From a virus, in IMG/VR virus record IMGVR_UViG_3300031972_002446, positions 64,001-128,000 of that record: a DNA stretch of 64,000 nt; one strand, 5' to 3'. Shown here one piece after another: positions 1 to 64,000 of this stretch. The translations under genes were made by a program, and so were the position numbers. The notes below the pieces were generated by a model. The model did no database searches. It saw nothing but the letters and a program-made list of their open reading frames with translations, and was not told the origin of the DNA. How positions within the stretch are numbered: the first letter of the stretch is position 1; every line of letters starts with the position of its first letter.

Positions 1-7793: not shown

Positions 7794-8566
7794 GCTGCTA
7801 CCTCCTCTTTTTTTAGAATTTTTAGTGCGTTTGCTGCTTCGCTACCCTTGGGCTGGACTCCATGAATTAGTAGGGCAAAATCCTGATTTGCTTTGGTTGG
7901 ATCGCAGGCATGGCTGTCGTCATTATCAATCTCCAAACCTAAATCGGCGGCTTCTTGTTTTGAGAATACTACCTTTGCAGATCGTAAACCGTGTTCTGCG
8001 ATTAGATGATCATCACGACCACCGTACGATGCAGTCAGAACCAGATTAGTCGGTACAAGGTCACGACTACGAACCCAATAGGTCAGAGACTTTGTGTAGG
8101 CGTAAAATAAAACATCGGGGTTACGCTCTGCGACTTTGATCCATGCCATGAAATACTTGTGACTAAACATATCACCAGACACATGAATACGAATGATTCG
8201 AGCATCCTTGGGTAACGCTGCACACAATCCGTCTGCCATAGCGTCACTTGTCTCCAGACTATGTATAGCGTCGTGATTGCGTTTGCGACTTTTGTAGGTG
8301 TTGGTGAATAATACTTCTTGACTAGCAGAGAAGCAACGGAATTTGGTATGAGGGCCGTCCTTGATTCTGCGACTACCGTCTGCCTGCTCTTCGGCTTGAG
8401 ACTTGCAGTTATAGGCGAAAGGACAGTCTACTCCCGATAATATATCGAAAGAATAAACTTTGGCAGTAGACCGTCCTATCTTATGACCCAACCACCGCTT
8501 GAGCACAGTTGTTGCGAGTTTGTATAGTTTCTTGAGTTTTGTATTCGCTGTTGAGAATTTTAGCAT
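7790..8566 (-). CDS. Gene product 88 (GP88)-like protein
   Basis: N.KL start, Cys motif CP.A..C...C, RIHVSGD, FYAYTK, P.NLVLTAS.GG. Confidence 0.75.
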   Translation of the reverse strand: MLKFSTANTKLKKLYKLATTVLKRWLGHKIGRSTAKVYSFDILSGVDCPFAYNCKSQAEEQADGSRRIKDGPHTKFRCFSASQEVLFTNTYKSRKRNHDAIHSLETSDAMADGLCAALPKDARIIRIHVSGDMFSHKYFMAWIKVAERNPDVLFYAYTKSLTYWVRSRDLVPTNLVLTASYGGRDDHLIAEHGLRSAKVVFSKQEAADLGLEIDNDDSHACDPTKANQDFALLIHGVQPKGSEAANALKILKKEEVAA

Positions 8567-8593
8567 GTCGTTGTCTCCTGTGGTTATCTCTCA

Positions 8594-8634
8594 AGTATAT
8601 CATAGTATCGTCTGGTGTCAACTAAAAACTATAG
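8594..8634 (-). promoter_or_regulatory. nested sigma70 + sigma28-like promoter
   Basis: CTATAGtttttagTTGACAccagaCGATActatgaTATACT. Confidence 0.75.
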
Positions 8635-8642
8635 AAAAAATA

Positions 8643-8674
8643 AAAATAATTTTTGGCATATCGCGTGCGGGCTG
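8643..8674 (+). repeat. ~32-bp exact direct repeat (second copy ~9588-9619) carrying a sigma54-like site and GC box
   Basis: aaaataatttttggcatatcgcgtgcgggctg occurs twice. Confidence 0.85.
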
Positions 8675-8769
8675 AAATTTAATATTTTTGTGTTGATTCC
8701 GGCCTGCTCCTAAATCATTGCAGAGCAACAACTTAGGGCAGGTACCGGAACACACCACGAAGAGAGTCG

Positions 8770-9153
8770 TTATGCTACTGCCCAGCCAAACAATGGCTTC
8801 CGGCAATTCTTTACACGCTCACAGTAGAACTGTCTAATAGCACCATCATGAGTTTCACATGTTACAATGTGATGAGTACGCTTGAAGTCTGGATCGTTCC
8901 TACGATAAGTAGAAGATCGATTCATCTTCTCGATAGCACTGTTAGAAAACTTATGAGGCTCTTCGACAACCTTAGCCAATACTCGCTTAGGATCACCATG
9001 CAGTGGCTGCATGTATTCAAAGTTATAAACTTCACCGACCTTAGCATCGCAGAGACTAGCCTGACGACCACCGTAAACAGAGTAAACTCCGAACAAAACA
9101 AGTGCTACAGCGATTCCACCAATGACACTTGCCATCAAAATCAAATTATCCAT
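8770..9153 (-). CDS. membrane-anchored hypothetical protein
   Basis: N-terminal TM helix; GGAGG RBS; sigma70 promoter at ~9190-9218. Confidence 0.65.
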   Translation of the reverse strand: MDNLILMASVIGGIAVALVLFGVYSVYGGRQASLCDAKVGEVYNFEYMQPLHGDPKRVLAKVVEEPHKFSNSAIEKMNRSSTYRRNDPDFKRTHHIVTCETHDGAIRQFYCERVKNCRKPLFGWAVA

Positions 9154-9213
9154 TTTTTTTCCTCCAAAGTGTGAAAAAACCTAAAACCATTTTACCATAT
9201 GCTCAACACCATG

Positions 9214-9516
9214 TCAAGCATAAACTCTCATACCTTCCTGAAAAGGTGTTCCGTGACTAGTGAACCATTCCCAATTTTTCTGGAATACGGACACTGGACT
9301 ATATTTGTTGATTCGTTTTTTTGTGGTTGGACTTTTCCATCCACCATGCCTCAGTGTAGCAGAATCATCATCATGAATCACTACAATATCTGTACTGAAA
9401 TGTTGAATCGCTACGCTACCACTCGGTAAAATTCTTGCTGTAGTATTGTTTCCCACCTTGCGTTGCATTCTGTTATTCTTGCCCAAAACTAATTGTGTTG
9501 CTTCTGCGTGTGTCAT
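9214..9516 (-). CDS. conserved phage hypothetical protein
   Basis: AGGAG RBS; TL..GGW.SPTTK.RIN motif. Confidence 0.7.
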   Translation of the reverse strand: MTHAEATQLVLGKNNRMQRKVGNNTTARILPSGSVAIQHFSTDIVVIHDDDSATLRHGGWKSPTTKKRINKYSPVSVFQKNWEWFTSHGTPFQEGMRVYA

Positions 9517-9539
9517 AAGTATTTTCTCCTTACTTGTTA

Positions 9540-9575
9540 TATCGTCAATTATACAGGCTCAACTTTAGTTGTCAA
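9540..9575 (-). promoter_or_regulatory. nested promoter with sigma70 shifted upstream of the sigma28-like element
   Basis: TTGACAaCTAAAGttgagcctgTATAATtgaCGATA. Confidence 0.8.
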
Positions 9576-9630
9576 TACAAAAAAAAGAAAATAATTTTTG
9601 GCATATCGCGTGCGGGCTGGTTTGATGATT

Positions 9631-10014
9631 TTATGGATCAATTGGTGATGGTCTCGTAACATCAAATGGTTCGTGTGGATTATAAGCAGTCATATATTTT
9701 AACCATCCTGCTGTTAATAAATCGTACTTGTATTTCAAAGACCATATATTATTGCTATCATCTATTTCTGTGAGACTCTTTGCTAAATCATCATCGCCCA
9801 CATGCGTGATTAAACAATAGTCTTTTATATACCAATAAAATACAATAGTCTCATCTTTTGCAAATGCTGGTAGATAACGCTCCATATTTTCTCTATGTAG
9901 ATCATACAGATCATAAACCATTATAACATCACTATAACTATCCACACATAGATCTTTTATATCTTCAGTATAAGGCCCGAAAGTCATACATAAAGACAAT
10001 ACTAAATTTATCAT
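9631..10014 (-). CDS. hypothetical protein, possible signal peptide
   Basis: ORF on the dominant strand. Confidence 0.5.
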   Translation of the reverse strand: MINLVLSLCMTFGPYTEDIKDLCVDSYSDVIMVYDLYDLHRENMERYLPAFAKDETIVFYWYIKDYCLITHVGDDDLAKSLTEIDDSNNIWSLKYKYDLLTAGWLKYMTAYNPHEPFDVTRPSPIDP

Positions 10015-10029
10015 TTTACTTTCCTTTTT

Positions 10030-10623
10030 CTAAATAGATAGCACAACCTGATCATCCTGCATTAAATTACGTTCTAGCATCCTATCTAAAATTGTATCCA
10101 TTAATCTACCATAATCATATGTTGCCTCTTCTGGAAAGTCAATACCCTCTGATGGATTAACAATAAAATCTAACTTTTCATGTGGAATAGATGCTGTAAT
10201 CTTATCGCCGCTATGCTCAAAATACTGATAAATATTTTCATAACTACCTACAGCAATCGAATATGGTGCAGAAGTTTGGGTGAGTATGATATAATCAAAC
10301 ATTTTTTCCATAGTGTAGTTTTTACCTAATTTGTTAGCAATCGTTATAGCATTGGTTTTACCAGTACGTTTCTGAAACATTTTTTGCTGAGATTTACCAG
10401 ATACTCGCTGTTTACAAAAAGTCCAATCATATCCGACCTCATCTACATATTCCAGATACGGAAAGACTTTTGAATATTTTTTATCAATCAGTTTAGCCTT
10501 CATAAATCTGTGACCAGAATCATTTAAGCTGGCTCCGATATTGTGGCACTGTTTGAGTAATTCATGACAGCTATTAGGGCTATTAGTTAAATAAGCTGAG
10601 AGTAAGTTGCTTACAGTTTTCAT
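10030..10623 (-). CDS. hypothetical protein, possibly PD-(D/E)xK nuclease-like
   Basis: own promoter; GYD...SGK and FDYIIL segments resemble the restriction-endonuclease core (weak). Confidence 0.45.
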   Translation of the reverse strand: MKTVSNLLSAYLTNSPNSCHELLKQCHNIGASLNDSGHRFMKAKLIDKKYSKVFPYLEYVDEVGYDWTFCKQRVSGKSQQKMFQKRTGKTNAITIANKLGKNYTMEKMFDYIILTQTSAPYSIAVGSYENIYQYFEHSGDKITASIPHEKLDFIVNPSEGIDFPEEATYDYGRLMDTILDRMLERNLMQDDQVVLSI

Positions 10624-10647
10624 AGTGTTGTCCTTTCGTGTACTACC

Positions 10648-10690
10648 ATCCTACCATAATATTATCGGCTTGTCAAGCTAAAAACTTTAG
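10648..10690 (-). promoter_or_regulatory. nested sigma70 + sigma28-like promoter (best FliA-consensus match)
   Basis: CTAAAGTTTttagcTTGACAaGCCGATAAtattatggTAGGAT. Confidence 0.85.
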
Positions 10691-10816
10691 ATAATCAGCC
10701 CGGCCGGGTTTGGTAGAAAAAACCGCCTCGCCCCATGAAACAATATCAGGATAGGTCTTACAGGCGGTTTGTTTTTGTTCTACTGATTATCAGTGGTTAC
10801 ATTGAACTGAGCAATT

Positions 10817-11017
10817 TCACCTTTTCCTTCCTGTAGCGACACGATAAGCATCGACATAACTCCCAAAACCATCGCTACTATCATTATCTTTATCGCTTTC
10901 CTTTGCTTCTCGTTCATATTCGCTCTCCTTAGCGTCTAACATATCTCTGAGATACCAGCACAACAACGTGCCGCATACATATCCTATCGTCAAACTAGCA
11001 GGGTCAAGTTGAATCAT
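10817..11017 (-). CDS. small membrane protein
   Basis: GGA RBS; TM-like ASLTIGYVCGTLLCWYL. Confidence 0.45.
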   Translation of the reverse strand: MIQLDPASLTIGYVCGTLLCWYLRDMLDAKESEYEREAKESDKDNDSSDGFGSYVDAYRVATGRKR

Positions 11018-11025
11018 GTTTATTA

Positions 11026-11253
11026 TCATCCTGTGTACTCCTCAAAAGTAAAACTTTCAACACCCCTACGATACTGTTGCTCTACAATACCTGAAATTGC
11101 AACTAAATTTTCATGTCGATCCTCTGGTGTACTTAGATCAATTTTAGGTACTGCTACCATTATCGTCAAATTATCTTGCTCCTCTCCAGTAATTTCGTCA
11201 ACAATATTTTTGCAGTCGTAATACCGAAAATTTGGATCCATAGCGTTATTCAT
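11026..11253 (-). CDS. hypothetical protein
   Basis: ORF in an operon-like chain. Confidence 0.5.
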   Translation of the reverse strand: MNNAMDPNFRYYDCKNIVDEITGEEQDNLTIMVAVPKIDLSTPEDRHENLVAISGIVEQQYRRGVESFTFEEYTG

Positions 11254-11435
11254 TTTTCATCCCTATATCTTTTTAGTAATTCCTTAGCACCTGATCGAAC
11301 AATACTTTCCCAATCGTTTACATCGTCCAAGTCTCCTCTCAACTTTGCTTTGGGAATCTCATCTCCTGCCCAACGAACCCACATCTGAATATCTTCCGTT
11401 GCAAACTCATCAAAGTAGTATTTCATAGTAGTAGT

Positions 11436-11651
11436 TTAACCCCAATCCTCTGGATAGTCAATAGTGTTCATATACATATCCCCAATATAATCGTCACCAC
11501 TGTATAAGTCGTGGTATTCTTCCTGTAGGGTAGGCTGTCCGTCATCATCCCTATCATAGATGTCGTACTGATCATCCTCCATCATGTCGTGGGTGTCAAG
11601 ACCATCAACAACGTCTTCATCTGAACGATAAATGTTTTCAGCAGGTGTCAT
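11436..11651 (-). CDS. highly acidic small protein (possible DNA mimic)
   Basis: very Asp/Glu-rich, DGQPTLQEEYHD motif; own promoter and GGAG RBS. Confidence 0.6.
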   Translation of the reverse strand: MTPAENIYRSDEDVVDGLDTHDMMEDDQYDIYDRDDDGQPTLQEEYHDLYSGDDYIGDMYMNTIDYPEDWG

Positions 11652-11683
11652 AATCAAGTCTCCAATGGGTTAGTGATATTCCA

Positions 11684-11724
11684 AGTATACAGTTATTATC
11701 GGCGTTGTCAAGCATAATCTTTAC
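11684..11724 (-). promoter_or_regulatory. nested sigma70 + sigma28-like promoter
   Basis: GTAAAGattatgcTTGACAacGCCGATAAtaactgTATACT. Confidence 0.8.
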
Positions 11725-11941
11725 TTTTTTTGGAATTCGCTGGCTGTCGTGCTATGACAAGTGACGCCGAAGGCTTAGCTGAGACGAAGGGTGATATTTT
11801 TATATTGAATTTTCTAACAAAATCCGGCGGGCCTAATTATGTTATTTTATTTTAAAAACCATTTTAGTAAACATATAAGCAAACAACAATACGTACCCCA
11901 TCGAAACGATAGGACCGTATTGCCGAATGAATGGAACCAAG

Positions 11942-12205
11942 TCAAGCCACGGCTGCATCATCTTCTTCTACCTCGTCGTCTTCTACATCTTCAGCAAAAC
12001 ATGCGGCGTCTATCTCGTCTATATCTAAGTTGCTATCGTTCCATGCTACATGGTCAGGAGTTTCCAGTGAATCCAATTCCCGCATAGTACCAACAAACTC
12101 ATCATAATTAGCACAAGACATGCTGAGATTGTAGAGCCCTTCATCATTCGAAATCCACAAGCAAACATTCCACGTTTCATAGTTTTTATATCCGTTGTAA
12201 CTCAT
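11942..12205 (-). CDS. conserved phage protein (YNG..NYETWNV.LW..NDE family)
   Basis: YNGYKNYETWNVCLWISNDEGLY and TPD motifs; GAGG RBS. Confidence 0.75.
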   Translation of the reverse strand: MSYNGYKNYETWNVCLWISNDEGLYNLSMSCANYDEFVGTMRELDSLETPDHVAWNDSNLDIDEIDAACFAEDVEDDEVEEDDAAVA

Positions 12206-12310
12206 GAGAACCTCTCAAGTAAAATCATTGAAACAGCAACCACTAAGAAAAGTATAACACACATTCCATCAGCGTCAAATCCTTTTTTCATCTTTAACTC
12301 CTTATTGTTA

Positions 12311-12346
12311 TATCGACATTATACATGGTACAACTTTAGTTGTCAA
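12311..12346 (-). promoter_or_regulatory. nested promoter with sigma70 shifted upstream
   Basis: TTGACAaCTAAAGttgtaccatgTATAATgtCGATA. Confidence 0.8.
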
Positions 12347-12395
12347 TAGATAAAATTTAAATATTTTCAGCCCGCACTCCCTGTGCCTAATTTCT

Positions 12396-12647
12396 TCACG
12401 TTACTTTATATCCCCATCGTTTCATCGCATCTACTGTACATGCGTGCATGTTAGTATCAAATGTTAATATACCTCCTACCGTTTCGGTATTTTCCGTTTC
12501 CCATCCATCACCATAGTCCTGCCTGTACTTGCACCATTCGATTCCTTCATAAGTGTACATACTTACAACCTTCCGAAGCCATCCGTGTCCCTTTTTTCTT
12601 TCCCATACACTTCCGGCTTCGACTGTAATTATTTTTCTATTACTCAT
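12396..12647 (-). CDS. hypothetical protein
   Basis: ORF coupled to the upstream gene. Confidence 0.5.
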   Translation of the reverse strand: MSNRKIITVEAGSVWERKKGHGWLRKVVSMYTYEGIEWCKYRQDYGDGWETENTETVGGILTFDTNMHACTVDAMKRWGYKVT

Positions 12648-12990
12648 TGTAAGCATACTCCCCTGTGTTATAGTTTCTTATCTGCTGTAGTATATCCGCT
12701 ACCTCGAAAAAGTCACGCCATCCAATCACATCTACACAGCCAAGGTCTTTATTGATCTGCGTGTCGTAAATCAGTTCGCTTGTTATCTCTGGATCGGTTC
12801 CGAGAGGATACTTGAGAATAGCGACCTCAAAGTATCCAGCGTGACCGCCATAAGTACCACTGTGACATGCGACACTAGCACCAAGACCATTAGAGAAATA
12901 GTAACGCTTAACATATCGACCTTCTTTGTGTGCGGCTGCTTCGAACCGTGTTTCGTTTAGCTTCAGTGGGTTTACTTTGCAAGTTTTCAT
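12640..12990 (-). CDS. conserved phage hypothetical protein
   Basis: F.NG.GASV...YGG..G.FEVAIL...DVIGW motif; GAGG RBS before MKTCKV. Confidence 0.65.
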   Translation of the reverse strand: MKTCKVNPLKLNETRFEAAAHKEGRYVKRYYFSNGLGASVACHSGTYGGHAGYFEVAILKYPLGTDPEITSELIYDTQINKDLGCVDVIGWRDFFEVADILQQIRNYNTGEYAYNE

Positions 12991-13158
12991 TTTATTCCTC
13001 AATGTGTGAAAGTCTGAAAGGTATCATAACATGTTGGGCTACCTTTTGTCTAGCCTCAGTTTCTGACATCGCCCCAACTTCTCCGATTCTATTTCCTTGG
13101 GTATCATAGACAACCCAAACATTTTTTCTAACTTCTGGCATGATGCAATTATTGTTAC

Positions 13159-13323
13159 TCATCGACTAACCTCGTATTCTTCTGTGATAATTTCTGTATG
13201 CTCTCCACACGCTGGGCAGATGTCTGAGCAGTTGTCTGAAACATACTCACCACAGCAATCTGTGATATACATTGTAGTTACTTGGAATAATTCTTCAACT
13301 TGTTTTTTATCAAATGTTTTCAT
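13159..13323 (-). CDS. small Zn-ribbon protein (54 aa, not in ORF track)
   Basis: TDCCG...DICPACGEH; lies directly downstream of promoter 13361-13401. Confidence 0.65.
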   Translation of the reverse strand: MKTFDKKQVEELFQVTTMYITDCCGEYVSDNCSDICPACGEHTEIITEEYEVSR

Positions 13324-13360
13324 TTTCTTTTCTTTCTAATCTGTTACTTGTTATATCCTA

Positions 13361-13401
13361 AGTATATATACTATATCGGAATTTGTCAAGCATTAATTTA
13401 G
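13361..13401 (-). promoter_or_regulatory. nested sigma70 + sigma28-like promoter
   Basis: CTAAATtaatgcTTGACAaattcCGATAtagtataTATACT. Confidence 0.75.
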
Positions 13402-13425
13402 AAATATTTTTATTATTTTTCTGTG

Positions 13426-13472
13426 TGCAAATATCATGCCAAAAATTTTTTTTGTTTGGCACATCGTTTGCT
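13426..13472. promoter_or_regulatory. back-to-back pair of sigma54 (-24/-12) consensus sites
   Basis: minus TGGCATGATATTTGCA (13426-13441) and plus TGGCACATCGTTTGCT (13457-13472). Confidence 0.65.
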
Positions 13473-14046
13473 GTAAGTTTTTTATCGTAACGCGGCCCGG
13501 CTCGTTACGTGATTTTAATAAGCCTCTTCGGGTGTCCAATATATTTCTTCAAACAAGTCCACACCAGTTACGTCACACCAATCAAGAGGGTGTGAGTTGT
13601 TCTCGTCACAAGGCTCAACACAACCTTCCGATTCCAGGGCAGCAATTAAAAGTTGCATATCGATGTTAAACATATCAGTTCTCCGTGGTAAGTGTTATAT
13701 GTCAAGTATATACATACTATATTTATTGTCAAGTACAATCTTTATTTTTTTTCGTAGATTGTATCAAGATAAATTTCATCAGCAGTCATAACATATCCGT
13801 ACTCACAATTAGGGGTATACACCCCAAAATATACCTTACCATTATCATACCCTTCGAACCCTACCATGATTCCAAATATAGTGTAGATTGTCAACATTGT
13901 TTTTCTCCGTGGGTTATTCTTTCCTATACTTTATATATCGACAACATACAGTAGAAACTTAACAGAAATTTTATTTATTTATTTATTATTTTTTTAACCA
14001 AACCCGGCGGCACTCTTTGTGCCAAAAATCTAATAATCTACCATAT

Positions 14047-14370
14047 TTATTCTTCTATAAAGGGTGATTCCTCACGATCCTGTAAAAATTCATACTGACT
14101 CTTTAATGCCTCGACACGTTCAGCACTTCCCGGTTTACCTATAGGTTTAGACATATGATCCACACCACCAACTACGCGAGGGTTTGCCTTTGTATGTCGT
14201 TTTCTGAAATGTTTACGACTAAACTTGACTACCTTTTCACCATCAATAGTACCTCCATCAGCAGCAGACTTCTGACAAGGGATAGCAATTCCCTGCCAAA
14301 TATTTTCACATTCGTCCCAAGCGTCTGATAAGATTTGATACTTTTTCATTAATTTTTCTGTACTACTCAT
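14047..14370 (-). CDS. hypothetical protein
   Basis: ORF coupled to the upstream gene; C-terminal PGS.ERV.AL..QY...E.PF. Confidence 0.6.
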   Translation of the reverse strand: MSSTEKLMKKYQILSDAWDECENIWQGIAIPCQKSAADGGTIDGEKVVKFSRKHFRKRHTKANPRVVGGVDHMSKPIGKPGSAERVEALKSQYEFLQDREESPFIEE

Positions 14371-14599
14371 TATAAAAATTCCTACAGTAAAGTATATTCT
14401 GTGCTACTCTAATTCCCTCGTAATCTTCTGGTCGACATTCTTGACAAGCCACCAAATAGCATTGTAATTTAGGCGTGTCAAATTTGTCAAGTACTTTGTA
14501 AAGGTACTCATATAAAGATGTTGATTTGTATTCATTCATTTTTTGCATCATCCTCAAATATAGGGTCGCCGTATTCATCGACTGGTATTCCGTCTTCAT
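14363..14599 (-). CDS. hypothetical protein, probably leaderless
   Basis: TTGACG-N16-TATATT promoter a few nt upstream of the ATG. Confidence 0.5.
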   Translation of the reverse strand: MKTEYQSMNTATLYLRMMQKMNEYKSTSLYEYLYKVLDKFDTPKLQCYLVACQECRPEDYEGIRVAQNILYCRNFYNE

Positions 14600-14726
14600 T
14601 CATAAATATATCACCATTTCGCAGACCGTCAATAGTGATTTCTAATTTTTCTTGCTCACTAAACATATAGCACCTTTTAATATTTTTTCAAAGTGTACCA
14701 AAATTTTTCCGTCTATGCAATCCGCT

Positions 14727-14915
14727 TTATGCGGCCCCGTAAAAATCGAGACCAGCCTGAAAGTGTACCGCTTCAGAATCATCATAATCGATTCTATCTT
14801 CGATAACTTCGCAATGCTCAAGGCACGTTGGGCAAAGATCGGCATCGGAGTGAACCGAAGCACCACAGCAATCAGAGGAGTAAACTATTTCGAAATTTTT
14901 TGAAGTGTTTAACAT
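14727..14915 (-). CDS. small Zn-ribbon protein (probable start MLNTSK)
   Basis: SDCCG...DLCPTCLEHC; AAGGA RBS; promoter at 14950-14985. Confidence 0.65.
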   Translation of the reverse strand: MLNTSKNFEIVYSSDCCGASVHSDADLCPTCLEHCEVIEDRIDYDDSEAVHFQAGLDFYGAA

Positions 14916-14949
14916 TTTTTTTATCCTTTGTTTAATGTTCTTTTTAGTA

Positions 14950-14985
14950 TATCGGAATTTTAACATACTAAACTTTAATTTGCAA
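14950..14985 (-). promoter_or_regulatory. nested sigma70 + sigma28-like promoter
   Basis: TTGCAAaTTAAAGtttagtatgtTAAAATtcCGATA. Confidence 0.65.
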
Positions 14986-15334
14986 GAAGAATTTTTTTCC
15001 TCTTTATAGTTTATATATAGTGCAAGTATCATGCCATTCGGATAAAATTTTTTTGCCTATACTTGTATACTTTTTAGATTGTCATTATGGCATAATTCAC
15101 ATTCTTGTAACATGATTTGTCATGTTATTGTGAATAGTACGTAAAACCCGTTAAATACGTGTCACATTATTGTGAACATGATTCATACGTACGTTACAGT
15201 CAGCATGGGGGGTTTTTTTGTTTTGTTATGATAATGAGAATCAGTATCAATAAGCCGGGGGTCATCCAAACATAATAAGGGCTATAAAATATAAAATGTA
15301 ATAGCTAAACCTTTCGCTTAGACCCTAAGTCCCT

Positions 15335-16819
15335 TTATACCTTTAGCATCTTTCTAAATTCCATTACTGACTTTGCCGTAAACACTTCAGATATCCCGTA
15401 CTCTTTTATACATACTTCTGCCAGTTCTTCATCTGAATATTCCTTATATAAATACTCGATCATTTTTTCTGCTTCTATTCCCAATAATGTTCGACCATCT
15501 TTTCTGCGTAAATTATTTTCTAAATGACTCTGTAATGCTTTTGGTTTATATAAACCCATATCATATCTCATAGATCGCACAACCCCCATTTTATATACTT
15601 TCCCACATTCTTTATTTATATATTCCGCTAGTTGTTCGTCTGACATCTTTTCATAATTACTCGCAATCACTTGATAAACACCACTATTCCTACCTTTATT
15701 TCTAATAGGTTTATTTATTCTTTTATCTCTTCTATCTTTCTGACCCTTCCAGACATACTTCTGTAATTTCGATTTAATATTACTAATATCTTTAGAACTA
15801 ATATCTAAATTATATTTTTCACTAAAAGCCTCTGCTATTTTTTTATTCTTTTTATTACCATACTTATCCTGACATTCCTGCAAAAATTCAGCCACACCTT
15901 CTTGATTCCACAAAGATAGTCTTTTCTTAATTGTTGTATTATTTTTTATTATATCAGGATACTTTTCTCTTAGGTTTAATTCTTTTTCCCATCTATATAC
16001 TCCAGTAGCCACACTTATTTCTCCATTAACTTCACAATTGCTTTTCCATCCATAAAACTTAGTAATTTCTGCCCCATCTCCTTTAAACTTCAACCAAATC
16101 TTTTCAAACTGTTCTGGAAAATCCCCTCTTTTATCAATACCATTCTGTCTATGACTACCAGGTTTTAAATGCTTAGGATTATAACAACGTTTATTATCGC
16201 ACATATGTCTAATTAATTCTGGATATTCTCCATACTCATCCCAATAAGCTAGTCTATGTAACAGAATACTTTTATTTTCCTTGCCTATATGTATTACCAA
16301 TTTACAATAACCATCACCACTAGCATTTGATTTAATCATAGGTTCTTTACAAGAAGTTCCATTATAAATTTTATCACTTTTTATCACATAGTTATTATAT
16401 GTTTTACTTTTTCTTGCTTTATCTAAAAACTTAGTTATATCTTCTGCATTGACAGCTCTCCAATTATTTAACAAACATTCTTCTTTCCACCTATACTGAT
16501 ATTCCGTTTCCTTCTGTAAAATTAAACTTTCGTCGCATCTTTCTAAGATTACATACTTCATCTCATACTCTGGGCTATCAAAACACTCTTGAACTTTCTT
16601 AGAATAATGCTTCTTATTTTCTAGATGAAACTTATGTGTTTTGCATCTTGAGACTATATTTGCACTACTACCAACATATATTTTGACGTCATCCTCAGAT
16701 TGTTTCTGAAATACCAAGCCGTAGGTTCCAGAAATTTTTTCCAAACTAATTAAATATAATTCTTCAAATTCCTCAATTTCTTTTTTGGTAATTGCGTATT
16801 TTAGTGTTAATTGTGTCAT
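15335..16819 (-). CDS. homing-endonuclease-like protein: GIY-YIG + HNH (Zn-loop His-Me) domains plus C-terminal HTH-like repeats
   Basis: GTYGL..YVGSS..I.SR...H, ILE...E (GIY-YIG); HRLAY...IRHMCDNKRCYNPKHL...N (HNH). Confidence 0.8.
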   Translation of the reverse strand: MTQLTLKYAITKKEIEEFEELYLISLEKISGTYGLVFQKQSEDDVKIYVGSSANIVSRCKTHKFHLENKKHYSKKVQECFDSPEYEMKYVILERCDESLILQKETEYQYRWKEECLLNNWRAVNAEDITKFLDKARKSKTYNNYVIKSDKIYNGTSCKEPMIKSNASGDGYCKLVIHIGKENKSILLHRLAYWDEYGEYPELIRHMCDNKRCYNPKHLKPGSHRQNGIDKRGDFPEQFEKIWLKFKGDGAEITKFYGWKSNCEVNGEISVATGVYRWEKELNLREKYPDIIKNNTTIKKRLSLWNQEGVAEFLQECQDKYGNKKNKKIAEAFSEKYNLDISSKDISNIKSKLQKYVWKGQKDRRDKRINKPIRNKGRNSGVYQVIASNYEKMSDEQLAEYINKECGKVYKMGVVRSMRYDMGLYKPKALQSHLENNLRRKDGRTLLGIEAEKMIEYLYKEYSDEELAEVCIKEYGISEVFTAKSVMEFRKMLKV

Positions 16820-17008
16820 TATACCCCTTTTATTCTGCAAAAATAAAAATATATCTTTATAGTATCTTTTGTAGTTTAATCACAAAGAATCGTAATGTAC
16901 TATAATATATAATATGGTGCGATTTAAAAGCTTGACATATAAGGCGTTATAGCTTATAATATTATTAACGAATCGTTTTTTATTACCTATAGGAAAAAAG
17001 GAAATAAT

Positions 17009-17611
17009 ATGAAATTAGAGAAAAAAATCGTTATCCAACCCCCTCCTTTTTCTACCAATGCTGGACAAGTCGTTAATCCTGATCCACTAGAATTCGAAGA
17101 ATTGGACTTAACTTTTCAAGATACTCCTAAAGCAAAAACTATACAAGTATTTATTAAAGATATTCCTAATCCGATTAATCTTTATTCGGCAAAAGCTTAT
17201 GATGACTTAGGAGATTGGACTAAAGCACAATTAGAAACTCGTCTTAAAGAAGCTTTAGGTCCTTATCCAGATGTCTTTTTAAGAAGTACTTTTCCTAGAA
17301 CTATGGAAGAAGATCCACATGGCCCAGGAACTCAATTATCTAAAATGATTAAAACTTTAGGTATTCACATGAGCGATAGTTGCTCTTGTCGTAGACATGC
17401 GTTAAAAATGAATGAGATGGGCGGAGATTGGTGTTTAGAAAATATTGATACTGTGGTTGGGTGGTTAGAAGAAGAAGCGAAGCGTAGAGGTCTACCTTTT
17501 GTGAAGATGGTAGGAAAGGTAATGGTAAACAGGGCTGTTAAGAAATCTAAGAAATTAATAGCCAATGAACCAGTACCAGAGAATGATGAGGATTTGGATA
17601 AGGAAGATTAG
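17009..17611 (+). CDS. hypothetical protein with C-terminal Cys-containing domain
   Basis: sigma70 promoter TTGACA-N17-TATAAT at ~16932-16960; GPGT.L..MI..LGI...CSC...MN..G.DWC. Confidence 0.7.
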   Translation: MKLEKKIVIQPPPFSTNAGQVVNPDPLEFEELDLTFQDTPKAKTIQVFIKDIPNPINLYSAKAYDDLGDWTKAQLETRLKEALGPYPDVFLRSTFPRTMEEDPHGPGTQLSKMIKTLGIHMSDSCSCRRHALKMNEMGGDWCLENIDTVVGWLEEEAKRRGLPFVKMVGKVMVNRAVKKSKKLIANEPVPENDEDLDKED

Positions 17612-17640
17612 TTTTTTAAATTATTGTTTCTTTCTCTAAG

Positions 17641-17672
17641 AGAAGAGGTTGCAGAAATGCAGCCTCTTTTTA
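17641..17672 (+). terminator. intrinsic terminator
   Basis: AGAGGTTGCA-GAAA-TGCAGCCTCT followed by TTTT. Confidence 0.75.
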
Positions 17673-17711
17673 TTTATATATTGGTGTATATAAAAAACAT
17701 ACGCATCTTAT

Positions 17712-18671
17712 ATGACATTGAACATCAAGGGTAAAAATATGGCTGAAGTAGTTTTAGGAACATTTAAGAATAATGACTTTGCTTGTGATGTATCTGATTG
17801 TGCTGTATCTGAGGGCAGTGCTGTCACAACCGTAACTAAGGTTACTTTTGATGATGATGTTCTTAAAGGCATATCTATAAAATCACCTCCAACATCAATA
17901 AAAAATTACGTTCGCAAATCATGGAGCCCTCTTGCATACGGTAGGACCGGGTCCGGTTGTACCCCCTACACAGCCGAACAATTCGCGCAAGTAGTTCAAA
18001 GCGAAGCAGCTGGTCTGACAGCTTGCTCAGGAAATTCAAATGCTACTTTTACAACCGGTACTTGTAGTTTAACAGTTTCAGGAAGTGTTACTGTTGTTTA
18101 TAGAGAACCTGGTAGCATCTTTGGAGGCAAAACCAATTGTGGTAATAGCGGTAGTATAACAAAGACTTTCAGTTATCATGCTCCATACTTGACTGGTCCT
18201 CAGTCAGTAACATTACAGAAAACATCTATGAATATGGAATTAGTAGACGGAGATGGTAATAGAACATCAACAGCTCAACCTATAGGACGAGACCTACCAA
18301 TGCCTCCTAATTGCTACGATGGAAGTACGCAATATGCATACAAGATGGAAGCTTGTCACGTTTGTGGAATTCCTTTCGGTAATGGGTCAGGACCAGGTTC
18401 TGCAACATTATGCAAAGGCACAGGTAACGAGCAAAATGTTTTTTCTGACACTGCTCATTCCACAGGTACTGCTATAGATAATGGTTATCCTACAGCAGGT
18501 CTTGCTGGAGCGGCTATGGCTGCTGTGGCAGGTCAAGCAGTAGCTGCTTTTGGTGCAGCCCGAGCAAATGCGATCAAAGCATATAAGGCTGCTTTAGCAG
18601 AAATGCCCGATCCTAATTGTGGTAGAATTTCTGTTGCGGTAAATTGCACTGCCTCAGTAGGTTGTTTTTAA
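17712..18671 (+). CDS. Cys/Thr/Gly-rich putative virion protein
   Basis: late motif TTGGTGTATA upstream; beta-rich composition; probable start 17739. Confidence 0.6.
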   Translation: MTLNIKGKNMAEVVLGTFKNNDFACDVSDCAVSEGSAVTTVTKVTFDDDVLKGISIKSPPTSIKNYVRKSWSPLAYGRTGSGCTPYTAEQFAQVVQSEAAGLTACSGNSNATFTTGTCSLTVSGSVTVVYREPGSIFGGKTNCGNSGSITKTFSYHAPYLTGPQSVTLQKTSMNMELVDGDGNRTSTAQPIGRDLPMPPNCYDGSTQYAYKMEACHVCGIPFGNGSGPGSATLCKGTGNEQNVFSDTAHSTGTAIDNGYPTAGLAGAAMAAVAGQAVAAFGAARANAIKAYKAALAEMPDPNCGRISVAVNCTASVGCF

Positions 18672-18709
18672 TACTAATATTACTTTACAAAACAGAGAAA
18701 ATAAAAATT

Positions 18710-19888
18710 ATGGCAATTTATCAACCTATCAATTTAAATGAAACTGCTACTAGATTATCTTTTAAAGGAGCAGATGATAGTACTTTTACTGTTTCCTCAG
18801 GCAAGGTTGTAGATAAAGGTATAAATTTATTAATTAAAAATCCAGGAAATGAAACTAAAACAGATATGTATTTTCAAGTACATGAAGATTCTATTTCTAT
18901 AGAAACAAGTGATGTGACGTATTCTGGTTCTAAAATATATGGATTAATAGAATCTAGTATAGATTATGAAGATGATCAACCCGCTATTATAGAATTTAAT
19001 ATTACTTCTCCTACTTATAGGCCAGAATTTTCTAGCGTTGTAGCATCAGGTTTATTTCAAGGAAATAATTCTTATTCATTAACGGAAGACTATCTTTATA
19101 GCGATACCAGAGATCTTCATTATATTGATAGTGATTCTATGAATTCTATTTTTCTTGATATTTCTTTAATGTCTACAATCAATAGTATCGATATTTATAG
19201 TGGTGGATCTGGTTACAAATTAGGTACTGTATTTACTTTATCAAATAATGATGCTAGAACTACCATAGGCGGTTTATCTGATGCTAGTATTACTGGTAAT
19301 TTAAGTTTGAATAGTGGTACTGTTAGTATTAGCGGAGGCGAGTCTTATCAAGTAGGCGAAACCTTTACCGTAACAGATAGTGTTTCTGGTAGCAGTGGTA
19401 TTATACAAATTACAGAAGTAGCTTATAATAGTAGAGCAATTACAAAAATAATATTAGTATCTTCAGATAATGGTTTTACTAACACACCATCTGTAACTTA
19501 TAATGGTTCTAATGGTTCGGGAGCGACAATCACAATTAATGATAATTATACATTAGGTAGCGTAACAGTTAATGATGGTGGAGAAGCATATCCTGGTGGT
19601 ATTAATAGGGTAAAATCAAGTTTAGCTAGTGTTGAATATGATCCAACTGTTCAAGCGATATTAGTATTAATTACTGAATCATATAGAGAATCTGGTGTTT
19701 CTATAAAAAATAATTTCATATTGGCAGATTGTAAGATTAAAGAAGCAGGTAATAATTTAAACAGTGAATCTGATTATAAGTTATTTGATAATAATAAACA
19801 ATATAATTTTAACGATTATATTACTATTAATGCGTATATAGATATTGATGATACTATACCTAATAATGATCCAGTTTTTTTCGTGTAA
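18710..19888 (+). CDS. putative virion structural protein with GSGY repeats (paralog 1)
   Basis: SGGSGYKLG, SGGESYQVGE, GFTNTPSVT, GSGATIT repeats typical of phage baseplate/fibre proteins. Confidence 0.65.
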   Translation: MAIYQPINLNETATRLSFKGADDSTFTVSSGKVVDKGINLLIKNPGNETKTDMYFQVHEDSISIETSDVTYSGSKIYGLIESSIDYEDDQPAIIEFNITSPTYRPEFSSVVASGLFQGNNSYSLTEDYLYSDTRDLHYIDSDSMNSIFLDISLMSTINSIDIYSGGSGYKLGTVFTLSNNDARTTIGGLSDASITGNLSLNSGTVSISGGESYQVGETFTVTDSVSGSSGIIQITEVAYNSRAITKIILVSSDNGFTNTPSVTYNGSNGSGATITINDNYTLGSVTVNDGGEAYPGGINRVKSSLASVEYDPTVQAILVLITESYRESGVSIKNNFILADCKIKEAGNNLNSESDYKLFDNNKQYNFNDYITINAYIDIDDTIPNNDPVFFV

Positions 19889-19908
19889 ATTTATAGGAGA
19901 CTTACCAA

Positions 19909-20853
19909 ATGAGCCGTTGCTGTACTGATGATTGCACTTGCCCTGAAGCACCCAAAACAGGAGCCTGGAGCACTGCGCACGGTCCTGGTTGTTGTGGTTG
20001 TCTCTACGATCAGGAGGGTGCTAGTTGCACAGATGTTCATGGTAAAAAACTTCCTGAGAGACATCCAGATCCTGATAATTGCAGTTGCATATGTAAAGGC
20101 GCTTCAGATGAGATTTGTGCGGCAAATCCGGGAATTCATACAGAGTTTGATAGTTTGAATTGTAGATGTTGGTGTTCTTATCTTGATGAAGAAGATGATG
20201 GAACTATAACAGATACTTGCGCTGGAGATAGTGGTGGTAAAATGTTTATTGACAAGGGATGTGATTGTGTTTGCGAATCAAGTTTTCCTTGTCCAGATCC
20301 TAAAAAACCTAAATGGGTCGTAAATGGTAAATATGACTGTGAATGTAAGTGTGATATAGAGCCAGAAGAATGTGAAGGATTCACGCCTGATTTTAATGAA
20401 GAAGAGTGTAAATGTCAATGTGATTTAATAGAAGCAAATCCAGATGAGCCTTGCCAAGATCCTGCAGCACCTCATTTCAACCACGCGGGATGTGGATGTG
20501 AATGTTATACATATAAGGTGGAATGTGATGAACCAGCCAAACCAGATGTAAAAAAAGAAGATTGTTCGTGTTTTTGTAGCAAAGCTGAGACAGGCTATTG
20601 TGAAAGCATAGAAACTGGTACCGGAGCTCAAGCAGGAAATTATCATGTTTTAGATCCTGCTAATTGTAAATGTGTATGTAACGCTGAGTGCTCAGCTCCT
20701 CTTGTGAAAGGAGATGGATGTTATTGTCGCTGTCCCTCAGAAACTATTTCTCCTACGTGTGATAAAGCTACTGAGAAATTTGATCCAGATAGTTGTTCGT
20801 GTGTTCCAAAAGATTATGTTTTAAGTCTTTTGAGTGAAGAGTTAATTCCGTAG
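19909..20853 (+). CDS. Cys-rich CxCxC-repeat protein (paralog 1)
   Basis: ~46 Cys in 314 aa; 9 CxCxC motifs each preceded by a lone Cys; AGGAG RBS. Confidence 0.8.
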   Translation: MSRCCTDDCTCPEAPKTGAWSTAHGPGCCGCLYDQEGASCTDVHGKKLPERHPDPDNCSCICKGASDEICAANPGIHTEFDSLNCRCWCSYLDEEDDGTITDTCAGDSGGKMFIDKGCDCVCESSFPCPDPKKPKWVVNGKYDCECKCDIEPEECEGFTPDFNEEECKCQCDLIEANPDEPCQDPAAPHFNHAGCGCECYTYKVECDEPAKPDVKKEDCSCFCSKAETGYCESIETGTGAQAGNYHVLDPANCKCVCNAECSAPLVKGDGCYCRCPSETISPTCDKATEKFDPDSCSCVPKDYVLSLLSEELIP

Positions 20854-20908
20854 CAATTGGTGTAATATAATAAAAGATACTACTTAATACGATAAAAAGA
20901 GGTTTTAT

Positions 20909-21100
20909 ATGAATATTAGTTATGGAAGTAAAATTAAATCTAGAATAGATAGAGATTTTAACGAAAGATCTATTACTAGGGGTACAGAACCTCAATTAAA
21001 AGACAAAACCAAAGTTGTATATCCTATACAACATCCTAGACCAAGATTCTTTTTGGGTCCATACAATCTTAAAGTTCAAACAGGGGGATCTGATATATGA
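20909..21100 (+). CDS. small basic hypothetical protein
   Basis: GAGG RBS, late motif upstream, ATGA overlap with the next gene. Confidence 0.55.
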   Translation: MNISYGSKIKSRIDRDFNERSITRGTEPQLKDKTKVVYPIQHPRPRFFLGPYNLKVQTGGSDI

Positions 21101-22494
21101 ATGACTCAAAAACTATGTATCAAATTTACAATGACGAATATTCATTAATATCTTATCCTTACGGAGTAGATAGTTCTTCTTTTGCTGTAGATGATACAAG
21201 AAAAGATATTACTTATGGTTTATATCTTAGAATTCCAATCGGAACTAGCGTAGCTACTCCGACTTTTAGAGAAGCGGAGTTGTTTACTGTATCTAAATTT
21301 AATGACGAAAGTATAGAATTTGTTACAGCTTCAGATAAATCTGGAAGTTTTTCTGCTTCTAGTGTTTATGTTGTTATTCCTTGTTATTCAAGAGTAGGTG
21401 GTAAAGGAAATACAATTATTGAATACGATATTGTTGCTGACACTCCCACTAATGCTTCAGGTGTAAATTTATTAAGCACAGAAAGTATTGATACAAGCAC
21501 CGATGGTATGAATACAGCTAATGTTTCTTCTGGGACCAAAGCAGAGCTAAGCGAAAGATTAGGATATAGTTATGATATAGTAAATGGTACTAATTTCAAC
21601 TCACGACCAAGAATTGCATCAGTATTAACAGCAGTTTCTGCTGAACCATCAGATGAAAACTATGTTAATCCTAGCTCGGGTTATAAAATAGGAACAACAT
21701 ACACAATATATCCGCTCGAAGGTTACTGGGATGATATAGACGCATCAAATATTGTTAAACCTACTATTACTGTTAATTATAATATATCATTAGACGCAGA
21801 AATGAAAACTACCAGTTTTACTATTACTGGTGGTTCTGGTTATCAAGCTGGTGATACATTTTCAGTGAGTAACGGAGGTTCTATAAAAGTGACATCTGTT
21901 GATAATCAAGGAGCTATTAGAGATATCGTTATGGTAACTCAAGGTTCTAGTTTTACCTCAGCGCCTACTGTTACTTACGATTCGCCTTCTAGAAGTGTTG
22001 TTGGTAGCGGAGCCACTGTTACTGTTAATAATAGTTATGCTGTAGATAGTGTTTCTTTAGATAGTTCTGATGGATTTCCTTTTACAGAAGGTGGTGTGGG
22101 TACTATCAGACCATTATCAGGTTATGATGCAGACTCAGATCTTATAGACTATACATTATATTATGAAACGGATAATCCAGGTGTTTATGCTGTTGAGAAT
22201 TTAGATAAGTTTTCTTTAGATTCTATCTACGTTATGAATAAGGGTGTTGGCTATGGTGCCGTTACTGATTATGATTTACATATTTATAAACCTAATTATG
22301 TTACTAGACTATATGAATATGTTGCAAACACTTTTGATATAACTTACGACTTAAAACTTAAGGCTGATTTACAGATGCTACCATCTTATGGAAGTAGTAC
22401 TCCAGATGCTAGTAGATTTTATAATCCTTCTGCGATAGTTGGTCCAACACCTAACAATCGTATATTCACACACACTATTAAGGAAGAGGAGTAA
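21097..22494 (+). CDS. putative virion structural protein with GSGY repeats (paralog 2)
   Basis: SSGYKIG, TGGSGYQAGDTF, GSSFTSAPTVT, GSGATVT repeats collinear with 18710..19888. Confidence 0.65.
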   Translation: MNDSKTMYQIYNDEYSLISYPYGVDSSSFAVDDTRKDITYGLYLRIPIGTSVATPTFREAELFTVSKFNDESIEFVTASDKSGSFSASSVYVVIPCYSRVGGKGNTIIEYDIVADTPTNASGVNLLSTESIDTSTDGMNTANVSSGTKAELSERLGYSYDIVNGTNFNSRPRIASVLTAVSAEPSDENYVNPSSGYKIGTTYTIYPLEGYWDDIDASNIVKPTITVNYNISLDAEMKTTSFTITGGSGYQAGDTFSVSNGGSIKVTSVDNQGAIRDIVMVTQGSSFTSAPTVTYDSPSRSVVGSGATVTVNNSYAVDSVSLDSSDGFPFTEGGVGTIRPLSGYDADSDLIDYTLYYETDNPGVYAVENLDKFSLDSIYVMNKGVGYGAVTDYDLHIYKPNYVTRLYEYVANTFDITYDLKLKADLQMLPSYGSSTPDASRFYNPSAIVGPTPNNRIFTHTIKEEE

Positions 22495-22499
22495 CTCTT

Positions 22500-23345
22500 A
22501 TGACAGTTCTTATATGTTGCGGAGGATGCAATTGTCCTTCAGATAAGCCTAATGTAATACCAGATGCTGTACAAGGACCATGTTGTAGATGTGATATTGA
22601 CGAAGGTATTGAAGAATGTCCTGCTAATGATCCTCATCCTGTTCATGGTAGATTACCAGGACCTGTAGGTGCTTGTGCGTGTGAGTGTGATCCCGGTAGA
22701 GCTGGTCAAATTGGTGAATACACACCTGAATTTGATGAAGATGGCGTTATGACAGCCAATACTTGGGAAGGAGAATGTCCTCCAAATGTTCCTGAATTTG
22801 ATACTGCTATTTGCGCATGTAAATGCACCAAGGATGCTGACACTTGTGCTCCTAAGACATTTATATCAGAAATCTGCGATTGTAAATGTACAAAAACCGA
22901 GGATGATTGCTCAGCCCCTAACCCAGAATTAGATCCAGACTCTTGCTCGTGCGGTCCATGTACGAACACTTGCGAAGATGCAGCCCTGCCAGATCGAGAT
23001 GATGATACATGTGAGTGTAAATGTGATAAAGACGATCCTGATGGTGGTAATTCTTGCCCAGAAGATACTCCGGATTTAAAAGCTGAAGATTGCAGTTGCT
23101 TCTGTGCTTTAGCTGAGCTTGAAACTCCTTGTGCTAAAGGTGAGAAGTTCTCCCCAGGTACTTGTTCTTGTGATCCTTGTCCTACACCATGCCCTGAAAA
23201 TCATGTCAGAGATGACGTAGGTTGTGGTTGTGCTTGTCCTCAGCCTAAAGCAATCTGTGCTTCAGATGAAACTTTTGATGATGAGACATGTAGTTGTGTT
23301 CCTAGCTATGCATCAGCTTTACTCGATGTAGACCTTCTACCTTAA
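22500..23345 (+). CDS. Cys-rich CxCxC-repeat protein (paralog 2)
   Basis: ~42 Cys in 281 aa; N- and C-termini match those of 19909..20853. Confidence 0.8.
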   Translation: MTVLICCGGCNCPSDKPNVIPDAVQGPCCRCDIDEGIEECPANDPHPVHGRLPGPVGACACECDPGRAGQIGEYTPEFDEDGVMTANTWEGECPPNVPEFDTAICACKCTKDADTCAPKTFISEICDCKCTKTEDDCSAPNPELDPDSCSCGPCTNTCEDAALPDRDDDTCECKCDKDDPDGGNSCPEDTPDLKAEDCSCFCALAELETPCAKGEKFSPGTCSCDPCPTPCPENHVRDDVGCGCACPQPKAICASDETFDDETCSCVPSYASALLDVDLLP

Positions 23346-23533
23346 TTAGAGGGTCTGCCTTTGGGTCTAGACAAACGATATTTACGCCTTTGCCTTCTAA
23401 TCATATCTGTAGATATATTATCTCCTGTGATTCTAGATAGTGTAACAGCAATAGAATTGTCGGTCATTTTAATATAATTATTTTTAATAAATTCCACATC
23501 TTCATCTCTCCATCTTCTATATAATCTATTCAT
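23342..23533 (-). CDS. small HTH DNA-binding protein
   Basis: W..EDVEFIK.NY..MTD..IA..L..., AT-hook-like RPKGRP. Confidence 0.6.
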   Translation of the reverse strand: MNRLYRRWRDEDVEFIKNNYIKMTDNSIAVTLSRITGDNISTDMIRRQRRKYRLSRPKGRPSN

Positions 23534-23618
23534 AAAGATATCTCGCTTTACTTTGGTGTAAGTATTAACTACAATACTATTATAGAGAGTTTTCTACGTT
23601 TAGCAAAGAAAGAATATT

Positions 23619-23780
23619 ATGAAAAATCAGACTTATACAAATATTGCTGGATCTTCGGTTAAAGTTGTAGCATCTGAGGAATTGGAACTTAGCTTAGATA
23701 AGGATTTAAATGAGGAACAGGAAACAAAAAGTATTGAAGAATTACTGAATGAGCAAAAAAAAGCAGCAGAAACAACCTAA
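23619..23780 (+). CDS. small acidic protein (53 aa, not in ORF track)
   Basis: MKNQTYTNIAGSSVKVVASEELELSLD...; overlaps the sigma gene start. Confidence 0.45.
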   Translation: MKNQTYTNIAGSSVKVVASEELELSLDKDLNEEQETKSIEELLNEQKKAAETT

Positions 23781-24387
23781 GGTTTCAGATGAACAATTTC
23801 TAGAAACCCTAGATATTATAACCAAAAAACTGGTATATAAATTCAGATTCGGCTACCATGATATAGAAGATATGAAACAGCAGGCAGCTGTTTTTGCTCT
23901 AGAAGGACTTAAAAAGTACGACCATTCTAGACCTTTAGAAAACTTTTTATGGACACATGTTAGAAATCGCCTTTTCAACTATAAACGAGATAATTACCAA
24001 AGACCAGATAAGCCTTGTTTAACGTGTCCTTTATACCAACCTAATGACGAGGTTTCTGATTGCGCTCAATTTAAAGATAAATTAAATTGTAATGCTTATA
24101 AAGTTTGGTTTAAAAGAAACGATAGCAAAAAGAATATTATGCAGCCATCTTATATTGATGGTAAAGATCCTCAAAATAAAAAAGACTTCTTAAGAGATAT
24201 TATGAATTCTGAGGTTATTGATCAGATCGAAGACACACTACCTATCAAATATAGAAATACATACTTAAAATTAAAACATGGTATGAAGGTTGCTAAAAAT
24301 GATAAAGTTAAATTACAAAATTATATTAAACGACGCTTTATAGACAAAAATAAGAATAAAGATAATAAGGATAATGAAAATGAGTAA
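23749..24387 (+). CDS. phage sigma70-family factor (region 2 plus Cys insertion), probable late sigma
   Basis: DIEDMKQQA...LEGLKKYD.SRPLENFLW..VRNRL.NY.R region-2 pattern; KPCLTC...C...C; I..LP..YR region-4-like start. Confidence 0.7.
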   Translation: MSKKKQQKQPKVSDEQFLETLDIITKKLVYKFRFGYHDIEDMKQQAAVFALEGLKKYDHSRPLENFLWTHVRNRLFNYKRDNYQRPDKPCLTCPLYQPNDEVSDCAQFKDKLNCNAYKVWFKRNDSKKNIMQPSYIDGKDPQNKKDFLRDIMNSEVIDQIEDTLPIKYRNTYLKLKHGMKVAKNDKVKLQNYIKRRFIDKNKNKDNKDNENE

Positions 24388-25201
24388 AAAAAGAGGTCAG
24401 TTATCATTATCAGAAGAAAAATATATAAAAGATAATGTGCATGATGTATCTATAGAACAAATAGCTGAACATTTAAATAGAAATACTGCTCCAGTTAAAA
24501 AATATATAGAAAAAAACAATCTTTTACAACCTAAAGAAGAGTTTGATGAAGTAGAAATATTAAAGATAAAATTAAGATCCAAATCTTTTTGGTCTGAGGT
24601 GTGTAAGCAATTTGATATAGATACTGGTGAGTTGAGTTATTTTGAAAATACTTGGGTTAATTTAATAAAGCAATTTAGAGAAGATGTTTTGCCAGCAGAA
24701 GAGTTGCAGATCAAACAGTTTATTACTATCGATATACTTATCAATCGAAGTATGAAGGAAAGAAAAAGACATATAGCAGAAACGACAAAACTACAGAAAA
24801 AAGTTGATTTTGAGTATGAAATACCAGAGGCGGATAGAGACACTGCTAAGCTAGCAAATCTTGAAACACAGTTGAGTTTTGCTAGAAATAGTATTGCTAG
24901 TTACACTAATGAATATACTAAGCTCCTTTCGGAACAACAAAAAATTAGTAAAGATCTTAAAGCAACAAGAGAACAGCGAATCAAACGTATTGAAGATGGT
25001 AAAAGCAGCTGGACGGGCCTTATTAGAATGCTAGAAGATGAAAGCATTAGAGAAAGCGAAGGTCGTCAGTTAGAAATTATGAAATTAGCTACTAAGCAAT
25101 TTAAAAATCAATTACAAGACGCTCATCAATATCAAGACGAAGAATACGATAGACCAATCCTTAACCACGAATCAGCTAAAAGAGAACAGGAAGATGCGTA
25201 G
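24374..25201 (+). CDS. HTH + coiled-coil protein, candidate terminase small subunit
   Basis: N-terminal SIEQIAEHLNR HTH, long helical body, position upstream of TerL. Confidence 0.45.
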   Translation: MKMSKKRGQLSLSEEKYIKDNVHDVSIEQIAEHLNRNTAPVKKYIEKNNLLQPKEEFDEVEILKIKLRSKSFWSEVCKQFDIDTGELSYFENTWVNLIKQFREDVLPAEELQIKQFITIDILINRSMKERKRHIAETTKLQKKVDFEYEIPEADRDTAKLANLETQLSFARNSIASYTNEYTKLLSEQQKISKDLKATREQRIKRIEDGKSSWTGLIRMLEDESIRESEGRQLEIMKLATKQFKNQLQDAHQYQDEEYDRPILNHESAKREQEDA

Positions 25202-25457
25202 ATTTTATGATAATCAATATAAACAATGGATAAAGAAAATTTTTGCTAGAGACAGGCATAGCTGTCAGTGGCCTGGTTGTTCTAGCAGGAGAAAGCTTAA
25301 TGCCCACCATATCAAAAAATGGTCAGATTATCCAGGATTAAGATTCCATTTAGATAATGGTATTACTTTATGTAAACAGCATCATGATCTTATTAAAGAT
25401 AATGAAGAAAATTATGAAATGTTTTTCTTTAAGATAATAGGAGAGCATAAAAAATGA
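25194..25457 (+). CDS. HNH endonuclease (packaging-associated type)
   Basis: RD...CQ.PGC, AHHI, NGITLC..HH. Confidence 0.85.
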   Translation: MRRFYDNQYKQWIKKIFARDRHSCQWPGCSSRRKLNAHHIKKWSDYPGLRFHLDNGITLCKQHHDLIKDNEENYEMFFFKIIGEHKK

Positions 25458-26056
25458 TTATTTTACATGAACACAGGTTATGTTTCTTAGAAAAACCAAA
25501 GTGCGGTAGCAGATCTTTAGTTAGGGCTATCACTAGACCCTTACATAAACGCTGGAAGAAAGAAGATATTTTTGTTAGTAATAAAAATTTACATAACTTA
25601 AATTTCGACTATCACCATCCTAACTATTTACATGTTAATCTTCATGGAGCTATTACATATATTCAAGAAGTTAAAAAGCAAAATATTCAAGAATATACAT
25701 TTATATGTTTATTAAGAAATCCTATAGATTTATTTATTAGTTTATATTGTTATGATATGAATAGGCAGAATAATAGATATCATAAGTTTTCTTGTGTTGA
25801 AGATATGAGGAATACTATACATTATAAGATGTTTACAGACAATATATTTTTACATATGAGGGATTTTGTTAATATAAAATTCTTTTCTTTACATAATACT
25901 GACTCTCTTATAGATTATTTATTTATGAAGCATAGAATTCCTATAAGGTTTCCTACTATTAATGTTAATCAAAATAAAAAGGAGTTAGATATTTCAGACT
26001 TGAAAGATCAAATTTTACAGGATTTCCCCATATATAATACTTTGTATGGTCAATAA
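25454..26056 (+). CDS. sulfotransferase-family protein
   Basis: 5'-PSB-like F...PKCGSRSL and 3'-PB-like LLRNPIDLFISLY. Confidence 0.65.
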   Translation: MIILHEHRLCFLEKPKCGSRSLVRAITRPLHKRWKKEDIFVSNKNLHNLNFDYHHPNYLHVNLHGAITYIQEVKKQNIQEYTFICLLRNPIDLFISLYCYDMNRQNNRYHKFSCVEDMRNTIHYKMFTDNIFLHMRDFVNIKFFSLHNTDSLIDYLFMKHRIPIRFPTINVNQNKKELDISDLKDQILQDFPIYNTLYGQ

Positions 26057-26729
26057 AACCTATATATATAATTTATTACTTTCTTCATATTTTATCAATT
26101 ACAATAAAGACGAATATGTTTGCTCCTTAGACATGGAACAAGGCTTGGCTTTGTATTTGTTTACATATTCTAAAGAGTTATTTCTTTTACAAAAACAACG
26201 TCTAACAGACCCTTCTATTATTATTGATGACTATAGCTTTTTAAATATATCATCTTATCTTGTTAGTAAATTAAGTAATGTTGAATCTATACAAAGACAT
26301 GAAAATCTCATCACATTTAATTATTTAAATCTTTATAATTATAAGATTATGCATAGAACTTACGCTATTAAACAAAACACAATATATAATAATATACCTG
26401 TAGATTTCACATATAATGGGATAAGTTTTAAAACCCCTCGTGTAGATGATGTAATTAGTTATTATTTTTATCAGTATATTAAATATAAATTTAATTTAGA
26501 GTTTTTATTGTATTCCTGTTTATTAATTACTTTATACCATAATTCAATTAAAAACAATAATATTTTGACCAATTTATTGCAGTACGGGGTAAGTATCAAG
26601 AGAGGCTTTAAGAATATTAAGAAAGATATGAGTGTCATAAACTTTCAAATTATTAAAGGTTTTAATATAGATGATCAGGTGGTACAAGAACGAGTGGGAT
26701 CCTTAGTGGATTTTTGTTATGACTTCTAA
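26046..26729 (+). CDS. hypothetical protein (very AT-rich)
   Basis: ORF overlapping both neighbours; no clear motif. Confidence 0.45.
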   Translation: MVNKTYIYNLLLSSYFINYNKDEYVCSLDMEQGLALYLFTYSKELFLLQKQRLTDPSIIIDDYSFLNISSYLVSKLSNVESIQRHENLITFNYLNLYNYKIMHRTYAIKQNTIYNNIPVDFTYNGISFKTPRVDDVISYYFYQYIKYKFNLEFLLYSCLLITLYHNSIKNNNILTNLLQYGVSIKRGFKNIKKDMSVINFQIIKGFNIDDQVVQERVGSLVDFCYDF

Positions 26730-27189
26730 TGAGAAAAAATATAGTTTTAATGTTATTATAGACACCAGAGAACAGAAGCCTTGGGCTTTTGCTGGTTGTG
26801 AAACTATTAATAAAAAATTAGATACTGGAGATTATTCCATTGAAGGCTTAGAGAATCTATTATGTATAGAAAGAAAAAATAGCGTTAGCGAAATAGCTAA
26901 TAATATATCAGAAGCTAGATTTAAAGCTGAAATACTTAGAATGCAAGATTACTTATATAAGTTTATATTGCTAGAGTTTAGTTTACAAGATATTTTAAAT
27001 TATCCCAAAGGATCATCAGTACCTAGACATATGTGGAATAAAATTAAAATAAGACCTGCTTTTATCTTAAAGTATATCACAGAACTTCAAACTAAACATA
27101 ATATCAATGTAGTATTTTGTGACAACCCTCAGGCCGCTAACCAAATGGCCTTTTCAATTATTAAGAGAGTGAATGAATCTCATGGATAA
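26719..27189 (+). CDS. ERCC4-domain nuclease
   Basis: IIDTREQKP, L.TGDYSI, IERK. Confidence 0.85.
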   Translation: MTSNEKKYSFNVIIDTREQKPWAFAGCETINKKLDTGDYSIEGLENLLCIERKNSVSEIANNISEARFKAEILRMQDYLYKFILLEFSLQDILNYPKGSSVPRHMWNKIKIRPAFILKYITELQTKHNINVVFCDNPQAANQMAFSIIKRVNESHG

Positions 27190-29209
27190 TATTAATAATA
27201 ACTACCTAGACAATGCATGGCTTAACTTAGGAAACATTAACGATATTAAGATTGATAAAAATCTAATGATACGTCGTTCTAAAAAAGAAATAGAAAATCC
27301 TGACAGACATCTTATCAATATTATTAAAGATCCAGCCAATTTCAGCATGACGGCCAAATTGTTAATGAATATTGAATTACATCCGATTCAAGCAGCTATT
27401 TTGCAAGAATTTTGGGATCGGCCATTTCCTATGTTTATAGCTAGTCGTGGTTTTGGTAAATCTTTTTTATTAGCTCTTTATTGTACTTTAAAATGTATAT
27501 TTGTTCCAGGTAGTAAAATAGTTGTCGTCGGGGCTGCTTTTAGACAGAGTAAAGTTATTTTTGAATATATGGAAACCATATGGAGAAAATCTGCTATTAT
27601 ACGTAGTATTTTCAATGGTAATGATGATGGTCCAAGAAGAGATGTTGATAGATGTACTATGAGATACGGAGATAGCTGGACAATAGCTATTCCTTTGGGT
27701 GATGGTAGTAAGATTAGAGGTTTAAGAGCTCATATCATTATTGCTGATGAATTTGCATCTATTTCACCAGATGTATATGAAACGGTAGTATCTGGTTTTG
27801 CTGCTGTTTCTGCAGATCCTATGGGTAACGTCAAAGCAGAAGCTAAAAAAGAACTTATGAAAGAGCTCGGTATGTGGAATGAAGAAATGGAAACTTTACA
27901 ACATCGTAAAAGTAATCAGGCTATAATAGCAGGTACTGCTGATTACAGCTTTAAACACTTTGCTCAGTATTGGGAGCGATATAGATCTATTATTCATAGT
28001 TTAGGAGAAGAATCAAAACTTCAAGAAATTTTTAAAGGCGAGGTGCCACAAAACTTTAACTGGCAAGATTATAGTATTGTTAGAATGCCATACGAACTTA
28101 TACCTAAAGGTTTTATGGATGATAGGCAAGTAGCTAGAGCTAAAGCGACTATACATAGCGGTATTTATAATATGGAATATGCTGCATGTTTTACTAAAGA
28201 TAGTAGTGGTTTTTTCAAAAGAAGTTTGATTGAGAGTTGTGTTGTTGGTAATAAAAATCCTGTTGTGATTAATGAAGAACCTATTATTTTCGACGCTAAA
28301 ATAAAAGGCGATCCAGATAAAAAATATGTATATGGTATTGACCCAGCTAGTGAGCAAGATAATTTTAGTATAGTAGTATTAGAATTACAACCAAATCATT
28401 CTAGAGTTGTGTATGTGTGGACTACAAATAGAAAAAATTTCAAGAAAAGACAAAATACAGGATTAGTTAATGAGAACGATTTTTATGGTTTTTGCTCTAG
28501 AAAAATTCGAGACTTAATGAAAGTATTTCCGTGTGAAAGAATAGCCTTAGATGCTCAGGGTGGTGGTGTTGCTATTGAAGAAGCTCTACATGATACTAAT
28601 AAATTACAAAGCAATGAACTACCTATATGGCCAATTATTGAAGCAAAATCGAAGGATACGGATTTTAAATCAGGATTGCATATTTTGCAGTTAATACAAT
28701 TTGCTAGATCAGATTGGACTAGCCAAGCTAATCATGGTTTGAGAAAAGACTTAGAAGATAAAGTTTTATTATTTCCTCAGTTCGATAATCTTACTTTAGG
28801 TTTAGCTATGGAAAAAGAATCTCAAGATATTACAAGAGATGATATTGATCCTATATATGATACTCTTAGTGAATGTATTTTAGAAATAGAAGAATTAAAA
28901 AATGAGTTAACTACCATAGTAATGTCTCAAACTAGTAATAGTCCTGGTGCCAGAGAAAGATGGGATACTCCAGATATTAAAGGTGTTCATGCCAAACGAG
29001 GTAAACTACGAAAAGACCGTTATAGCTCCTTAATTATGGCTAATTCAGTAGCCAGAGCAATTAATAGAGCAGACACACCAGTTGAGTTCGAGGTTATCGG
29101 GGGTGTTGATGGAGTCTATAGATCTGACGAGAAAACTTTATATAAAGGGCCCGGATGGTTTACCGAAGGCGGTAATGACGATATTTATCTTGGAATTTAT
29201 AAAAAATAG
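27173..29209 (+). CDS. terL: terminase large subunit
   Basis: adenine-binding Q (HPIQ), Walker A ASRGFGKS, Walker B IIIADE, RNase-H nuclease YGIDPA, C-terminal KDRYS. Confidence 0.92.
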   Translation: MNLMDNINNNYLDNAWLNLGNINDIKIDKNLMIRRSKKEIENPDRHLINIIKDPANFSMTAKLLMNIELHPIQAAILQEFWDRPFPMFIASRGFGKSFLLALYCTLKCIFVPGSKIVVVGAAFRQSKVIFEYMETIWRKSAIIRSIFNGNDDGPRRDVDRCTMRYGDSWTIAIPLGDGSKIRGLRAHIIIADEFASISPDVYETVVSGFAAVSADPMGNVKAEAKKELMKELGMWNEEMETLQHRKSNQAIIAGTADYSFKHFAQYWERYRSIIHSLGEESKLQEIFKGEVPQNFNWQDYSIVRMPYELIPKGFMDDRQVARAKATIHSGIYNMEYAACFTKDSSGFFKRSLIESCVVGNKNPVVINEEPIIFDAKIKGDPDKKYVYGIDPASEQDNFSIVVLELQPNHSRVVYVWTTNRKNFKKRQNTGLVNENDFYGFCSRKIRDLMKVFPCERIALDAQGGGVAIEEALHDTNKLQSNELPIWPIIEAKSKDTDFKSGLHILQLIQFARSDWTSQANHGLRKDLEDKVLLFPQFDNLTLGLAMEKESQDITRDDIDPIYDTLSECILEIEELKNELTTIVMSQTSNSPGARERWDTPDIKGVHAKRGKLRKDRYSSLIMANSVARAINRADTPVEFEVIGGVDGVYRSDEKTLYKGPGWFTEGGNDDIYLGIYKK

Positions 29210-29266
29210 TGTATTATAAAAATATAAACGCATACAATCCTATTGCAATGGAAATACAATTAAATT

Positions 29267-31465
29267 ATGAGTAAAAAATATCCTAAAAGTGATGCTATCG
29301 AAGACGCCATAACAGAACAGGAAGAGCTATATGTAACTTGGGGAGAAGATTTAGAATCTAAACAGCAAGCTCTAGGGGAATCATCGAAATCTATTACTGA
29401 GTTTGAAGGAATACACAAAACTACTGGTTATGCTAGATATAGTAGAGACTTTTCTAATTTAGGAGAAAACCTTTCCGGTAGACCAGGACTAAGTCGATCG
29501 GATTATGATTATTTTAGACCTAACGAAGCTGTTCCTGTTAGACTAAAAAATATTATTAAAACAGCGGATACTATTTATCAACGGGTTGGTTTAGTTAAAA
29601 ATGTCATTGATTTGATGGGTGATTTTAGCTCACAAGGTATCAGGCTTGTTCACAGAAACAAAAGAATAGAAAGATTTTACACAAATTGGTTTGATAAAAT
29701 TGGAGGTACTGAAAGAAGCGAAAGATTTTTAAATAATTTGTATAGAGTTGGGAATGTTGTTATCAATAGACAAACAGCTAAAATAGGTAAAAAGACAGAG
29801 GATCAACTTTATAAAGCTGCTGGGGAAGCAGATATTCGTATAGAACAGGAAACTATTAACCGTAAAGAGATACCTTGGAGATATACTTTTATAGATCCTT
29901 TCTATGTTGATATTATGGGAGAAAGTCTGTCTTCTTTTGTTGGTAAAAAAAGTTATGCAATATCATTACCAGCTCAATTAAGAAAAACTATTAACAGTCC
30001 AAAAAATGCTGTAGAGAAACAAATAGTTTCAGAATTACCAGAAGATATAATTTTAGCAGCTAAAAATAAAACATTATACCCTCTTAGTCCAGACAAGACT
30101 TTGGTGTTTCATTATAAAAAAGATGATTGGCAAAATTGGGCATATCCTATGATTTATGCTATCATGGATGATATTAATATTATCGAAAAACTTAAGCTTG
30201 CAGATTTAGCAGCTCTAGATGGCGCTATTTCTAATATAAGAATTTTCAAACTAGGTAATCTCGAACATAAAATTGCTCCTACTAAAGCAGCTGCGGCTAA
30301 GTTATCTAATATCTTACAGAATAATGTTGGTGGAGGCACAATGGATTTAATTTGGGGTCCAGATATAGAGCTAATAGAATCAAAAACTAATGTACATCAA
30401 TTTTTAGGAGAAGCAAAATACACTCCTCATTTAAATAGTGTTTATGCTGGTCTTGGTATACCCCCGACTCTTACAGGTACTTATGGTGCTGCTGGGACAA
30501 CTAATAATTTCATCAGTCTTAAAACACTTACCCAAAGACTAGAATATGGTCGTCAGATTCTAAAGCAATTTTGGATAAAAGAGATTGAAAATGTGCAAAA
30601 GGCTATGGGTTTTAGATATCCAGCCAAAATTGAATTCGATAGAATGGATTTAAGTAATGAAGATGCTGAAAAGGCTTTATTGATACAGCTATCTGATCGT
30701 AATCTGGTTAGCGAGGAGTTGGTGCAAACTAGGTTTGGATTTGATGCTGATATGGAAAGTCTCCGAATTGCTAGAGAACAAAAAGAAAGAGACAATGCTA
30801 AGAGACCTAGTAAAGCTGGCCCATTTCATGAAGCTGATTTTGAAAACAGTCTCAAAAAGATTGTCTTGCAAAGTGGCATGGCAACACCTAGTGAGGTTGG
30901 TTTAGATCTAAAGTCGAAAAAAAGAGGTCAAAAGAATCTATATGAATTAAAGAACGAAAAGCCTTCTTCACCAGAAACCACAACGAAGTTGGTAAAAGAT
31001 TCGCCAGAATCTTTACCAGGTGTTCCGGGTGAGGGAAGACCTAAGTTGTCAAAAGACACAAAGAAACGAAAAAGCAAAACCTTTAAACCCCGAACAGGAG
31101 CTACTTTAGATATATGGGCTCAAGACGCTCAAGATAAAATTAGCGCTATTGTAAACCCCTTAATTTTAGATTATTACAAGAAGAAAAATCTGAGGTCTTT
31201 ATCTAGTGAGGAGTTCAAAAACTTAGAGTATGTTAAAACTCAAACTCTCTTTGCATTAAATCCATTTTCTAATATTGACGAGGAAAAAATTTCAGCTAAT
31301 ATAAAAAATGTACACAATAATAATACCAAAAAACATATAATGGGGTATGAATATTGGTTGAAGGCTATTGGTAATGATCTTGATCGTTCTTTGACTATTG
31401 AAGAGCAAAAGATTGTTAAATCTGTCTATTATTCAACCATTCACCATAAAGAGAGTGTTTTATGA
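29267..31465 (+). CDS. portal protein
   Basis: follows TerL; 732 aa; VKNVIDLM.DF, GNV, LGIPP.L features. Confidence 0.8.
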   Translation: MSKKYPKSDAIEDAITEQEELYVTWGEDLESKQQALGESSKSITEFEGIHKTTGYARYSRDFSNLGENLSGRPGLSRSDYDYFRPNEAVPVRLKNIIKTADTIYQRVGLVKNVIDLMGDFSSQGIRLVHRNKRIERFYTNWFDKIGGTERSERFLNNLYRVGNVVINRQTAKIGKKTEDQLYKAAGEADIRIEQETINRKEIPWRYTFIDPFYVDIMGESLSSFVGKKSYAISLPAQLRKTINSPKNAVEKQIVSELPEDIILAAKNKTLYPLSPDKTLVFHYKKDDWQNWAYPMIYAIMDDINIIEKLKLADLAALDGAISNIRIFKLGNLEHKIAPTKAAAAKLSNILQNNVGGGTMDLIWGPDIELIESKTNVHQFLGEAKYTPHLNSVYAGLGIPPTLTGTYGAAGTTNNFISLKTLTQRLEYGRQILKQFWIKEIENVQKAMGFRYPAKIEFDRMDLSNEDAEKALLIQLSDRNLVSEELVQTRFGFDADMESLRIAREQKERDNAKRPSKAGPFHEADFENSLKKIVLQSGMATPSEVGLDLKSKKRGQKNLYELKNEKPSSPETTTKLVKDSPESLPGVPGEGRPKLSKDTKKRKSKTFKPRTGATLDIWAQDAQDKISAIVNPLILDYYKKKNLRSLSSEEFKNLEYVKTQTLFALNPFSNIDEEKISANIKNVHNNNTKKHIMGYEYWLKAIGNDLDRSLTIEEQKIVKSVYYSTIHHKESVL

Positions 31466-33159
31466 TAATATATCAGCAAGAATACGATGACGGTGTCGAT
31501 GAAATTATATCGGCCAATGCATCTTTAGCATACATAACAGAAGCTCAACCATGCCTAAGAAAAGATATCGAGCTAGCAAAAGCAAACATCAATAATAATC
31601 AAACTATTGCTGCATTAAATGATGAAGATCTTTATTATGTACAATCTATTTTAGTGTCATCTTCTTGGAATAAAAATGATGATATTTTTGATAAATCTGA
31701 GGTCTGGGCAGCTAAGGCCACACCAGAAGACAAACCAACTAACTTAGAGCATGACGAAGATCAAATTGTGGGACATATTGTTTCCAATTGGCCTATAGAT
31801 ATAGATGGCAATACTTTACCAGAGAGTACAGGTTTGGAAGCATTACCTGAAAAATTTCATATCGTCACAGGCTCCGTAATTTATCGTAATTTTTCTAATC
31901 CTGATCTTAAAGAAAGAGCTGAAAATCTTATTCAGGAAATTAAAAGTGGAAAAAAATATGTAAGCATGGAGTGTTATTTTAACAACTTTGATTATGGTCT
32001 TTTAGATAAGTCTACAGGAAATTACAAAGTGTTAAAAAGAGATAATAATTCAGCATATTTAACAAAACATTTGAGAGCATATGGTGGTGTTGGTGAGTAT
32101 GATAATTTTAAGATTGGTAGAGTATTGAGAAATATCAATTTTTCCGGTAAAGGTTTTGTAGATAAACCAGCAAATCCTGAAAGTATTATATTCGACCAAG
32201 ACTCTGCACAAAAAATATTAAAAGAACAAACTGAACAAAATATCCCTTTGGTCAATAATAGTGTATCTAATATTCAAGCGTCCCTTAACCTGGAGAAAAA
32301 TAAAATGAGTCTAGAAAAAGATGTAGAAGCTTTATCAGACAAAGTCGAAGCCATGACTGGTTGCGGCGAAGTTTTGAAAGAAGCATATAGCAAAGTTAGT
32401 GAGTTGGAGGCCAAGGTTATGGACCTCGAACAAGGCATGAAAAACAAAGAAGAAGAAATGGCAATGTGGAAGGAAAAAGCTACCAAAGATATGGAAGAAG
32501 CTACAATTTCTATTGCTGAAAAAGACAAATTATTAGAAGAATACAAAAATAAAATGGAATACGATGTTGCAGAATTGAGTGAGGCTAAAGCTACGGAGCT
32601 TAAAGAACTCACATCTGCTCATGAAGAATCCATTAAAGCTAAAGATTGTGATCTTGAAGCTTTGCAAACTGAATTAACCTCAGCTAAAGAGGCTATTGCG
32701 ACTTTTGAAGCTGAAAAAGCTGAATTAGCAAAACAGGCTAAAATTCAAAGCAGAATTGCAGAGCTCGTTGAAACTGGTGTGACCTCTGAAGTAGCTTCAG
32801 CCACTGTTGATAAGTTCGAAGAACTTGACGACGAAGCTTTTTCTACTATCAAGGCTTTGGTTAGTTCTAACATACCAGAATGGGCTCAGGTAAAAGCTGA
32901 AGAGTCGGAAGAAGTTGCTGAAACTTCGGAAGAAACAGAAGCTTCTACTGAATCTGTTGAGGTTGAGGTTGAAGATGAAGAGACTGAGTCAGCTGTTGCC
33001 GAAGATGTTTTAGAAAATGTTGAGGTCGAAGAAGACGGCGTTGATCTTAGTGTTGGCAGTGAAGATGACTCAGAAGTTCATAGCACTAGAGCATCATTAG
33101 TAGATTTTGTATATTCTAGATTAGGCAAACAAAATTCCAATTCCAATAAAGGAGAGTAA
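31462..33159 (+). CDS. prohead protease fused to scaffold
   Basis: NKNDD.F, NLEH, VSMEC, FSGKG.V.KPA protease motifs; acidic coiled-coil C-terminal half. Confidence 0.8.
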   Translation: MIIYQQEYDDGVDEIISANASLAYITEAQPCLRKDIELAKANINNNQTIAALNDEDLYYVQSILVSSSWNKNDDIFDKSEVWAAKATPEDKPTNLEHDEDQIVGHIVSNWPIDIDGNTLPESTGLEALPEKFHIVTGSVIYRNFSNPDLKERAENLIQEIKSGKKYVSMECYFNNFDYGLLDKSTGNYKVLKRDNNSAYLTKHLRAYGGVGEYDNFKIGRVLRNINFSGKGFVDKPANPESIIFDQDSAQKILKEQTEQNIPLVNNSVSNIQASLNLEKNKMSLEKDVEALSDKVEAMTGCGEVLKEAYSKVSELEAKVMDLEQGMKNKEEEMAMWKEKATKDMEEATISIAEKDKLLEEYKNKMEYDVAELSEAKATELKELTSAHEESIKAKDCDLEALQTELTSAKEAIATFEAEKAELAKQAKIQSRIAELVETGVTSEVASATVDKFEELDDEAFSTIKALVSSNIPEWAQVKAEESEEVAETSEETEASTESVEVEVEDEETESAVAEDVLENVEVEEDGVDLSVGSEDDSEVHSTRASLVDFVYSRLGKQNSNSNKGE

Positions 33160-33161
33160 AA

Positions 33162-33620
33162 ATGGCTTTAAAACCAGATCGTATCGAAAGTTTAACTGAT
33201 GTTTCTTTCTTTATGAATGTAGCAGCTACACGCGGTGGCGTTGCTGTATTCAGCGGTAATGGCGGGGTCGGTTCATCTATGGATGATGCTGATGCTACTG
33301 TTATCTATCCAACAGGCAGTCCATCTGGTACAGCACCAGCTGGCGTCTTGATGAATGATGTAGTAAATCTTGATCTTACAAGACAGCACATCAACTACCA
33401 CAAAGATGAAGTTCAACTTGGTGGTAAAGTTGCTTTGCTTCGCAGAGGTCAGGTTACAACAAATATGGTAGATAGTTCCACACCAGCCGCTGGTGATGCT
33501 GCCTACTATGATGGGTCGGGTGATTTTACCACAACTTCAACCAACAGTGTTAAAGTTGGTACGTTTTTAAGTGGTAAAGATGCCGACGGTTACGTTAAAG
33601 TAGATATCAACATTACCTAA
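33162..33620 (+). CDS. capsid decoration/cement protein
   Basis: 152-aa Gly-rich beta protein directly before the MCP; VG.F...D.DGY. Confidence 0.7.
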   Translation: MALKPDRIESLTDVSFFMNVAATRGGVAVFSGNGGVGSSMDDADATVIYPTGSPSGTAPAGVLMNDVVNLDLTRQHINYHKDEVQLGGKVALLRRGQVTTNMVDSSTPAAGDAAYYDGSGDFTTTSTNSVKVGTFLSGKDADGYVKVDINIT

Positions 33621-33640
33621 TTAAAGAGGAGACGAAAATA

Positions 33641-34645
33641 ATGGCTAATAATAGATTTGAACCAAGTCCAGAGCTTACTGACCTTTTAATTAGGTCAGGA
33701 TCTGCAGAAAAAGAGCAATCTTTAGCTGCTAGTAGAGAGTTTGCAAAGGCTCTTGAATTACCTTTGCGTCAGGCTGTCTTAAGTGGAGACGTCTTAAATG
33801 GAATTTTTGAGCCAGTTCAGTTGGCTCCTGGTGCTACTCCAGAATTTCCATTAGATTTCCTTGCTCCAGGCACAGAGTCTGATTTTGTTGCTTACACCCT
33901 TCCTAATCATGGTTACGTTCCAGAACGTCATGTTGAAGGTGATTATGTCATGGTTCCAACTTATGACATCGGTGCAAGCATTGATTATCTTCTTAAGTAT
34001 GCTCGTGACGCCCGTTGGGATGTCGTTGGTCGTGCTATGGAAGTTCTTGAAGCTCAGTTTGTCAAAAAGATGAATGATGATGGTTGGCACACAGTTCTTG
34101 CTGCTGGTGTTGACAGAAACATTGTTGTTTATGACAGTGATGCTGATGCTGGTCAGTTTACCAAGCGTCTTGTAAGCTTGTTAAAAACAGTTATGCGTCG
34201 TAATGGTGGAGGTAATTCTGCTAGTAATAACAGAGGTATCCTTACCGATCTTTATGTTTCTCCAGAAGCTATGGAAGACATTCGTAACTGGGGTGTTGAT
34301 CAAGTTGACGAAATTACTCGTCGTGAAATCTACACTGCTGAAGACGGTACTCTTAACAGAGTATTTGGTGTAAACCTTCATGATCTTGATGAGCTTGGCG
34401 AAGGTCAGGAATATCAAGAATTCTACAACAATGTACTTTCTGGTACATTACCAGCCGCTGACGCTGAAGTAGTTGTTGGTTTGGATCTTAGAAGCAGAGA
34501 TTCCTTTATTATGCCAGTTCGCCAAGAAGTTCAAATCTTCGAAGATGATACCCTTCATCGTCAGAAGAGAGCAGGCTTCTACGGATGGGCAGAACAGGGT
34601 TTTGCTGTTCTAGATAACAGAAGAGTACTTTTAGGTTCTCTATAA
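33641..34645 (+). CDS. major capsid protein (HK97 fold)
   Basis: synteny, size, strongly biased codons, AGGAG RBS, terminator after; LYVSPE, GFYGW.E.GF. Confidence 0.88.
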   Translation: MANNRFEPSPELTDLLIRSGSAEKEQSLAASREFAKALELPLRQAVLSGDVLNGIFEPVQLAPGATPEFPLDFLAPGTESDFVAYTLPNHGYVPERHVEGDYVMVPTYDIGASIDYLLKYARDARWDVVGRAMEVLEAQFVKKMNDDGWHTVLAAGVDRNIVVYDSDADAGQFTKRLVSLLKTVMRRNGGGNSASNNRGILTDLYVSPEAMEDIRNWGVDQVDEITRREIYTAEDGTLNRVFGVNLHDLDELGEGQEYQEFYNNVLSGTLPAADAEVVVGLDLRSRDSFIMPVRQEVQIFEDDTLHRQKRAGFYGWAEQGFAVLDNRRVLLGSL

Positions 34646-34667
34646 TCAAAAATGATGTTGCTTAATA

Positions 34668-34704
34668 AAGTAGCCACCTCTCTTTTGGGGTGGCTATTTT
34701 TTTT
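34668..34704 (+). terminator. intrinsic terminator after the MCP
   Basis: TAGCCACCTC-TCTTTT-GGGGTGGCTA followed by T8. Confidence 0.85.
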
Positions 34705-34773
34705 ATATACATGCTGGTCCAGAATGGGGTATAATAACATTATCACCATAAATTTATCACAAGGAGATCTTCT

Positions 34774-35301
34774 ATGGCCTGGCAAACTGAAATACCAATT
34801 ATAGTAAGAGCTTTAATTAATGATTTTGAAGAAACATATTCTGATTCCAGAATCATTCAATTAAGCACAGTGGCTGCTAGATATGTGGTTATGGATTTAA
34901 ATTTAAATCAAGATTATACTATTGATGTTGTTAATAATACTATCACTCCAGATCCTTGTGCGGTTGCTACCAGAGATGATACATTTGTTAGTTTTGTATC
35001 ATTAAGAGCATCATGCTTTTTAGATCAAAGTACATTTAGAACTAAAGCAGCTACAGAAGGTATTAAAGCTGGTCTAGGACCTGCTCAGGTACAGGTTTCA
35101 GGCCACCTAGCTGGCTATAAGACAGTTTTAGACGTCGGACCTTGTGCAATGTATGATCATTTAAAACAGCAGCATAATATTGGAAATGCTACAGCTATAG
35201 ATGCGATTCTTAGTCCTTTTGTTGGGAATGATTTTGATCCTAGATTTCTTGCTGTTTCAGATTTACCAGCCCGAAGTACTCGTGATGGATTTTATACATA
35301 A
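34774..35301 (+). CDS. head-tail connector/adaptor
   Basis: first gene after the MCP; VR.LIND, YSD. Confidence 0.6.
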   Translation: MAWQTEIPIIVRALINDFEETYSDSRIIQLSTVAARYVVMDLNLNQDYTIDVVNNTITPDPCAVATRDDTFVSFVSLRASCFLDQSTFRTKAATEGIKAGLGPAQVQVSGHLAGYKTVLDVGPCAMYDHLKQQHNIGNATAIDAILSPFVGNDFDPRFLAVSDLPARSTRDGFYT

Positions 35302-35795
35302 TGGATCTCACAAATATTAAAACTTTATATAATAGCATGATAGATATAGTATTAGCCGAAAAAGGTTTAACTATACCATGTACTTTAGTATATGAAACTA
35401 GCAAATTAAGTCAATGTCCTAATTGCGTATATGATACTATTTCTAAGAAATCAGCCAATATATATAACGGAACAGGACCTATCTCTTTCGTTAATGGTCA
35501 AACCTGTCCGTATTGTTTAGGTGAAGGTATTACTTCTAATTCTGCGTCAGAGAGCGCTGTAAATTTTGCTGTTTTAACAGATAGCAAGAATTTTGTTGGT
35601 AGTGTGAATATTCCTGATATTGATGCTCAAACTATTTGTTCTATTAGTCATTTAGATTCAATTAAAAAATGTTCTAAAATTATTTTTAATACAGACATAC
35701 CTAGTTTAACAAATAATATTTTTATTAGAGCTAACGAACCTACCCCTGTGGGGCTAGGAGATAATAGATATATCTTTACTAATTGGAAGAGATAG
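35301..35795 (+). CDS. head-closure/neck protein with Zn finger
   Basis: synteny; CPNC and CPYC.G.G. Confidence 0.55.
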   Translation: MDLTNIKTLYNSMIDIVLAEKGLTIPCTLVYETSKLSQCPNCVYDTISKKSANIYNGTGPISFVNGQTCPYCLGEGITSNSASESAVNFAVLTDSKNFVGSVNIPDIDAQTICSISHLDSIKKCSKIIFNTDIPSLTNNIFIRANEPTPVGLGDNRYIFTNWKR

Positions 35796-35801
35796 TTATA
35801 T

Positions 35802-36434
35802 ATGGAATATTCAATTAATATATTAGAGTCTACAAGCACTATTTCTAATAGAATATTAAAAGCTTTATCTAAAGAAGTCGATCAACATTTTAAAAAGGCT
35901 TATAATAAATGTAGAAAAGAAATTGTTAATATAGTAGTTTCAGCTATAAAGTCTCATAGAACCTATAATAGTTTAATTGCTGGTGATCTAAAAGGAGAAT
36001 TTGGTCTAGACAACGCAACGAATCGCCTTAATGAGATATTAGAGTTTTGGAAATATTTAGATTTAGAATACAATAAACCAGTTATTCGTTCTCAACAAAT
36101 TATAGGGTCTTTTTCTTTATCTATGATTAGATCAGATTATTCTGATGTTTTATCGTCCGCAGCAGCTGAGGTGGTAACAGATAAAGGTGTATCTTTAGAA
36201 TGGTTAAGATGGTTATTGTTGTTTGGCGACAAAACTATCATTAAAGATTATGAGGTAAAACTTGGACCTCATCCTAACTCTAGATCTGGAAATGGAATTA
36301 TGATCGGTAAAGGAGGTTCTAGATGGAGTGTACCTTCTGGTTTTGCTGGTGTTGCTAAGAAAAACTGGATTACTGAATCAATAGATAGTGTTGAAAGTGA
36401 AATTACTAATTTATTACAATCTGCACTGAGGTAA
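35802..36434 (+). CDS. neck/tail completion protein
   Basis: synteny; WLL.G, SRSG..IM, W.VP..F.G. Confidence 0.5.
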   Translation: MEYSINILESTSTISNRILKALSKEVDQHFKKAYNKCRKEIVNIVVSAIKSHRTYNSLIAGDLKGEFGLDNATNRLNEILEFWKYLDLEYNKPVIRSQQIIGSFSLSMIRSDYSDVLSSAAAEVVTDKGVSLEWLRWLLLFGDKTIIKDYEVKLGPHPNSRSGNGIMIGKGGSRWSVPSGFAGVAKKNWITESIDSVESEITNLLQSALR

Positions 36435-36440
36435 AAAAAA

Positions 36441-37421
36441 ATGGCTAAAGGTAGTGAAAAGTTTACTGGTGTTAATTCAATTAATGATTACCTCCTTATT
36501 TCCAATATAGAAAATAATCTTAAATCTTTTTTAGATTGGGGCTTTTTAAATATTGGTGGATTTATTAATGTTAGCTCAACATCTAATGAGTACCATAATG
36601 ATCCTAGTAAATTAGGTTATGTATCTGATCCTAATTATTCTGATGGTCAGGTATGGCAAACAATATATCAAGATTGGGTTTATGATAATTTAGACGATTA
36701 TGCACCAACTCTTATTACTGGGGTTAATGTTGATGGTTCGTCTGTGAATTCTAGTGACTATATTTTAGATTATGTTAATAGTAGAGTTATATTCAATACA
36801 GCTATATCTACTTCTAGTAATGTTACGATGAATTATGCGTATAGATGGGTGCAAGTTCATAAAGCTAGTAGCAATTTAGTTTGGTGGAAGCAGTTTCAAT
36901 TTGATATAGTTAATGATGCTACCCAATTTAGTCAAAATACTGGAGAATATGCTATTTTTAATCAAAATAGAATTCAAATGCCTAGCGTTATTATAGAAAC
37001 AGTGCCTAGAGGAATTTCTAAACCATATCAATTGGGCGATAAATCATTAATTGCTGATCAAGATATTATATTACATGTTATAGCCACTAATTCAGCTCAT
37101 AGAAATTCTATTATAGATATTATTAGATTACAAGAAGATAAAGTTATATGGCTTTATGATACTCAAAAATTAGCTCAAGATGGTATTTTACCTTTTAATT
37201 TTAATGGGTCTTTAAATGGTAGTAGAAAACCATATAATTTAATAGTTAACGATTGCACAGATCCCGACCCCGTAACTAATGAAGTTGTGTGTGAAGATGA
37301 ATATAGGTGGAAAACATGCCATTTGAAAGATTTTATTGTTTCTGAAGTAGAGTCTAGGTATTTTTTCGAAGAGGCCAAAATTCGTATCACTGCTGAAATA
37401 ATATTTGATACTATAGGATAA
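36441..37421 (+). CDS. tail terminator-like protein
   Basis: precedes the tail tube; QMPSVIIE..., PYQLG. Confidence 0.55.
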   Translation: MAKGSEKFTGVNSINDYLLISNIENNLKSFLDWGFLNIGGFINVSSTSNEYHNDPSKLGYVSDPNYSDGQVWQTIYQDWVYDNLDDYAPTLITGVNVDGSSVNSSDYILDYVNSRVIFNTAISTSSNVTMNYAYRWVQVHKASSNLVWWKQFQFDIVNDATQFSQNTGEYAIFNQNRIQMPSVIIETVPRGISKPYQLGDKSLIADQDIILHVIATNSAHRNSIIDIIRLQEDKVIWLYDTQKLAQDGILPFNFNGSLNGSRKPYNLIVNDCTDPDPVTNEVVCEDEYRWKTCHLKDFIVSEVESRYFFEEAKIRITAEIIFDTIG

Positions 37422-37480
37422 TTGGTGTATAATTATTCGTAGTGTTCCCAACCGTTTTAAATGCAAATGGAGAATAAACC

Positions 37481-38380
37481 ATGCCAAATAATAGAGTATT
37501 TTACGCATCTCAGGGCGTATCAATTGGTGGTACAGTTGTACAAGGCGCTCAGAGCGTCGGTATTACCACCAATTTCAACCTAGAGCAAGTTTTTCAATTA
37601 GGTCAACTAGCCTTGTATGATAATGTATCGTTAGATCCAGAAGTAGAAATTACAGTATCTAAAATTCTTGATGGAGAATCTTCCGTTTGGAAACTTGCTA
37701 CTGGTGGTGGTACTTTGATCGCTAACGCTAATGATGAAGCAGTTGTTGTAGTAGGTATCGGTAGTGATACTGGCTCTACCTTAAGTAGCACAAGCGCTAT
37801 TACTTGTAGCGGTATGTTTGTTTCTTCTGTTTCTTATACTTTCCCAGTTGATGGTAATATGACAGAAGAAGTTACTTTTGTTGGTAATGCTAAAGCTTTA
37901 ACAGGTAGTGTTGCTGCTCCTGCTACCACAGAAAAAACTGTATTAAGACGTCAAAATATTAATTTTGGCGCCGCATCCGCTGTTTTACCTACAGAAGTAG
38001 ATGGTAAAAATATCACAAGTATTAGTATTAGTGCTGATCTTGGTCGTGAAAGTATGTATAAACTTGGTTCTTTGAAACCATTCCATCGTTTCGTTAATTT
38101 CCCACTTGAAGTTACTTGTGAGTTCGAAGTTAGCGCTACAGATCTTGATGGTGTTGAAGTCGATGTACCAGATACAGCTTGTAGCGGTTTGGCTAGTAAT
38201 GACCGTGAAATTGTTGTTGTAGTTTGTGGCACAGATGGTAACGACGCATACACGTTTGATCTCGGTGATAAATGTAAGTTAACAAGTGTTAATTATAGTG
38301 GTGGAGATACTGGTGGTGGTAATGCAACCATTACTTACTCTTTTAGTACTTATAATGAACTTGAAATTACAGACGCTTAA
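37481..38380 (+). CDS. major tail tube protein (copy 1)
   Basis: NRVFYA, GAQSVGITT.F.LEQVFQLGQL, YSGGDTGGGNATITY; late motif and GGAG RBS. Confidence 0.75.
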   Translation: MPNNRVFYASQGVSIGGTVVQGAQSVGITTNFNLEQVFQLGQLALYDNVSLDPEVEITVSKILDGESSVWKLATGGGTLIANANDEAVVVVGIGSDTGSTLSSTSAITCSGMFVSSVSYTFPVDGNMTEEVTFVGNAKALTGSVAAPATTEKTVLRRQNINFGAASAVLPTEVDGKNITSISISADLGRESMYKLGSLKPFHRFVNFPLEVTCEFEVSATDLDGVEVDVPDTACSGLASNDREIVVVVCGTDGNDAYTFDLGDKCKLTSVNYSGGDTGGGNATITYSFSTYNELEITDA

Positions 38381-38410
38381 TCATTAAGTAAGCAGTGTAG
38401 GGAATACTAT

Positions 38411-38438
38411 GCTGGGGGTAATATTGCCCCCAGCTTTT
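38411..38438 (+). terminator. hairpin terminator/attenuator between the tube paralogs
   Basis: GCTGGGGGTAA-TA-TTGCCCCCAGC followed by TTTT. Confidence 0.7.
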
Positions 38439-38457
38439 AATTCAATGGAGAATAAAA

Positions 38458-39306
38458 ATGGCGAATAGAATTTTTTATGCTTGTCACGCCTTGGCTGTTG
38501 ATGGAAGTTTTGTCGCCGGTGCTCAAAGCGCTGCTATCACTACATCTTTTGACCTTGAGCCAGTATTTCAATTAGGTCAATTAGAAGCTGTAGATGTTTT
38601 AAATCTATCTCCTAATGTTGAAGTTACAGTAACTAGGGCTCTGACCGATAGTAGCGGTACTATTTTTAGTGGTAGTTTTATTGATAATGTTGGAGATAAT
38701 AATAAAACAGTTTGCTTAGGTATTGGAGATGATCAGGAGGAGCTATTAACCTCAACATCTTCTATTCATTGTACAGGTATGGGTATTAGTGGTGTTACAT
38801 ATAACTTTCCTGTAGATGGAATATTTACAGAAGAAGTTAGTTTTTCAGGAACTAGCAAGACTGTTGGTGGTTGTAGTGTGAGCGCTTCAGAAGACACAAC
38901 CTCTAAAGCTTTAGTCAGATATAGTTATCAAAGCGGTGTTCCTGCTACAGTTACAAACGCTGGTAATTTAACCAATATTAGTATTAGCGCTTCGATTAGT
39001 AGAGAAAATTTATTTAGATTAGGTGAATATAAAGCTTATCATAATTTTGCAAGTTTGCCTTCTGAAATTACAGTTGATTTTGAAGTTAGTGCTACCAGTG
39101 TAGATGGTATCGCAATAGCTGCTGCTGCTGGCTGTAATGGCCCTACAGACAATAAAGAAGATATTACTATTGCTTTGTGTGGATATAGTTTTGCGATTGA
39201 AAATGCTCGTTTAAGTAATGTTGCGTATGGAGGTGGAGATACTGGCGGTGGGAACGCTACTATCACATTCACGTACACATCATATAACAGCTTGACGGTT
39301 ACGTAA
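38458..39306 (+). CDS. tail tube protein (copy 2, paralog)
   Basis: collinear with copy 1 (NRIFYA, GAQS, LE.VFQLGQL, Y.FPVDG..TEEV.F, GGDTGGGNATIT). Confidence 0.75.
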   Translation: MANRIFYACHALAVDGSFVAGAQSAAITTSFDLEPVFQLGQLEAVDVLNLSPNVEVTVTRALTDSSGTIFSGSFIDNVGDNNKTVCLGIGDDQEELLTSTSSIHCTGMGISGVTYNFPVDGIFTEEVSFSGTSKTVGGCSVSASEDTTSKALVRYSYQSGVPATVTNAGNLTNISISASISRENLFRLGEYKAYHNFASLPSEITVDFEVSATSVDGIAIAAAAGCNGPTDNKEDITIALCGYSFAIENARLSNVAYGGGDTGGGNATITFTYTSYNSLTVT

Positions 39307-39341
39307 TTTAAATTTTAATAAATTAAATTAAAAGTCAAAAA

Positions 39342-40391
39342 ATGGACATAGAAGGAAATATATACAGGATTATTACAGGACACTACTATATATCTGTTGA
39401 TAATACAGATTATAGAGTTGTTTCACCCAATATTCAAATCAAACAAAAAGCTCATTATATATATAATAATATACTTAATAGTAATAAATTTGATACTAAA
39501 TACTGGCTTAAGAAAAAACAAGCTGATAGAATATTAGAGACTAATGGCATTTGGAATTCAACCAAAGAAGAAAGCCTAAAAGTTTTAAACAACAGGCTAG
39601 ACGATATGAAAATTGAGTTGTATCTAAAATACGACGATCCTACTATGAGGAAAAAAATTAAAGCTAGCTTATCTACTGGTAGAATAAAGATTAGTGAGTT
39701 AGAAACAAAAAAAACATCGATGGACACCTTAACTTTAGAATACTATGCTAATTCAGCAAAAAATGAATATATAGTTTTGAATACGGTGTATAAAGATGAA
39801 GAGTTGGTTTTTAAAGGTAAAGATGATACTAGTATTAATACAGAGTTTTTGGATAGTATTATCACAGAAGTAAATAGGAACGGTTTAAGTATGGAAGATT
39901 TAAGGATTGTAGCTAGAAGTGATCTTTGGAAATCTTACTGGGATGCTGCCAAAGGTAATATATTTGCACCACCCGCATACGCATGGAATGATGAGCAAAG
40001 ATTATTGGTGAACCTTAGTAAAATGTATGATTCGGTTCATGAACATCCTGAAGCTCCAGATGATAATGTTATTGCTGACGACGATGCTTTAGATGGATGG
40101 ATGTTGGCCACAAGAAGAAAAGCTGAAAAAGAACGTAAGAAAACTAAATTAATGGATTCCATAGGTGGTAAATATAAAAATGCAGGAGAAATATTTATTG
40201 TTACTCAATCGCAAGAAGAAGCCAAAGGTATTTACGGTCTGAATGACGCAGAAGGAATGGCTGAAATTAATCATTTGAAAACTATAGCTAAAACCAGTCA
40301 AGAACCAGTTCAATGGCAAGATATGCCACATGTTCGTACTAAGCTAGAAAGTCAATTAAAACAAAGAAACGCTATGAAAAAAGGTGAATAA
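39342..40391 (+). CDS. tail assembly chaperone-like protein
   Basis: between tube and TMP; YD.V.EHPE.P...I.DDDALDGW. Confidence 0.5.
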   Translation: MDIEGNIYRIITGHYYISVDNTDYRVVSPNIQIKQKAHYIYNNILNSNKFDTKYWLKKKQADRILETNGIWNSTKEESLKVLNNRLDDMKIELYLKYDDPTMRKKIKASLSTGRIKISELETKKTSMDTLTLEYYANSAKNEYIVLNTVYKDEELVFKGKDDTSINTEFLDSIITEVNRNGLSMEDLRIVARSDLWKSYWDAAKGNIFAPPAYAWNDEQRLLVNLSKMYDSVHEHPEAPDDNVIADDDALDGWMLATRRKAEKERKKTKLMDSIGGKYKNAGEIFIVTQSQEEAKGIYGLNDAEGMAEINHLKTIAKTSQEPVQWQDMPHVRTKLESQLKQRNAMKKGE

Positions 40392-40393
40392 CA

Positions 40394-40693
40394 ATGCAGA
40401 GAAAAATACATAGTAGAAGACTAATTATAGAACAATTAGAAAAAAGATTTAAGACAATCATGATAGGTTCTTTAGCTAGATTTGAAAAAGAATTTGGATA
40501 TTTATGGAATAATGATGAAGATCCTAATACTGATCAAGAAGTTTTTTTTAGAGATAAATGGGAGGATTTGAGACACGAATTATTGGATCACGGAAACGAC
40601 CAAATGAGAAATGGAGTACAGGATTTGAATGATTATTTGAATCATGTAGAAAAGTATAATTTACAAATTTATTATAACAGAGGAGAAGAATAA
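40394..40693 (+). CDS. hypothetical tail-module protein
   Basis: ORF coupled within the operon. Confidence 0.6.
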   Translation: MQRKIHSRRLIIEQLEKRFKTIMIGSLARFEKEFGYLWNNDEDPNTDQEVFFRDKWEDLRHELLDHGNDQMRNGVQDLNDYLNHVEKYNLQIYYNRGEE

Positions 40694-41619
40694 TGGCTGA
40701 GACTTTTAAAATGACAGTAAATGGTAAAAATCAGGAATTTTTGGTACAGTCTCCAAATTTAGCTCAACAAAGAGAAGGTCAGAAAGTTTACAATCAGGCA
40801 TTTTCTGATGCTGTAAAGTCTGGGTCTATAGTTCGTGCTAAATTAGATGATTTGCTTAAAGATCAAGGATTATGGGATGATGAAAAGCAAGCTCGTTTTT
40901 TAGCTATTCAAGAAGAGTTAAACAATAACGAAAAAAGCCTAGCTACTGGAGGTATTTCTCTTGAGAACGCTAAAGCCCAGGCTTTAAAAATGAGAGATCT
41001 TAGAGAAGAGCTTAAAGAGTTAATTTCTGTTAGAACCAATTTAGATACACACACAGCAGAAGGCCAAGCTGATAATGCTAGATTCAACTACTTAGTTTCA
41101 TCTTGTGTGGTGTATAATAATACCAAGAAAGTTTATTTTCGTAATTATGAAGATTACCTGAATAAATCTTCTGATCCGGTTGCGGTGATTGGTGCTCAAA
41201 AATTAGCAGCTATGCTTTATGGCTTAGACTCTGAATTTGAGAAAAAATTACCAGAAAATAAGTTTTTGTTAGAATATAAGTTTGTTAATGATGATTTAAG
41301 ATTCATTAATAAAGATGGTAAGTATGTTGATCAAGACGGTAGGTTAGTAGATGAAATTGGTAGGTATATCGACGAGGAAGGTAAATATGTAGATAAGGAT
41401 GGAAATCTGGTTGATGAGTCGGGAGAATATTTAGTAGATTTTGTTCCTTTTACTGATGATGATGGTAAACCTGTAGTTTTGGAAAAGGGTAAAGATGAAA
41501 AACAATCAGAATCACAACAGGATAAACCTAAGGAAGAATCTACAACTGAACCTGAAGTCACACCTCAGAACACCTCTACCAATCAAGAGGTTCCTACCGA
41601 GGAAACTAACACAGAATAA
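40693..41619 (+). CDS. tail assembly chaperone-like protein with 7-aa DxxG repeats
   Basis: directly upstream of the TMP; GGAG RBS; coiled coil, repeats and acidic tail. Confidence 0.55.
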   Translation: MAETFKMTVNGKNQEFLVQSPNLAQQREGQKVYNQAFSDAVKSGSIVRAKLDDLLKDQGLWDDEKQARFLAIQEELNNNEKSLATGGISLENAKAQALKMRDLREELKELISVRTNLDTHTAEGQADNARFNYLVSSCVVYNNTKKVYFRNYEDYLNKSSDPVAVIGAQKLAAMLYGLDSEFEKKLPENKFLLEYKFVNDDLRFINKDGKYVDQDGRLVDEIGRYIDEEGKYVDKDGNLVDESGEYLVDFVPFTDDDGKPVVLEKGKDEKQSESQQDKPKEESTTEPEVTPQNTSTNQEVPTEETNTE

Positions 41620-41717
41620 ACTTTTTGATTATTTGTATATTATACTCCTTTCTTTGCAGCCCTCTGGAAACAGAGGGTATGCTTATATATAAACGACACA
41701 CAAAGGTATAAATAATT

Positions 41718-44700
41718 ATGGCAGCAGCTTTTAATTTAACGGCACAAATTAATTTAAGAGGACCTAGTAATACTAAGGTTATTGCTTCTCAAATTAGAAA
41801 GCAATTATCTAATATTAAAGTAAAAGTTAATCTTGATTTAAAAGGATCAGCAGCTAAAAATGTTACTAAGGTTAACAAGCAGTTACAGTTGTTACAGCAA
41901 AATGCTGCTAAAGCTAATGCTAGTGTTGCTAGTTTAAGTGCTACAGTATCTCAGTTAGGGGCCGGTTTAAATAATTTAGGTGGCTCTGGAGGCGTTCAGT
42001 CTCTTAACAAAGTGCAAAAACAAGTGCAAAGTACTGGGAGTGCTATTAGCTCAGCTACTACCCAAGTTCAAGAATTTGGAAAACAATCAGGCTTAGCTAT
42101 TCGTAGATTCGCTGCTTTTAGTGCTGTTACTGGTGTTGTTTATAGTTTAACTAACGCTATTAATAGTGCTTTCAAAGAATTTGTAGCTTTTGATAAACAA
42201 ATTGTTCGATTAAGTCAGGTAACAGGAACGACTGTTAGTGGCCTTTCTGGTATTACAAAAGAAATCTCTAATCTATCTAGCAATTTAGGTGTTGCGTCTT
42301 CTGATTTAGCTCAAGTATCTGTTACACTTTCTCAAGCTGGTTTAAGCGCTCAAGAAACTAAAATAGCATTAGAAGCCTTAGCCAAATCTGCATTAGCTCC
42401 TTCTTTTGATAATCTTAATAATACTGTTGAAGGTAGTATTGCTTTAATGCGTCAGTTTAGTATTAGTTCTGGGGAGTTAGAAGCTGCTCTTGGTAGTGTG
42501 AATGCTGTAGCTGCTAGTTTTGCTGTTGAAGCTGGCGATATCATTGCTGCTATTCAGCGTACTGGTGGTGTGTTTGCTTCTTCTAGTAGGGGTATTAGTG
42601 AAGGTACGGCTGCTCTTAATGAATTTGTAGCTTTGTTTACTAGTGTTAGAGCGACTACTCGTGAAAGTGCAGAAACTATTGCTACTGGTTTAAGAACTAT
42701 CTTTACTAGAATACAAAGAGGTTCTACTATAGAGTCTTTGAAAGAGTTTGGTATTACGCTTACAGACTTACAAGGGAAATTTGTTGGACCCTTTGAAGCT
42801 GTTAAACGATTAAGCGAAGGTCTTAAAGGTTTAGATCCAAGAGATTTGCGTTTTGGTCAAATTGTCGAAGAGCTTGGTGGTTTCCGTCAAATTGGTAAAG
42901 TTATTCCTTTAATTCAACAGTTCGCCACTGCTCAAAAAGCTTTAGGGGTAGCTCAATCTGGGCAAGGCAGTTTATCTAAAGCGGCTATACAAGCTCAAGC
43001 ATCTTTAGCAGTTCAATTTGAAAAAACCAGACAGTCTTTTGTTTCTTTAGTTAGAGATATAGGTAATAGCACAACTTTCAGAGGCATTGCTAAAGTTGCT
43101 TTAACAACAGCAAATGCATTTATAACATTGGCTTCAGCATTAAAACCTTTATTGCCTATGATAACGGCCTTAGCTGCTTTTAAGGGAGTTTCGGCATTAA
43201 GTGAATTTGGTGGTGGTTTTCTTGGTGGGTTTGGAGGTAAAGGCGGAGGCGGAGGAGGCGGAGGTGGTCCATCAGGCCCAATGGGTCCAATAGGTCCTTC
43301 TTCTGGCGGTAGTGTTAGTGGTAGAGGTAGTGGTCGTAGGAATAAAGGCTCGGCTTCTAACAACAAAGCTTTAGCTAAAAATTCAGCAGCTTTAAACGCT
43401 AATACAACAGCACTAGGCTCTGTAAATACTAGTATGGCTAGCTTACTTCAGTCTATTGATGCTTTGTCTGAAGCTATTAATAATAAACAATCTGGAGTTA
43501 ATACTCAAGGCTTTGCTAGTGGTGGTTTGGTTCCTGGAAGTGGTAATAGAGACACTGTATCTGCTATGCTAACTCCTGGTGAATATGTTATTCGTAAAAA
43601 AGCTGTTGAAAAAATAGGCGCAGATAATCTTAAAAAACTTAATCGTGGAGGTAGAGTACAAAGATTTACCGGTGGTGGTGGAGCTGAAGCTTTGACTGTA
43701 GACGATATTAAAATATTTGAATCTGGTCAAAACGCAGGAGGAATTCCTAAGGGACAATTAAAAAACATGCCGAGTAGCCTAGCACAATCTGTAATAGATC
43801 GTTATAAAGGTAAAGGTAAACTTAATCAAGAAACATTTAAAGCCTTAAAAGAAAAAGTAGCATTAAAAGCAGCACAAGATAAAGCAGTACCTTATGCACT
43901 AGTTGGCCTGAGAGGAACTGCTAAAGAAGTGTTTGCAGAAGCTGATGACGGAACTATGGTAAAGCTTATTGGCAGAACTTTAGGCGAGACTGATGATAAT
44001 AAACCTTATGAAGATACTATGTTTAAGGATTTCAAAGACACGGTAGCTAAAGTGGCTAATCAGATGGCTACAAAAGTACAAGCTCAGCCAGTATCGCCAG
44101 GCGATCTGAATAAAGATGCTATGGAAAAAGCAGGTTTCTTTAATGCTGTAGGAGCTTATCTCGAAGCGGCTGTAGCAAGTATTGGTGCTCCTTACGATAA
44201 AGATCAGTCTAATGATCCACTAGATTTTGCGCAAGGTTTGGGTTCTGCTTCTGGTTTATTTGGCTTACCATCGGACATGCCTGCTGATACCACAAGAACA
44301 GTTTTTAGTAGTGGTAAAAGTCCTGCAGATTTTCTGAAACAAGTGAATAATTATAGAGCAAAATTAGCTGGAGGAGGCTCTGTTAGCGACACGGTTCCTG
44401 CATTATTAACTCCTGGTGAGTATGTAATCAATGAAAAGTCTGCAAAAAAATTAGGATCTCAAAAATTAGATCAACTTAATAGAGCAGATAGGATTCAAGG
44501 TTATGCTAGTGGCGGCCCTGTTGGTTTTGTTCAACGTTTAGCTAGTGGTGGTAGTCCTAGAGCAGATAAAATGGAATATCTGGAAAGAGTAGCTAAAAAA
44601 CTTGGAATGACTGTTTCACAATACGAAAAAAGTATTAGAAGTAGAATTCTTCAAGGAGCAGAAACTAGAGCTACCGAGAAAACAGGTATGCAAGGAGATC

Positions 44701-47700
44701 TAAAGGATGTTATTGTTAAAAATATACAATCTATTGGAGATGCAGATGTAGAGGGTATGGTTAGAACAGAAGTATCTGATCTAGTTAAGAAAATTTATAC
44801 GGGATATGATGAGATTGATCCAGATTTGTTGAATCAGGGTATAGATGAACTTGTTCAAGGTATGAAGGCAGGACTATCTCTTGATGAAATTAAAAATATG
44901 TCTGATGGGTTTAAAGAAATTTTAGACGCACAAATTACTGCTGGTGATGAACTATCTGGTGTTACAGAAGAGATGGCTAAGAAATTAGGATTTTTGACAT
45001 CTAGAATGAAAGTTCGAGATATTGATATGAAAGCTTCAGGTTCTCAAAAAGCCGGGAAGTTTGGAGCTTTAGATGACGATCTTAGAAAAGCACAAAAGAG
45101 TATCGAGTCTGGTGTCGGTTCTATATTAGATGGTTTTTCAGAAGCTGTTTCTTTACAAAATCTTCCAGGTATGAAGAAATTATCTAGTGCTTATCCAGAA
45201 TTGACTAAAAAGATTACGACAGCCGGTGATAAATTAGGTGGTACTTTTGGCTTAATAGGTACTGGGGCAACACTACTAAGCTCTAAAATGCCAGAGCTGG
45301 GTCATGCTTTTGATGAATTAGCTGGTACGGTTAGTGACCAAAGCGCAGCATTCGCAGGCTTCACTGGAGCTTTACAAAAAGGCGGCTCTTTAGGTATGAG
45401 CGCAGGAATAGTTGGAGGTCAAGCTTTTGGTAGAAGAGGTGCTGCTGTAGGAGGTGCTGCTGGCTTAGCTGCTGGAGCTGTCACAGGTTTTATTGACGCT
45501 TCTATTGTAAAAGAGACAGAATTAGCCTTTAAAGGTATCGCAGCAGCTTCGGCAGAGCTGGACAAAACTTTTAATAGGTTGGATACTGCTGTAACTGTTG
45601 AAGAAAGAGCAGCATTACAAGAGCAGGCGGCAGAAGATTATAATAAACTTAATGCTGCTATACAAAGAGCAACTGATACAATTGATGGTAATAGATTGTG
45701 GAAATCTTTTAGTGCTGGTATTAGTGGTATGACAACAGCTATGATTAGTTTAATTGGTGTCATTAATGCTGTTAAATTAGCACAAGTAGCCTCTGCTCTT
45801 CTACCAGGTAAAGTTTCCGGTGGCATTGTTAAAGGTTATGCTTCTGGTGGTTTTGCTAAAGGTGGTCAGTCTAGTGGTATGGGGGTTCCTGTTAGGTTAG
45901 CTTCTGGAGAAGCTGTATTTACGCCTCCTTTACCTGGCACTCTTTCTGAAATGAAACAATTGAATCAGATTGATCGTGGTGGTTCTTCAAGTTTAAGCCG
46001 AAAAGGTCAGACAGGTGGTTCTTTTATTGTTCCGGGTAATAGTAGTGGTAAGGTAGATAATCAAAGCGCTATTTTACCAGAAAACAGTTTTGTTTTAAGA
46101 AGAGATGCTACAGATACTCTTAAAGCTATGAGAGGAGGTCCGATATCTGCTGCTACAGGTGGATTAATAGGTAGTGGTAGTGTTGGTTTCGGTGGTAGCG
46201 GAGGTATTCGTGGTTATTCTGTTGGTGGAAATATACAAGGTTATTTTGGCGGAGGTAGAGTTGCTTCTGCTCTATTAGCAAAACTAGTGGCTAATCTGGG
46301 TCGTTTAGGTCCAGCAATAACTGCTGGATTTGGTAGAATGTCACCAGCACTCAAAGCAATAACAGGCCAACTCGCTACAATGGTAGGTATTAGTGCTTTG
46401 GCAGGACTTTTTTCAGGCTTTTTTAGCTTTTTTATGGGTTCGGCTGAACGAGACAGGGCTATTCTACAACAACAATTGCAACAATTAGAGAATTTAAATA
46501 CATTGGTTGGTAATCAGCAGTCTATGGATGTAAGAAATGAAGCTTTCGCTGATAGACTAATACCTGCTGTAGATGCAATCGAAAATTCTGGTTTGTCTAT
46601 GGATCAGAAAGAAATGCAATTTGGTAGATTTAGAACTCCTGGTGGTAGAATGAATGATGCTAATCTTTTAGGAGAGATGACAGCTCGTCAAGCTATCGGA
46701 GCAGATGCAGACCTAGAAGCTGTAGGACAGAATCAGTCTGTACAAGAATATTTAGATAGTCTAGATCCTACACAAAGACAAAAAGCTAACGCAGCTATTG
46801 ATAAAGCTCAAGGAGAGTTATTAAGAAGTACTTTTATAGAAAAAAGAAAAAGAGAAGGAATGGATGAAGTTGAGGCTTCGAGAGCTTATGATTCTGATCC
46901 TCAGGCTGCCAAAGCAGAGGCTCAAGAAGCTCTTGGAGAAAAGTCTAGGGCTGAGGGATTAGCTAAACGTATGCAAATTATCAATAGGTCTATTAATAAA
47001 TTTACTCTTAATTTAGTAGATGTAATGAATCGATTAGGCAGCGTTATGAATCGAACAATCGGAGATTTAAATGCTAATATAGATAAAATGAGTCAGGTTT
47101 CTGATATTTACAGCGGAGGTCAAGCGGGTTCGCTAAATCCTAACGAAGATAATGTAAGAATTTTATCTAATATTACTGCTGCTAGTAATGCAGAATTAGC
47201 GCAAGCTGTTGGTCAAATTAATAAAGATCTTGGAGATACTAAAGAAACCCAAACGATGGCAGGTCTTATCAAGGGTATTCAAGTCTTGCAAAAAGAGCTG
47301 CCTTTAATTCTTAGACAAACAGGAACTGGTGGAGATTTAGACGCTGGTTCAGAAACTAGTATTCGTGGTAGATTAGACACTATGTTTCAAGGTTTAGATA
47401 TTGGTGAAAATTTAAAAAGAGATCTTAAGAGTAATGTTATTAATTTTATTAATGATAAAACAGGTTCGAGACAAGGAGACTCTTTTGAAGATTTAGCAAA
47501 CTATATAGATGGACTGAAGGAATTAGATGAGGCTGCTGAGCAAGCCAGAGCAACTTTTGAAAAGTATGCTAAAGAACAAGCTGATTTTAATAGAAAACTT
47601 GGAGGCTTATCTAATCAACTAAGCGCTCAACTATCTAAACTTGCAGATAACGCTATTAGAGTTAAAGATATTCAATTAAATAGTGCTTTACAATTATCAG

Positions 47701-50700
47701 AAAAATTTAATAAAACATTATCGTTAAGTAGTCTTAATGCACCATTCATGAATTCTGTATCAGGATTAACCGGAGGTACCACAGATCCTGAAAAAATTGG
47801 TAGAGAGTTAGCTTCTGCTATCGAAAGACAAAGACAAATTGAAGCTGATCCTAATTCCCAAACGACTGCTTTAGGCTCTGGTGAAGTTGCTAAATTAACT
47901 TCTAAAATTAATAAATATCAAAAAGCTTTAGATATATTAGCAACTAGTACAGATAGAGCATCTAATGCATTGAAAAAGATTGATGAGCAACAAAGAATTT
48001 CTTCTGGACGAAGAAGTGGTGTTATGAGTTTTCTTTCTAACATAAATAACCCAGAAGCTTTGTTAGGTATGAGGCAAGAACAACAGTCTTATTCTAATGT
48101 TATGGCAGGTACAGGAACTATTACAGATATTGCTAGAGGTACTAATAGTCTTAATATGATGGAGTCAACTCAAACTCCTGAGCAGTTCCAGAAAACGCAA
48201 CAAAAATTCTTTGAAAATGCTATGCGTATTTTAGAGGCTAATGGTGCTAATCCCGCTGTCTTTAAACAATTTAGAGAATCATTCGCTGGTGATTTCGCCG
48301 CTCCTGATGCAAATCCTGCTGTTAAACCATTTATTGATGCGTATCAAGAAGCTGCTAGAATACAAACAGAAGCTGTTAAGCAACAATCTAATTTATTAAA
48401 TAGTGGAGCAGTAATAGCAGCGGATACTTTAAAGAAAAGCGCAGACGCTTTCGCTACTAAAATGAAAGAAGCCACTGCAGAAATTGTTAAAGAGTTTAAC
48501 GCAGTTGCTGATAGACTAGGTTTAGGCAAACCTAAGGACTCTAATAAAATGTCTAGTGGAGGTGTGGTATATGCTTCTGCTGGTCAATTTGTTAATTTTA
48601 CGCCTAAAGGCACCGATACTGTTCCTGCTATGTTAACGCCTGGTGAGTTTGTTGTTAATCGATCAGCAACTTCTAAGAATTTACCTTTATTAAAATCTAT
48701 TAATAGTGGTGGCTATAGTAGTGGTGGTAGTGTTGGTTATTATGCTGATGGTGGACAAATCGGACCAGGTTTAAAAACTGTTAATCGTAATTTTAATCTT
48801 TTATCTCCTTATCCAGAAAAAAGTTTAGACAATTTCCAAGAATATAAAGATCATGTACCATATGGGTATATGGATAGGTATTTTGGAAATAAAGATAGTG
48901 CTGTTTCTGAACGAGAGCTTAAATCAATGAATCAAGCTATTCAGAAACATCAAAAACAATACTTTACCACAACTAAGGTTAATCGCTATAAAAGCTTAAG
49001 ATCATTAGTGCCTGAATGGGAGAAAAACGAGAAAAACCAAGACAAACAAGCTAGTTTTTGGGATTGGATTACAGGGTCTAGTCCTGATAGAGGCATGAAA
49101 TTTAATTCTGGTAATTTTAAAAGTGTTAAAGATGCTAAAATTTTTGCTGGAACAATGGAAGCTGCTCATGGTATTCCTTTAGGGCGGGGTGTTGGTACTG
49201 GGGATATAGGAAGTTCTACATATAGTGGTAGATTTTATGGTGGCGATTCTTCATTTCCTATGGATAGTGCTACAAGTCAAGGATTTGGAGAGCTTTTACA
49301 ACAAAGAATTATACAATCTCGTTCTACAGATTGGGAAGCGTTTTTCTATGGTTTAGCTTCAAAGGCATTGCCTACTATTGGAGGTATTATTGGCGGTGGT
49401 ATTGGTGCTGTTTTAGGTGGTACGGCTGCGGTAGCTTCAGGAGGTCTGGGTGCGTGGGGTGTTCCCATCTTTACTGTAGCAGGTGCTATGGGTGGTAATA
49501 TGGCTGGTCATGCGGTTAATAGTTTTGCATACAGTATGTTACCTGATTCATGGCAAAAGCGTATTGAGCAAAAGGTTAATGACAATCCTGGTTCGTATAA
49601 TGCCGGACAATGGTTAGGCTTCGGAGCTGATGTGGTAGCAGGTGGTATGGGCGCCAATGCTGTTGCGAAAGGTATTAGCAGATCTATACCTCCAAGAGCA
49701 ATAGTTCAACAATTTGTCAGACAGGGTGGTACTACAGGAGTTAATGCGGCTCGCCCGACTGTAGAAGATGCTATTGATATGGCTACAAAATCTGCTGGAA
49801 CTAAAGCTGCTAATAATTCTAGAAATATTGGTAATAAAATACCAGTTACAGGTCAGCCAAATGCTACATTAAATATTGGTTCTGTAGATGATATATTGAG
49901 TTTACCACCAGGAATAAAACCATCTGGAGGAGCTAGACCTACTGGGTTACCTGGAGGAGGAGCTAGACCTACTGGGTTACCTGGACCTACTGGGGCATCT
50001 GGTGCTACTGGTGGTGCAGCATCTGCTACTGCTAGAGCTGGTGCAATTCAAATGAAAAAATTAGCTATGGCTCTAGAAGAAACTTTGTATGCAGGTAAAC
50101 CGCAACAATTAGTAGATGATATTATGTCTCCTAATGGTAAAGGTATATATGAGGTATTAGGTAGAGACCCTCAAATTCAAAGTGCTACTTTTAGAAAATT
50201 ACAAAAACTTCTACATCCAGATATGATGAGACATTCTAAAATGTTTGATGGTATGGGTTTAGATGATGCTGCAATAAAACTTTTCCAAAAACGATTGAGC
50301 TCAATGAAAACTGTTTTAGATAATAGTCTCATGCGAGCAGATTATGATCAGCTTTTAGGGAGAGGTCATTATGCTGACGATCTTTTAGATAATTTATCGC
50401 GTAATGGATTTAATGTTAGACAACTGTTGCAGCCAGGGTCGAGAGCTGCCGCAGCAACACCTAAACCTAAACCAGGTAGCCAAGCGCCGCCAAAACCAAA
50501 GGCTGAATCACCAAAACCTAAACCAGATCAACCTAAACCGGGTCAGCCTAAACCTAAACCAGATCAACCTAAGCCAGGGCAATCTTCTAAACCTAAGCCA
50601 GGACAATCGTCTAAACCTAAGCCAGGACAATCGTCTAAACCTAAGCCAGGACAATCGTCTAAACCTAAGCCGGGTGAAACACCTAAGCCGAGTCAACCTA

Positions 50701-53700
50701 AACCACCTACTGGTAGCGGGTCAAGGACTTGGTCACAATTTCTGGACGATTGGATGGGTGGTAGCGTTGGTCGGGGTTACTATACCGGTTCAGGTATTGG
50801 TGAAATGCTTAGTGGCATGCTCGGTTTTGGTTTAACACCTGATCCGTCTAAAAGATCATCATCACAAAGCGAATCACCTAAGCCTTTACCTGGTGGTTAT
50901 CCAGATAAATCTTCTAAAGCTAAAGATCAAGCAGCTAAAGACGCTATTGAGCAAATGACAGAAAAAACCAAAAGAACATTTGGAACAACAGATAGGGGTA
51001 TTATGGACCAAGTTCAATTTGGAACAGACGGTCAATACAAGTTCGGCCAGGTTCAAAATGCTGCAGCCTCTTTAAAGCTAAAAGATCCACTTAAAAGAGT
51101 TAATTTCTTATATAGAAATATTAGTATTCCTGAATTTGAACTAGGTATGGGTGGTCAGGGTTCTACAGGCGTAGCTGAGGGTCAGTTATTGACACAAAAA
51201 CAGCGTAAAGATGCCGAAGAAGAATATTTATTCATTAATAAAAAAGTCTCAGATATGTATAGTAACCCTTCTGCTCATGGGAATACCTTACAAGCTTACC
51301 TCCAAAGAAGAGGTCAGCTTAAGACTATGCTAGATAGTGATTTTAGAGCTCAATATAATCTTGGTGTTCCTACAGGAGATAAGCCTACATTTAATCTGAA
51401 ACCTCCTGTAAAACCCAATACAGAACCGCCTACAGAGAAAGAAAAAAGAATGCTTAGAGATGGTGTTATAGATGATAATGCCACTCTTCAAGGGCTATTA
51501 GCACAGCAAGATACTGGAACAGCAAATAGAAAAAACTCAACTGTTATGGCTGGTTTTACACAAAGATTTTCAGATCTTGAAGAGACTAAAAATACAGAAG
51601 GCGCTAGCTTTGCTCTCTTAAAGAAATTTAATTCTGTCAAATTAGATTATATTAAAGCTTTTGGTCAAGTTAAAGGAGTTAGTGATAAAGCTATAGACCC
51701 AGGTTTATTAAGCGTTGCTTCTACTCAAGAACAGGTAGATGCTGAAGTAAAAGCTTTAAAAACAGATATATCTTCTAAGACTAATAATAAAGATTGGATG
51801 GCTGGAAACTCACAAGCTCAAGCTACAGATAAGCAAAAGATTAAAACAAAAGCAGATATAGCAAAAATGGTTGCAAAATATTCTGAACAATCTGGAGTTA
51901 CAGATCCTAAAAAACTTAAAGATTGGTTACAGAAACAATCAGGAATTCGTCAAGAGCTTAAAGGTAGACATTCTTTATGGGATAATTATTATACAAAAGA
52001 AAAGGAATTTAAAGACAAAGAATTAGAACATTTATTCCAAACAGAACGATGGGGATATAGAGATGAGTTAAAGAAAAACCCTGAAGGAAGAATGTATGGT
52101 GATGGTAGTATGGGTATGAATAGTTTAGAGTATTTACTATTTAATCATCCTGCTAAAGTTGCTCATAATTTTATTAATCCTTTTAATCAAAACAAAAGTA
52201 CGGATGAATTATTATACGGGGCTCCTCTAGGCACTGTTAAACCAGAAACACATGCTACCAGAACTCAAAATGCTATTAGAAAATATCTCAAATCTTTTGG
52301 TAAATCTTTAGGCATACAAGCTCCTATCGATGAAAACACCAATGTCGATGAATGGTTTAAGAATTTAGATCCTAATTTAATGACAGACTTAAATGCTGAA
52401 GGAAATCTAAACCAATTAATGAAGGTAGGCAATGAAAGTCAAGGCGCTACCATGTTAGATATTCTCAAAAATATGTATCAGCCAGGTAGTCAAGAAGTCA
52501 CAGACAATGTTGCTGCTCGTTTTGGTCTTTGGTCTGTGGTTGGTGCTGATGATGCTAGAAACAAAGATTTTGGTAAAGAATATCAATCAGAATTCTTAAG
52601 AAGACTATACAAATATGTGGAGAGTACATCTACACAGAAAAGTAAAGAGTCTTTCCAAATGACTGAAAGTGTTGATACATATCTTAAGATGATCGATGCT
52701 TTAGCTGCTTATACGGGTCAAATGGATCCTGCTATTTATGGTAAAGCTTCTGATAATTTCGGACCTTTAGTAATTCCAAAACAATTAAAAGGTAAAACCG
52801 AAAAAGAACAAATGAAAAATCTTTCTAGAGTTATTGGGAGAGATTTTTATAAATATACAAGATCAACATTTGATTATGAATTTGGTGGCATCACGAGTGC
52901 TGAAGATTATGGTAAGGTTGGAGATCGCTTAGGTATTCAGGGTTACAGTCCAGAAGATCTTAGAAGAACAGTTTTTGCTGATAGAAATACTTTAAGACGT
53001 ATATATGAGCGTAAAGCTTATAGCGTTGGTGGAGGTTTAACAACTGCTGATACTTTAGTTAATACTGGTATGGCCACATTATTTAATGCTAATAAAGACA
53101 AAACCGTTGATTCTGGGGATTTAGCTAATTTTTATGATTTAGATGGTAATGTCTTGAGCGAAGGCACTACTATAATGGGTTTGATATCTAAAGCTTTAGA
53201 TTTTGGAAAAAGAATGCCTGTTGCCAATAGACAGGGTATGATTGATTATGCTAAAGACTTCGATTTCAAGGGAAACCTAGCAGACGATAGTTACGCTAAA
53301 TATGAGGAAAATCTTGATAATAATTTACACGCTTTAAAATCCACATATAAACTTTGGGATTCGCTTGTTTATTACAGTAAGCCTAACCCTGGAACAACCA
53401 AAGCAGAGACTGTTGATTTAAACGCAGCAGGACCTGTTCTACAATCAGCTACGGCGGGAGGTTCTATAAACATTGCTGGTACTCAGATTCCTTCAGTAGA
53501 TTTCTTAAGTAAGTATCAAAACGCATTGGAAACTACTGGCGCTAAGGCTTATGGTCAAATTGTAGAAGCTGGTAGTATTTTCAATGATCATGTAGGAGGT
53601 AGTAGCAACTTTACATTAGCTGGTGCTCCAAATCCGTTTGATAATCCAGAATTTATTGCTTTAAAGAAATTCAAACAATTACAAGAAGTTGGTACTGTTA

Positions 53701-54335
53701 ATGCTGCTACCGGTGGTCATATTTCTGGAGGTATGGGTGCAGGCAAAGCGTCTCTAGTAAACTACAAACCTGTAGGAACCGATACTGTACCAGCCATGCT
53801 CACCCCAGGTGAATACGTTATCAATAGAAGTGCAACGCAACAGCACTTACCTTTATTAAAAGCTATTAATAATGGTGGACTATCTTATGCTAGTAATGGA
53901 GGAATGATTCAACCTCAGTATAAAAACATTGGAGGTTTAGCATCGTCTGCTCTTAGTTATATGGGTGGTGGAGGTTTGGATATGGGGAATGCTTCCAGAG
54001 TATTTGACGGCTTCGTGTCAAGTTTTAGTAAAGAAATTGCATCTTTTGGTGGTTTAATTAATAATTTAGCCAAAGTATTCCCAGCACTATCCGGTCCTGT
54101 TAATAATTTTGGTAATCATGTAGATAAGTTAGCTAAATCCTTAAATGATCTGCAAAATATTGAGATTAAAGGACCGAACATCCCAGAAACCATTAGGTTG
54201 AATAGTGATGCTATTAGGGTTGAGATAGACTATGTTCCTGGATCTAATAAGCTCTCACCAGATGCTGAGGATAAATTAGCAAGCCAGGTAGCAGCTAAAC
54301 TTAAGACATTAGTTGATTTGGGTAGAATAAGTTGA
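41718..54335 (+). CDS. giant tail tape measure protein (4205 aa) with accessory domains
   Basis: N-terminal TP901-type TMP core (LSQAG, E.IATGLRTIF.RI), Ala/Gly helical regions, hydrophobic Gly zippers, repeated GG..DTVPAMLTPGE(Y/F)V motifs. Confidence 0.9.
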   Translation: MAAAFNLTAQINLRGPSNTKVIASQIRKQLSNIKVKVNLDLKGSAAKNVTKVNKQLQLLQQNAAKANASVASLSATVSQLGAGLNNLGGSGGVQSLNKVQKQVQSTGSAISSATTQVQEFGKQSGLAIRRFAAFSAVTGVVYSLTNAINSAFKEFVAFDKQIVRLSQVTGTTVSGLSGITKEISNLSSNLGVASSDLAQVSVTLSQAGLSAQETKIALEALAKSALAPSFDNLNNTVEGSIALMRQFSISSGELEAALGSVNAVAASFAVEAGDIIAAIQRTGGVFASSSRGISEGTAALNEFVALFTSVRATTRESAETIATGLRTIFTRIQRGSTIESLKEFGITLTDLQGKFVGPFEAVKRLSEGLKGLDPRDLRFGQIVEELGGFRQIGKVIPLIQQFATAQKALGVAQSGQGSLSKAAIQAQASLAVQFEKTRQSFVSLVRDIGNSTTFRGIAKVALTTANAFITLASALKPLLPMITALAAFKGVSALSEFGGGFLGGFGGKGGGGGGGGGPSGPMGPIGPSSGGSVSGRGSGRRNKGSASNNKALAKNSAALNANTTALGSVNTSMASLLQSIDALSEAINNKQSGVNTQGFASGGLVPGSGNRDTVSAMLTPGEYVIRKKAVEKIGADNLKKLNRGGRVQRFTGGGGAEALTVDDIKIFESGQNAGGIPKGQLKNMPSSLAQSVIDRYKGKGKLNQETFKALKEKVALKAAQDKAVPYALVGLRGTAKEVFAEADDGTMVKLIGRTLGETDDNKPYEDTMFKDFKDTVAKVANQMATKVQAQPVSPGDLNKDAMEKAGFFNAVGAYLEAAVASIGAPYDKDQSNDPLDFAQGLGSASGLFGLPSDMPADTTRTVFSSGKSPADFLKQVNNYRAKLAGGGSVSDTVPALLTPGEYVINEKSAKKLGSQKLDQLNRADRIQGYASGGPVGFVQRLASGGSPRADKMEYLERVAKKLGMTVSQYEKSIRSRILQGAETRATEKTGMQGDLKDVIVKNIQSIGDADVEGMVRTEVSDLVKKIYTGYDEIDPDLLNQGIDELVQGMKAGLSLDEIKNMSDGFKEILDAQITAGDELSGVTEEMAKKLGFLTSRMKVRDIDMKASGSQKAGKFGALDDDLRKAQKSIESGVGSILDGFSEAVSLQNLPGMKKLSSAYPELTKKITTAGDKLGGTFGLIGTGATLLSSKMPELGHAFDELAGTVSDQSAAFAGFTGALQKGGSLGMSAGIVGGQAFGRRGAAVGGAAGLAAGAVTGFIDASIVKETELAFKGIAAASAELDKTFNRLDTAVTVEERAALQEQAAEDYNKLNAAIQRATDTIDGNRLWKSFSAGISGMTTAMISLIGVINAVKLAQVASALLPGKVSGGIVKGYASGGFAKGGQSSGMGVPVRLASGEAVFTPPLPGTLSEMKQLNQIDRGGSSSLSRKGQTGGSFIVPGNSSGKVDNQSAILPENSFVLRRDATDTLKAMRGGPISAATGGLIGSGSVGFGGSGGIRGYSVGGNIQGYFGGGRVASALLAKLVANLGRLGPAITAGFGRMSPALKAITGQLATMVGISALAGLFSGFFSFFMGSAERDRAILQQQLQQLENLNTLVGNQQSMDVRNEAFADRLIPAVDAIENSGLSMDQKEMQFGRFRTPGGRMNDANLLGEMTARQAIGADADLEAVGQNQSVQEYLDSLDPTQRQKANAAIDKAQGELLRSTFIEKRKREGMDEVEASRAYDSDPQAAKAEAQEALGEKSRAEGLAKRMQIINRSINKFTLNLVDVMNRLGSVMNRTIGDLNANIDKMSQVSDIYSGGQAGSLNPNEDNVRILSNITAASNAELAQAVGQINKDLGDTKETQTMAGLIKGIQVLQKELPLILRQTGTGGDLDAGSETSIRGRLDTMFQGLDIGENLKRDLKSNVINFINDKTGSRQGDSFEDLANYIDGLKELDEAAEQARATFEKYAKEQADFNRKLGGLSNQLSAQLSKLADNAIRVKDIQLNSALQLSEKFNKTLSLSSLNAPFMNSVSGLTGGTTDPEKIGRELASAIERQRQIEADPNSQTTALGSGEVAKLTSKINKYQKALDILATSTDRASNALKKIDEQQRISSGRRSGVMSFLSNINNPEALLGMRQEQQSYSNVMAGTGTITDIARGTNSLNMMESTQTPEQFQKTQQKFFENAMRILEANGANPAVFKQFRESFAGDFAAPDANPAVKPFIDAYQEAARIQTEAVKQQSNLLNSGAVIAADTLKKSADAFATKMKEATAEIVKEFNAVADRLGLGKPKDSNKMSSGGVVYASAGQFVNFTPKGTDTVPAMLTPGEFVVNRSATSKNLPLLKSINSGGYSSGGSVGYYADGGQIGPGLKTVNRNFNLLSPYPEKSLDNFQEYKDHVPYGYMDRYFGNKDSAVSERELKSMNQAIQKHQKQYFTTTKVNRYKSLRSLVPEWEKNEKNQDKQASFWDWITGSSPDRGMKFNSGNFKSVKDAKIFAGTMEAAHGIPLGRGVGTGDIGSSTYSGRFYGGDSSFPMDSATSQGFGELLQQRIIQSRSTDWEAFFYGLASKALPTIGGIIGGGIGAVLGGTAAVASGGLGAWGVPIFTVAGAMGGNMAGHAVNSFAYSMLPDSWQKRIEQKVNDNPGSYNAGQWLGFGADVVAGGMGANAVAKGISRSIPPRAIVQQFVRQGGTTGVNAARPTVEDAIDMATKSAGTKAANNSRNIGNKIPVTGQPNATLNIGSVDDILSLPPGIKPSGGARPTGLPGGGARPTGLPGPTGASGATGGAASATARAGAIQMKKLAMALEETLYAGKPQQLVDDIMSPNGKGIYEVLGRDPQIQSATFRKLQKLLHPDMMRHSKMFDGMGLDDAAIKLFQKRLSSMKTVLDNSLMRADYDQLLGRGHYADDLLDNLSRNGFNVRQLLQPGSRAAAATPKPKPGSQAPPKPKAESPKPKPDQPKPGQPKPKPDQPKPGQSSKPKPGQSSKPKPGQSSKPKPGQSSKPKPGETPKPSQPKPPTGSGSRTWSQFLDDWMGGSVGRGYYTGSGIGEMLSGMLGFGLTPDPSKRSSSQSESPKPLPGGYPDKSSKAKDQAAKDAIEQMTEKTKRTFGTTDRGIMDQVQFGTDGQYKFGQVQNAAASLKLKDPLKRVNFLYRNISIPEFELGMGGQGSTGVAEGQLLTQKQRKDAEEEYLFINKKVSDMYSNPSAHGNTLQAYLQRRGQLKTMLDSDFRAQYNLGVPTGDKPTFNLKPPVKPNTEPPTEKEKRMLRDGVIDDNATLQGLLAQQDTGTANRKNSTVMAGFTQRFSDLEETKNTEGASFALLKKFNSVKLDYIKAFGQVKGVSDKAIDPGLLSVASTQEQVDAEVKALKTDISSKTNNKDWMAGNSQAQATDKQKIKTKADIAKMVAKYSEQSGVTDPKKLKDWLQKQSGIRQELKGRHSLWDNYYTKEKEFKDKELEHLFQTERWGYRDELKKNPEGRMYGDGSMGMNSLEYLLFNHPAKVAHNFINPFNQNKSTDELLYGAPLGTVKPETHATRTQNAIRKYLKSFGKSLGIQAPIDENTNVDEWFKNLDPNLMTDLNAEGNLNQLMKVGNESQGATMLDILKNMYQPGSQEVTDNVAARFGLWSVVGADDARNKDFGKEYQSEFLRRLYKYVESTSTQKSKESFQMTESVDTYLKMIDALAAYTGQMDPAIYGKASDNFGPLVIPKQLKGKTEKEQMKNLSRVIGRDFYKYTRSTFDYEFGGITSAEDYGKVGDRLGIQGYSPEDLRRTVFADRNTLRRIYERKAYSVGGGLTTADTLVNTGMATLFNANKDKTVDSGDLANFYDLDGNVLSEGTTIMGLISKALDFGKRMPVANRQGMIDYAKDFDFKGNLADDSYAKYEENLDNNLHALKSTYKLWDSLVYYSKPNPGTTKAETVDLNAAGPVLQSATAGGSINIAGTQIPSVDFLSKYQNALETTGAKAYGQIVEAGSIFNDHVGGSSNFTLAGAPNPFDNPEFIALKKFKQLQEVGTVNAATGGHISGGMGAGKASLVNYKPVGTDTVPAMLTPGEYVINRSATQQHLPLLKAINNGGLSYASNGGMIQPQYKNIGGLASSALSYMGGGGLDMGNASRVFDGFVSSFSKEIASFGGLINNLAKVFPALSGPVNNFGNHVDKLAKSLNDLQNIEIKGPNIPETIRLNSDAIRVEIDYVPGSNKLSPDAEDKLASQVAAKLKTLVDLGRIS
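50458..50708 (+). repeat. Pro-Lys low-complexity coding repeat including 24-bp tandem units
   Basis: tctaaacctaagccaggacaatcg x3-4 encoding SKPKPGQS. Confidence 0.9.
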
Positions 54336-54388
54336 CAAAGATAAAAAATAACCATAATATATATTATATATAAAGAAAAGGATATTTA

Positions 54389-55984
54389 ATGTATAAAGTT
54401 CAAAATGAAACCACCACAGAAAATGTATCTACACAGGCTATAACTCCCGGAGGAGCTTCTGTAAGTGTTAACGGATCTAATTTATCACCTTCTCCTTTTG
54501 TTTCTATTTCTATAGACCAGTTTAGGTCTGGAGAATTAGTTTTGGGTGGAGTTATGAATGTGTCTTTGAACGGAACTGTTACAGGTGATAGCTTCTCTGA
54601 GGTTGTGAGTGCAGTTAAAAATGTTTTAGCTATAGGTAAGTCCGGGGATTGTGTAAATGTAAATATTAACTGCGGGGGAACTCAATTAGTAAATGGTTAT
54701 GGTACAATTAAAACTATTAGCGCTAATGAAGGACCTGATCCTACTTGGGTTCAAGTTGCAACATATAATATAGAAATAGAATTATATGTTAATGAATCAG
54801 ATTTAGTTGTTAGACCTAATACTAACGCCAGCTCACATGTAACTGCTAATGAAATTATTAAAGATTTGAGTGAGTCTGTTTCATTAAACTTAGATAATGA
54901 TGGTTTTGAAACAGATAATATGAATGGTAGTTATGTAGGTAAAGCTCATGCCAAATATAATTTTTCTATTAGCGCAACAGGGGCTGCTGTGGGTTGCTCT
55001 GCTGCCGGTAAATTAGTTGGTATTGAAGCAGCAGAACAGGTTTTACAAAGAAGAATTAATTCTATTAGCAATGGCAATATAAGTAGCGGTCTGGGTAATA
55101 CTCCGAATATCTCAAGTCAATTAAGCACATACCATAGTGGTCAAAAGTTTGCTCACGTTAGAAGTGTAGACGTAGACCCTGTTACCGGAACTGTTAGTGC
55201 CTCTGGAGAGGTTATAATGAGACCTTCCGGCTCTCTTTTCCCTCAAGTTTTTATAGATGTTAGTGTAGACTCTCGCAGTGATAGCACTCAGGTTGGTAGG
55301 GTGGTTGTAATTTCTGGTACTATAGAGGGTTTACATGCTCACGATTTTAGCTCTATTATTAGTAACGGAACTTTTCATGGAGCAAGCACTGATAGAGTTG
55401 GTGTTGCTATTAACGCTTACAACACTTTGAAATCATCTTTTCCTTCTATTGCCAACGCTTATCAAGAGGCAGAAATTGAAGATGCTTGTTCATTATCAGA
55501 TCTTTATAATATATGCTTTTCTCAGGTGGATCAAACAGAATGTACTATGAGAGAAGTTAATAGTAATGTTACTAGAAATTTTGGTACTGGTAGTGTTTCT
55601 TTTACTACAGAGTTCTCTACTGTTCAAAACTGTACTATAGTAGGAGCCGCTAAAGTAGAGTTGGAGTGTACTCACACATACCCCACAGATGTATTCGCAG
55701 AATTTGTGATACCGTTCAGGTCATCAGGCCCTTTAACTCAAGATTTAGGCACATCAACCAAGGAAGTAATTAGTTGCACAGGTTCTGCTCAAGTAGAAAA
55801 CCAAGGCTGTGACTCAAGAGATTTATCTAATATTTCTAGTTGTCTAGAAGGAGCAGTTGATAGTAAGGCTTACGGAGAGGGTGCTGATGCTAGTTGGTAT
55901 ATTACACAAAGAACCAAAACTTATTCGAATACCGGTGTATTAAGAATAACTAAGGAATGGACCAAGAGATACGATTGTTCTTAA
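54389..55984 (+). CDS. tail protein (distal-tail/hub-like)
   Basis: first gene after the TMP; LSPSPFVSI, beta-rich Ser/Thr/Val. Confidence 0.55.
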   Translation: MYKVQNETTTENVSTQAITPGGASVSVNGSNLSPSPFVSISIDQFRSGELVLGGVMNVSLNGTVTGDSFSEVVSAVKNVLAIGKSGDCVNVNINCGGTQLVNGYGTIKTISANEGPDPTWVQVATYNIEIELYVNESDLVVRPNTNASSHVTANEIIKDLSESVSLNLDNDGFETDNMNGSYVGKAHAKYNFSISATGAAVGCSAAGKLVGIEAAEQVLQRRINSISNGNISSGLGNTPNISSQLSTYHSGQKFAHVRSVDVDPVTGTVSASGEVIMRPSGSLFPQVFIDVSVDSRSDSTQVGRVVVISGTIEGLHAHDFSSIISNGTFHGASTDRVGVAINAYNTLKSSFPSIANAYQEAEIEDACSLSDLYNICFSQVDQTECTMREVNSNVTRNFGTGSVSFTTEFSTVQNCTIVGAAKVELECTHTYPTDVFAEFVIPFRSSGPLTQDLGTSTKEVISCTGSAQVENQGCDSRDLSNISSCLEGAVDSKAYGEGADASWYITQRTKTYSNTGVLRITKEWTKRYDCS

Positions 55985-56001
55985 AGGAATTTAAATAGGA
56001 T

Positions 56002-57942
56002 ATGAATAAAAAATATGAAATAAACTACACTTTTCCTAATTGCTTATCAGAATATAGTGGTACTATATCTATCACAGATTTAACGAATGGTAATTTATCC
56101 ATGACATGGTTGAATTTACCAGAAACAGCTGTGATAAATAGTAAAGGTATGTCTGTTAATAATTTACAATGCGGCATATATGAATTGGATATATACGACA
56201 CTAGCACAGATCAAAACCACAAAGAAATTATAGATATTACATGCTTTAACGACCTAACCCTCGATCTTGTACAAATAGATGACTTAAATTGTATAAATGA
56301 TATGGGCGTTTTAAATATTAGTTGGTCTGGAGGACAGGCTCCTTATAAAGTGTCTTTAAATTCTGATAGTGTCTCAACTAACGATACTCATTTATCTTAT
56401 GATATTATAGCTAATAAAAAATACAAATTAACTATTAAAGATAGTAATAACTGCATACTGAGCAAATCAGATATTATAAAAACTATTAAACCCATGAAAG
56501 TTGAAATAGGTTGGGAATCTATTAAACATAATGGTGGTGTTTCTGGAGATGTTTTTTATAAAATTCAAGGAGGTGTTGAGCCATATAAAGTAGCTTGGTT
56601 TACCCAAAAAGATACCAATCATCCATTAATTATAAATCAAAATCATATTCAAAATAAACTACAAAGTAATCATTATAAACTAATGGTAACAGACTCTGTT
56701 GGATGTTCTATAGATAAATCTTTCTATATTTCAGAACCACCTCCTATTATTGTACAAACTAAAGAATCTGCTGATTATAGTTTTAAAGCAACTTATCCTA
56801 ATATCAAATCAAAAAGTTTCTATAATTTAATATTATTAAATAATTATGATAAACCTATAAAATATTTATTAAATAAAAAAATTACTTTAAAACATAAAAA
56901 TATTAATAGTAAACAAAAAATTATTATGAATTATGGAAATATAACACTAGATGGTGTTGATTATCAGTACTTTTATATTAATCCAGGAATACCTGCTCTT
57001 AAAAGCTCGAACTCTGAATTGATAATAGAAGATGGTGATGATTCAGAAGCATTGCTTTTATCTCATGATATAAATTTTAATAATCAAAATAAATTGCTGG
57101 TAGGTTCTGTTATATTATCAGATATTTATGATTATATATTTCATGATAATGATATAGTAGAAATTATAGATAATGATGGAAATACGCTAAAAACTTGTAT
57201 AGATCAAGCACATAACCAGGCTCAATTGTATGACAATATTAATGCTTCTACAGTAATTAATTTTATTAATAGGGATAATTCTGAATCAGAAGATATTCTT
57301 AAATTATTAAATAATAGAAAATCACTTAATAATAATCAAATTAAATGCTTAACAACAAAATATAATAATAAGATGGGTGAACTACATTGTTTAATTCACG
57401 GTGGGGACAAACAGACTCTTAAGTTAGATATTCTATATTCAGATGGTAATGTTGATACTTATGATATAGACAATAATAGTATTATTTTAAAGAATTTAAC
57501 ACATGGTACGTATAGAATTAAAGTTTATGATAAGTATAATATAGCGCATGAATATAATAGAATATATACAGGTGAATATTATGAATTCGACATTATGTCT
57601 TCTTTTGATGAAGAACAGGAAAATTGTAAGATAGCAGCTATATCTAAGTATAATTTAGATCCTAGTTTTCTGAATAGATATGATCAAACTCCTAGTAAAT
57701 TATTATTTACATCACCAGAATTCAAAAACGGGGTATTAATTAATATATCTCCTTCAGAGTCTTGTTATGATATTATTGATGATGAAGGTAATGTTATAGA
57801 GGATTGTGGATATAAGGTTATAAATTTGGAATATGGTAAGTATAAAATATATGCACAGCACGAAGGACATGAATCTGTTGAAAAAGTGTTTTTCGTAAAT
57901 TCTCCTAAGGAATTAGTAACTATAGTATTAGAAAAGGAATAG
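56002..57942 (+). CDS. SprB-repeat-like beta protein, putative tail/adhesion component
   Basis: GG.APY..., GG..PY..W, G.Y...I.D.N.C, I.EP repeats. Confidence 0.6.
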   Translation: MNKKYEINYTFPNCLSEYSGTISITDLTNGNLSMTWLNLPETAVINSKGMSVNNLQCGIYELDIYDTSTDQNHKEIIDITCFNDLTLDLVQIDDLNCINDMGVLNISWSGGQAPYKVSLNSDSVSTNDTHLSYDIIANKKYKLTIKDSNNCILSKSDIIKTIKPMKVEIGWESIKHNGGVSGDVFYKIQGGVEPYKVAWFTQKDTNHPLIINQNHIQNKLQSNHYKLMVTDSVGCSIDKSFYISEPPPIIVQTKESADYSFKATYPNIKSKSFYNLILLNNYDKPIKYLLNKKITLKHKNINSKQKIIMNYGNITLDGVDYQYFYINPGIPALKSSNSELIIEDGDDSEALLLSHDINFNNQNKLLVGSVILSDIYDYIFHDNDIVEIIDNDGNTLKTCIDQAHNQAQLYDNINASTVINFINRDNSESEDILKLLNNRKSLNNNQIKCLTTKYNNKMGELHCLIHGGDKQTLKLDILYSDGNVDTYDIDNNSIILKNLTHGTYRIKVYDKYNIAHEYNRIYTGEYYEFDIMSSFDEEQENCKIAAISKYNLDPSFLNRYDQTPSKLLFTSPEFKNGVLINISPSESCYDIIDDEGNVIEDCGYKVINLEYGKYKIYAQHEGHESVEKVFFVNSPKELVTIVLEKE

Positions 57943-57944
57943 TA

Positions 57945-58871
57945 ATGTCTAGCTCTAAAGCTTTTAATTGTGAAATTGTAAATATATCATGTAATTTAGG
58001 TTTTGGTGCCAGTGAGTCTAGTGTAAATTTAACATTAGTAGAGTGTGGTACTCCTTATGATGGCTCTTTAGGTTGTGTATATACTATTAATGTTGGTGGT
58101 TTTAATTTTACTGGTGTTTTAGCTGATCATACTTATCAACAGTCTTCTTCAGGTTTGGTGTGGACAGTTAGACTTACTGATGGTAGGCAAAGTTTAACAA
58201 ATGTTTCGGTGATACTAAATGACTATTACTGTAATATTGATACTCCTAATTTAATTAATGTTTTAGCTTTGTTGGAGCCTTCTATTTGTGAATTCAGTTG
58301 CAGTGACTTTATGGCGTCTTTAAAAGACGATACCGGAATATTAATGCTGTATATTCTAAGAGCTCTTAATGGTCAATCATGTTTATTACCCGTTTGTGGT
58401 GTTACGCTTAATATAGATTTGTCTCAGGTGATTGATATATGTCCGGCATATTTAAAGATTAATGATACGCACTCTAATGTTTTAAACATAATAGATCAAG
58501 CTTGCCAGGAAGCTGGTTATGACTTTTTTATTCAAATTGAAGGCAGTTCTTTTGTAGCTGTTCCTATTAGTAAAAAAGTTGCTCCTCCATCCGGAGCTTT
58601 ACAAACTTTATTAAATACTATCTCTGCAAGTAACTGTGGTGGTGAAGCCAATATTGATTTTAGATATGGTGAAGAAGCAGCTTATGAACCAAGCAAAAAA
58701 TTTGTCATTGGAGAAAATATACACTATTTAATGCAAATAGATAAAGCGGGGGATTGTGATAATAAACCCAATGACGGAACAATTGGAGGCGTTCCCGATA
58801 CTGGTGTCATTGACGATCCGGTTGTTACAGGTTTAGCTCTAACACCATTACCAGAATATAAAGGAGATTAA
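57945..58871 (+). CDS. tail tip/baseplate hub protein, N-terminal-type domain
   Basis: LGFG...S.V.LTLVE, F.FTG.L, VRLTD.R..L..V.VIL. Confidence 0.55.
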   Translation: MSSSKAFNCEIVNISCNLGFGASESSVNLTLVECGTPYDGSLGCVYTINVGGFNFTGVLADHTYQQSSSGLVWTVRLTDGRQSLTNVSVILNDYYCNIDTPNLINVLALLEPSICEFSCSDFMASLKDDTGILMLYILRALNGQSCLLPVCGVTLNIDLSQVIDICPAYLKINDTHSNVLNIIDQACQEAGYDFFIQIEGSSFVAVPISKKVAPPSGALQTLLNTISASNCGGEANIDFRYGEEAAYEPSKKFVIGENIHYLMQIDKAGDCDNKPNDGTIGGVPDTGVIDDPVVTGLALTPLPEYKGD

Positions 58872-58874
58872 AGT

Positions 58875-61800
58875 ATGGCATGTTCAGTCAATATGTTTTT
58901 TGGTGAAAGGTTATTAGCCAATGGCACTTTTGAAATATTCATGTCTGAGCAAGATCAAGTATATATAGAGAATTATGATTGTACCATGATATCTAAAGCT
59001 CTTGGTTTAAATTTTACAGATTTTACATTAACAGAGGAAGAACTTTTAGCCACTGCTAGTATGTCGTGTTGGACTTCTTACATAGGAACCCCTACCGCCA
59101 ACCAAACAGAGCTTTTTGGGTATAAGGTTTTTGAATCTCTTTTTGGTGCTGACGGCTTAGCTAAGCTGCGTGACCTAGTAGCAGATAATTTTGAAGATTT
59201 AGCATTAAACCAAAATACTGGAGCTATGAATTCTCATATGAACTCTATAGCTAAAGAAGATGCGGCTGTTAATATCCCTAAATTAGAACAAGCTCATGCT
59301 TGGATTTCTAGTATACATAGTGATTTTTATGGAAAACAATACTTAATACAAATAGGAGACGATACGGCTGGGGTTTGTATTAAAGATAGATTTGGTAATA
59401 TTCCAGCAGGTAATATTAAAATTGAGTCTGAGGGTGGTTTATATTATTCTAGCGACTCTCCTGCTTCTGGTGGGGCGTGGCCAAATGCTGGACAGGTTCA
59501 GGTATTAGGTTTAAATGTAGGTTCTGAAACTTTATTATTTCAAGAATCGGATAATCGTATAGGCGCTTTTGTTAAACTATCAGATTATAAAAATGTTTCT
59601 AAGTATAATCATACATGGGAAGTTGATTTATCTTCTTTAAGTGATGATAATTTTTATAAACAGGGAGAAGACTTATTTATTAAAGCTGGCTTATCAGACG
59701 CCTTGTATCAGTATGATAACAAACAATATATTTTACTAGAAATGTCTGCTGTCCCCAGATTGCAGATTAAAGGGGATGGTGAGCTATGCCCGGCTAATCT
59801 TATGAGTCAAGGCGCTATTGCTGTGATGGCTTTATTTGAAAGTCATTACAGTGATGTTGATACAGCTCTTCAGGATATATTTTGTGATGACCCAAATAAC
59901 ACTAAGAACGGTACTGTTCCTAATAGATCAGCATTTAATGTTTTAAATAGTAATAAGCCTTCTATAGTTCCAGATAATTTTATCTGTCCTATGAAAAGCA
60001 ATTTATTTGTATATGGTCCCTGGTTTCATCAAACAAATCCAGTTGGAGGCACAATAGTAGATCCTAATAAAGAATTATGTCCTTGGAGATTTAGCGATGG
60101 TAATGATGATGGTTATACTAGAATGGATGTATATGGAAACTTAATAGCAAATGATGGACCTAGAGGTTTACAGAAGCAAGAATCTGGTTCTATTACAGTA
60201 GCAGCATTACCTTCTTATAATCTCGGTCATATAGTTGCACAAAATGCGGCTACTCTTACTGATATTAGTATTAGCATAGGTGAAAGTGGTTATACAACTA
60301 CTTATAATTTTCAAACATATACTCCAAAATTCGGTAGTCCTGGTAGAGCATTAAAGGATTTATGGTCTAAAAGCTATCAATCGATGTCTTATTTAAATAA
60401 ATATTTTAAAGATCAAAAATTAGAATTAAATAAATTAATTAATAATAATGATATCAGATTACAAGATGCACAAGCTAGAAGATTTGATGTTGATGGTGCT
60501 GTTAGTAGTGGCGTTTCTGAAGATGCTGGTAAAGGAGCTACAACATCATCAAGTAGTCCGGGTGTTATTTTATTTTCTGGATTTTTCTACAGAGATAAAG
60601 AAGATAATGCGCAAGGAGGTGCGGATTCACATGATGGATCGTCAGTTGAGATGACTCCTTGTTCTAAATGTAGAGACAGCACTACTGACCAAAACATCCC
60701 TGAGAAATCTGTAGACTCTGACGGTAATATTTTACAGAATAGACCATTTTCTATGTTGGAGAAAGCATATAGTTGGGAACATATTAAAGAAAATACTTTT
60801 AAAAGATTAGCTTTATCAAGTTTAGATTTAATTTTTGGAGGCATTAGCACGAAAACTCAAGAGGATCAAGAAGCAGAACTACCCAGACTATCATTATATA
60901 CAAATTATGATGCCGATTATTCAGAATGGTCGGATAAAGAAGATGATGAGGATCCTGGAAGACCACCTAAGTCTAGACCAAGATTAGAAATACCTCCTTT
61001 TGAATTTATGAATGAATTAGAGTACGACCTACCCATACATCAGCAATATTTAAATAGTGTTACTTCGGGAACCATGTTAAGTAGCTGGGACGATAGATCT
61101 AATTCTAGCACTAAAGGATTTATTGCGTATTTAATTAGTGCTGGTGAAACATATGAAGATTTTAAATTAACTATTTTAGATGAAAATGAAACCGATAGAC
61201 AAGAATTTGATAATTTTAGATATAATGCTTTAAGAGGACCTTTAACTCTACAGTCTTGGGGTTACGACACATCTGGAAAACCTATCCCTAACGCCATAGA
61301 CTCAGCTAACAACACAGAACGAGGTAAGTTTAGAAGAAAAGGACTCAAAGACAAGTTTTTAAAAGATTGGCTTGAAAATCCCAAATCATGGCCTGTAGGA
61401 CCTATAGATTTAAGATGGGACAGAGAAAGAGGGGTTTGGGTATCTCCTCCAGCCAATAAAATTGTGGTAGCTAGATTGACGCAAAATTTGAATAAATTTG
61501 GTGTCGCAGAAGCTGAGCTTATAGATCCAGAAGCTGGTTCAGCTTCGTTCTACGAGTATTATGATATATGGGATAAAGATGGCAGAAATATTAAAGTTGC
61601 ATTAACTAAAACTAAAATTAAAGTATATGATTTTCTTGGTATCGACTTATGTAAATGCGATCATGTTTATGCTTACTATGACGATAATAGATATATCGTT
61701 TTAGAAAGTAGTAGAGCTTATAAAGACCCCAATGAGCTATGTTGTACAACAGCAACTCCTGTTCCTTCGCCTCACACAACAATACCAACTTCGTGTTGGT

Positions 61801-61952
61801 GTAATTTAGAATGTCTACAGACTCTTAAAGGATATCAAGAAGGTAAGCATCAAGCTTTGGTTCATAAGTCTGAAACTGGTGGTCCCGATTGTTTAGTTTG
61901 GGAAGATATTGTTGAATGCTATACACCCCCTCCTGAGCATTTTATAGAATAA
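58875..61952 (+). CDS. large tail tip/central fibre protein
   Basis: 1025 aa; YGPW, G.TTTY.F.TYTP.FG, LRGPL....WGYD..G, GPIDLRWD..RGVW. Confidence 0.6.
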   Translation: MACSVNMFFGERLLANGTFEIFMSEQDQVYIENYDCTMISKALGLNFTDFTLTEEELLATASMSCWTSYIGTPTANQTELFGYKVFESLFGADGLAKLRDLVADNFEDLALNQNTGAMNSHMNSIAKEDAAVNIPKLEQAHAWISSIHSDFYGKQYLIQIGDDTAGVCIKDRFGNIPAGNIKIESEGGLYYSSDSPASGGAWPNAGQVQVLGLNVGSETLLFQESDNRIGAFVKLSDYKNVSKYNHTWEVDLSSLSDDNFYKQGEDLFIKAGLSDALYQYDNKQYILLEMSAVPRLQIKGDGELCPANLMSQGAIAVMALFESHYSDVDTALQDIFCDDPNNTKNGTVPNRSAFNVLNSNKPSIVPDNFICPMKSNLFVYGPWFHQTNPVGGTIVDPNKELCPWRFSDGNDDGYTRMDVYGNLIANDGPRGLQKQESGSITVAALPSYNLGHIVAQNAATLTDISISIGESGYTTTYNFQTYTPKFGSPGRALKDLWSKSYQSMSYLNKYFKDQKLELNKLINNNDIRLQDAQARRFDVDGAVSSGVSEDAGKGATTSSSSPGVILFSGFFYRDKEDNAQGGADSHDGSSVEMTPCSKCRDSTTDQNIPEKSVDSDGNILQNRPFSMLEKAYSWEHIKENTFKRLALSSLDLIFGGISTKTQEDQEAELPRLSLYTNYDADYSEWSDKEDDEDPGRPPKSRPRLEIPPFEFMNELEYDLPIHQQYLNSVTSGTMLSSWDDRSNSSTKGFIAYLISAGETYEDFKLTILDENETDRQEFDNFRYNALRGPLTLQSWGYDTSGKPIPNAIDSANNTERGKFRRKGLKDKFLKDWLENPKSWPVGPIDLRWDRERGVWVSPPANKIVVARLTQNLNKFGVAEAELIDPEAGSASFYEYYDIWDKDGRNIKVALTKTKIKVYDFLGIDLCKCDHVYAYYDDNRYIVLESSRAYKDPNELCCTTATPVPSPHTTIPTSCWCNLECLQTLKGYQEGKHQALVHKSETGGPDCLVWEDIVECYTPPPEHFIE

Positions 61953-61971
61953 ATTTATACATTTCAAAGTA

Positions 61972-62006
61972 TAAAAAAAAGGCAACAGAATTAACTGCTG
62001 CCTTTA
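61972..62006. terminator. bidirectional terminator between convergent blocks
   Basis: A8-GGCAACAG-AATTAA-CTGCTGCC-TTT. Confidence 0.7.
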
Positions 62007-62032
62007 AAATATACTATAAAGAGATAATAGTA

Positions 62033-62356
62033 TTATTTTTTATTAGGCTCCCATTTGTACCAGCCGTTATTAGGAAGGTATTTACCATCTGCATCTTTTC
62101 TTTTAGGAAAGAGAGTTCCTCCTTTTTTGTGCTGGCCATACGATAGAAGAGCGCCACAATCCATGCATCTTAATTCATAATATTCGTTGTCATCTACAAC
62201 CCTTACTACAAATTTGATATTCTCAGATCCACATACTCCACATTTTTTTTCAGAAAAAATTTCTTGAACCATTGCAAGTTCTTTGAAAATCTCTTTCTGA
62301 CCAGTTCCTTCTAGTTCGAATTCCAATTTATCATTAGGTTTAAATTTTAATTTCAT
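62033..62356 (-). CDS. Zn-ribbon protein
   Basis: CGVCGS and C.DCGA pairs; LFPKRK, GW.KW. Confidence 0.7.
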   Translation of the reverse strand: MKLKFKPNDKLEFELEGTGQKEIFKELAMVQEIFSEKKCGVCGSENIKFVVRVVDDNEYYELRCMDCGALLSYGQHKKGGTLFPKRKDADGKYLPNNGWYKWEPNKK

Positions 62357-63087
62357 ATTATACTCCAGTTGTTAACGTATCCTCGAAATACAGTAGGTAT
62401 TTCTTCTGTTTTTTGTTGATATCCAGATAACTCTCTAATAACCTTCAGAGCGTCCCCATGCAATATGCTTTTTATATTATCTGTTTTTATATCTAATGAT
62501 TTAATAATTTCTAATACATTAATATCTAATCTTTTAGCTATTACATCAATAAAATTGATCTGATTATTAGTAATTTTGGTAACATTATCTGCACCGATGT
62601 CGTCTTCTGTAGTATCTACAACCTCTTCAGCAGCAACAACTTTTCTTAATCTTAAACCTCGTCGTAATGCCCTACCTTCTGCTCTAGTTTCAGCTACCGC
62701 AACAGGATGATTTCGAAAAACCTTGTCGCAATTACCCCAATATACATCTGCTGCGCCATTAATAGTTCTAATTCTCAAAGAATCGTTTAAAGATTTATCG
62801 TTTAGGTAATAACTTAAAGAGTGTATGACAGTAGCTCTTTTTTCATTACTTGGTTGAGGAGACTGCACAACTTCTGATGTAGATTCTATAATAACACAAT
62901 CTAGTGCTAATTCAAATATTCTCCTCAATCCATCGGTTGTTGGGTTACCACTGATTTTCTCATCTTCCGATAAAAAACCTAAAACATGGTCTGTCCATCC
63001 TATATCTGTGATTTTAGGCTCTTCTAGTTTAGTAGCCTTAGTCGTTGTTGTGGGTTCTTCTTTTTTAACCGCTTTAGTTCTAGGCAT
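62353..63087 (-). CDS. putative ssDNA-annealing (Rad52/Sak-like) protein
   Basis: G.AD......, A.AETRAEGRALR..L....AAEE motif; C-terminal IT..QI..I helical domain. Confidence 0.5.
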   Translation of the reverse strand: MPRTKAVKKEEPTTTTKATKLEEPKITDIGWTDHVLGFLSEDEKISGNPTTDGLRRIFELALDCVIIESTSEVVQSPQPSNEKRATVIHSLSYYLNDKSLNDSLRIRTINGAADVYWGNCDKVFRNHPVAVAETRAEGRALRRGLRLRKVVAAEEVVDTTEDDIGADNVTKITNNQINFIDVIAKRLDINVLEIIKSLDIKTDNIKSILHGDALKVIRELSGYQQKTEEIPTVFRGYVNNWSII

Positions 63088-63872
63088 TATTTGTCCTCTA
63101 TTTCTATAGATGTAGTTGAAGATTTGTTTATAGTATTAATCGCCTCAATAAGTTTATGGTACAACATTAAAGATCTAGAATTAGAAAAATCATTGGTTTG
63201 CTTCACTCTAACTAACTTCCAACCCCTACCTATGATAAGCCCGCTTTTCTTTTGGTCGTATTTTCGATTTCTATCGAGAACATCTTGACCCCAAACTGGC
63301 AGAAAGTGTGAAGGACCATCAACCTCTATTGCTATATTCATTGTAGGTAGAAATAGGTCAATTTGCAATTTAGTATTTGCTAATACTTGTTCTTTATGAA
63401 ATTCTACTTTATATCCGTCTTTGATAAGTTCTTGTAGGATAAAGTGTTCAAGCTTCGAGCCTATTTTACTACTATTTCTTACAGCATCATTCGCTTTAGC
63501 AAGCATATCAGCTTTTTGCTCTTCGCTTTTTTGTTCCCATAATATTTTAGACTTTGCTCTTTTTTCGTCCTTAGTTTTCTGATCGGCCTTCGCCCAATTC
63601 TGTAAAATTTTAGTACCTATTTTATCTTTTTCCTCTTGAGATCTTTGTTTACCTTTTGTTGGATGTTTATGAACACCCTTTTCTAAGGCATTCTTTTGAG
63701 CTTGTGATTTACTTCTAATTGGTATATGAAGTCTCTTTGCGTCTCGCAAAATCTTATTAGTATAAGTATCAAATTGTTTTGCAATAGCCTGAAAACTTTT
63801 AGACTCGTCTAGATATAAGTCTGTAATAATTTTTAATTTTTCTTTATCGTTTAATGAATCATATTTACTCAT
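63087..63872 (-). CDS. HTH/NUMOD + Vsr/DUF559-like endonuclease (homing-type)
   Basis: SFQAIAKQF HTH, KGKQRS.EEK.KI, SKLE, IDLFLP...AIEVDG.SH, D.KK...GWKLVR. Confidence 0.75.
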   Translation of the reverse strand: MSKYDSLNDKEKLKIITDLYLDESKSFQAIAKQFDTYTNKILRDAKRLHIPIRSKSQAQKNALEKGVHKHPTKGKQRSQEEKDKIGTKILQNWAKADQKTKDEKRAKSKILWEQKSEEQKADMLAKANDAVRNSSKIGSKLEHFILQELIKDGYKVEFHKEQVLANTKLQIDLFLPTMNIAIEVDGPSHFLPVWGQDVLDRNRKYDQKKSGLIIGRGWKLVRVKQTNDFSNSRSLMLYHKLIEAINTINKSSTTSIEIEDK

Positions 63873-64000
63873 TAATAATCTCCTGAATACTTTTTATAAA
63901 ATTTTCATCTTCTTGTTTCACAGATACAGTCCTATAGTCTTTTAGTTTATCCCCACCTTCATCTTCTGATAATAAAATTATATTATCTTTAGTGAACCCT

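What the first reader, a model, noticed from the sequence alone, without database searches (positions are those of the whole stretch)
18710..23345. Tandemly duplicated two-gene module: GSGY beta protein plus silk-like CxCxC Cys-rich protein
Seen: the arrangement [GSGY 393 aa][CxCxC 314 aa][63 aa][GSGY 465 aa][CxCxC 281 aa], behind late-type motifs and outside the main tail operon. The Cys proteins are ~15% Cys, acidic and Pro-rich, have no signal peptide, and are built of C-x(9-21)-CxCxC units. Their ends are conserved (CC..C.CP...GP.CC.C and FD...CSCVP....LL...L(I/L)P), but unit number and sequence differ. Known: C-x10-CxCxC repeats typify Chironomus Balbiani-ring-3 silk protein and the VEGF-C C-terminal domain, which are eukaryotic secreted disulfide proteins. 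Inference: variable virion fibres (adaptor plus filament) that either chelate many metal ions or are disulfide-locked after lysis. The flanking genes 17009 and 17712 and the tail-tip C-terminus are also Cys-rich.
Basis: partly seen in the sequence, partly recalled or inferred. Interest (0 to 1): 0.8.

Follow-up and report, generated by a model that had tools for sequence, protein, structure and literature searches.

The report
Cysteine-ladder accessory modules of a phage
A large uncultured phage, probably of planctomycete bacteria, carries two copies of a swappable gene set: a beta-rich particle-type protein followed by an acidic rod-like protein that is 15% cysteine. The rod's repeat pattern looks like the animal 'silk-homology' (VEGF-C / Balbiani-ring) repeat, and this gene family has not been described in phages.

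Summary
The region holds two late-type transcription units: [319 aa][GSGY-A 392][Cys-A 314] and [63 aa][GSGY-B 465][Cys-B 281].

- **Paralogy:** both protein pairs are paralogous at about 32% identity.
- **Pairing:** in 32 related loci, all 13 non-redundant GSGY genes are followed by a CxCxC-type Cys-rich gene.
- **Cys parity:** 31 of 32 non-redundant Cys-rich proteins have an even Cys count.
- **Tail:** all of them end in a conserved Y..SLL…L[LI]P peptide.
- **Divergence:** cysteines are invariant while the rest diverges fast (dN/dS 0.4–0.6, against 0.02–0.2 in neighbouring genes).
- **GSGY fold:** the GSGY core folds like the surface domain I of T4 sheath gp18 (Z 7.9).
- **Cys-A model:** a hairpin-repeat rod whose nearest shapes are VEGF-C/BR3 proteins, but Pfam CXCXC is borderline (14.4 bits against a 15-bit cut-off).
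- **Dispensable:** the module is absent from two near-complete relatives.
- **Enzymes:** the genome has no radical-SAM, Erv1 or DsbA gene.

Best reading (about 45%): an exchangeable accessory fibre or decoration on the particle surface, stapled by disulfide bonds. Presence in the particle and binding between the two proteins remain unshown. This family was not noted before on other DNA in this scan.

The parts
17683..17693 (+). Promoter-like element GGTGTATATAA of unit A, 29 nt before the start of 17712, just after a terminator-like hairpin
   Evidence: The same [AG]GTGTA(W)5 element lies 57-59 nt before structural-block genes 29267 and 37481. Four of 8 copies are immediately upstream of starts, although only about 3% of the block is non-coding.
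17712..18671 (+). First gene of unit A: 319-aa protein with 13 Cys, the fastest-evolving gene of the region
   Evidence: 66% identity to L002 where neighbouring genes are 94-100%. dN/dS 0.70. A divergent gene of 303-504 aa holds the same position before GSGY in relatives. Its Cys counts have mixed parity.
18710..19888 (+). GSGY-A: 392-aa all-beta protein. Its core (residues 203-277) has a fold like T4 gp18 domain I.
   Evidence: AF2 pLDDT 81.6. 3fo8_D Z 7.9, rmsd 2.5 A, 73 residues, 26% identity, with the next unrelated chain at Z 3.6. 18 BFVD phage proteins at E<=1e-3.
19909..20853 (+). Cys-A: 314 aa, 46 Cys, nine C-x(9-22)-CxCxC units, acidic (pI 4.3), no signal peptide
   Evidence: AF2 pLDDT 75.3 with hairpin repeats. 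Pfam CXCXC 14.4 bits against a 15-bit cut-off.
20809..20850 (+). C-terminal tail peptide of Cys-A (…KDYVLSLLSEELIP)
   Evidence: The tail consensus Y.QSLL..DL[LI]P is shared by 30 of 30 non-redundant Cys-rich proteins of the lineage. Only 7 of 453 control ORFs end in Pro.
20859..20869 (+). Promoter-like element GGTGTAATATA of unit B, 50 nt before the start of 20909
20909..21100 (+). First gene of unit B: 63-aa protein of the MNI.YGS+I..R.D small-protein family. Its stop overlaps the GSGY-B start.
   Evidence: Counterparts precede GSGY-B or Cys-rich genes in L002, L004, L005, L007, L011, L013 and L014. dN/dS 0.07.
21097..22494 (+). GSGY-B: 465-aa paralogue of GSGY-A
   Evidence: An exhaustive search found 22 relatives, one of them a low-complexity false positive. 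Alignment A2.
22500..23345 (+). Cys-B: 281 aa, 42 Cys, eight BR3P-like units (two with CxCxxC), pI 4.05
23301..23342 (+). C-terminal tail peptide of Cys-B (…PSYASALLDVDLLP)
17009..17611 (+). Conserved 200-aa 'anchor' gene that marks the hypervariable cassette. It is context, not part of the module.
   Evidence: 59-96% identical across 30 loci. Cys-rich cassettes lie on either side of it in relatives.

Best explanation
The region holds two paralogous, exchangeable late-gene modules that most likely build accessory surface appendages (side fibres or decoration) on the virion of a large long-tailed phage, probably of Planctomycetota.

Proposed roles:
- The GSGY protein is the particle-type beta-rich component. 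It carries a protruding domain like domain I of the T4 sheath.
- The downstream Cys-rich protein is an elongated rod of 8-11 small hairpin units. Each unit has one lone Cys plus a CxCxC strand.
- Because CxCxC places three thiols on one face of a strand, neighbouring units can be stapled by two disulfides per unit. This would give a covalently cross-braced, acidic rod.
- The cysteines are the fixed scaffold, and the exposed residues between them diversify quickly.
- The invariant 14-residue C-terminal peptide ending in Pro, and the N-terminal CC..C.CP motif, would be the docking or oligomerisation elements shared by otherwise unrelated Cys-rich bodies.
- With no signal peptide and no phage-encoded cytoplasmic oxidase, oxidation would occur after lysis in oxic water.

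Shown: gene structure, paralogy, conserved pairing, the Cys skeleton, parity, the tail peptide, fast divergence, accessory status, the fold of GSGY, and promoter-like elements shared with structural genes.

Inferred: location in the virion, disulfide chemistry, rod shape, docking role of the termini, and a binding function.
For: - Pairing: all 13 non-redundant GSGY genes are followed within -3 to 48 nt by a CxCxC-type gene, sometimes with touching or overlapping stop and start.
- GSGY core matches T4 gp18 domain I: Z 7.9, rmsd 2.5 A, 26% identity, well above the next unrelated hit at Z 3.6.
- BFVD: 18 hits at E<=1e-3. The named ones are baseplate wedge, minor tail, P22 gp10-like and a birnavirus structural polyprotein.
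- GGTGTA(W)5 elements are shared with the genes at 29267 and 37481.
- 35 of the 42 invariant alignment columns are Cys.
- dN/dS is 0.41 and 0.56 for the Cys proteins, against 0.02-0.18 in neighbouring genes.
- 31 of 32 non-redundant proteins have an even Cys count, only 18 of 32 are multiples of 4, and the neighbouring 319-aa family has mixed parity as a control.
- The Cys-A model consists of hairpin repeats.
- CXCXC proteins rank first by shape: BR3-like and VEGF-C. There is a local match to the solved VEGF-A heparin-binding domain, a BR3P repeat (PMC10328876).
- The tail peptide is present in 30 of 30 proteins.
- Cassette content varies from 0 to 5 Cys-rich genes among relatives.
Against: - There is no proteomic or structural evidence that any of these proteins is in the virion.
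- The module lies outside the head-tail gene block and is absent from two near-complete relatives. It cannot be a core particle part, and it could be non-structural.
- No module protein shares a domain with the tail or baseplate genes of the same genome.
- Phage particles assemble in a reducing cytoplasm, and no cytoplasmic thiol oxidase is encoded. A protein with 46 Cys would have to stay soluble before oxidation.
- Structural matches of the Cys-A model are all weak (TM <0.4; no VIA hit at Z>=2).
- Even parity partly follows from a 4-Cys repeat unit, and related proteins are not independent samples.
Confidence: 0.45

Rival explanations
1. Same location on the particle, but the cysteines hold metal ions (Zn, Cu, Cd or Fe thiolate clusters, as in metallothioneins or zinc-ribbon strings) instead of forming disulfides. 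This would let the protein fold in the reducing cytoplasm.
For: - The protein is cytoplasmic, with no signal peptide.
- No cytoplasmic oxidase is encoded.
- There are four Cys per unit.
- CxC and CC motifs also occur in metallothioneins (general knowledge).
- The protein is acidic.
Against: - Cys counts are even but often not multiples of four (46, 42, 58, 50, 34, 30).
- There is almost no His (7 and 3).
- Cys density is 15%, not about 30%.
- Regular hairpin secondary structure is predicted with pLDDT about 85.
- The nearest shapes are disulfide modules: BR3P, VEGF heparin-binding domain and EGF.
Confidence: 0.2
2. The Cys-rich proteins are not surface parts. They are late cargo or effector proteins that share a short C-terminal targeting peptide, in the way the polymorphic T4 internal proteins share a capsid-targeting sequence. 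They would be packaged into the head or released at lysis, and they diversify in an arms race with host defences.
For: - Very different Cys-rich bodies share only the 14-residue tail.
- They sit in a hypervariable present/absent cassette next to the packaging genes.
- dN/dS is elevated.
- The module is dispensable in relatives.
- The proteins are strongly acidic, as many phage anti-restriction DNA mimics are (general knowledge).
Against: - The partner GSGY protein has an exposed particle-type domain.
- A rod with about 23 cross-links could not pass through a tail channel.
- The targeting peptide of T4 internal proteins is N-terminal and is cleaved (general knowledge).
- No prohead-protease-type site is evident.
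Confidence: 0.15
3. The cysteines are cross-linked enzymatically (thioether stapling by radical-SAM/SPASM maturases), as proposed for Cys-repeat fibres of other phages elsewhere in this scan.
For: Earlier notes of this scan describe Cys-repeat phage fibres that travel with radical-SAM genes. These are leads only.
Against: - The genome, rated 100% complete by CheckV, has no Radical_SAM or SPASM match, while the controls rang.
- No enzyme-sized gene lies in any of the 32 cassettes.
- The repeat is about 25 residues with 4 Cys, not a short CXXX-type repeat.
Confidence: 0.03
4. Evolutionary claim, independent of function: the phage repeat is truly homologous to the animal BR3P / silk-homology (Pfam CXCXC) repeat, through transfer in one direction or the other, rather than convergent.
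For: - Modal spacing is C-x10-11-CxCxC, with an acidic-aromatic-acidic triplet (P-D-F-D) before the CxCxC.
- The CxCx(1-3)C variants allowed by the published motif are present (PMC10328876).
- One relative passes the Pfam cut-off (17.5 bits against 15), and Cys-A scores 14.4 bits.
- CXCXC proteins rank first in two shape searches.
- Some source samples are animal-associated, for example a crustacean metagenome.
Against: - Only 3 of 16 members give any CXCXC hit.
- A profile search of 5.8 billion proteins returned only phage-type proteins at E<=10.
- There was no hit among PDB sequences.
- TM-scores are below 0.4.
- A 13-position Cys-dominated model is easily matched by convergence.
- The phage proteins are acidic and lack signal peptides, unlike the animal ones.
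Confidence: 0.25

Closest known systems
BR3P / 'silk homology' repeat (Pfam PF03128 CXCXC) of Chironomus Balbiani-ring-3 protein, the VEGF-C/D C-terminal domain and the VEGF-A heparin-binding domain
   Same: Both have tandem units of one lone Cys followed about 10-11 residues later by C-x-C-x(1-3)-C. Both have four Cys per unit, hairpin-type units and many repeats in a row. CXCXC proteins are the nearest shapes to the model (PMC5816233, PMC10328876).
   Different: The phage proteins have no signal peptide. They are strongly acidic rather than heparin-binding and basic. Their spacing is looser (x9-22). They carry their own conserved N- and C-terminal peptides. They mostly fall below the Pfam cut-off. 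The published range of the motif is animals.
Domain I of the bacteriophage T4 tail sheath protein gp18 (PDB 3FO8/3FOA)
   Same: The conserved GSGY core (residues 203-277) superposes at Z 7.9, rmsd 2.5 A, with 26% identity. In T4 this is the outward-facing, dispensable domain of a particle protein.
   Different: Only this roughly 75-residue domain matches. No other part of the sheath protein was found in the GSGY protein, and no Pfam sheath family matched. The rest of the GSGY protein is made of other beta domains.
Exchangeable tail-fibre / receptor-binding cassettes of tailed phages
   Same: Late expression signals, duplication, presence/absence and shuffling among relatives, conserved termini with variable bodies, and raised dN/dS.
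   Different: No fibre, tailspike or chaperone family is detectable. The module lies outside the tail gene block. The Cys content is about ten times that of ordinary fibres.
Polymorphic internal-protein loci of T4-type phages (short shared capsid-targeting sequence plus unrelated bodies)
   Same: A short invariant terminal peptide joined to very diverse bodies, in a hypervariable, dispensable locus. The comparison with T4 rests on general knowledge.
   Different: Here the peptide is C-terminal. The bodies are Cys ladders and are paired with a particle-type beta protein.
Radical-SAM-associated Cys-repeat phage fibres noted elsewhere in this scan
   Same: Cys-repeat proteins encoded by large uncultured phages and read as stapled fibres (unchecked notes).
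   Different: This genome has no radical-SAM or SPASM gene. The repeat is longer and of BR3P type.

Membership tests
Pfam PF03128 CXCXC (BR3P / silk-homology repeat) | Whole-protein score at or above the curated cut-off (15 bits) | tested here: inconclusive
   Cys-A scores 14.4 bits and Cys-B gives no hit. Two of 9 aligned members hit at E<10. One of 7 further relatives passes, at 17.5 bits.
Pfam PF03128 CXCXC (BR3P / silk-homology repeat) | Tandem repeats of C-X10-C-X-C-X(1,3)-C (PMC10328876) | tested here: inconclusive
   Strict X10 spacing occurs 0 times in Cys-A and 2 times in Cys-B. With X9-12 there are 4 and 7 units; with X9-22 there are 9 and 8. Shuffles give no more than 4. The family-wide mode is X10-11.
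Pfam PF03128 CXCXC (BR3P / silk-homology repeat) | Secreted extracellular protein (signal peptide) | tested here: not met
   The N-termini MSRCCTDDCTCPEA and MTVLICCGGCNCPS have no hydrophobic signal segment. The same holds in relatives.
Pfam PF03128 CXCXC (BR3P / silk-homology repeat) | All cysteines in disulfide bonds | not testable with these tools
   Only indirect evidence: an even Cys count in 31 of 32 proteins.
Phage tail sheath (T4 gp18 family) | Full sheath architecture, not only the protruding domain I | tested here: inconclusive
   Only residues 203-277 match gp18 domain I. No sheath family matched in Pfam or PHROGs. I do not file the protein as a sheath.
Phage tail fibre / receptor-binding protein families | Match to a known fibre, spike or fibre-chaperone family | tested here: inconclusive
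   No Pfam, PHROG or NCBIfam family passes threshold. At fold level there are BFVD hits to baseplate-wedge and minor-tail proteins at E 1e-3 to 5e-8 but with low TM-scores.
Radical-SAM-matured Cys-repeat fibre systems | A radical-SAM/SPASM maturase encoded with the Cys-repeat protein | tested here: not met
   No PF04055 or PF13186 match in the whole genome, while the controls rang. None is present in the 32 cassettes.
Metallothionein-like metal-thiolate proteins | About 30% Cys, little regular secondary structure, bound metal | tested here: inconclusive
   The proteins are 14.6-14.9% Cys, and hairpin repeats are predicted. Metal content cannot be tested here.

The most novel reading that the evidence does not exclude
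Tailed phages of planctomycete-type hosts carry a family of signal-less, enzyme-independent BR3P-type 'cysteine-ladder' rods that are truly related to the animal silk-homology domain. On this reading the proteins are made reduced in the cytoplasm, are mounted on the particle through a universal 14-residue C-terminal peptide, and lock themselves by about 20-29 disulfides on release into oxic water. That would be an oxidation-triggered maturation of a virus appendage. It would also be the first non-animal home for a repeat whose origin is stated to be unknown.
Probability: 0.12. Interest if true: 0.85.

Novelty: new variant of a known kind. Interest (0 to 1): 0.6.

Why it matters
- If these are surface appendages, they are a new building principle for phage fibres: a scaffold held by a fixed ladder of about 20-29 cysteine pairs, with freely mutable surfaces between them.
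- They raise the question of how a particle assembled in a reducing cytoplasm handles dozens of thiols.
- The shared 14-residue C-terminal peptide on unrelated bodies points to a plug-in docking system that could be tested and reused.
- The likeness to the CX10CXCXC repeat of VEGF-C and silk proteins touches an open question. Published reviews call its origin unknown (PMC5816233).
- The family also gives a handle on an almost unstudied group of large phages that probably infect Planctomycetota.

Tried and rejected
- **No relatives in cultured-phage records.** Megablast of the region and tblastn of Cys-A and of the GSGY core against 50,697 phage records gave no match.
- **Single-protein pattern scans of viral contigs** found no relatives. 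The A2 profile was too variable for a pattern scan. The conserved 200-aa neighbour was used as an anchor instead.
- **No family assignment.** PHROGs and NCBIfam gave nothing for any module protein, apart from a weak 'head closure Hc2' hit for GSGY-A at E 0.0014, which I do not rely on.
- **Cys-protein profile searches.** The A1 profile found only 4 phage-type proteins among 5.8 billion, even at E<=10. It found nothing among PDB sequences and nothing in 304 Planctomycetota genomes. This profile also missed a known member in G307, so its negatives are weak.
- **Structure searches for the Cys-A model.** Foldseek against PDB gave nothing at E<=0.001. VIA wide gave nothing at Z>=2.
- **Complex prediction** of GSGY-A with Cys-A gave no verdict (score 0.00, below the mark). 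It is evidence neither for nor against binding.
- **False positive.** P0009, a 2760-aa hit with 46 stretches in the GSGY search, is a low-complexity repeat protein and was dropped.
- **Redox and maturase genes in the genome.** No Erv1/ALR, DsbA, radical-SAM or SPASM match was found. The only glutaredoxin hit is the exported thioredoxin-fold gene.
- **No shared domains.** BLAST of the module proteins against all ORFs of the genome found no domain shared with tail or baseplate genes.
- **Literature.** Searches for CXCXC repeats in phages, cysteine-rich planctomycete-phage proteins and disulfide-linked phage fibres found no precedent.

Full report
**Context.** The window is bases 64001-128000 of a 165,940-bp virus record rated complete. 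The plus-strand block from about 16.8 kb to 62 kb holds a sigma-factor-like gene (23749), a large terminase (27173; PHROG 2, E 2e-23) and a 4205-aa Cys-free giant protein that earlier notes read as the tape measure. No cultured phage is close: the best terminase matches are about 25% identical. A DUF1501-type auxiliary gene of the phage is most similar to Planctomycetota genes (Singulisphaera 48%, Gemmata 46%, Kuenenia 41%), followed by Verrucomicrobiota. A planctomycete host is therefore plausible but unproven.

**The observation.**
- All five ORFs exist as described.
- GSGY-A and GSGY-B are paralogues (32% identity, E 4e-16), and so are Cys-A and Cys-B (32%, E 6e-11).
- Cys-A has 46 Cys in 314 aa, and Cys-B has 42 Cys in 281 aa. 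Both are acidic (pI 4.3 and 4.05) and Pro-rich, and neither has a signal-like N-terminus.
- Units of the form C-x(9-22)-C-x-C-x(1-3)-C occur 9 and 8 times. The maximum in 2000 shuffles is 4.
The tail-tip C-terminus does hold 9 Cys in its last 100 residues.

**Transcription units.** An element [AG]GTGTA(W)5 lies 29 nt before 17712 and 50 nt before 20909. It also lies 57-59 nt before genes 29267 and 37481 of the structural block. Four of the 8 copies sit directly upstream of starts, although only about 3% of this block is non-coding. The modules are therefore [319 aa][GSGY-A][Cys-A] and [63 aa][GSGY-B][Cys-B]. They appear to be expressed with the particle genes.

**Relatives.**
- A close relative (L002) has the same gene order. 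Flanking genes are 94-100% identical, but Cys-A is 80%, Cys-B 83% and the 319-aa protein 66% identical. The Cys counts are unchanged.
- dN/dS is 0.41 for Cys-A, 0.56 for Cys-B and 0.70 for the 319-aa gene, against 0.02-0.18 in neighbouring genes.
- An exhaustive search with GSGY-B found about 20 distant relatives. Their contigs show a 14-16% Cys gene directly downstream each time.
- With the conserved 200-aa neighbour as an anchor, I fetched 22 more loci and made a census.
- All 13 non-redundant GSGY genes are followed by a CxCxC-type gene, at gaps of -3 to 48 nt.
- The cassette holds 0 to 5 Cys-rich genes, on either side of the anchor gene.
- Two near-complete relatives (131 kb and 153 kb) have no GSGY gene anywhere, in a search that did recover the known positives. 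The complete 153-kb genome has no Cys-rich protein with the tail peptide. The module is therefore accessory.

**The Cys-rich superfamily.**
- Thirty-one of 32 non-redundant members have an even number of Cys. There are 14 distinct even values from 24 to 58 and a single odd one, 57. Only 18 of 32 are multiples of four.
- The neighbouring 319-aa family has mixed parity (13, 14, 15, 22, 24, 27), so even parity is not generic in these phages.
- In the alignment of CxCxC-type members, 35 of the 42 invariant columns are Cys.
- Every member ends in a tail with consensus Y-x-Q-S-L-L-x-x-D-L-[LI]-P. The terminal Pro is present in 30 of 30, against 7 of 453 control ORFs, and the last Cys lies 12-17 residues from the end.
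- Members without CxCxC motifs share this tail, so the tail defines a wider family than the repeat does.
- Over 100 units, the modal spacing is x10-11 and the consensus is C-P-x3-P-D-F-D-x3-C-x-C-x-C.

**Structures.**
- GSGY-A models well (pLDDT 81.6, all beta). Its conserved core matches T4 gp18 domain I at Z 7.9, rmsd 2.5 A and 26% identity. The next unrelated chain scores Z 3.6.
- In BFVD it hits 18 phage proteins at E<=1e-3. The named ones are baseplate wedge, minor tail, P22 gp10-like and a birnavirus structural polyprotein.
- Cys-A models as a chain of short hairpins, with each CxCxC in a strand (pLDDT 75, pTM 0.41).
- No solved structure matches the Cys-A model as a whole.
- The best local match is the VEGF-A heparin-binding domain in 4deq (50 residues, rmsd 3.3 A). 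PMC10328876 describes this domain as one complete and one incomplete BR3P repeat.
- Two independent models rank BR3-like and VEGF-C proteins first by shape, at low TM-scores.

**Comparison with the CXCXC family.** The Pfam model gives 14.4 bits for Cys-A against a 15-bit cut-off, and nothing for Cys-B. One of 16 tested relatives passes, at 17.5 bits. No animal protein appears in the sequence searches. I therefore describe the proteins as BR3P-like in pattern and probable architecture, and I do not file them as family members. PMC5816233 states that the CX10CXCXC signature is otherwise known from VEGF-C and Chironomus silk proteins, and that its origin is unknown.

**Chemistry.** The genome encodes no Erv1/ALR, DsbA, radical-SAM or SPASM enzyme. 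The single thioredoxin-fold gene has an N-terminal membrane or signal segment and a WCPYC site. It is therefore exported, and it more likely serves the phage's periplasmic cytochrome genes. Parity and shape favour disulfides formed after release. Metal-thiolate sites remain a serious rival.

**Verdict.**
- The best-supported reading is an exchangeable accessory surface module with a disulfide-laddered rod (confidence about 0.45).
- Virion location, chemistry and binding between the two proteins are inferences.
- The complex prediction gave no verdict.

Noticed in passing
G000:C1:28591-29064, minus strand (L010:1462-1935; upstream of the window): A 157-aa thioredoxin-fold protein with an N-terminal hydrophobic anchor or signal and a WCPYC active site (Thioredoxin_2, E 7e-10). 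This is a phage-encoded exported thiol-disulfide oxidoreductase. It possibly serves the periplasmic cytochrome/DUF1501 auxiliary genes.
   Followed up: partly
window 17009-17611: A 200-aa gene of unknown function is very well conserved across the lineage (59-96% identity) and includes an invariant SDSCSCRRH stretch. It marks the hypervariable cassette. In L031-L038 a second copy or the only copy sits directly before the ERCC4-like and terminase genes.
   Followed up: partly
window 17683, 20859, 29208, 37424 (and 41109): The element [AG]GTGTA(W)5 lies 29-59 nt upstream of four gene starts in the plus-strand block. It is a candidate promoter for the phage's own sigma-like factor (23749-24387).
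   Followed up: partly
L014:2420-4265, L024:5758-8901, L029:416-3193, L039:2455-7840: Relatives carry other Cys-rich protein types (24-52 Cys, no CxCxC motif) upstream of the anchor gene. Small 'MN.IY.SYGSRI' proteins often precede them. All end in the same …L[LI]P tail.
   Followed up: partly
window 58875-61952: The 1025-aa distal tail protein has 9 Cys in its last 100 residues (CKC, CC, CWC..C motifs). Distal tail genes at 54-62 kb hold 2-4% Cys, whereas the 4205-aa giant protein and several upstream structural-block genes (29267, 33162, 33641, 39342) have none.
   Followed up: no
G000:C1:51662-52957 (L016:1663-2958, minus strand): The nearest cellular homologues of the DUF1501-type auxiliary gene are Planctomycetota (Singulisphaera 48%, Gemmata 46%, Kuenenia 41%), followed by Verrucomicrobiota. 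This hints at the host.
   Followed up: partly
G000:C1:48380-49134, minus strand: Two adjacent small ORFs (119 and 117 aa; 7% and 11% Cys) have signal-like N-termini and may be exported Cys-rich proteins. They are unrelated to the CxCxC family.
   Followed up: no
window 15335-16840, minus strand: A 501-aa HNH-type endonuclease (PHROG 1872, E 1e-13) is conserved at the left edge of the cassette in most relatives. It could promote cassette exchange.
   Followed up: no

Follow-up and report, generated by a model that had tools for sequence, protein, structure and literature searches.

J-domains of the PF00226 family, such as E. coli DnaJ residues 1-70 and DNAJC24/DPH4 (PDB 1wjz and 2l6l), are the described domains most similar to an insert found in the tape measure protein (TMP) of an uncultured, aquatic, 166-kb phage. 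The insert has the same elements in the same order, namely YxxLG of helix I, a basic predicted helix II with HPD at its end, the F..L..M..VL of helix III, and the R..YD..G of helix IV, and the alignment extends over J positions 5-69. Those J-domains are located at the N-terminus of a co-chaperone, while the insert is located in mid-chain of a 4,205-aa virion protein.

HPD-bearing J-domain products that presumably use host DnaK are also encoded by phages, as proposed for the insert. They include RB43 Rki (Perrody et al. 2012, PMC3486835), which binds DnaK and stabilises sigma-32 (Perrody 2012, as cited in PMC12619734), and DnaJ of jumbo phages (PMC7824862). In these phages the J-domain is clear and belongs to a soluble protein expressed on its own, whereas the insert is far more divergent and lies within an ejected structural protein. 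Phage sensing by bNACHT25 depends on DnaJ (Conte 2025, as cited in PMC12619734). The DnaJ J-domain was matched by 70 GenBank phage records, and none of the 40 matches listed carried a TMP annotation. No J-domain inside a TMP was described in the literature searched.

Modules and host partners of TMPs have been reported. The TMP of mycobacteriophage TM4 contains a peptidoglycan-hydrolase motif (Piuri & Hatfull 2006, as cited in PMC12619734), and that of HK97 depends on PtsG and on FkpA, a chaperone of the periplasm (Cumby et al. 2015, as cited in PMC12619734). Like the TM4 motif, the insert is an accessory module within a TMP and is proposed to act at infection; the HK97 TMP is a precedent for work with a host chaperone in genome injection. 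These modules and partners belong to the cell wall or periplasm, while a J-domain requires a cytoplasmic, ATP-dependent Hsp70. Phage polyvalent proteins are giant virion proteins whose swappable effector domains are delivered with DNA (Iyer et al. 2017, PMC5512222), and TMPs related to the one studied similarly carry ADP-ribosyltransferase (ART) domains. Here, the carrier is the TMP itself, unlike in PMC5512222, whose text does not mention J-domain, DnaJ, Hsp70, or tape measure protein.

The tape measure protein and its variable slot

The window analysed was a stretch of 64,000 nucleotides (positions 64,001 to 128,000 of IMG/VR record IMGVR_UViG_3300031972_002446). The TMP gene was the longest ORF within a block of same-strand late genes (Table 1). 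Pfam identified PF10145 (PhageMin_Tail) at aa 181-375 with 76.7 bits and E 3e-21, above the cut-off of 33.2, and this core showed 50-88% identity across 65 IMG/VR loci. Its giant homologues, 2,312-7,359 aa long, numbered at least 1,492, and many were named 'TP901 family phage tail tape measure protein' by their sources. Rhodococcus phage Reynauld gp30, annotated as a TMP, was a distant match and the sole one among GenBank phages; the TMP DNA had no match in GenBank phages. On these sequence grounds, the product of the ORF is a TMP. For the host, the sole lead from binned contigs was one of 7.6 kb assigned to Candidatus Woesebacteria, and it was judged uninformative.

Table 1. Features of the tape measure protein gene and its insert (positions in the window)
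Feature	Position	Strand	Basis
Tape measure protein gene, 4,205 aa	41718..54335	+	single ORF; PF10145; homologues
PhageMin_Tail (PF10145) domain, conserved N-terminal core of TMP	42258..42842	+	Pfam; coordinates checked
Hydrophobic Gly-zipper block, aa 2548-2593, of which the 44 residues from aa 2550 on are uncharged	49359..49496	+	Kyte-Doolittle and uncharged-run scan
Conserved glycine-rich segment GQW[IL]GFGA..., upstream edge of variable slot	49605..49673	+	shared motif in relatives
Pro/Gly-rich linker (GGARPTGLPG repeats)	49908..50027	+	sequence
Non-repetitive insert, 145 aa (aa 2771-2915): N-terminal helices, J-like core, C-terminal helices	50028..50462	+	AlphaFold2; homology to P0141 insert
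J-domain-like core, aa 2809-2881: IYEVLG / TFRKLQKLL-HPD / AAIKLFQKRLSSMKTVL / RADYDQLLG	50142..50360	+	Pfam, BLASTP, hhalign, PDB profile, language model
HPD tripeptide, residues 2833-2835, CAT CCA GAT	50214..50222	+	C-terminal end of predicted helix II
Pro/Lys-rich repeat linker (KPKPGQSS repeats)	50463..50717	+	sequence, hydrophobicity scan

The initial annotation placed a J-domain with an intact HPD in the TMP, between Pro/Gly and Pro/Lys linkers and downstream of a hydrophobic Gly-zipper. The layout was reproduced in each of these respects. The 59-residue peptide GIYEVLG...KTVL was the exact translation of positions 50142-50320 of the plus strand (residues 2809-2867) and lay in frame within the 4,205-aa ORF. 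The J-like stretch outran that end coordinate, and its helix-IV-like RADYDQLLG ended at nucleotide 50360. Five strongly hydrophobic blocks were found in the TMP by the Kyte-Doolittle and uncharged-run scan. The Gly-zipper block (44-46 residues) was about 215 residues upstream of the J-like segment and is a candidate membrane-insertion module.

The slot of the insert was hypervariable, linker-flanked, and downstream of the Gly-zipper block. The GQW[IL]GFGA motif also preceded the insert in the relatives P0141, L089, and L006, and unrelated modules occupied the same slot in close relatives. A 96%-identical ENA variant differed in the Pro/Gly linker by substitutions and an indel, and its Pro/Lys linker had another repeat number. 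Only one synonymous change was found in the 145 codons of the insert.

Resemblance of the insert to J-domains

The chance is about even that the insert is a divergent J-domain, carried as an accessory 'cargo' module in the giant TMP, which recruits host DnaK. The main rival reading, possible although doubtful, treats the insert as inert, a J-like relic or a chance look-alike. It would then be one of many fast-evolving helical spacers in the variable TMP region, with a structural role only (length or spacing in the tail lumen), and would either descend from a J-domain that has lost its engagement with Hsp70 or resemble one by chance.

All four J-domain motif elements were present in the insert in the right order. 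In BLASTP with residues 1-77 of E. coli DnaJ, the insert reached 26.9 bits and 33% identity, with a single-comparison E of 4e-6, and its YEVLG, HPD, and VL..S..RA.YDQ were paired with DnaJ. BLASTP, hmmsearch, and hhalign all aligned its HPD with H33-P34-D35. The ten best named language-model clusters for the J-like core were all DnaJ (0.87). With a purpose-built DnaJ HMM, the segment ranked first among 7,540 six-frame tiles from the window and 65 related loci, at 11.1 bits, followed by 7.5. A single-sequence comparison with a DnaJ alignment by hhalign gave a score of 30.0 (P 6e-5) over 61 columns at J positions 5-69. Among 600 pieces drawn at random from this TMP family, the highest score was 21.3, and these pieces matched over short stretches only. 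Both the margin over family-matched controls and a match that spans the whole J-domain, rather than a single motif, argue against a relic or look-alike. The scan covered about 250,000 windows, in which a few chance matches this strong are expected, and this look-elsewhere effect favours a chance look-alike.

The thresholds of curated libraries were also consistent with a relic or look-alike. The J-like segment alone was below threshold in every library with a J-domain match (Pfam and NCBIfam). The initial annotation had proposed PF00226 as a check; DnaJ was indeed the sole Pfam match of the piece, but its score was 15.1 bits (E 0.026) for a tight 89-aa piece and 13.3 bits for a 137-aa piece, below the cut-off of 27.8. 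The top two NCBIfam models were HscB (E 0.025) and DnaJ_bact (E 0.092), both far under their cut-offs. An exhaustive phmmer search against 1.84 billion representatives gave no J-domain match at E 1e-3 or better, which also favours a relic or look-alike. Two matches at E ~5e-4 in that search were spurious, being internally repetitive proteins whose repeat scores add up. Only noise and no J-domain match was obtained by phmmer against PDB, and PHROGs gave no J-related match. The PF00226 profile found nothing in 38 related records; the same search missed the insert in its own genome at E 10, so it was unsuitable as a control.

Mutagenesis work has identified Y25, K26, R36, N37, and F47 as functionally critical residues of DnaJ outside HPD. 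In the hhalign register, the insert has F in place of Y25, R in place of K26, and F at F47, all counted as kept, while R36 and N37 are both replaced by M and lost. The helix II region or the preceding loop is four residues shorter than in J-domains (helix I to HPD), and about nine extra residues follow HPD. Where J-domains usually have a basic residue (K/R) after HPD, the three insert types have M, T, or I. These indels and the missing basic residue point to a relic or look-alike, whereas the retained HPD points away from one, since inactive J-like domains such as Pam16 typically lack HPD. The resemblance of the insert alone to J-domains is weak but above chance.

Homologous inserts and predicted structure

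The HPD segment was found in only two further lineages of the giant-TMP family. The P0141 insert was a collinear homologue (48 bits, E 1.3e-8 in an 877,000-residue database), and L089 carried the same type; homology of this type with the studied insert is taken as proven by the alignment. The other lineage carried the P0159 type. LLHPD was invariant in all three insert types at 24-35% identity, which is difficult to reconcile with a relic or look-alike.

A three-sequence profile matched the J-domain of DNAJC24 (1wjz) at E 1.6e-4 against PDB sequences, and 14 of its 18 matches were J-domain proteins. Against DnaJ, hhalign gave a probability of 90% and E 1.5e-6. The P0159-type insert alone matched four PDB proteins, all of them J-domain proteins (best E 0.055). 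Two insert types, the studied one and the P0159 type, were therefore J-like independently, and this and the match to solved J-domains argue against a relic or look-alike. The P0141/L089 type, the closest homologue, was not J-like alone, which favours one. A two-sequence profile of the studied insert and L089 had no significant J-domain match. The significance of the three-sequence profile thus rests on the member chosen by the HPD search. Overall, comparisons by profile support homology of the insert to J-domains. The J-domain identity put forward in the initial annotation was supported in part, by its motif elements and profile matches but not by the Pfam cut-off or the residue after HPD, with the predicted fold (see below) falling in between.

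The insert was absent from 65 related loci (including by tblastn, and also in 19 downstream extensions) and from 116 of 119 full-length relatives, where the best 120 of at least 1,492 family members were inspected. Among the relatives inspected, more than 95% of those equally large or larger, up to 7,135 aa, were without it. The insert is therefore accessory or dispensable and not part of the core TMP function; that relatives manage without it is also expected of a relic or look-alike. The survey of related TMPs suggested by the initial annotation accordingly gave a divided result, with HPD kept in the three insert-bearing lineages and the insert missing elsewhere. With the insert as query, a word-index search among the 2,312-7,359-aa proteins returned only the insert itself. 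No match was found in GenBank phages or by an IMG/VR scan with the insert alone. The sole find of a metagenome scan was a contig already known from IMG/VR, and a scan confirmed against the P0159 type gave no find. P0184 and P0203 scored about 12 bits with the purpose-built DnaJ HMM at about aa 5625 but lacked HPD and were not counted as carriers.

The structure of the insert was predicted by AlphaFold2 with the three-sequence alignment. Canonical J-domains were kept out of the alignment because their addition would force the answer. The model was all-helical with moderate confidence (pLDDT 68.6), and its helices followed one another as I to IV do in J-domains, with HPD between the second and third. 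DSSP placed HPD between helices 50-59 and 63-69 of the model. The single-sequence model of a 137-aa insert had a pLDDT of 43.6 and was unusable. VIA-align of the model to the J-domain chains 2lgw, 6rzy, 2ctw, 2cug, and 5nro_B gave Z 2.5-3.1 and an rmsd of 3.2-5.4 Å over 50-71 residues, no better than for unrelated helical proteins. A structural similarity of only Z ~3 is in line with a relic or look-alike. No J-domain was listed in a wide VIA-align search with the model; its best match, eIF2B helical domains (Z 5.7), was judged a generic helical match. Foldseek against PDB gave none at E 0.001 or better, and its best row was a J-domain with E 4 and TM 0.24-0.29.

Proposed function of the insert

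Pam18/Tim14 at TIM23 and Sec63 at Sec61 are channel-side J-domains that activate Hsp70 on an emerging unfolded chain. The insert would be similar to them in its proposed working only, as a J-domain beside a membrane channel. It has no homology with them beyond the J-domain, and the membrane topology and channel role of the TMP are putative.

The analysis establishes the sequence and position of the insert, its homologues, its conserved HPD, and its similarity to J-domains at profile level. We infer the J fold, DnaK binding, topology, and timing of the insert, and DnaK recruitment and its ratchet action are put forward as conjecture. The insert would be a highly divergent four-helix J-domain with HPD ending helix II. 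At infection, the TMP would exit the tail tube, and its hydrophobic module would be taken up by the cytoplasmic membrane. The tethered J-domain, exposed to the cytoplasm, would trigger ATP hydrolysis by host DnaK through HPD, and DnaK would clamp nearby unfolded TMP or linker segments. The 4,205-residue chain would then be held or pulled at the entry site, in analogy with Hsp70 recruitment to the channel by Pam18 at TIM23 or Sec63 at Sec61, or DnaK would be captured locally. A TurboID fusion to ManZ, a permease component of the inner membrane, labelled the lambda TMP during injection (bioRxiv 10.1101/2025.11.03.685801). ART domains (PF03496) were found inside the TMPs of relatives, which suggests that parts of these TMPs may act inside the cell.

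In a bolder form of this proposal, which is unlikely, the TMP would set up its own Hsp70 import motor, a counterpart of the TIM23-PAM and Sec61-Sec63-BiP motors in a bacterial virus. The ejected Gly-zipper module would form or join an inner-membrane conduit, and the linker-tethered J-domain at its cytoplasmic mouth would load DnaK onto the emerging unfolded TMP. DnaK ratcheting or entropic pulling would draw the 4,205-residue chain from the very long tail, clearing the way for DNA.

The same J-domain could additionally recruit DnaK while the TMP is being made in the producing cell. A working J-domain that serves solely as an assembly aid of this kind, with recruitment in cis and no role after ejection, is quite unlikely. 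DnaK would prevent the partly hydrophobic TMP from folding and keep it in solution until it is handed to tail chaperones and tube subunits. In jumbo phages, stand-alone DnaJ co-chaperones are predicted to enlist the Hsp70 of the host in folding and assembly (PMC7824862). The five hydrophobic blocks are consistent with such an aid, as is the finding that no Hsp70 or further J protein was encoded by the phage. Topology is not an obstacle to it either, since the nascent TMP shares the cytoplasm with DnaK. The lack of the insert in nearly all equally large or larger relatives inspected argues against an assembly aid, and a swappable slot with unrelated modules in close relatives suits cargo directed at the host better than a housekeeping aid to folding. 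An effector role, in which the injected insert would hijack or titrate the DnaK of the host without acting on the TMP (for example to disturb sigma-32 control in the manner of RB43 Rki, or to interfere with a chaperone-dependent defence such as the DnaJ-dependent bNACHT25), is very unlikely: Rki, DnaJ-mediated sensing by bNACHT25, and the toxin-type ART domains as effector cargo in relatives' TMPs are precedents for it, but titration is implausible with few TMP copies entering per infection and thousands of DnaK molecules per cell, and no substrate-binding or targeting region was recognisable beside the J-like core in Pfam, PHROGs, or NCBIfam.

The passage of a very long unfolded TMP, and then DNA, across the cytoplasmic membrane is poorly understood in siphoviruses, and its energy source is open. 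If the J-domain reading is true, the presence of such a domain within the ejected protein itself would implicate host Hsp70 as a motor or holdase where entry takes place. The uncultured aquatic phages of this very large family, whose TMPs number at least 1,492 and span 2,300-7,400 residues, use the TMP as a carrier of swappable modules, including toxin-type ADP-ribosyltransferases. These modules extend the idea of the 'polyvalent protein' to tape measure proteins.

The J-like segment and its carrier protein

The tape measure protein (TMP) was the largest ORF within a same-strand late-gene block of a 165,940-bp IMG/VR virus record judged complete. Among GenBank phages it matched a single protein, which is annotated as the tape measure of Rhodococcus phage Reynauld. 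The N-terminal region shared 50–88% identity with 65 IMG/VR loci, and at least 1,492 proteins of 2,312–7,359 residues in the protein collection matched the TMP, many under the source name TP901-family TMP. Among phages 66–87% identical in the N-terminal domain, TMP lengths ranged from about 2,300 to more than 7,100 residues, which implies very different, very long tails if length scales as in lambda. A 51%-identical N-terminal domain was encoded on a 7.6-kb contig (NZCP01000025.1) in a MAG labelled Candidatus Woesebacteria, probably a phage contig binned together with it. A motif of about 20 residues, G..DTVPAMLTPGE(Y/F)V(I/V)N, occurred in four copies, with BLAST cross-matches between them, and was also present in TMP relatives. 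Most other tail-module proteins had no PHROG match; the second gene downstream of the TMP encodes a protein with a weak match to a Hoc-like, Ig-type decoration protein (phrog_2973, E 4e-6).

The initial annotation described a DnaJ J-domain with an intact HPD, flanked by Pro/Gly and Pro/Lys linkers downstream of hydrophobic Gly-zipper segments. The quoted peptide was an exact translation of window positions 50142–50320 (+), and the HPD, both linkers and an uncharged hydrophobic block were found as described. The J-like stretch extended beyond the annotated end to RADYDQLLG, the best local match to DnaJ helix IV.

Coordinates of the TMP, the J-like insert and associated features (window positions unless a locus is named)
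Feature	Residues	Nucleotides	Strand	Remark
TMP ORF, uninterrupted	4,205 aa	41718–54335	+	ORF call
PhageMin_Tail domain (PF10145)	181–375			Pfam, E 3e-21
Hydrophobic Gly-zipper block	2548/2550–2593			44–46 residues, about 215 residues before the segment
Pro/Gly linker		49908–50027		upstream
Whole non-repetitive insert	2771–2915	50028–50462		
Quoted peptide (59 residues)	2809–2867	50142–50320	+	
J-like core	2809–2881	50142–50360		ends with RADYDQLLG
HPD	2833–2835	50214–50222		
Pro/Lys repeat linker (85 residues)		50463–50717		downstream
G..DTVPAMLTPGE(Y/F)V(I/V)N copies	619, 898, 2307, 4029	43536–43625, 44373–44462, 48600–48689, 53766–53855		
Hoc-like protein	646 aa	56002–57942		
Tandem module pair in related locus L006	~3660–3813 of its TMP	L006:20600–21082		Pro/Lys linkers between; slot of the J-like insert

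Likeness to J-domains

The only Pfam match of the segment was DnaJ (PF00226), with a score of 15.1 bits (E 0.026), under the cut-off of 27.8. The two best NCBIfam matches were both J-domain families, HscB and DnaJ_bact. BLASTP against E. coli DnaJ 1–77 scored 26.9 bits at 33% identity (E 4e-6, counting this comparison alone), pairing YEVLG with YEILG, HPD with HPD, and VL.NS..RA.YDQ with VLTDS.KRAAYDQ. All 10 best named clusters among language-model look-alikes were DnaJ (cosine 0.87, a lead only). With a DnaJ HMM purpose-built from retrieved sequences, the segment ranked first among 7,540 tiles covering all six frames of the window and the 65 related loci (11.1 bits, runner-up 7.5). In hhalign against a DnaJ alignment, the segment alone scored 30.0 (P 6e-5) over 61 columns and J positions 5–69, and 600 pieces drawn at random from this TMP family, 137 residues each, scored at most 21.3, over short stretches only. 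The segment alone matched no J-domain among PDB sequences and no J-domain relative in an exhaustive search of 1.84 billion representatives (both phmmer), and it was not reported even at E 10 in a PF00226 profile search of the phage's own genome. Two matches among the representatives were rejected as spurious because they were repeat proteins. Judged by these scores, the J-domain match is weak, whole-domain and above family-matched chance; with about 250,000 windows scanned, a few chance matches this strong are still expected. Membership of PF00226 was not established, and J-domain identity lies beyond what sequence statistics alone can settle.

Compared with canonical J-domains, the segment is four residues shorter between the helix I LG and the HPD, beyond which about nine residues are inserted. 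In the hhalign register, DnaJ Y25, K26 and F47 are matched conservatively by F, R and F; R36 and N37 are both matched by M. The usual K/R after the HPD is M in the segment.

The AlphaFold2 model, built on a three-sequence alignment of the insert, was all-helical (mean pLDDT 68.6, pTM 0.62). The predicted helices followed the J-domain order, with a short IYEVL helix, a helix ending just before the HPD, a long helix across AAIKLFQKRLSSMKTVL and a next helix across NSLMRADYDQLL. Foldseek returned no match at E ≤0.001; its best row was a J-domain (E 4, TM 0.24–0.29). VIA-align gave Z 2.5–3.1 to five J-domain chains (rmsd 3.2–5.4 Å across 50–71 residues), and its wide search placed generic helical domains on top (Z ≤5.7). 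These comparisons of the predicted model did not confirm the J-domain fold, nor did they amount to the refutation named in the initial annotation, that no such fold is predicted.

Relatives of the insert and its variable slot

The segment was absent from all 65 related loci and all 19 downstream extensions. Searches for HPD and with local HMMs over the best 119 of at least 1,492 family members, at full length, revealed two further insert types. In P0141 (5,483 aa), a segment at about aa 3849–3946 was homologous to the window's insert (48 bits, E 1.3e-8 against a database of 877,000 residues) and collinear with it, the conserved blocks on either side being shared. IMG/VR locus L089/L090, whose contig is also metagenome locus L091, contains a variant with about 88% identity to the P0141 segment. 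P0159 (4,989 aa, on 9 contigs) has a segment of more canonical appearance at about aa 3584–3683, which starts DIYKLFGV, includes KLLHPD and is only weakly similar to that of the window (24 bits). Pro/Lys-rich linkers flank all three types. LLHPD is invariant in the three; the residue after it is T or I in the two further types. In P0184 and P0203, a segment at aa ~5625–5775 scored about 12 bits with the purpose-built HMM and lacked HPD; either noise or a J-like element that has degenerated could account for it.

Scanned singly, two of the three insert members matched Pfam DnaJ (best E 0.011). The P0159 type alone matched four PDB entries by phmmer, all J-domain proteins (best E 0.055), and the P0141/L089 type alone was not J-like by phmmer against PDB or hhalign. 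The profile of all three types matched the DNAJC24 J-domain 1wjz (E 1.6e-4) and 2l6l (E 0.002) in hmmsearch against PDB, a significance that carries selection because P0159 came from the HPD search and was recognised by eye. Of its 18 matches at E ≤10, 14 were to J-domain proteins, in end-to-end alignments that kept HPD in register, and hhalign against the DnaJ alignment gave a probability of 89–90% (E 1.5e-6). A profile of the window's segment and L089 had no significant PDB match in hmmsearch. That the insert is an inert relic or a chance look-alike is the main alternative reading, and a less likely one; the expected chance matches and the structural comparisons speak for it, the invariant LLHPD and the family controls against it.

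The C-terminal half of ENA variant L067 was 95.8% identical to the window's TMP. Of 1,705 aligned codons, 131 (7.7%) differed; within the insert, one of 145 did, synonymously (1 change in 435 nt). Both flanking linkers carried substitutions and repeat-number changes. Synonymous changes were depleted in the insert too, a pattern that indicates a recent common origin or transfer of the cassette no less than it indicates constraint on the protein. The near-identity of the DNA suggests that the cassette was exchanged recently or went through a sweep.

The window's TMP aligned with close relatives to about aa 2552–2727 and again from about aa 3051–3077, and was unalignable between. This slot holds short acidic repeats in locus L005 and Ser/Gly low-complexity sequence in L001. 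In L006/P0136, where the flanks are almost the same as in the J-bearing L089, it holds two copies of an unrelated module of about 50 residues (STF.YEA.DTR.G......I.A.SQ.EA..LLKKQGL.VL). The module had no Pfam match and presumably resembles the N-terminal domain of GspF/PilC.

Possible role of the insert

We rate the chance as about even that the insert is a divergent working J-domain, accessory cargo recruiting host DnaK to the TMP. No Hsp70 or second recognisable J protein was found encoded by this phage. The insert would act after TMP ejection; this timing is favoured because the insert occupies a swappable slot and adjoins a candidate membrane-insertion module, and because TMPs of relatives carry intracellular effector domains and the lambda TMP can be reached, while it is being injected, by a label that faces the cytoplasm (bioRxiv 10.1101/2025.11.03.685801). 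HK97 shows that a TMP can rely on a host chaperone at injection (Cumby 2015, cited in PMC12619734), and TM4 is a known case of a TMP with an embedded motif. A cis-acting folding aid during assembly is unlikely. An Rki-like effector hijacking DnaK is less probable still; Rki is a known stand-alone J-domain protein of a phage, as are DnaJ co-chaperones encoded by jumbo phages (PMC7824862).

A DnaJ J-domain was matched by 70 GenBank phage records. No description of a J-domain inside a TMP was found in the searchable literature, and the text of a polyvalent-protein survey (PMC5512222) mentioned neither J-domains nor tape measure proteins.

An ADP-ribosyltransferase exotoxin domain (PF03496) exceeded the Pfam cut-off, at E 1e-6 to 1e-7, in TMPs of relatives P0198 (aa 948–1093), P0234 (aa 1538–1653) and P0138; further domains in relatives were PF03983 (SHD1) and PF28597. 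From the slot contents and the ADP-ribosyltransferase domains, these TMPs serve as vehicles for swappable modules, of which some can act only inside the cell, and those with the transferase domain carry effector cargo of the toxin type.
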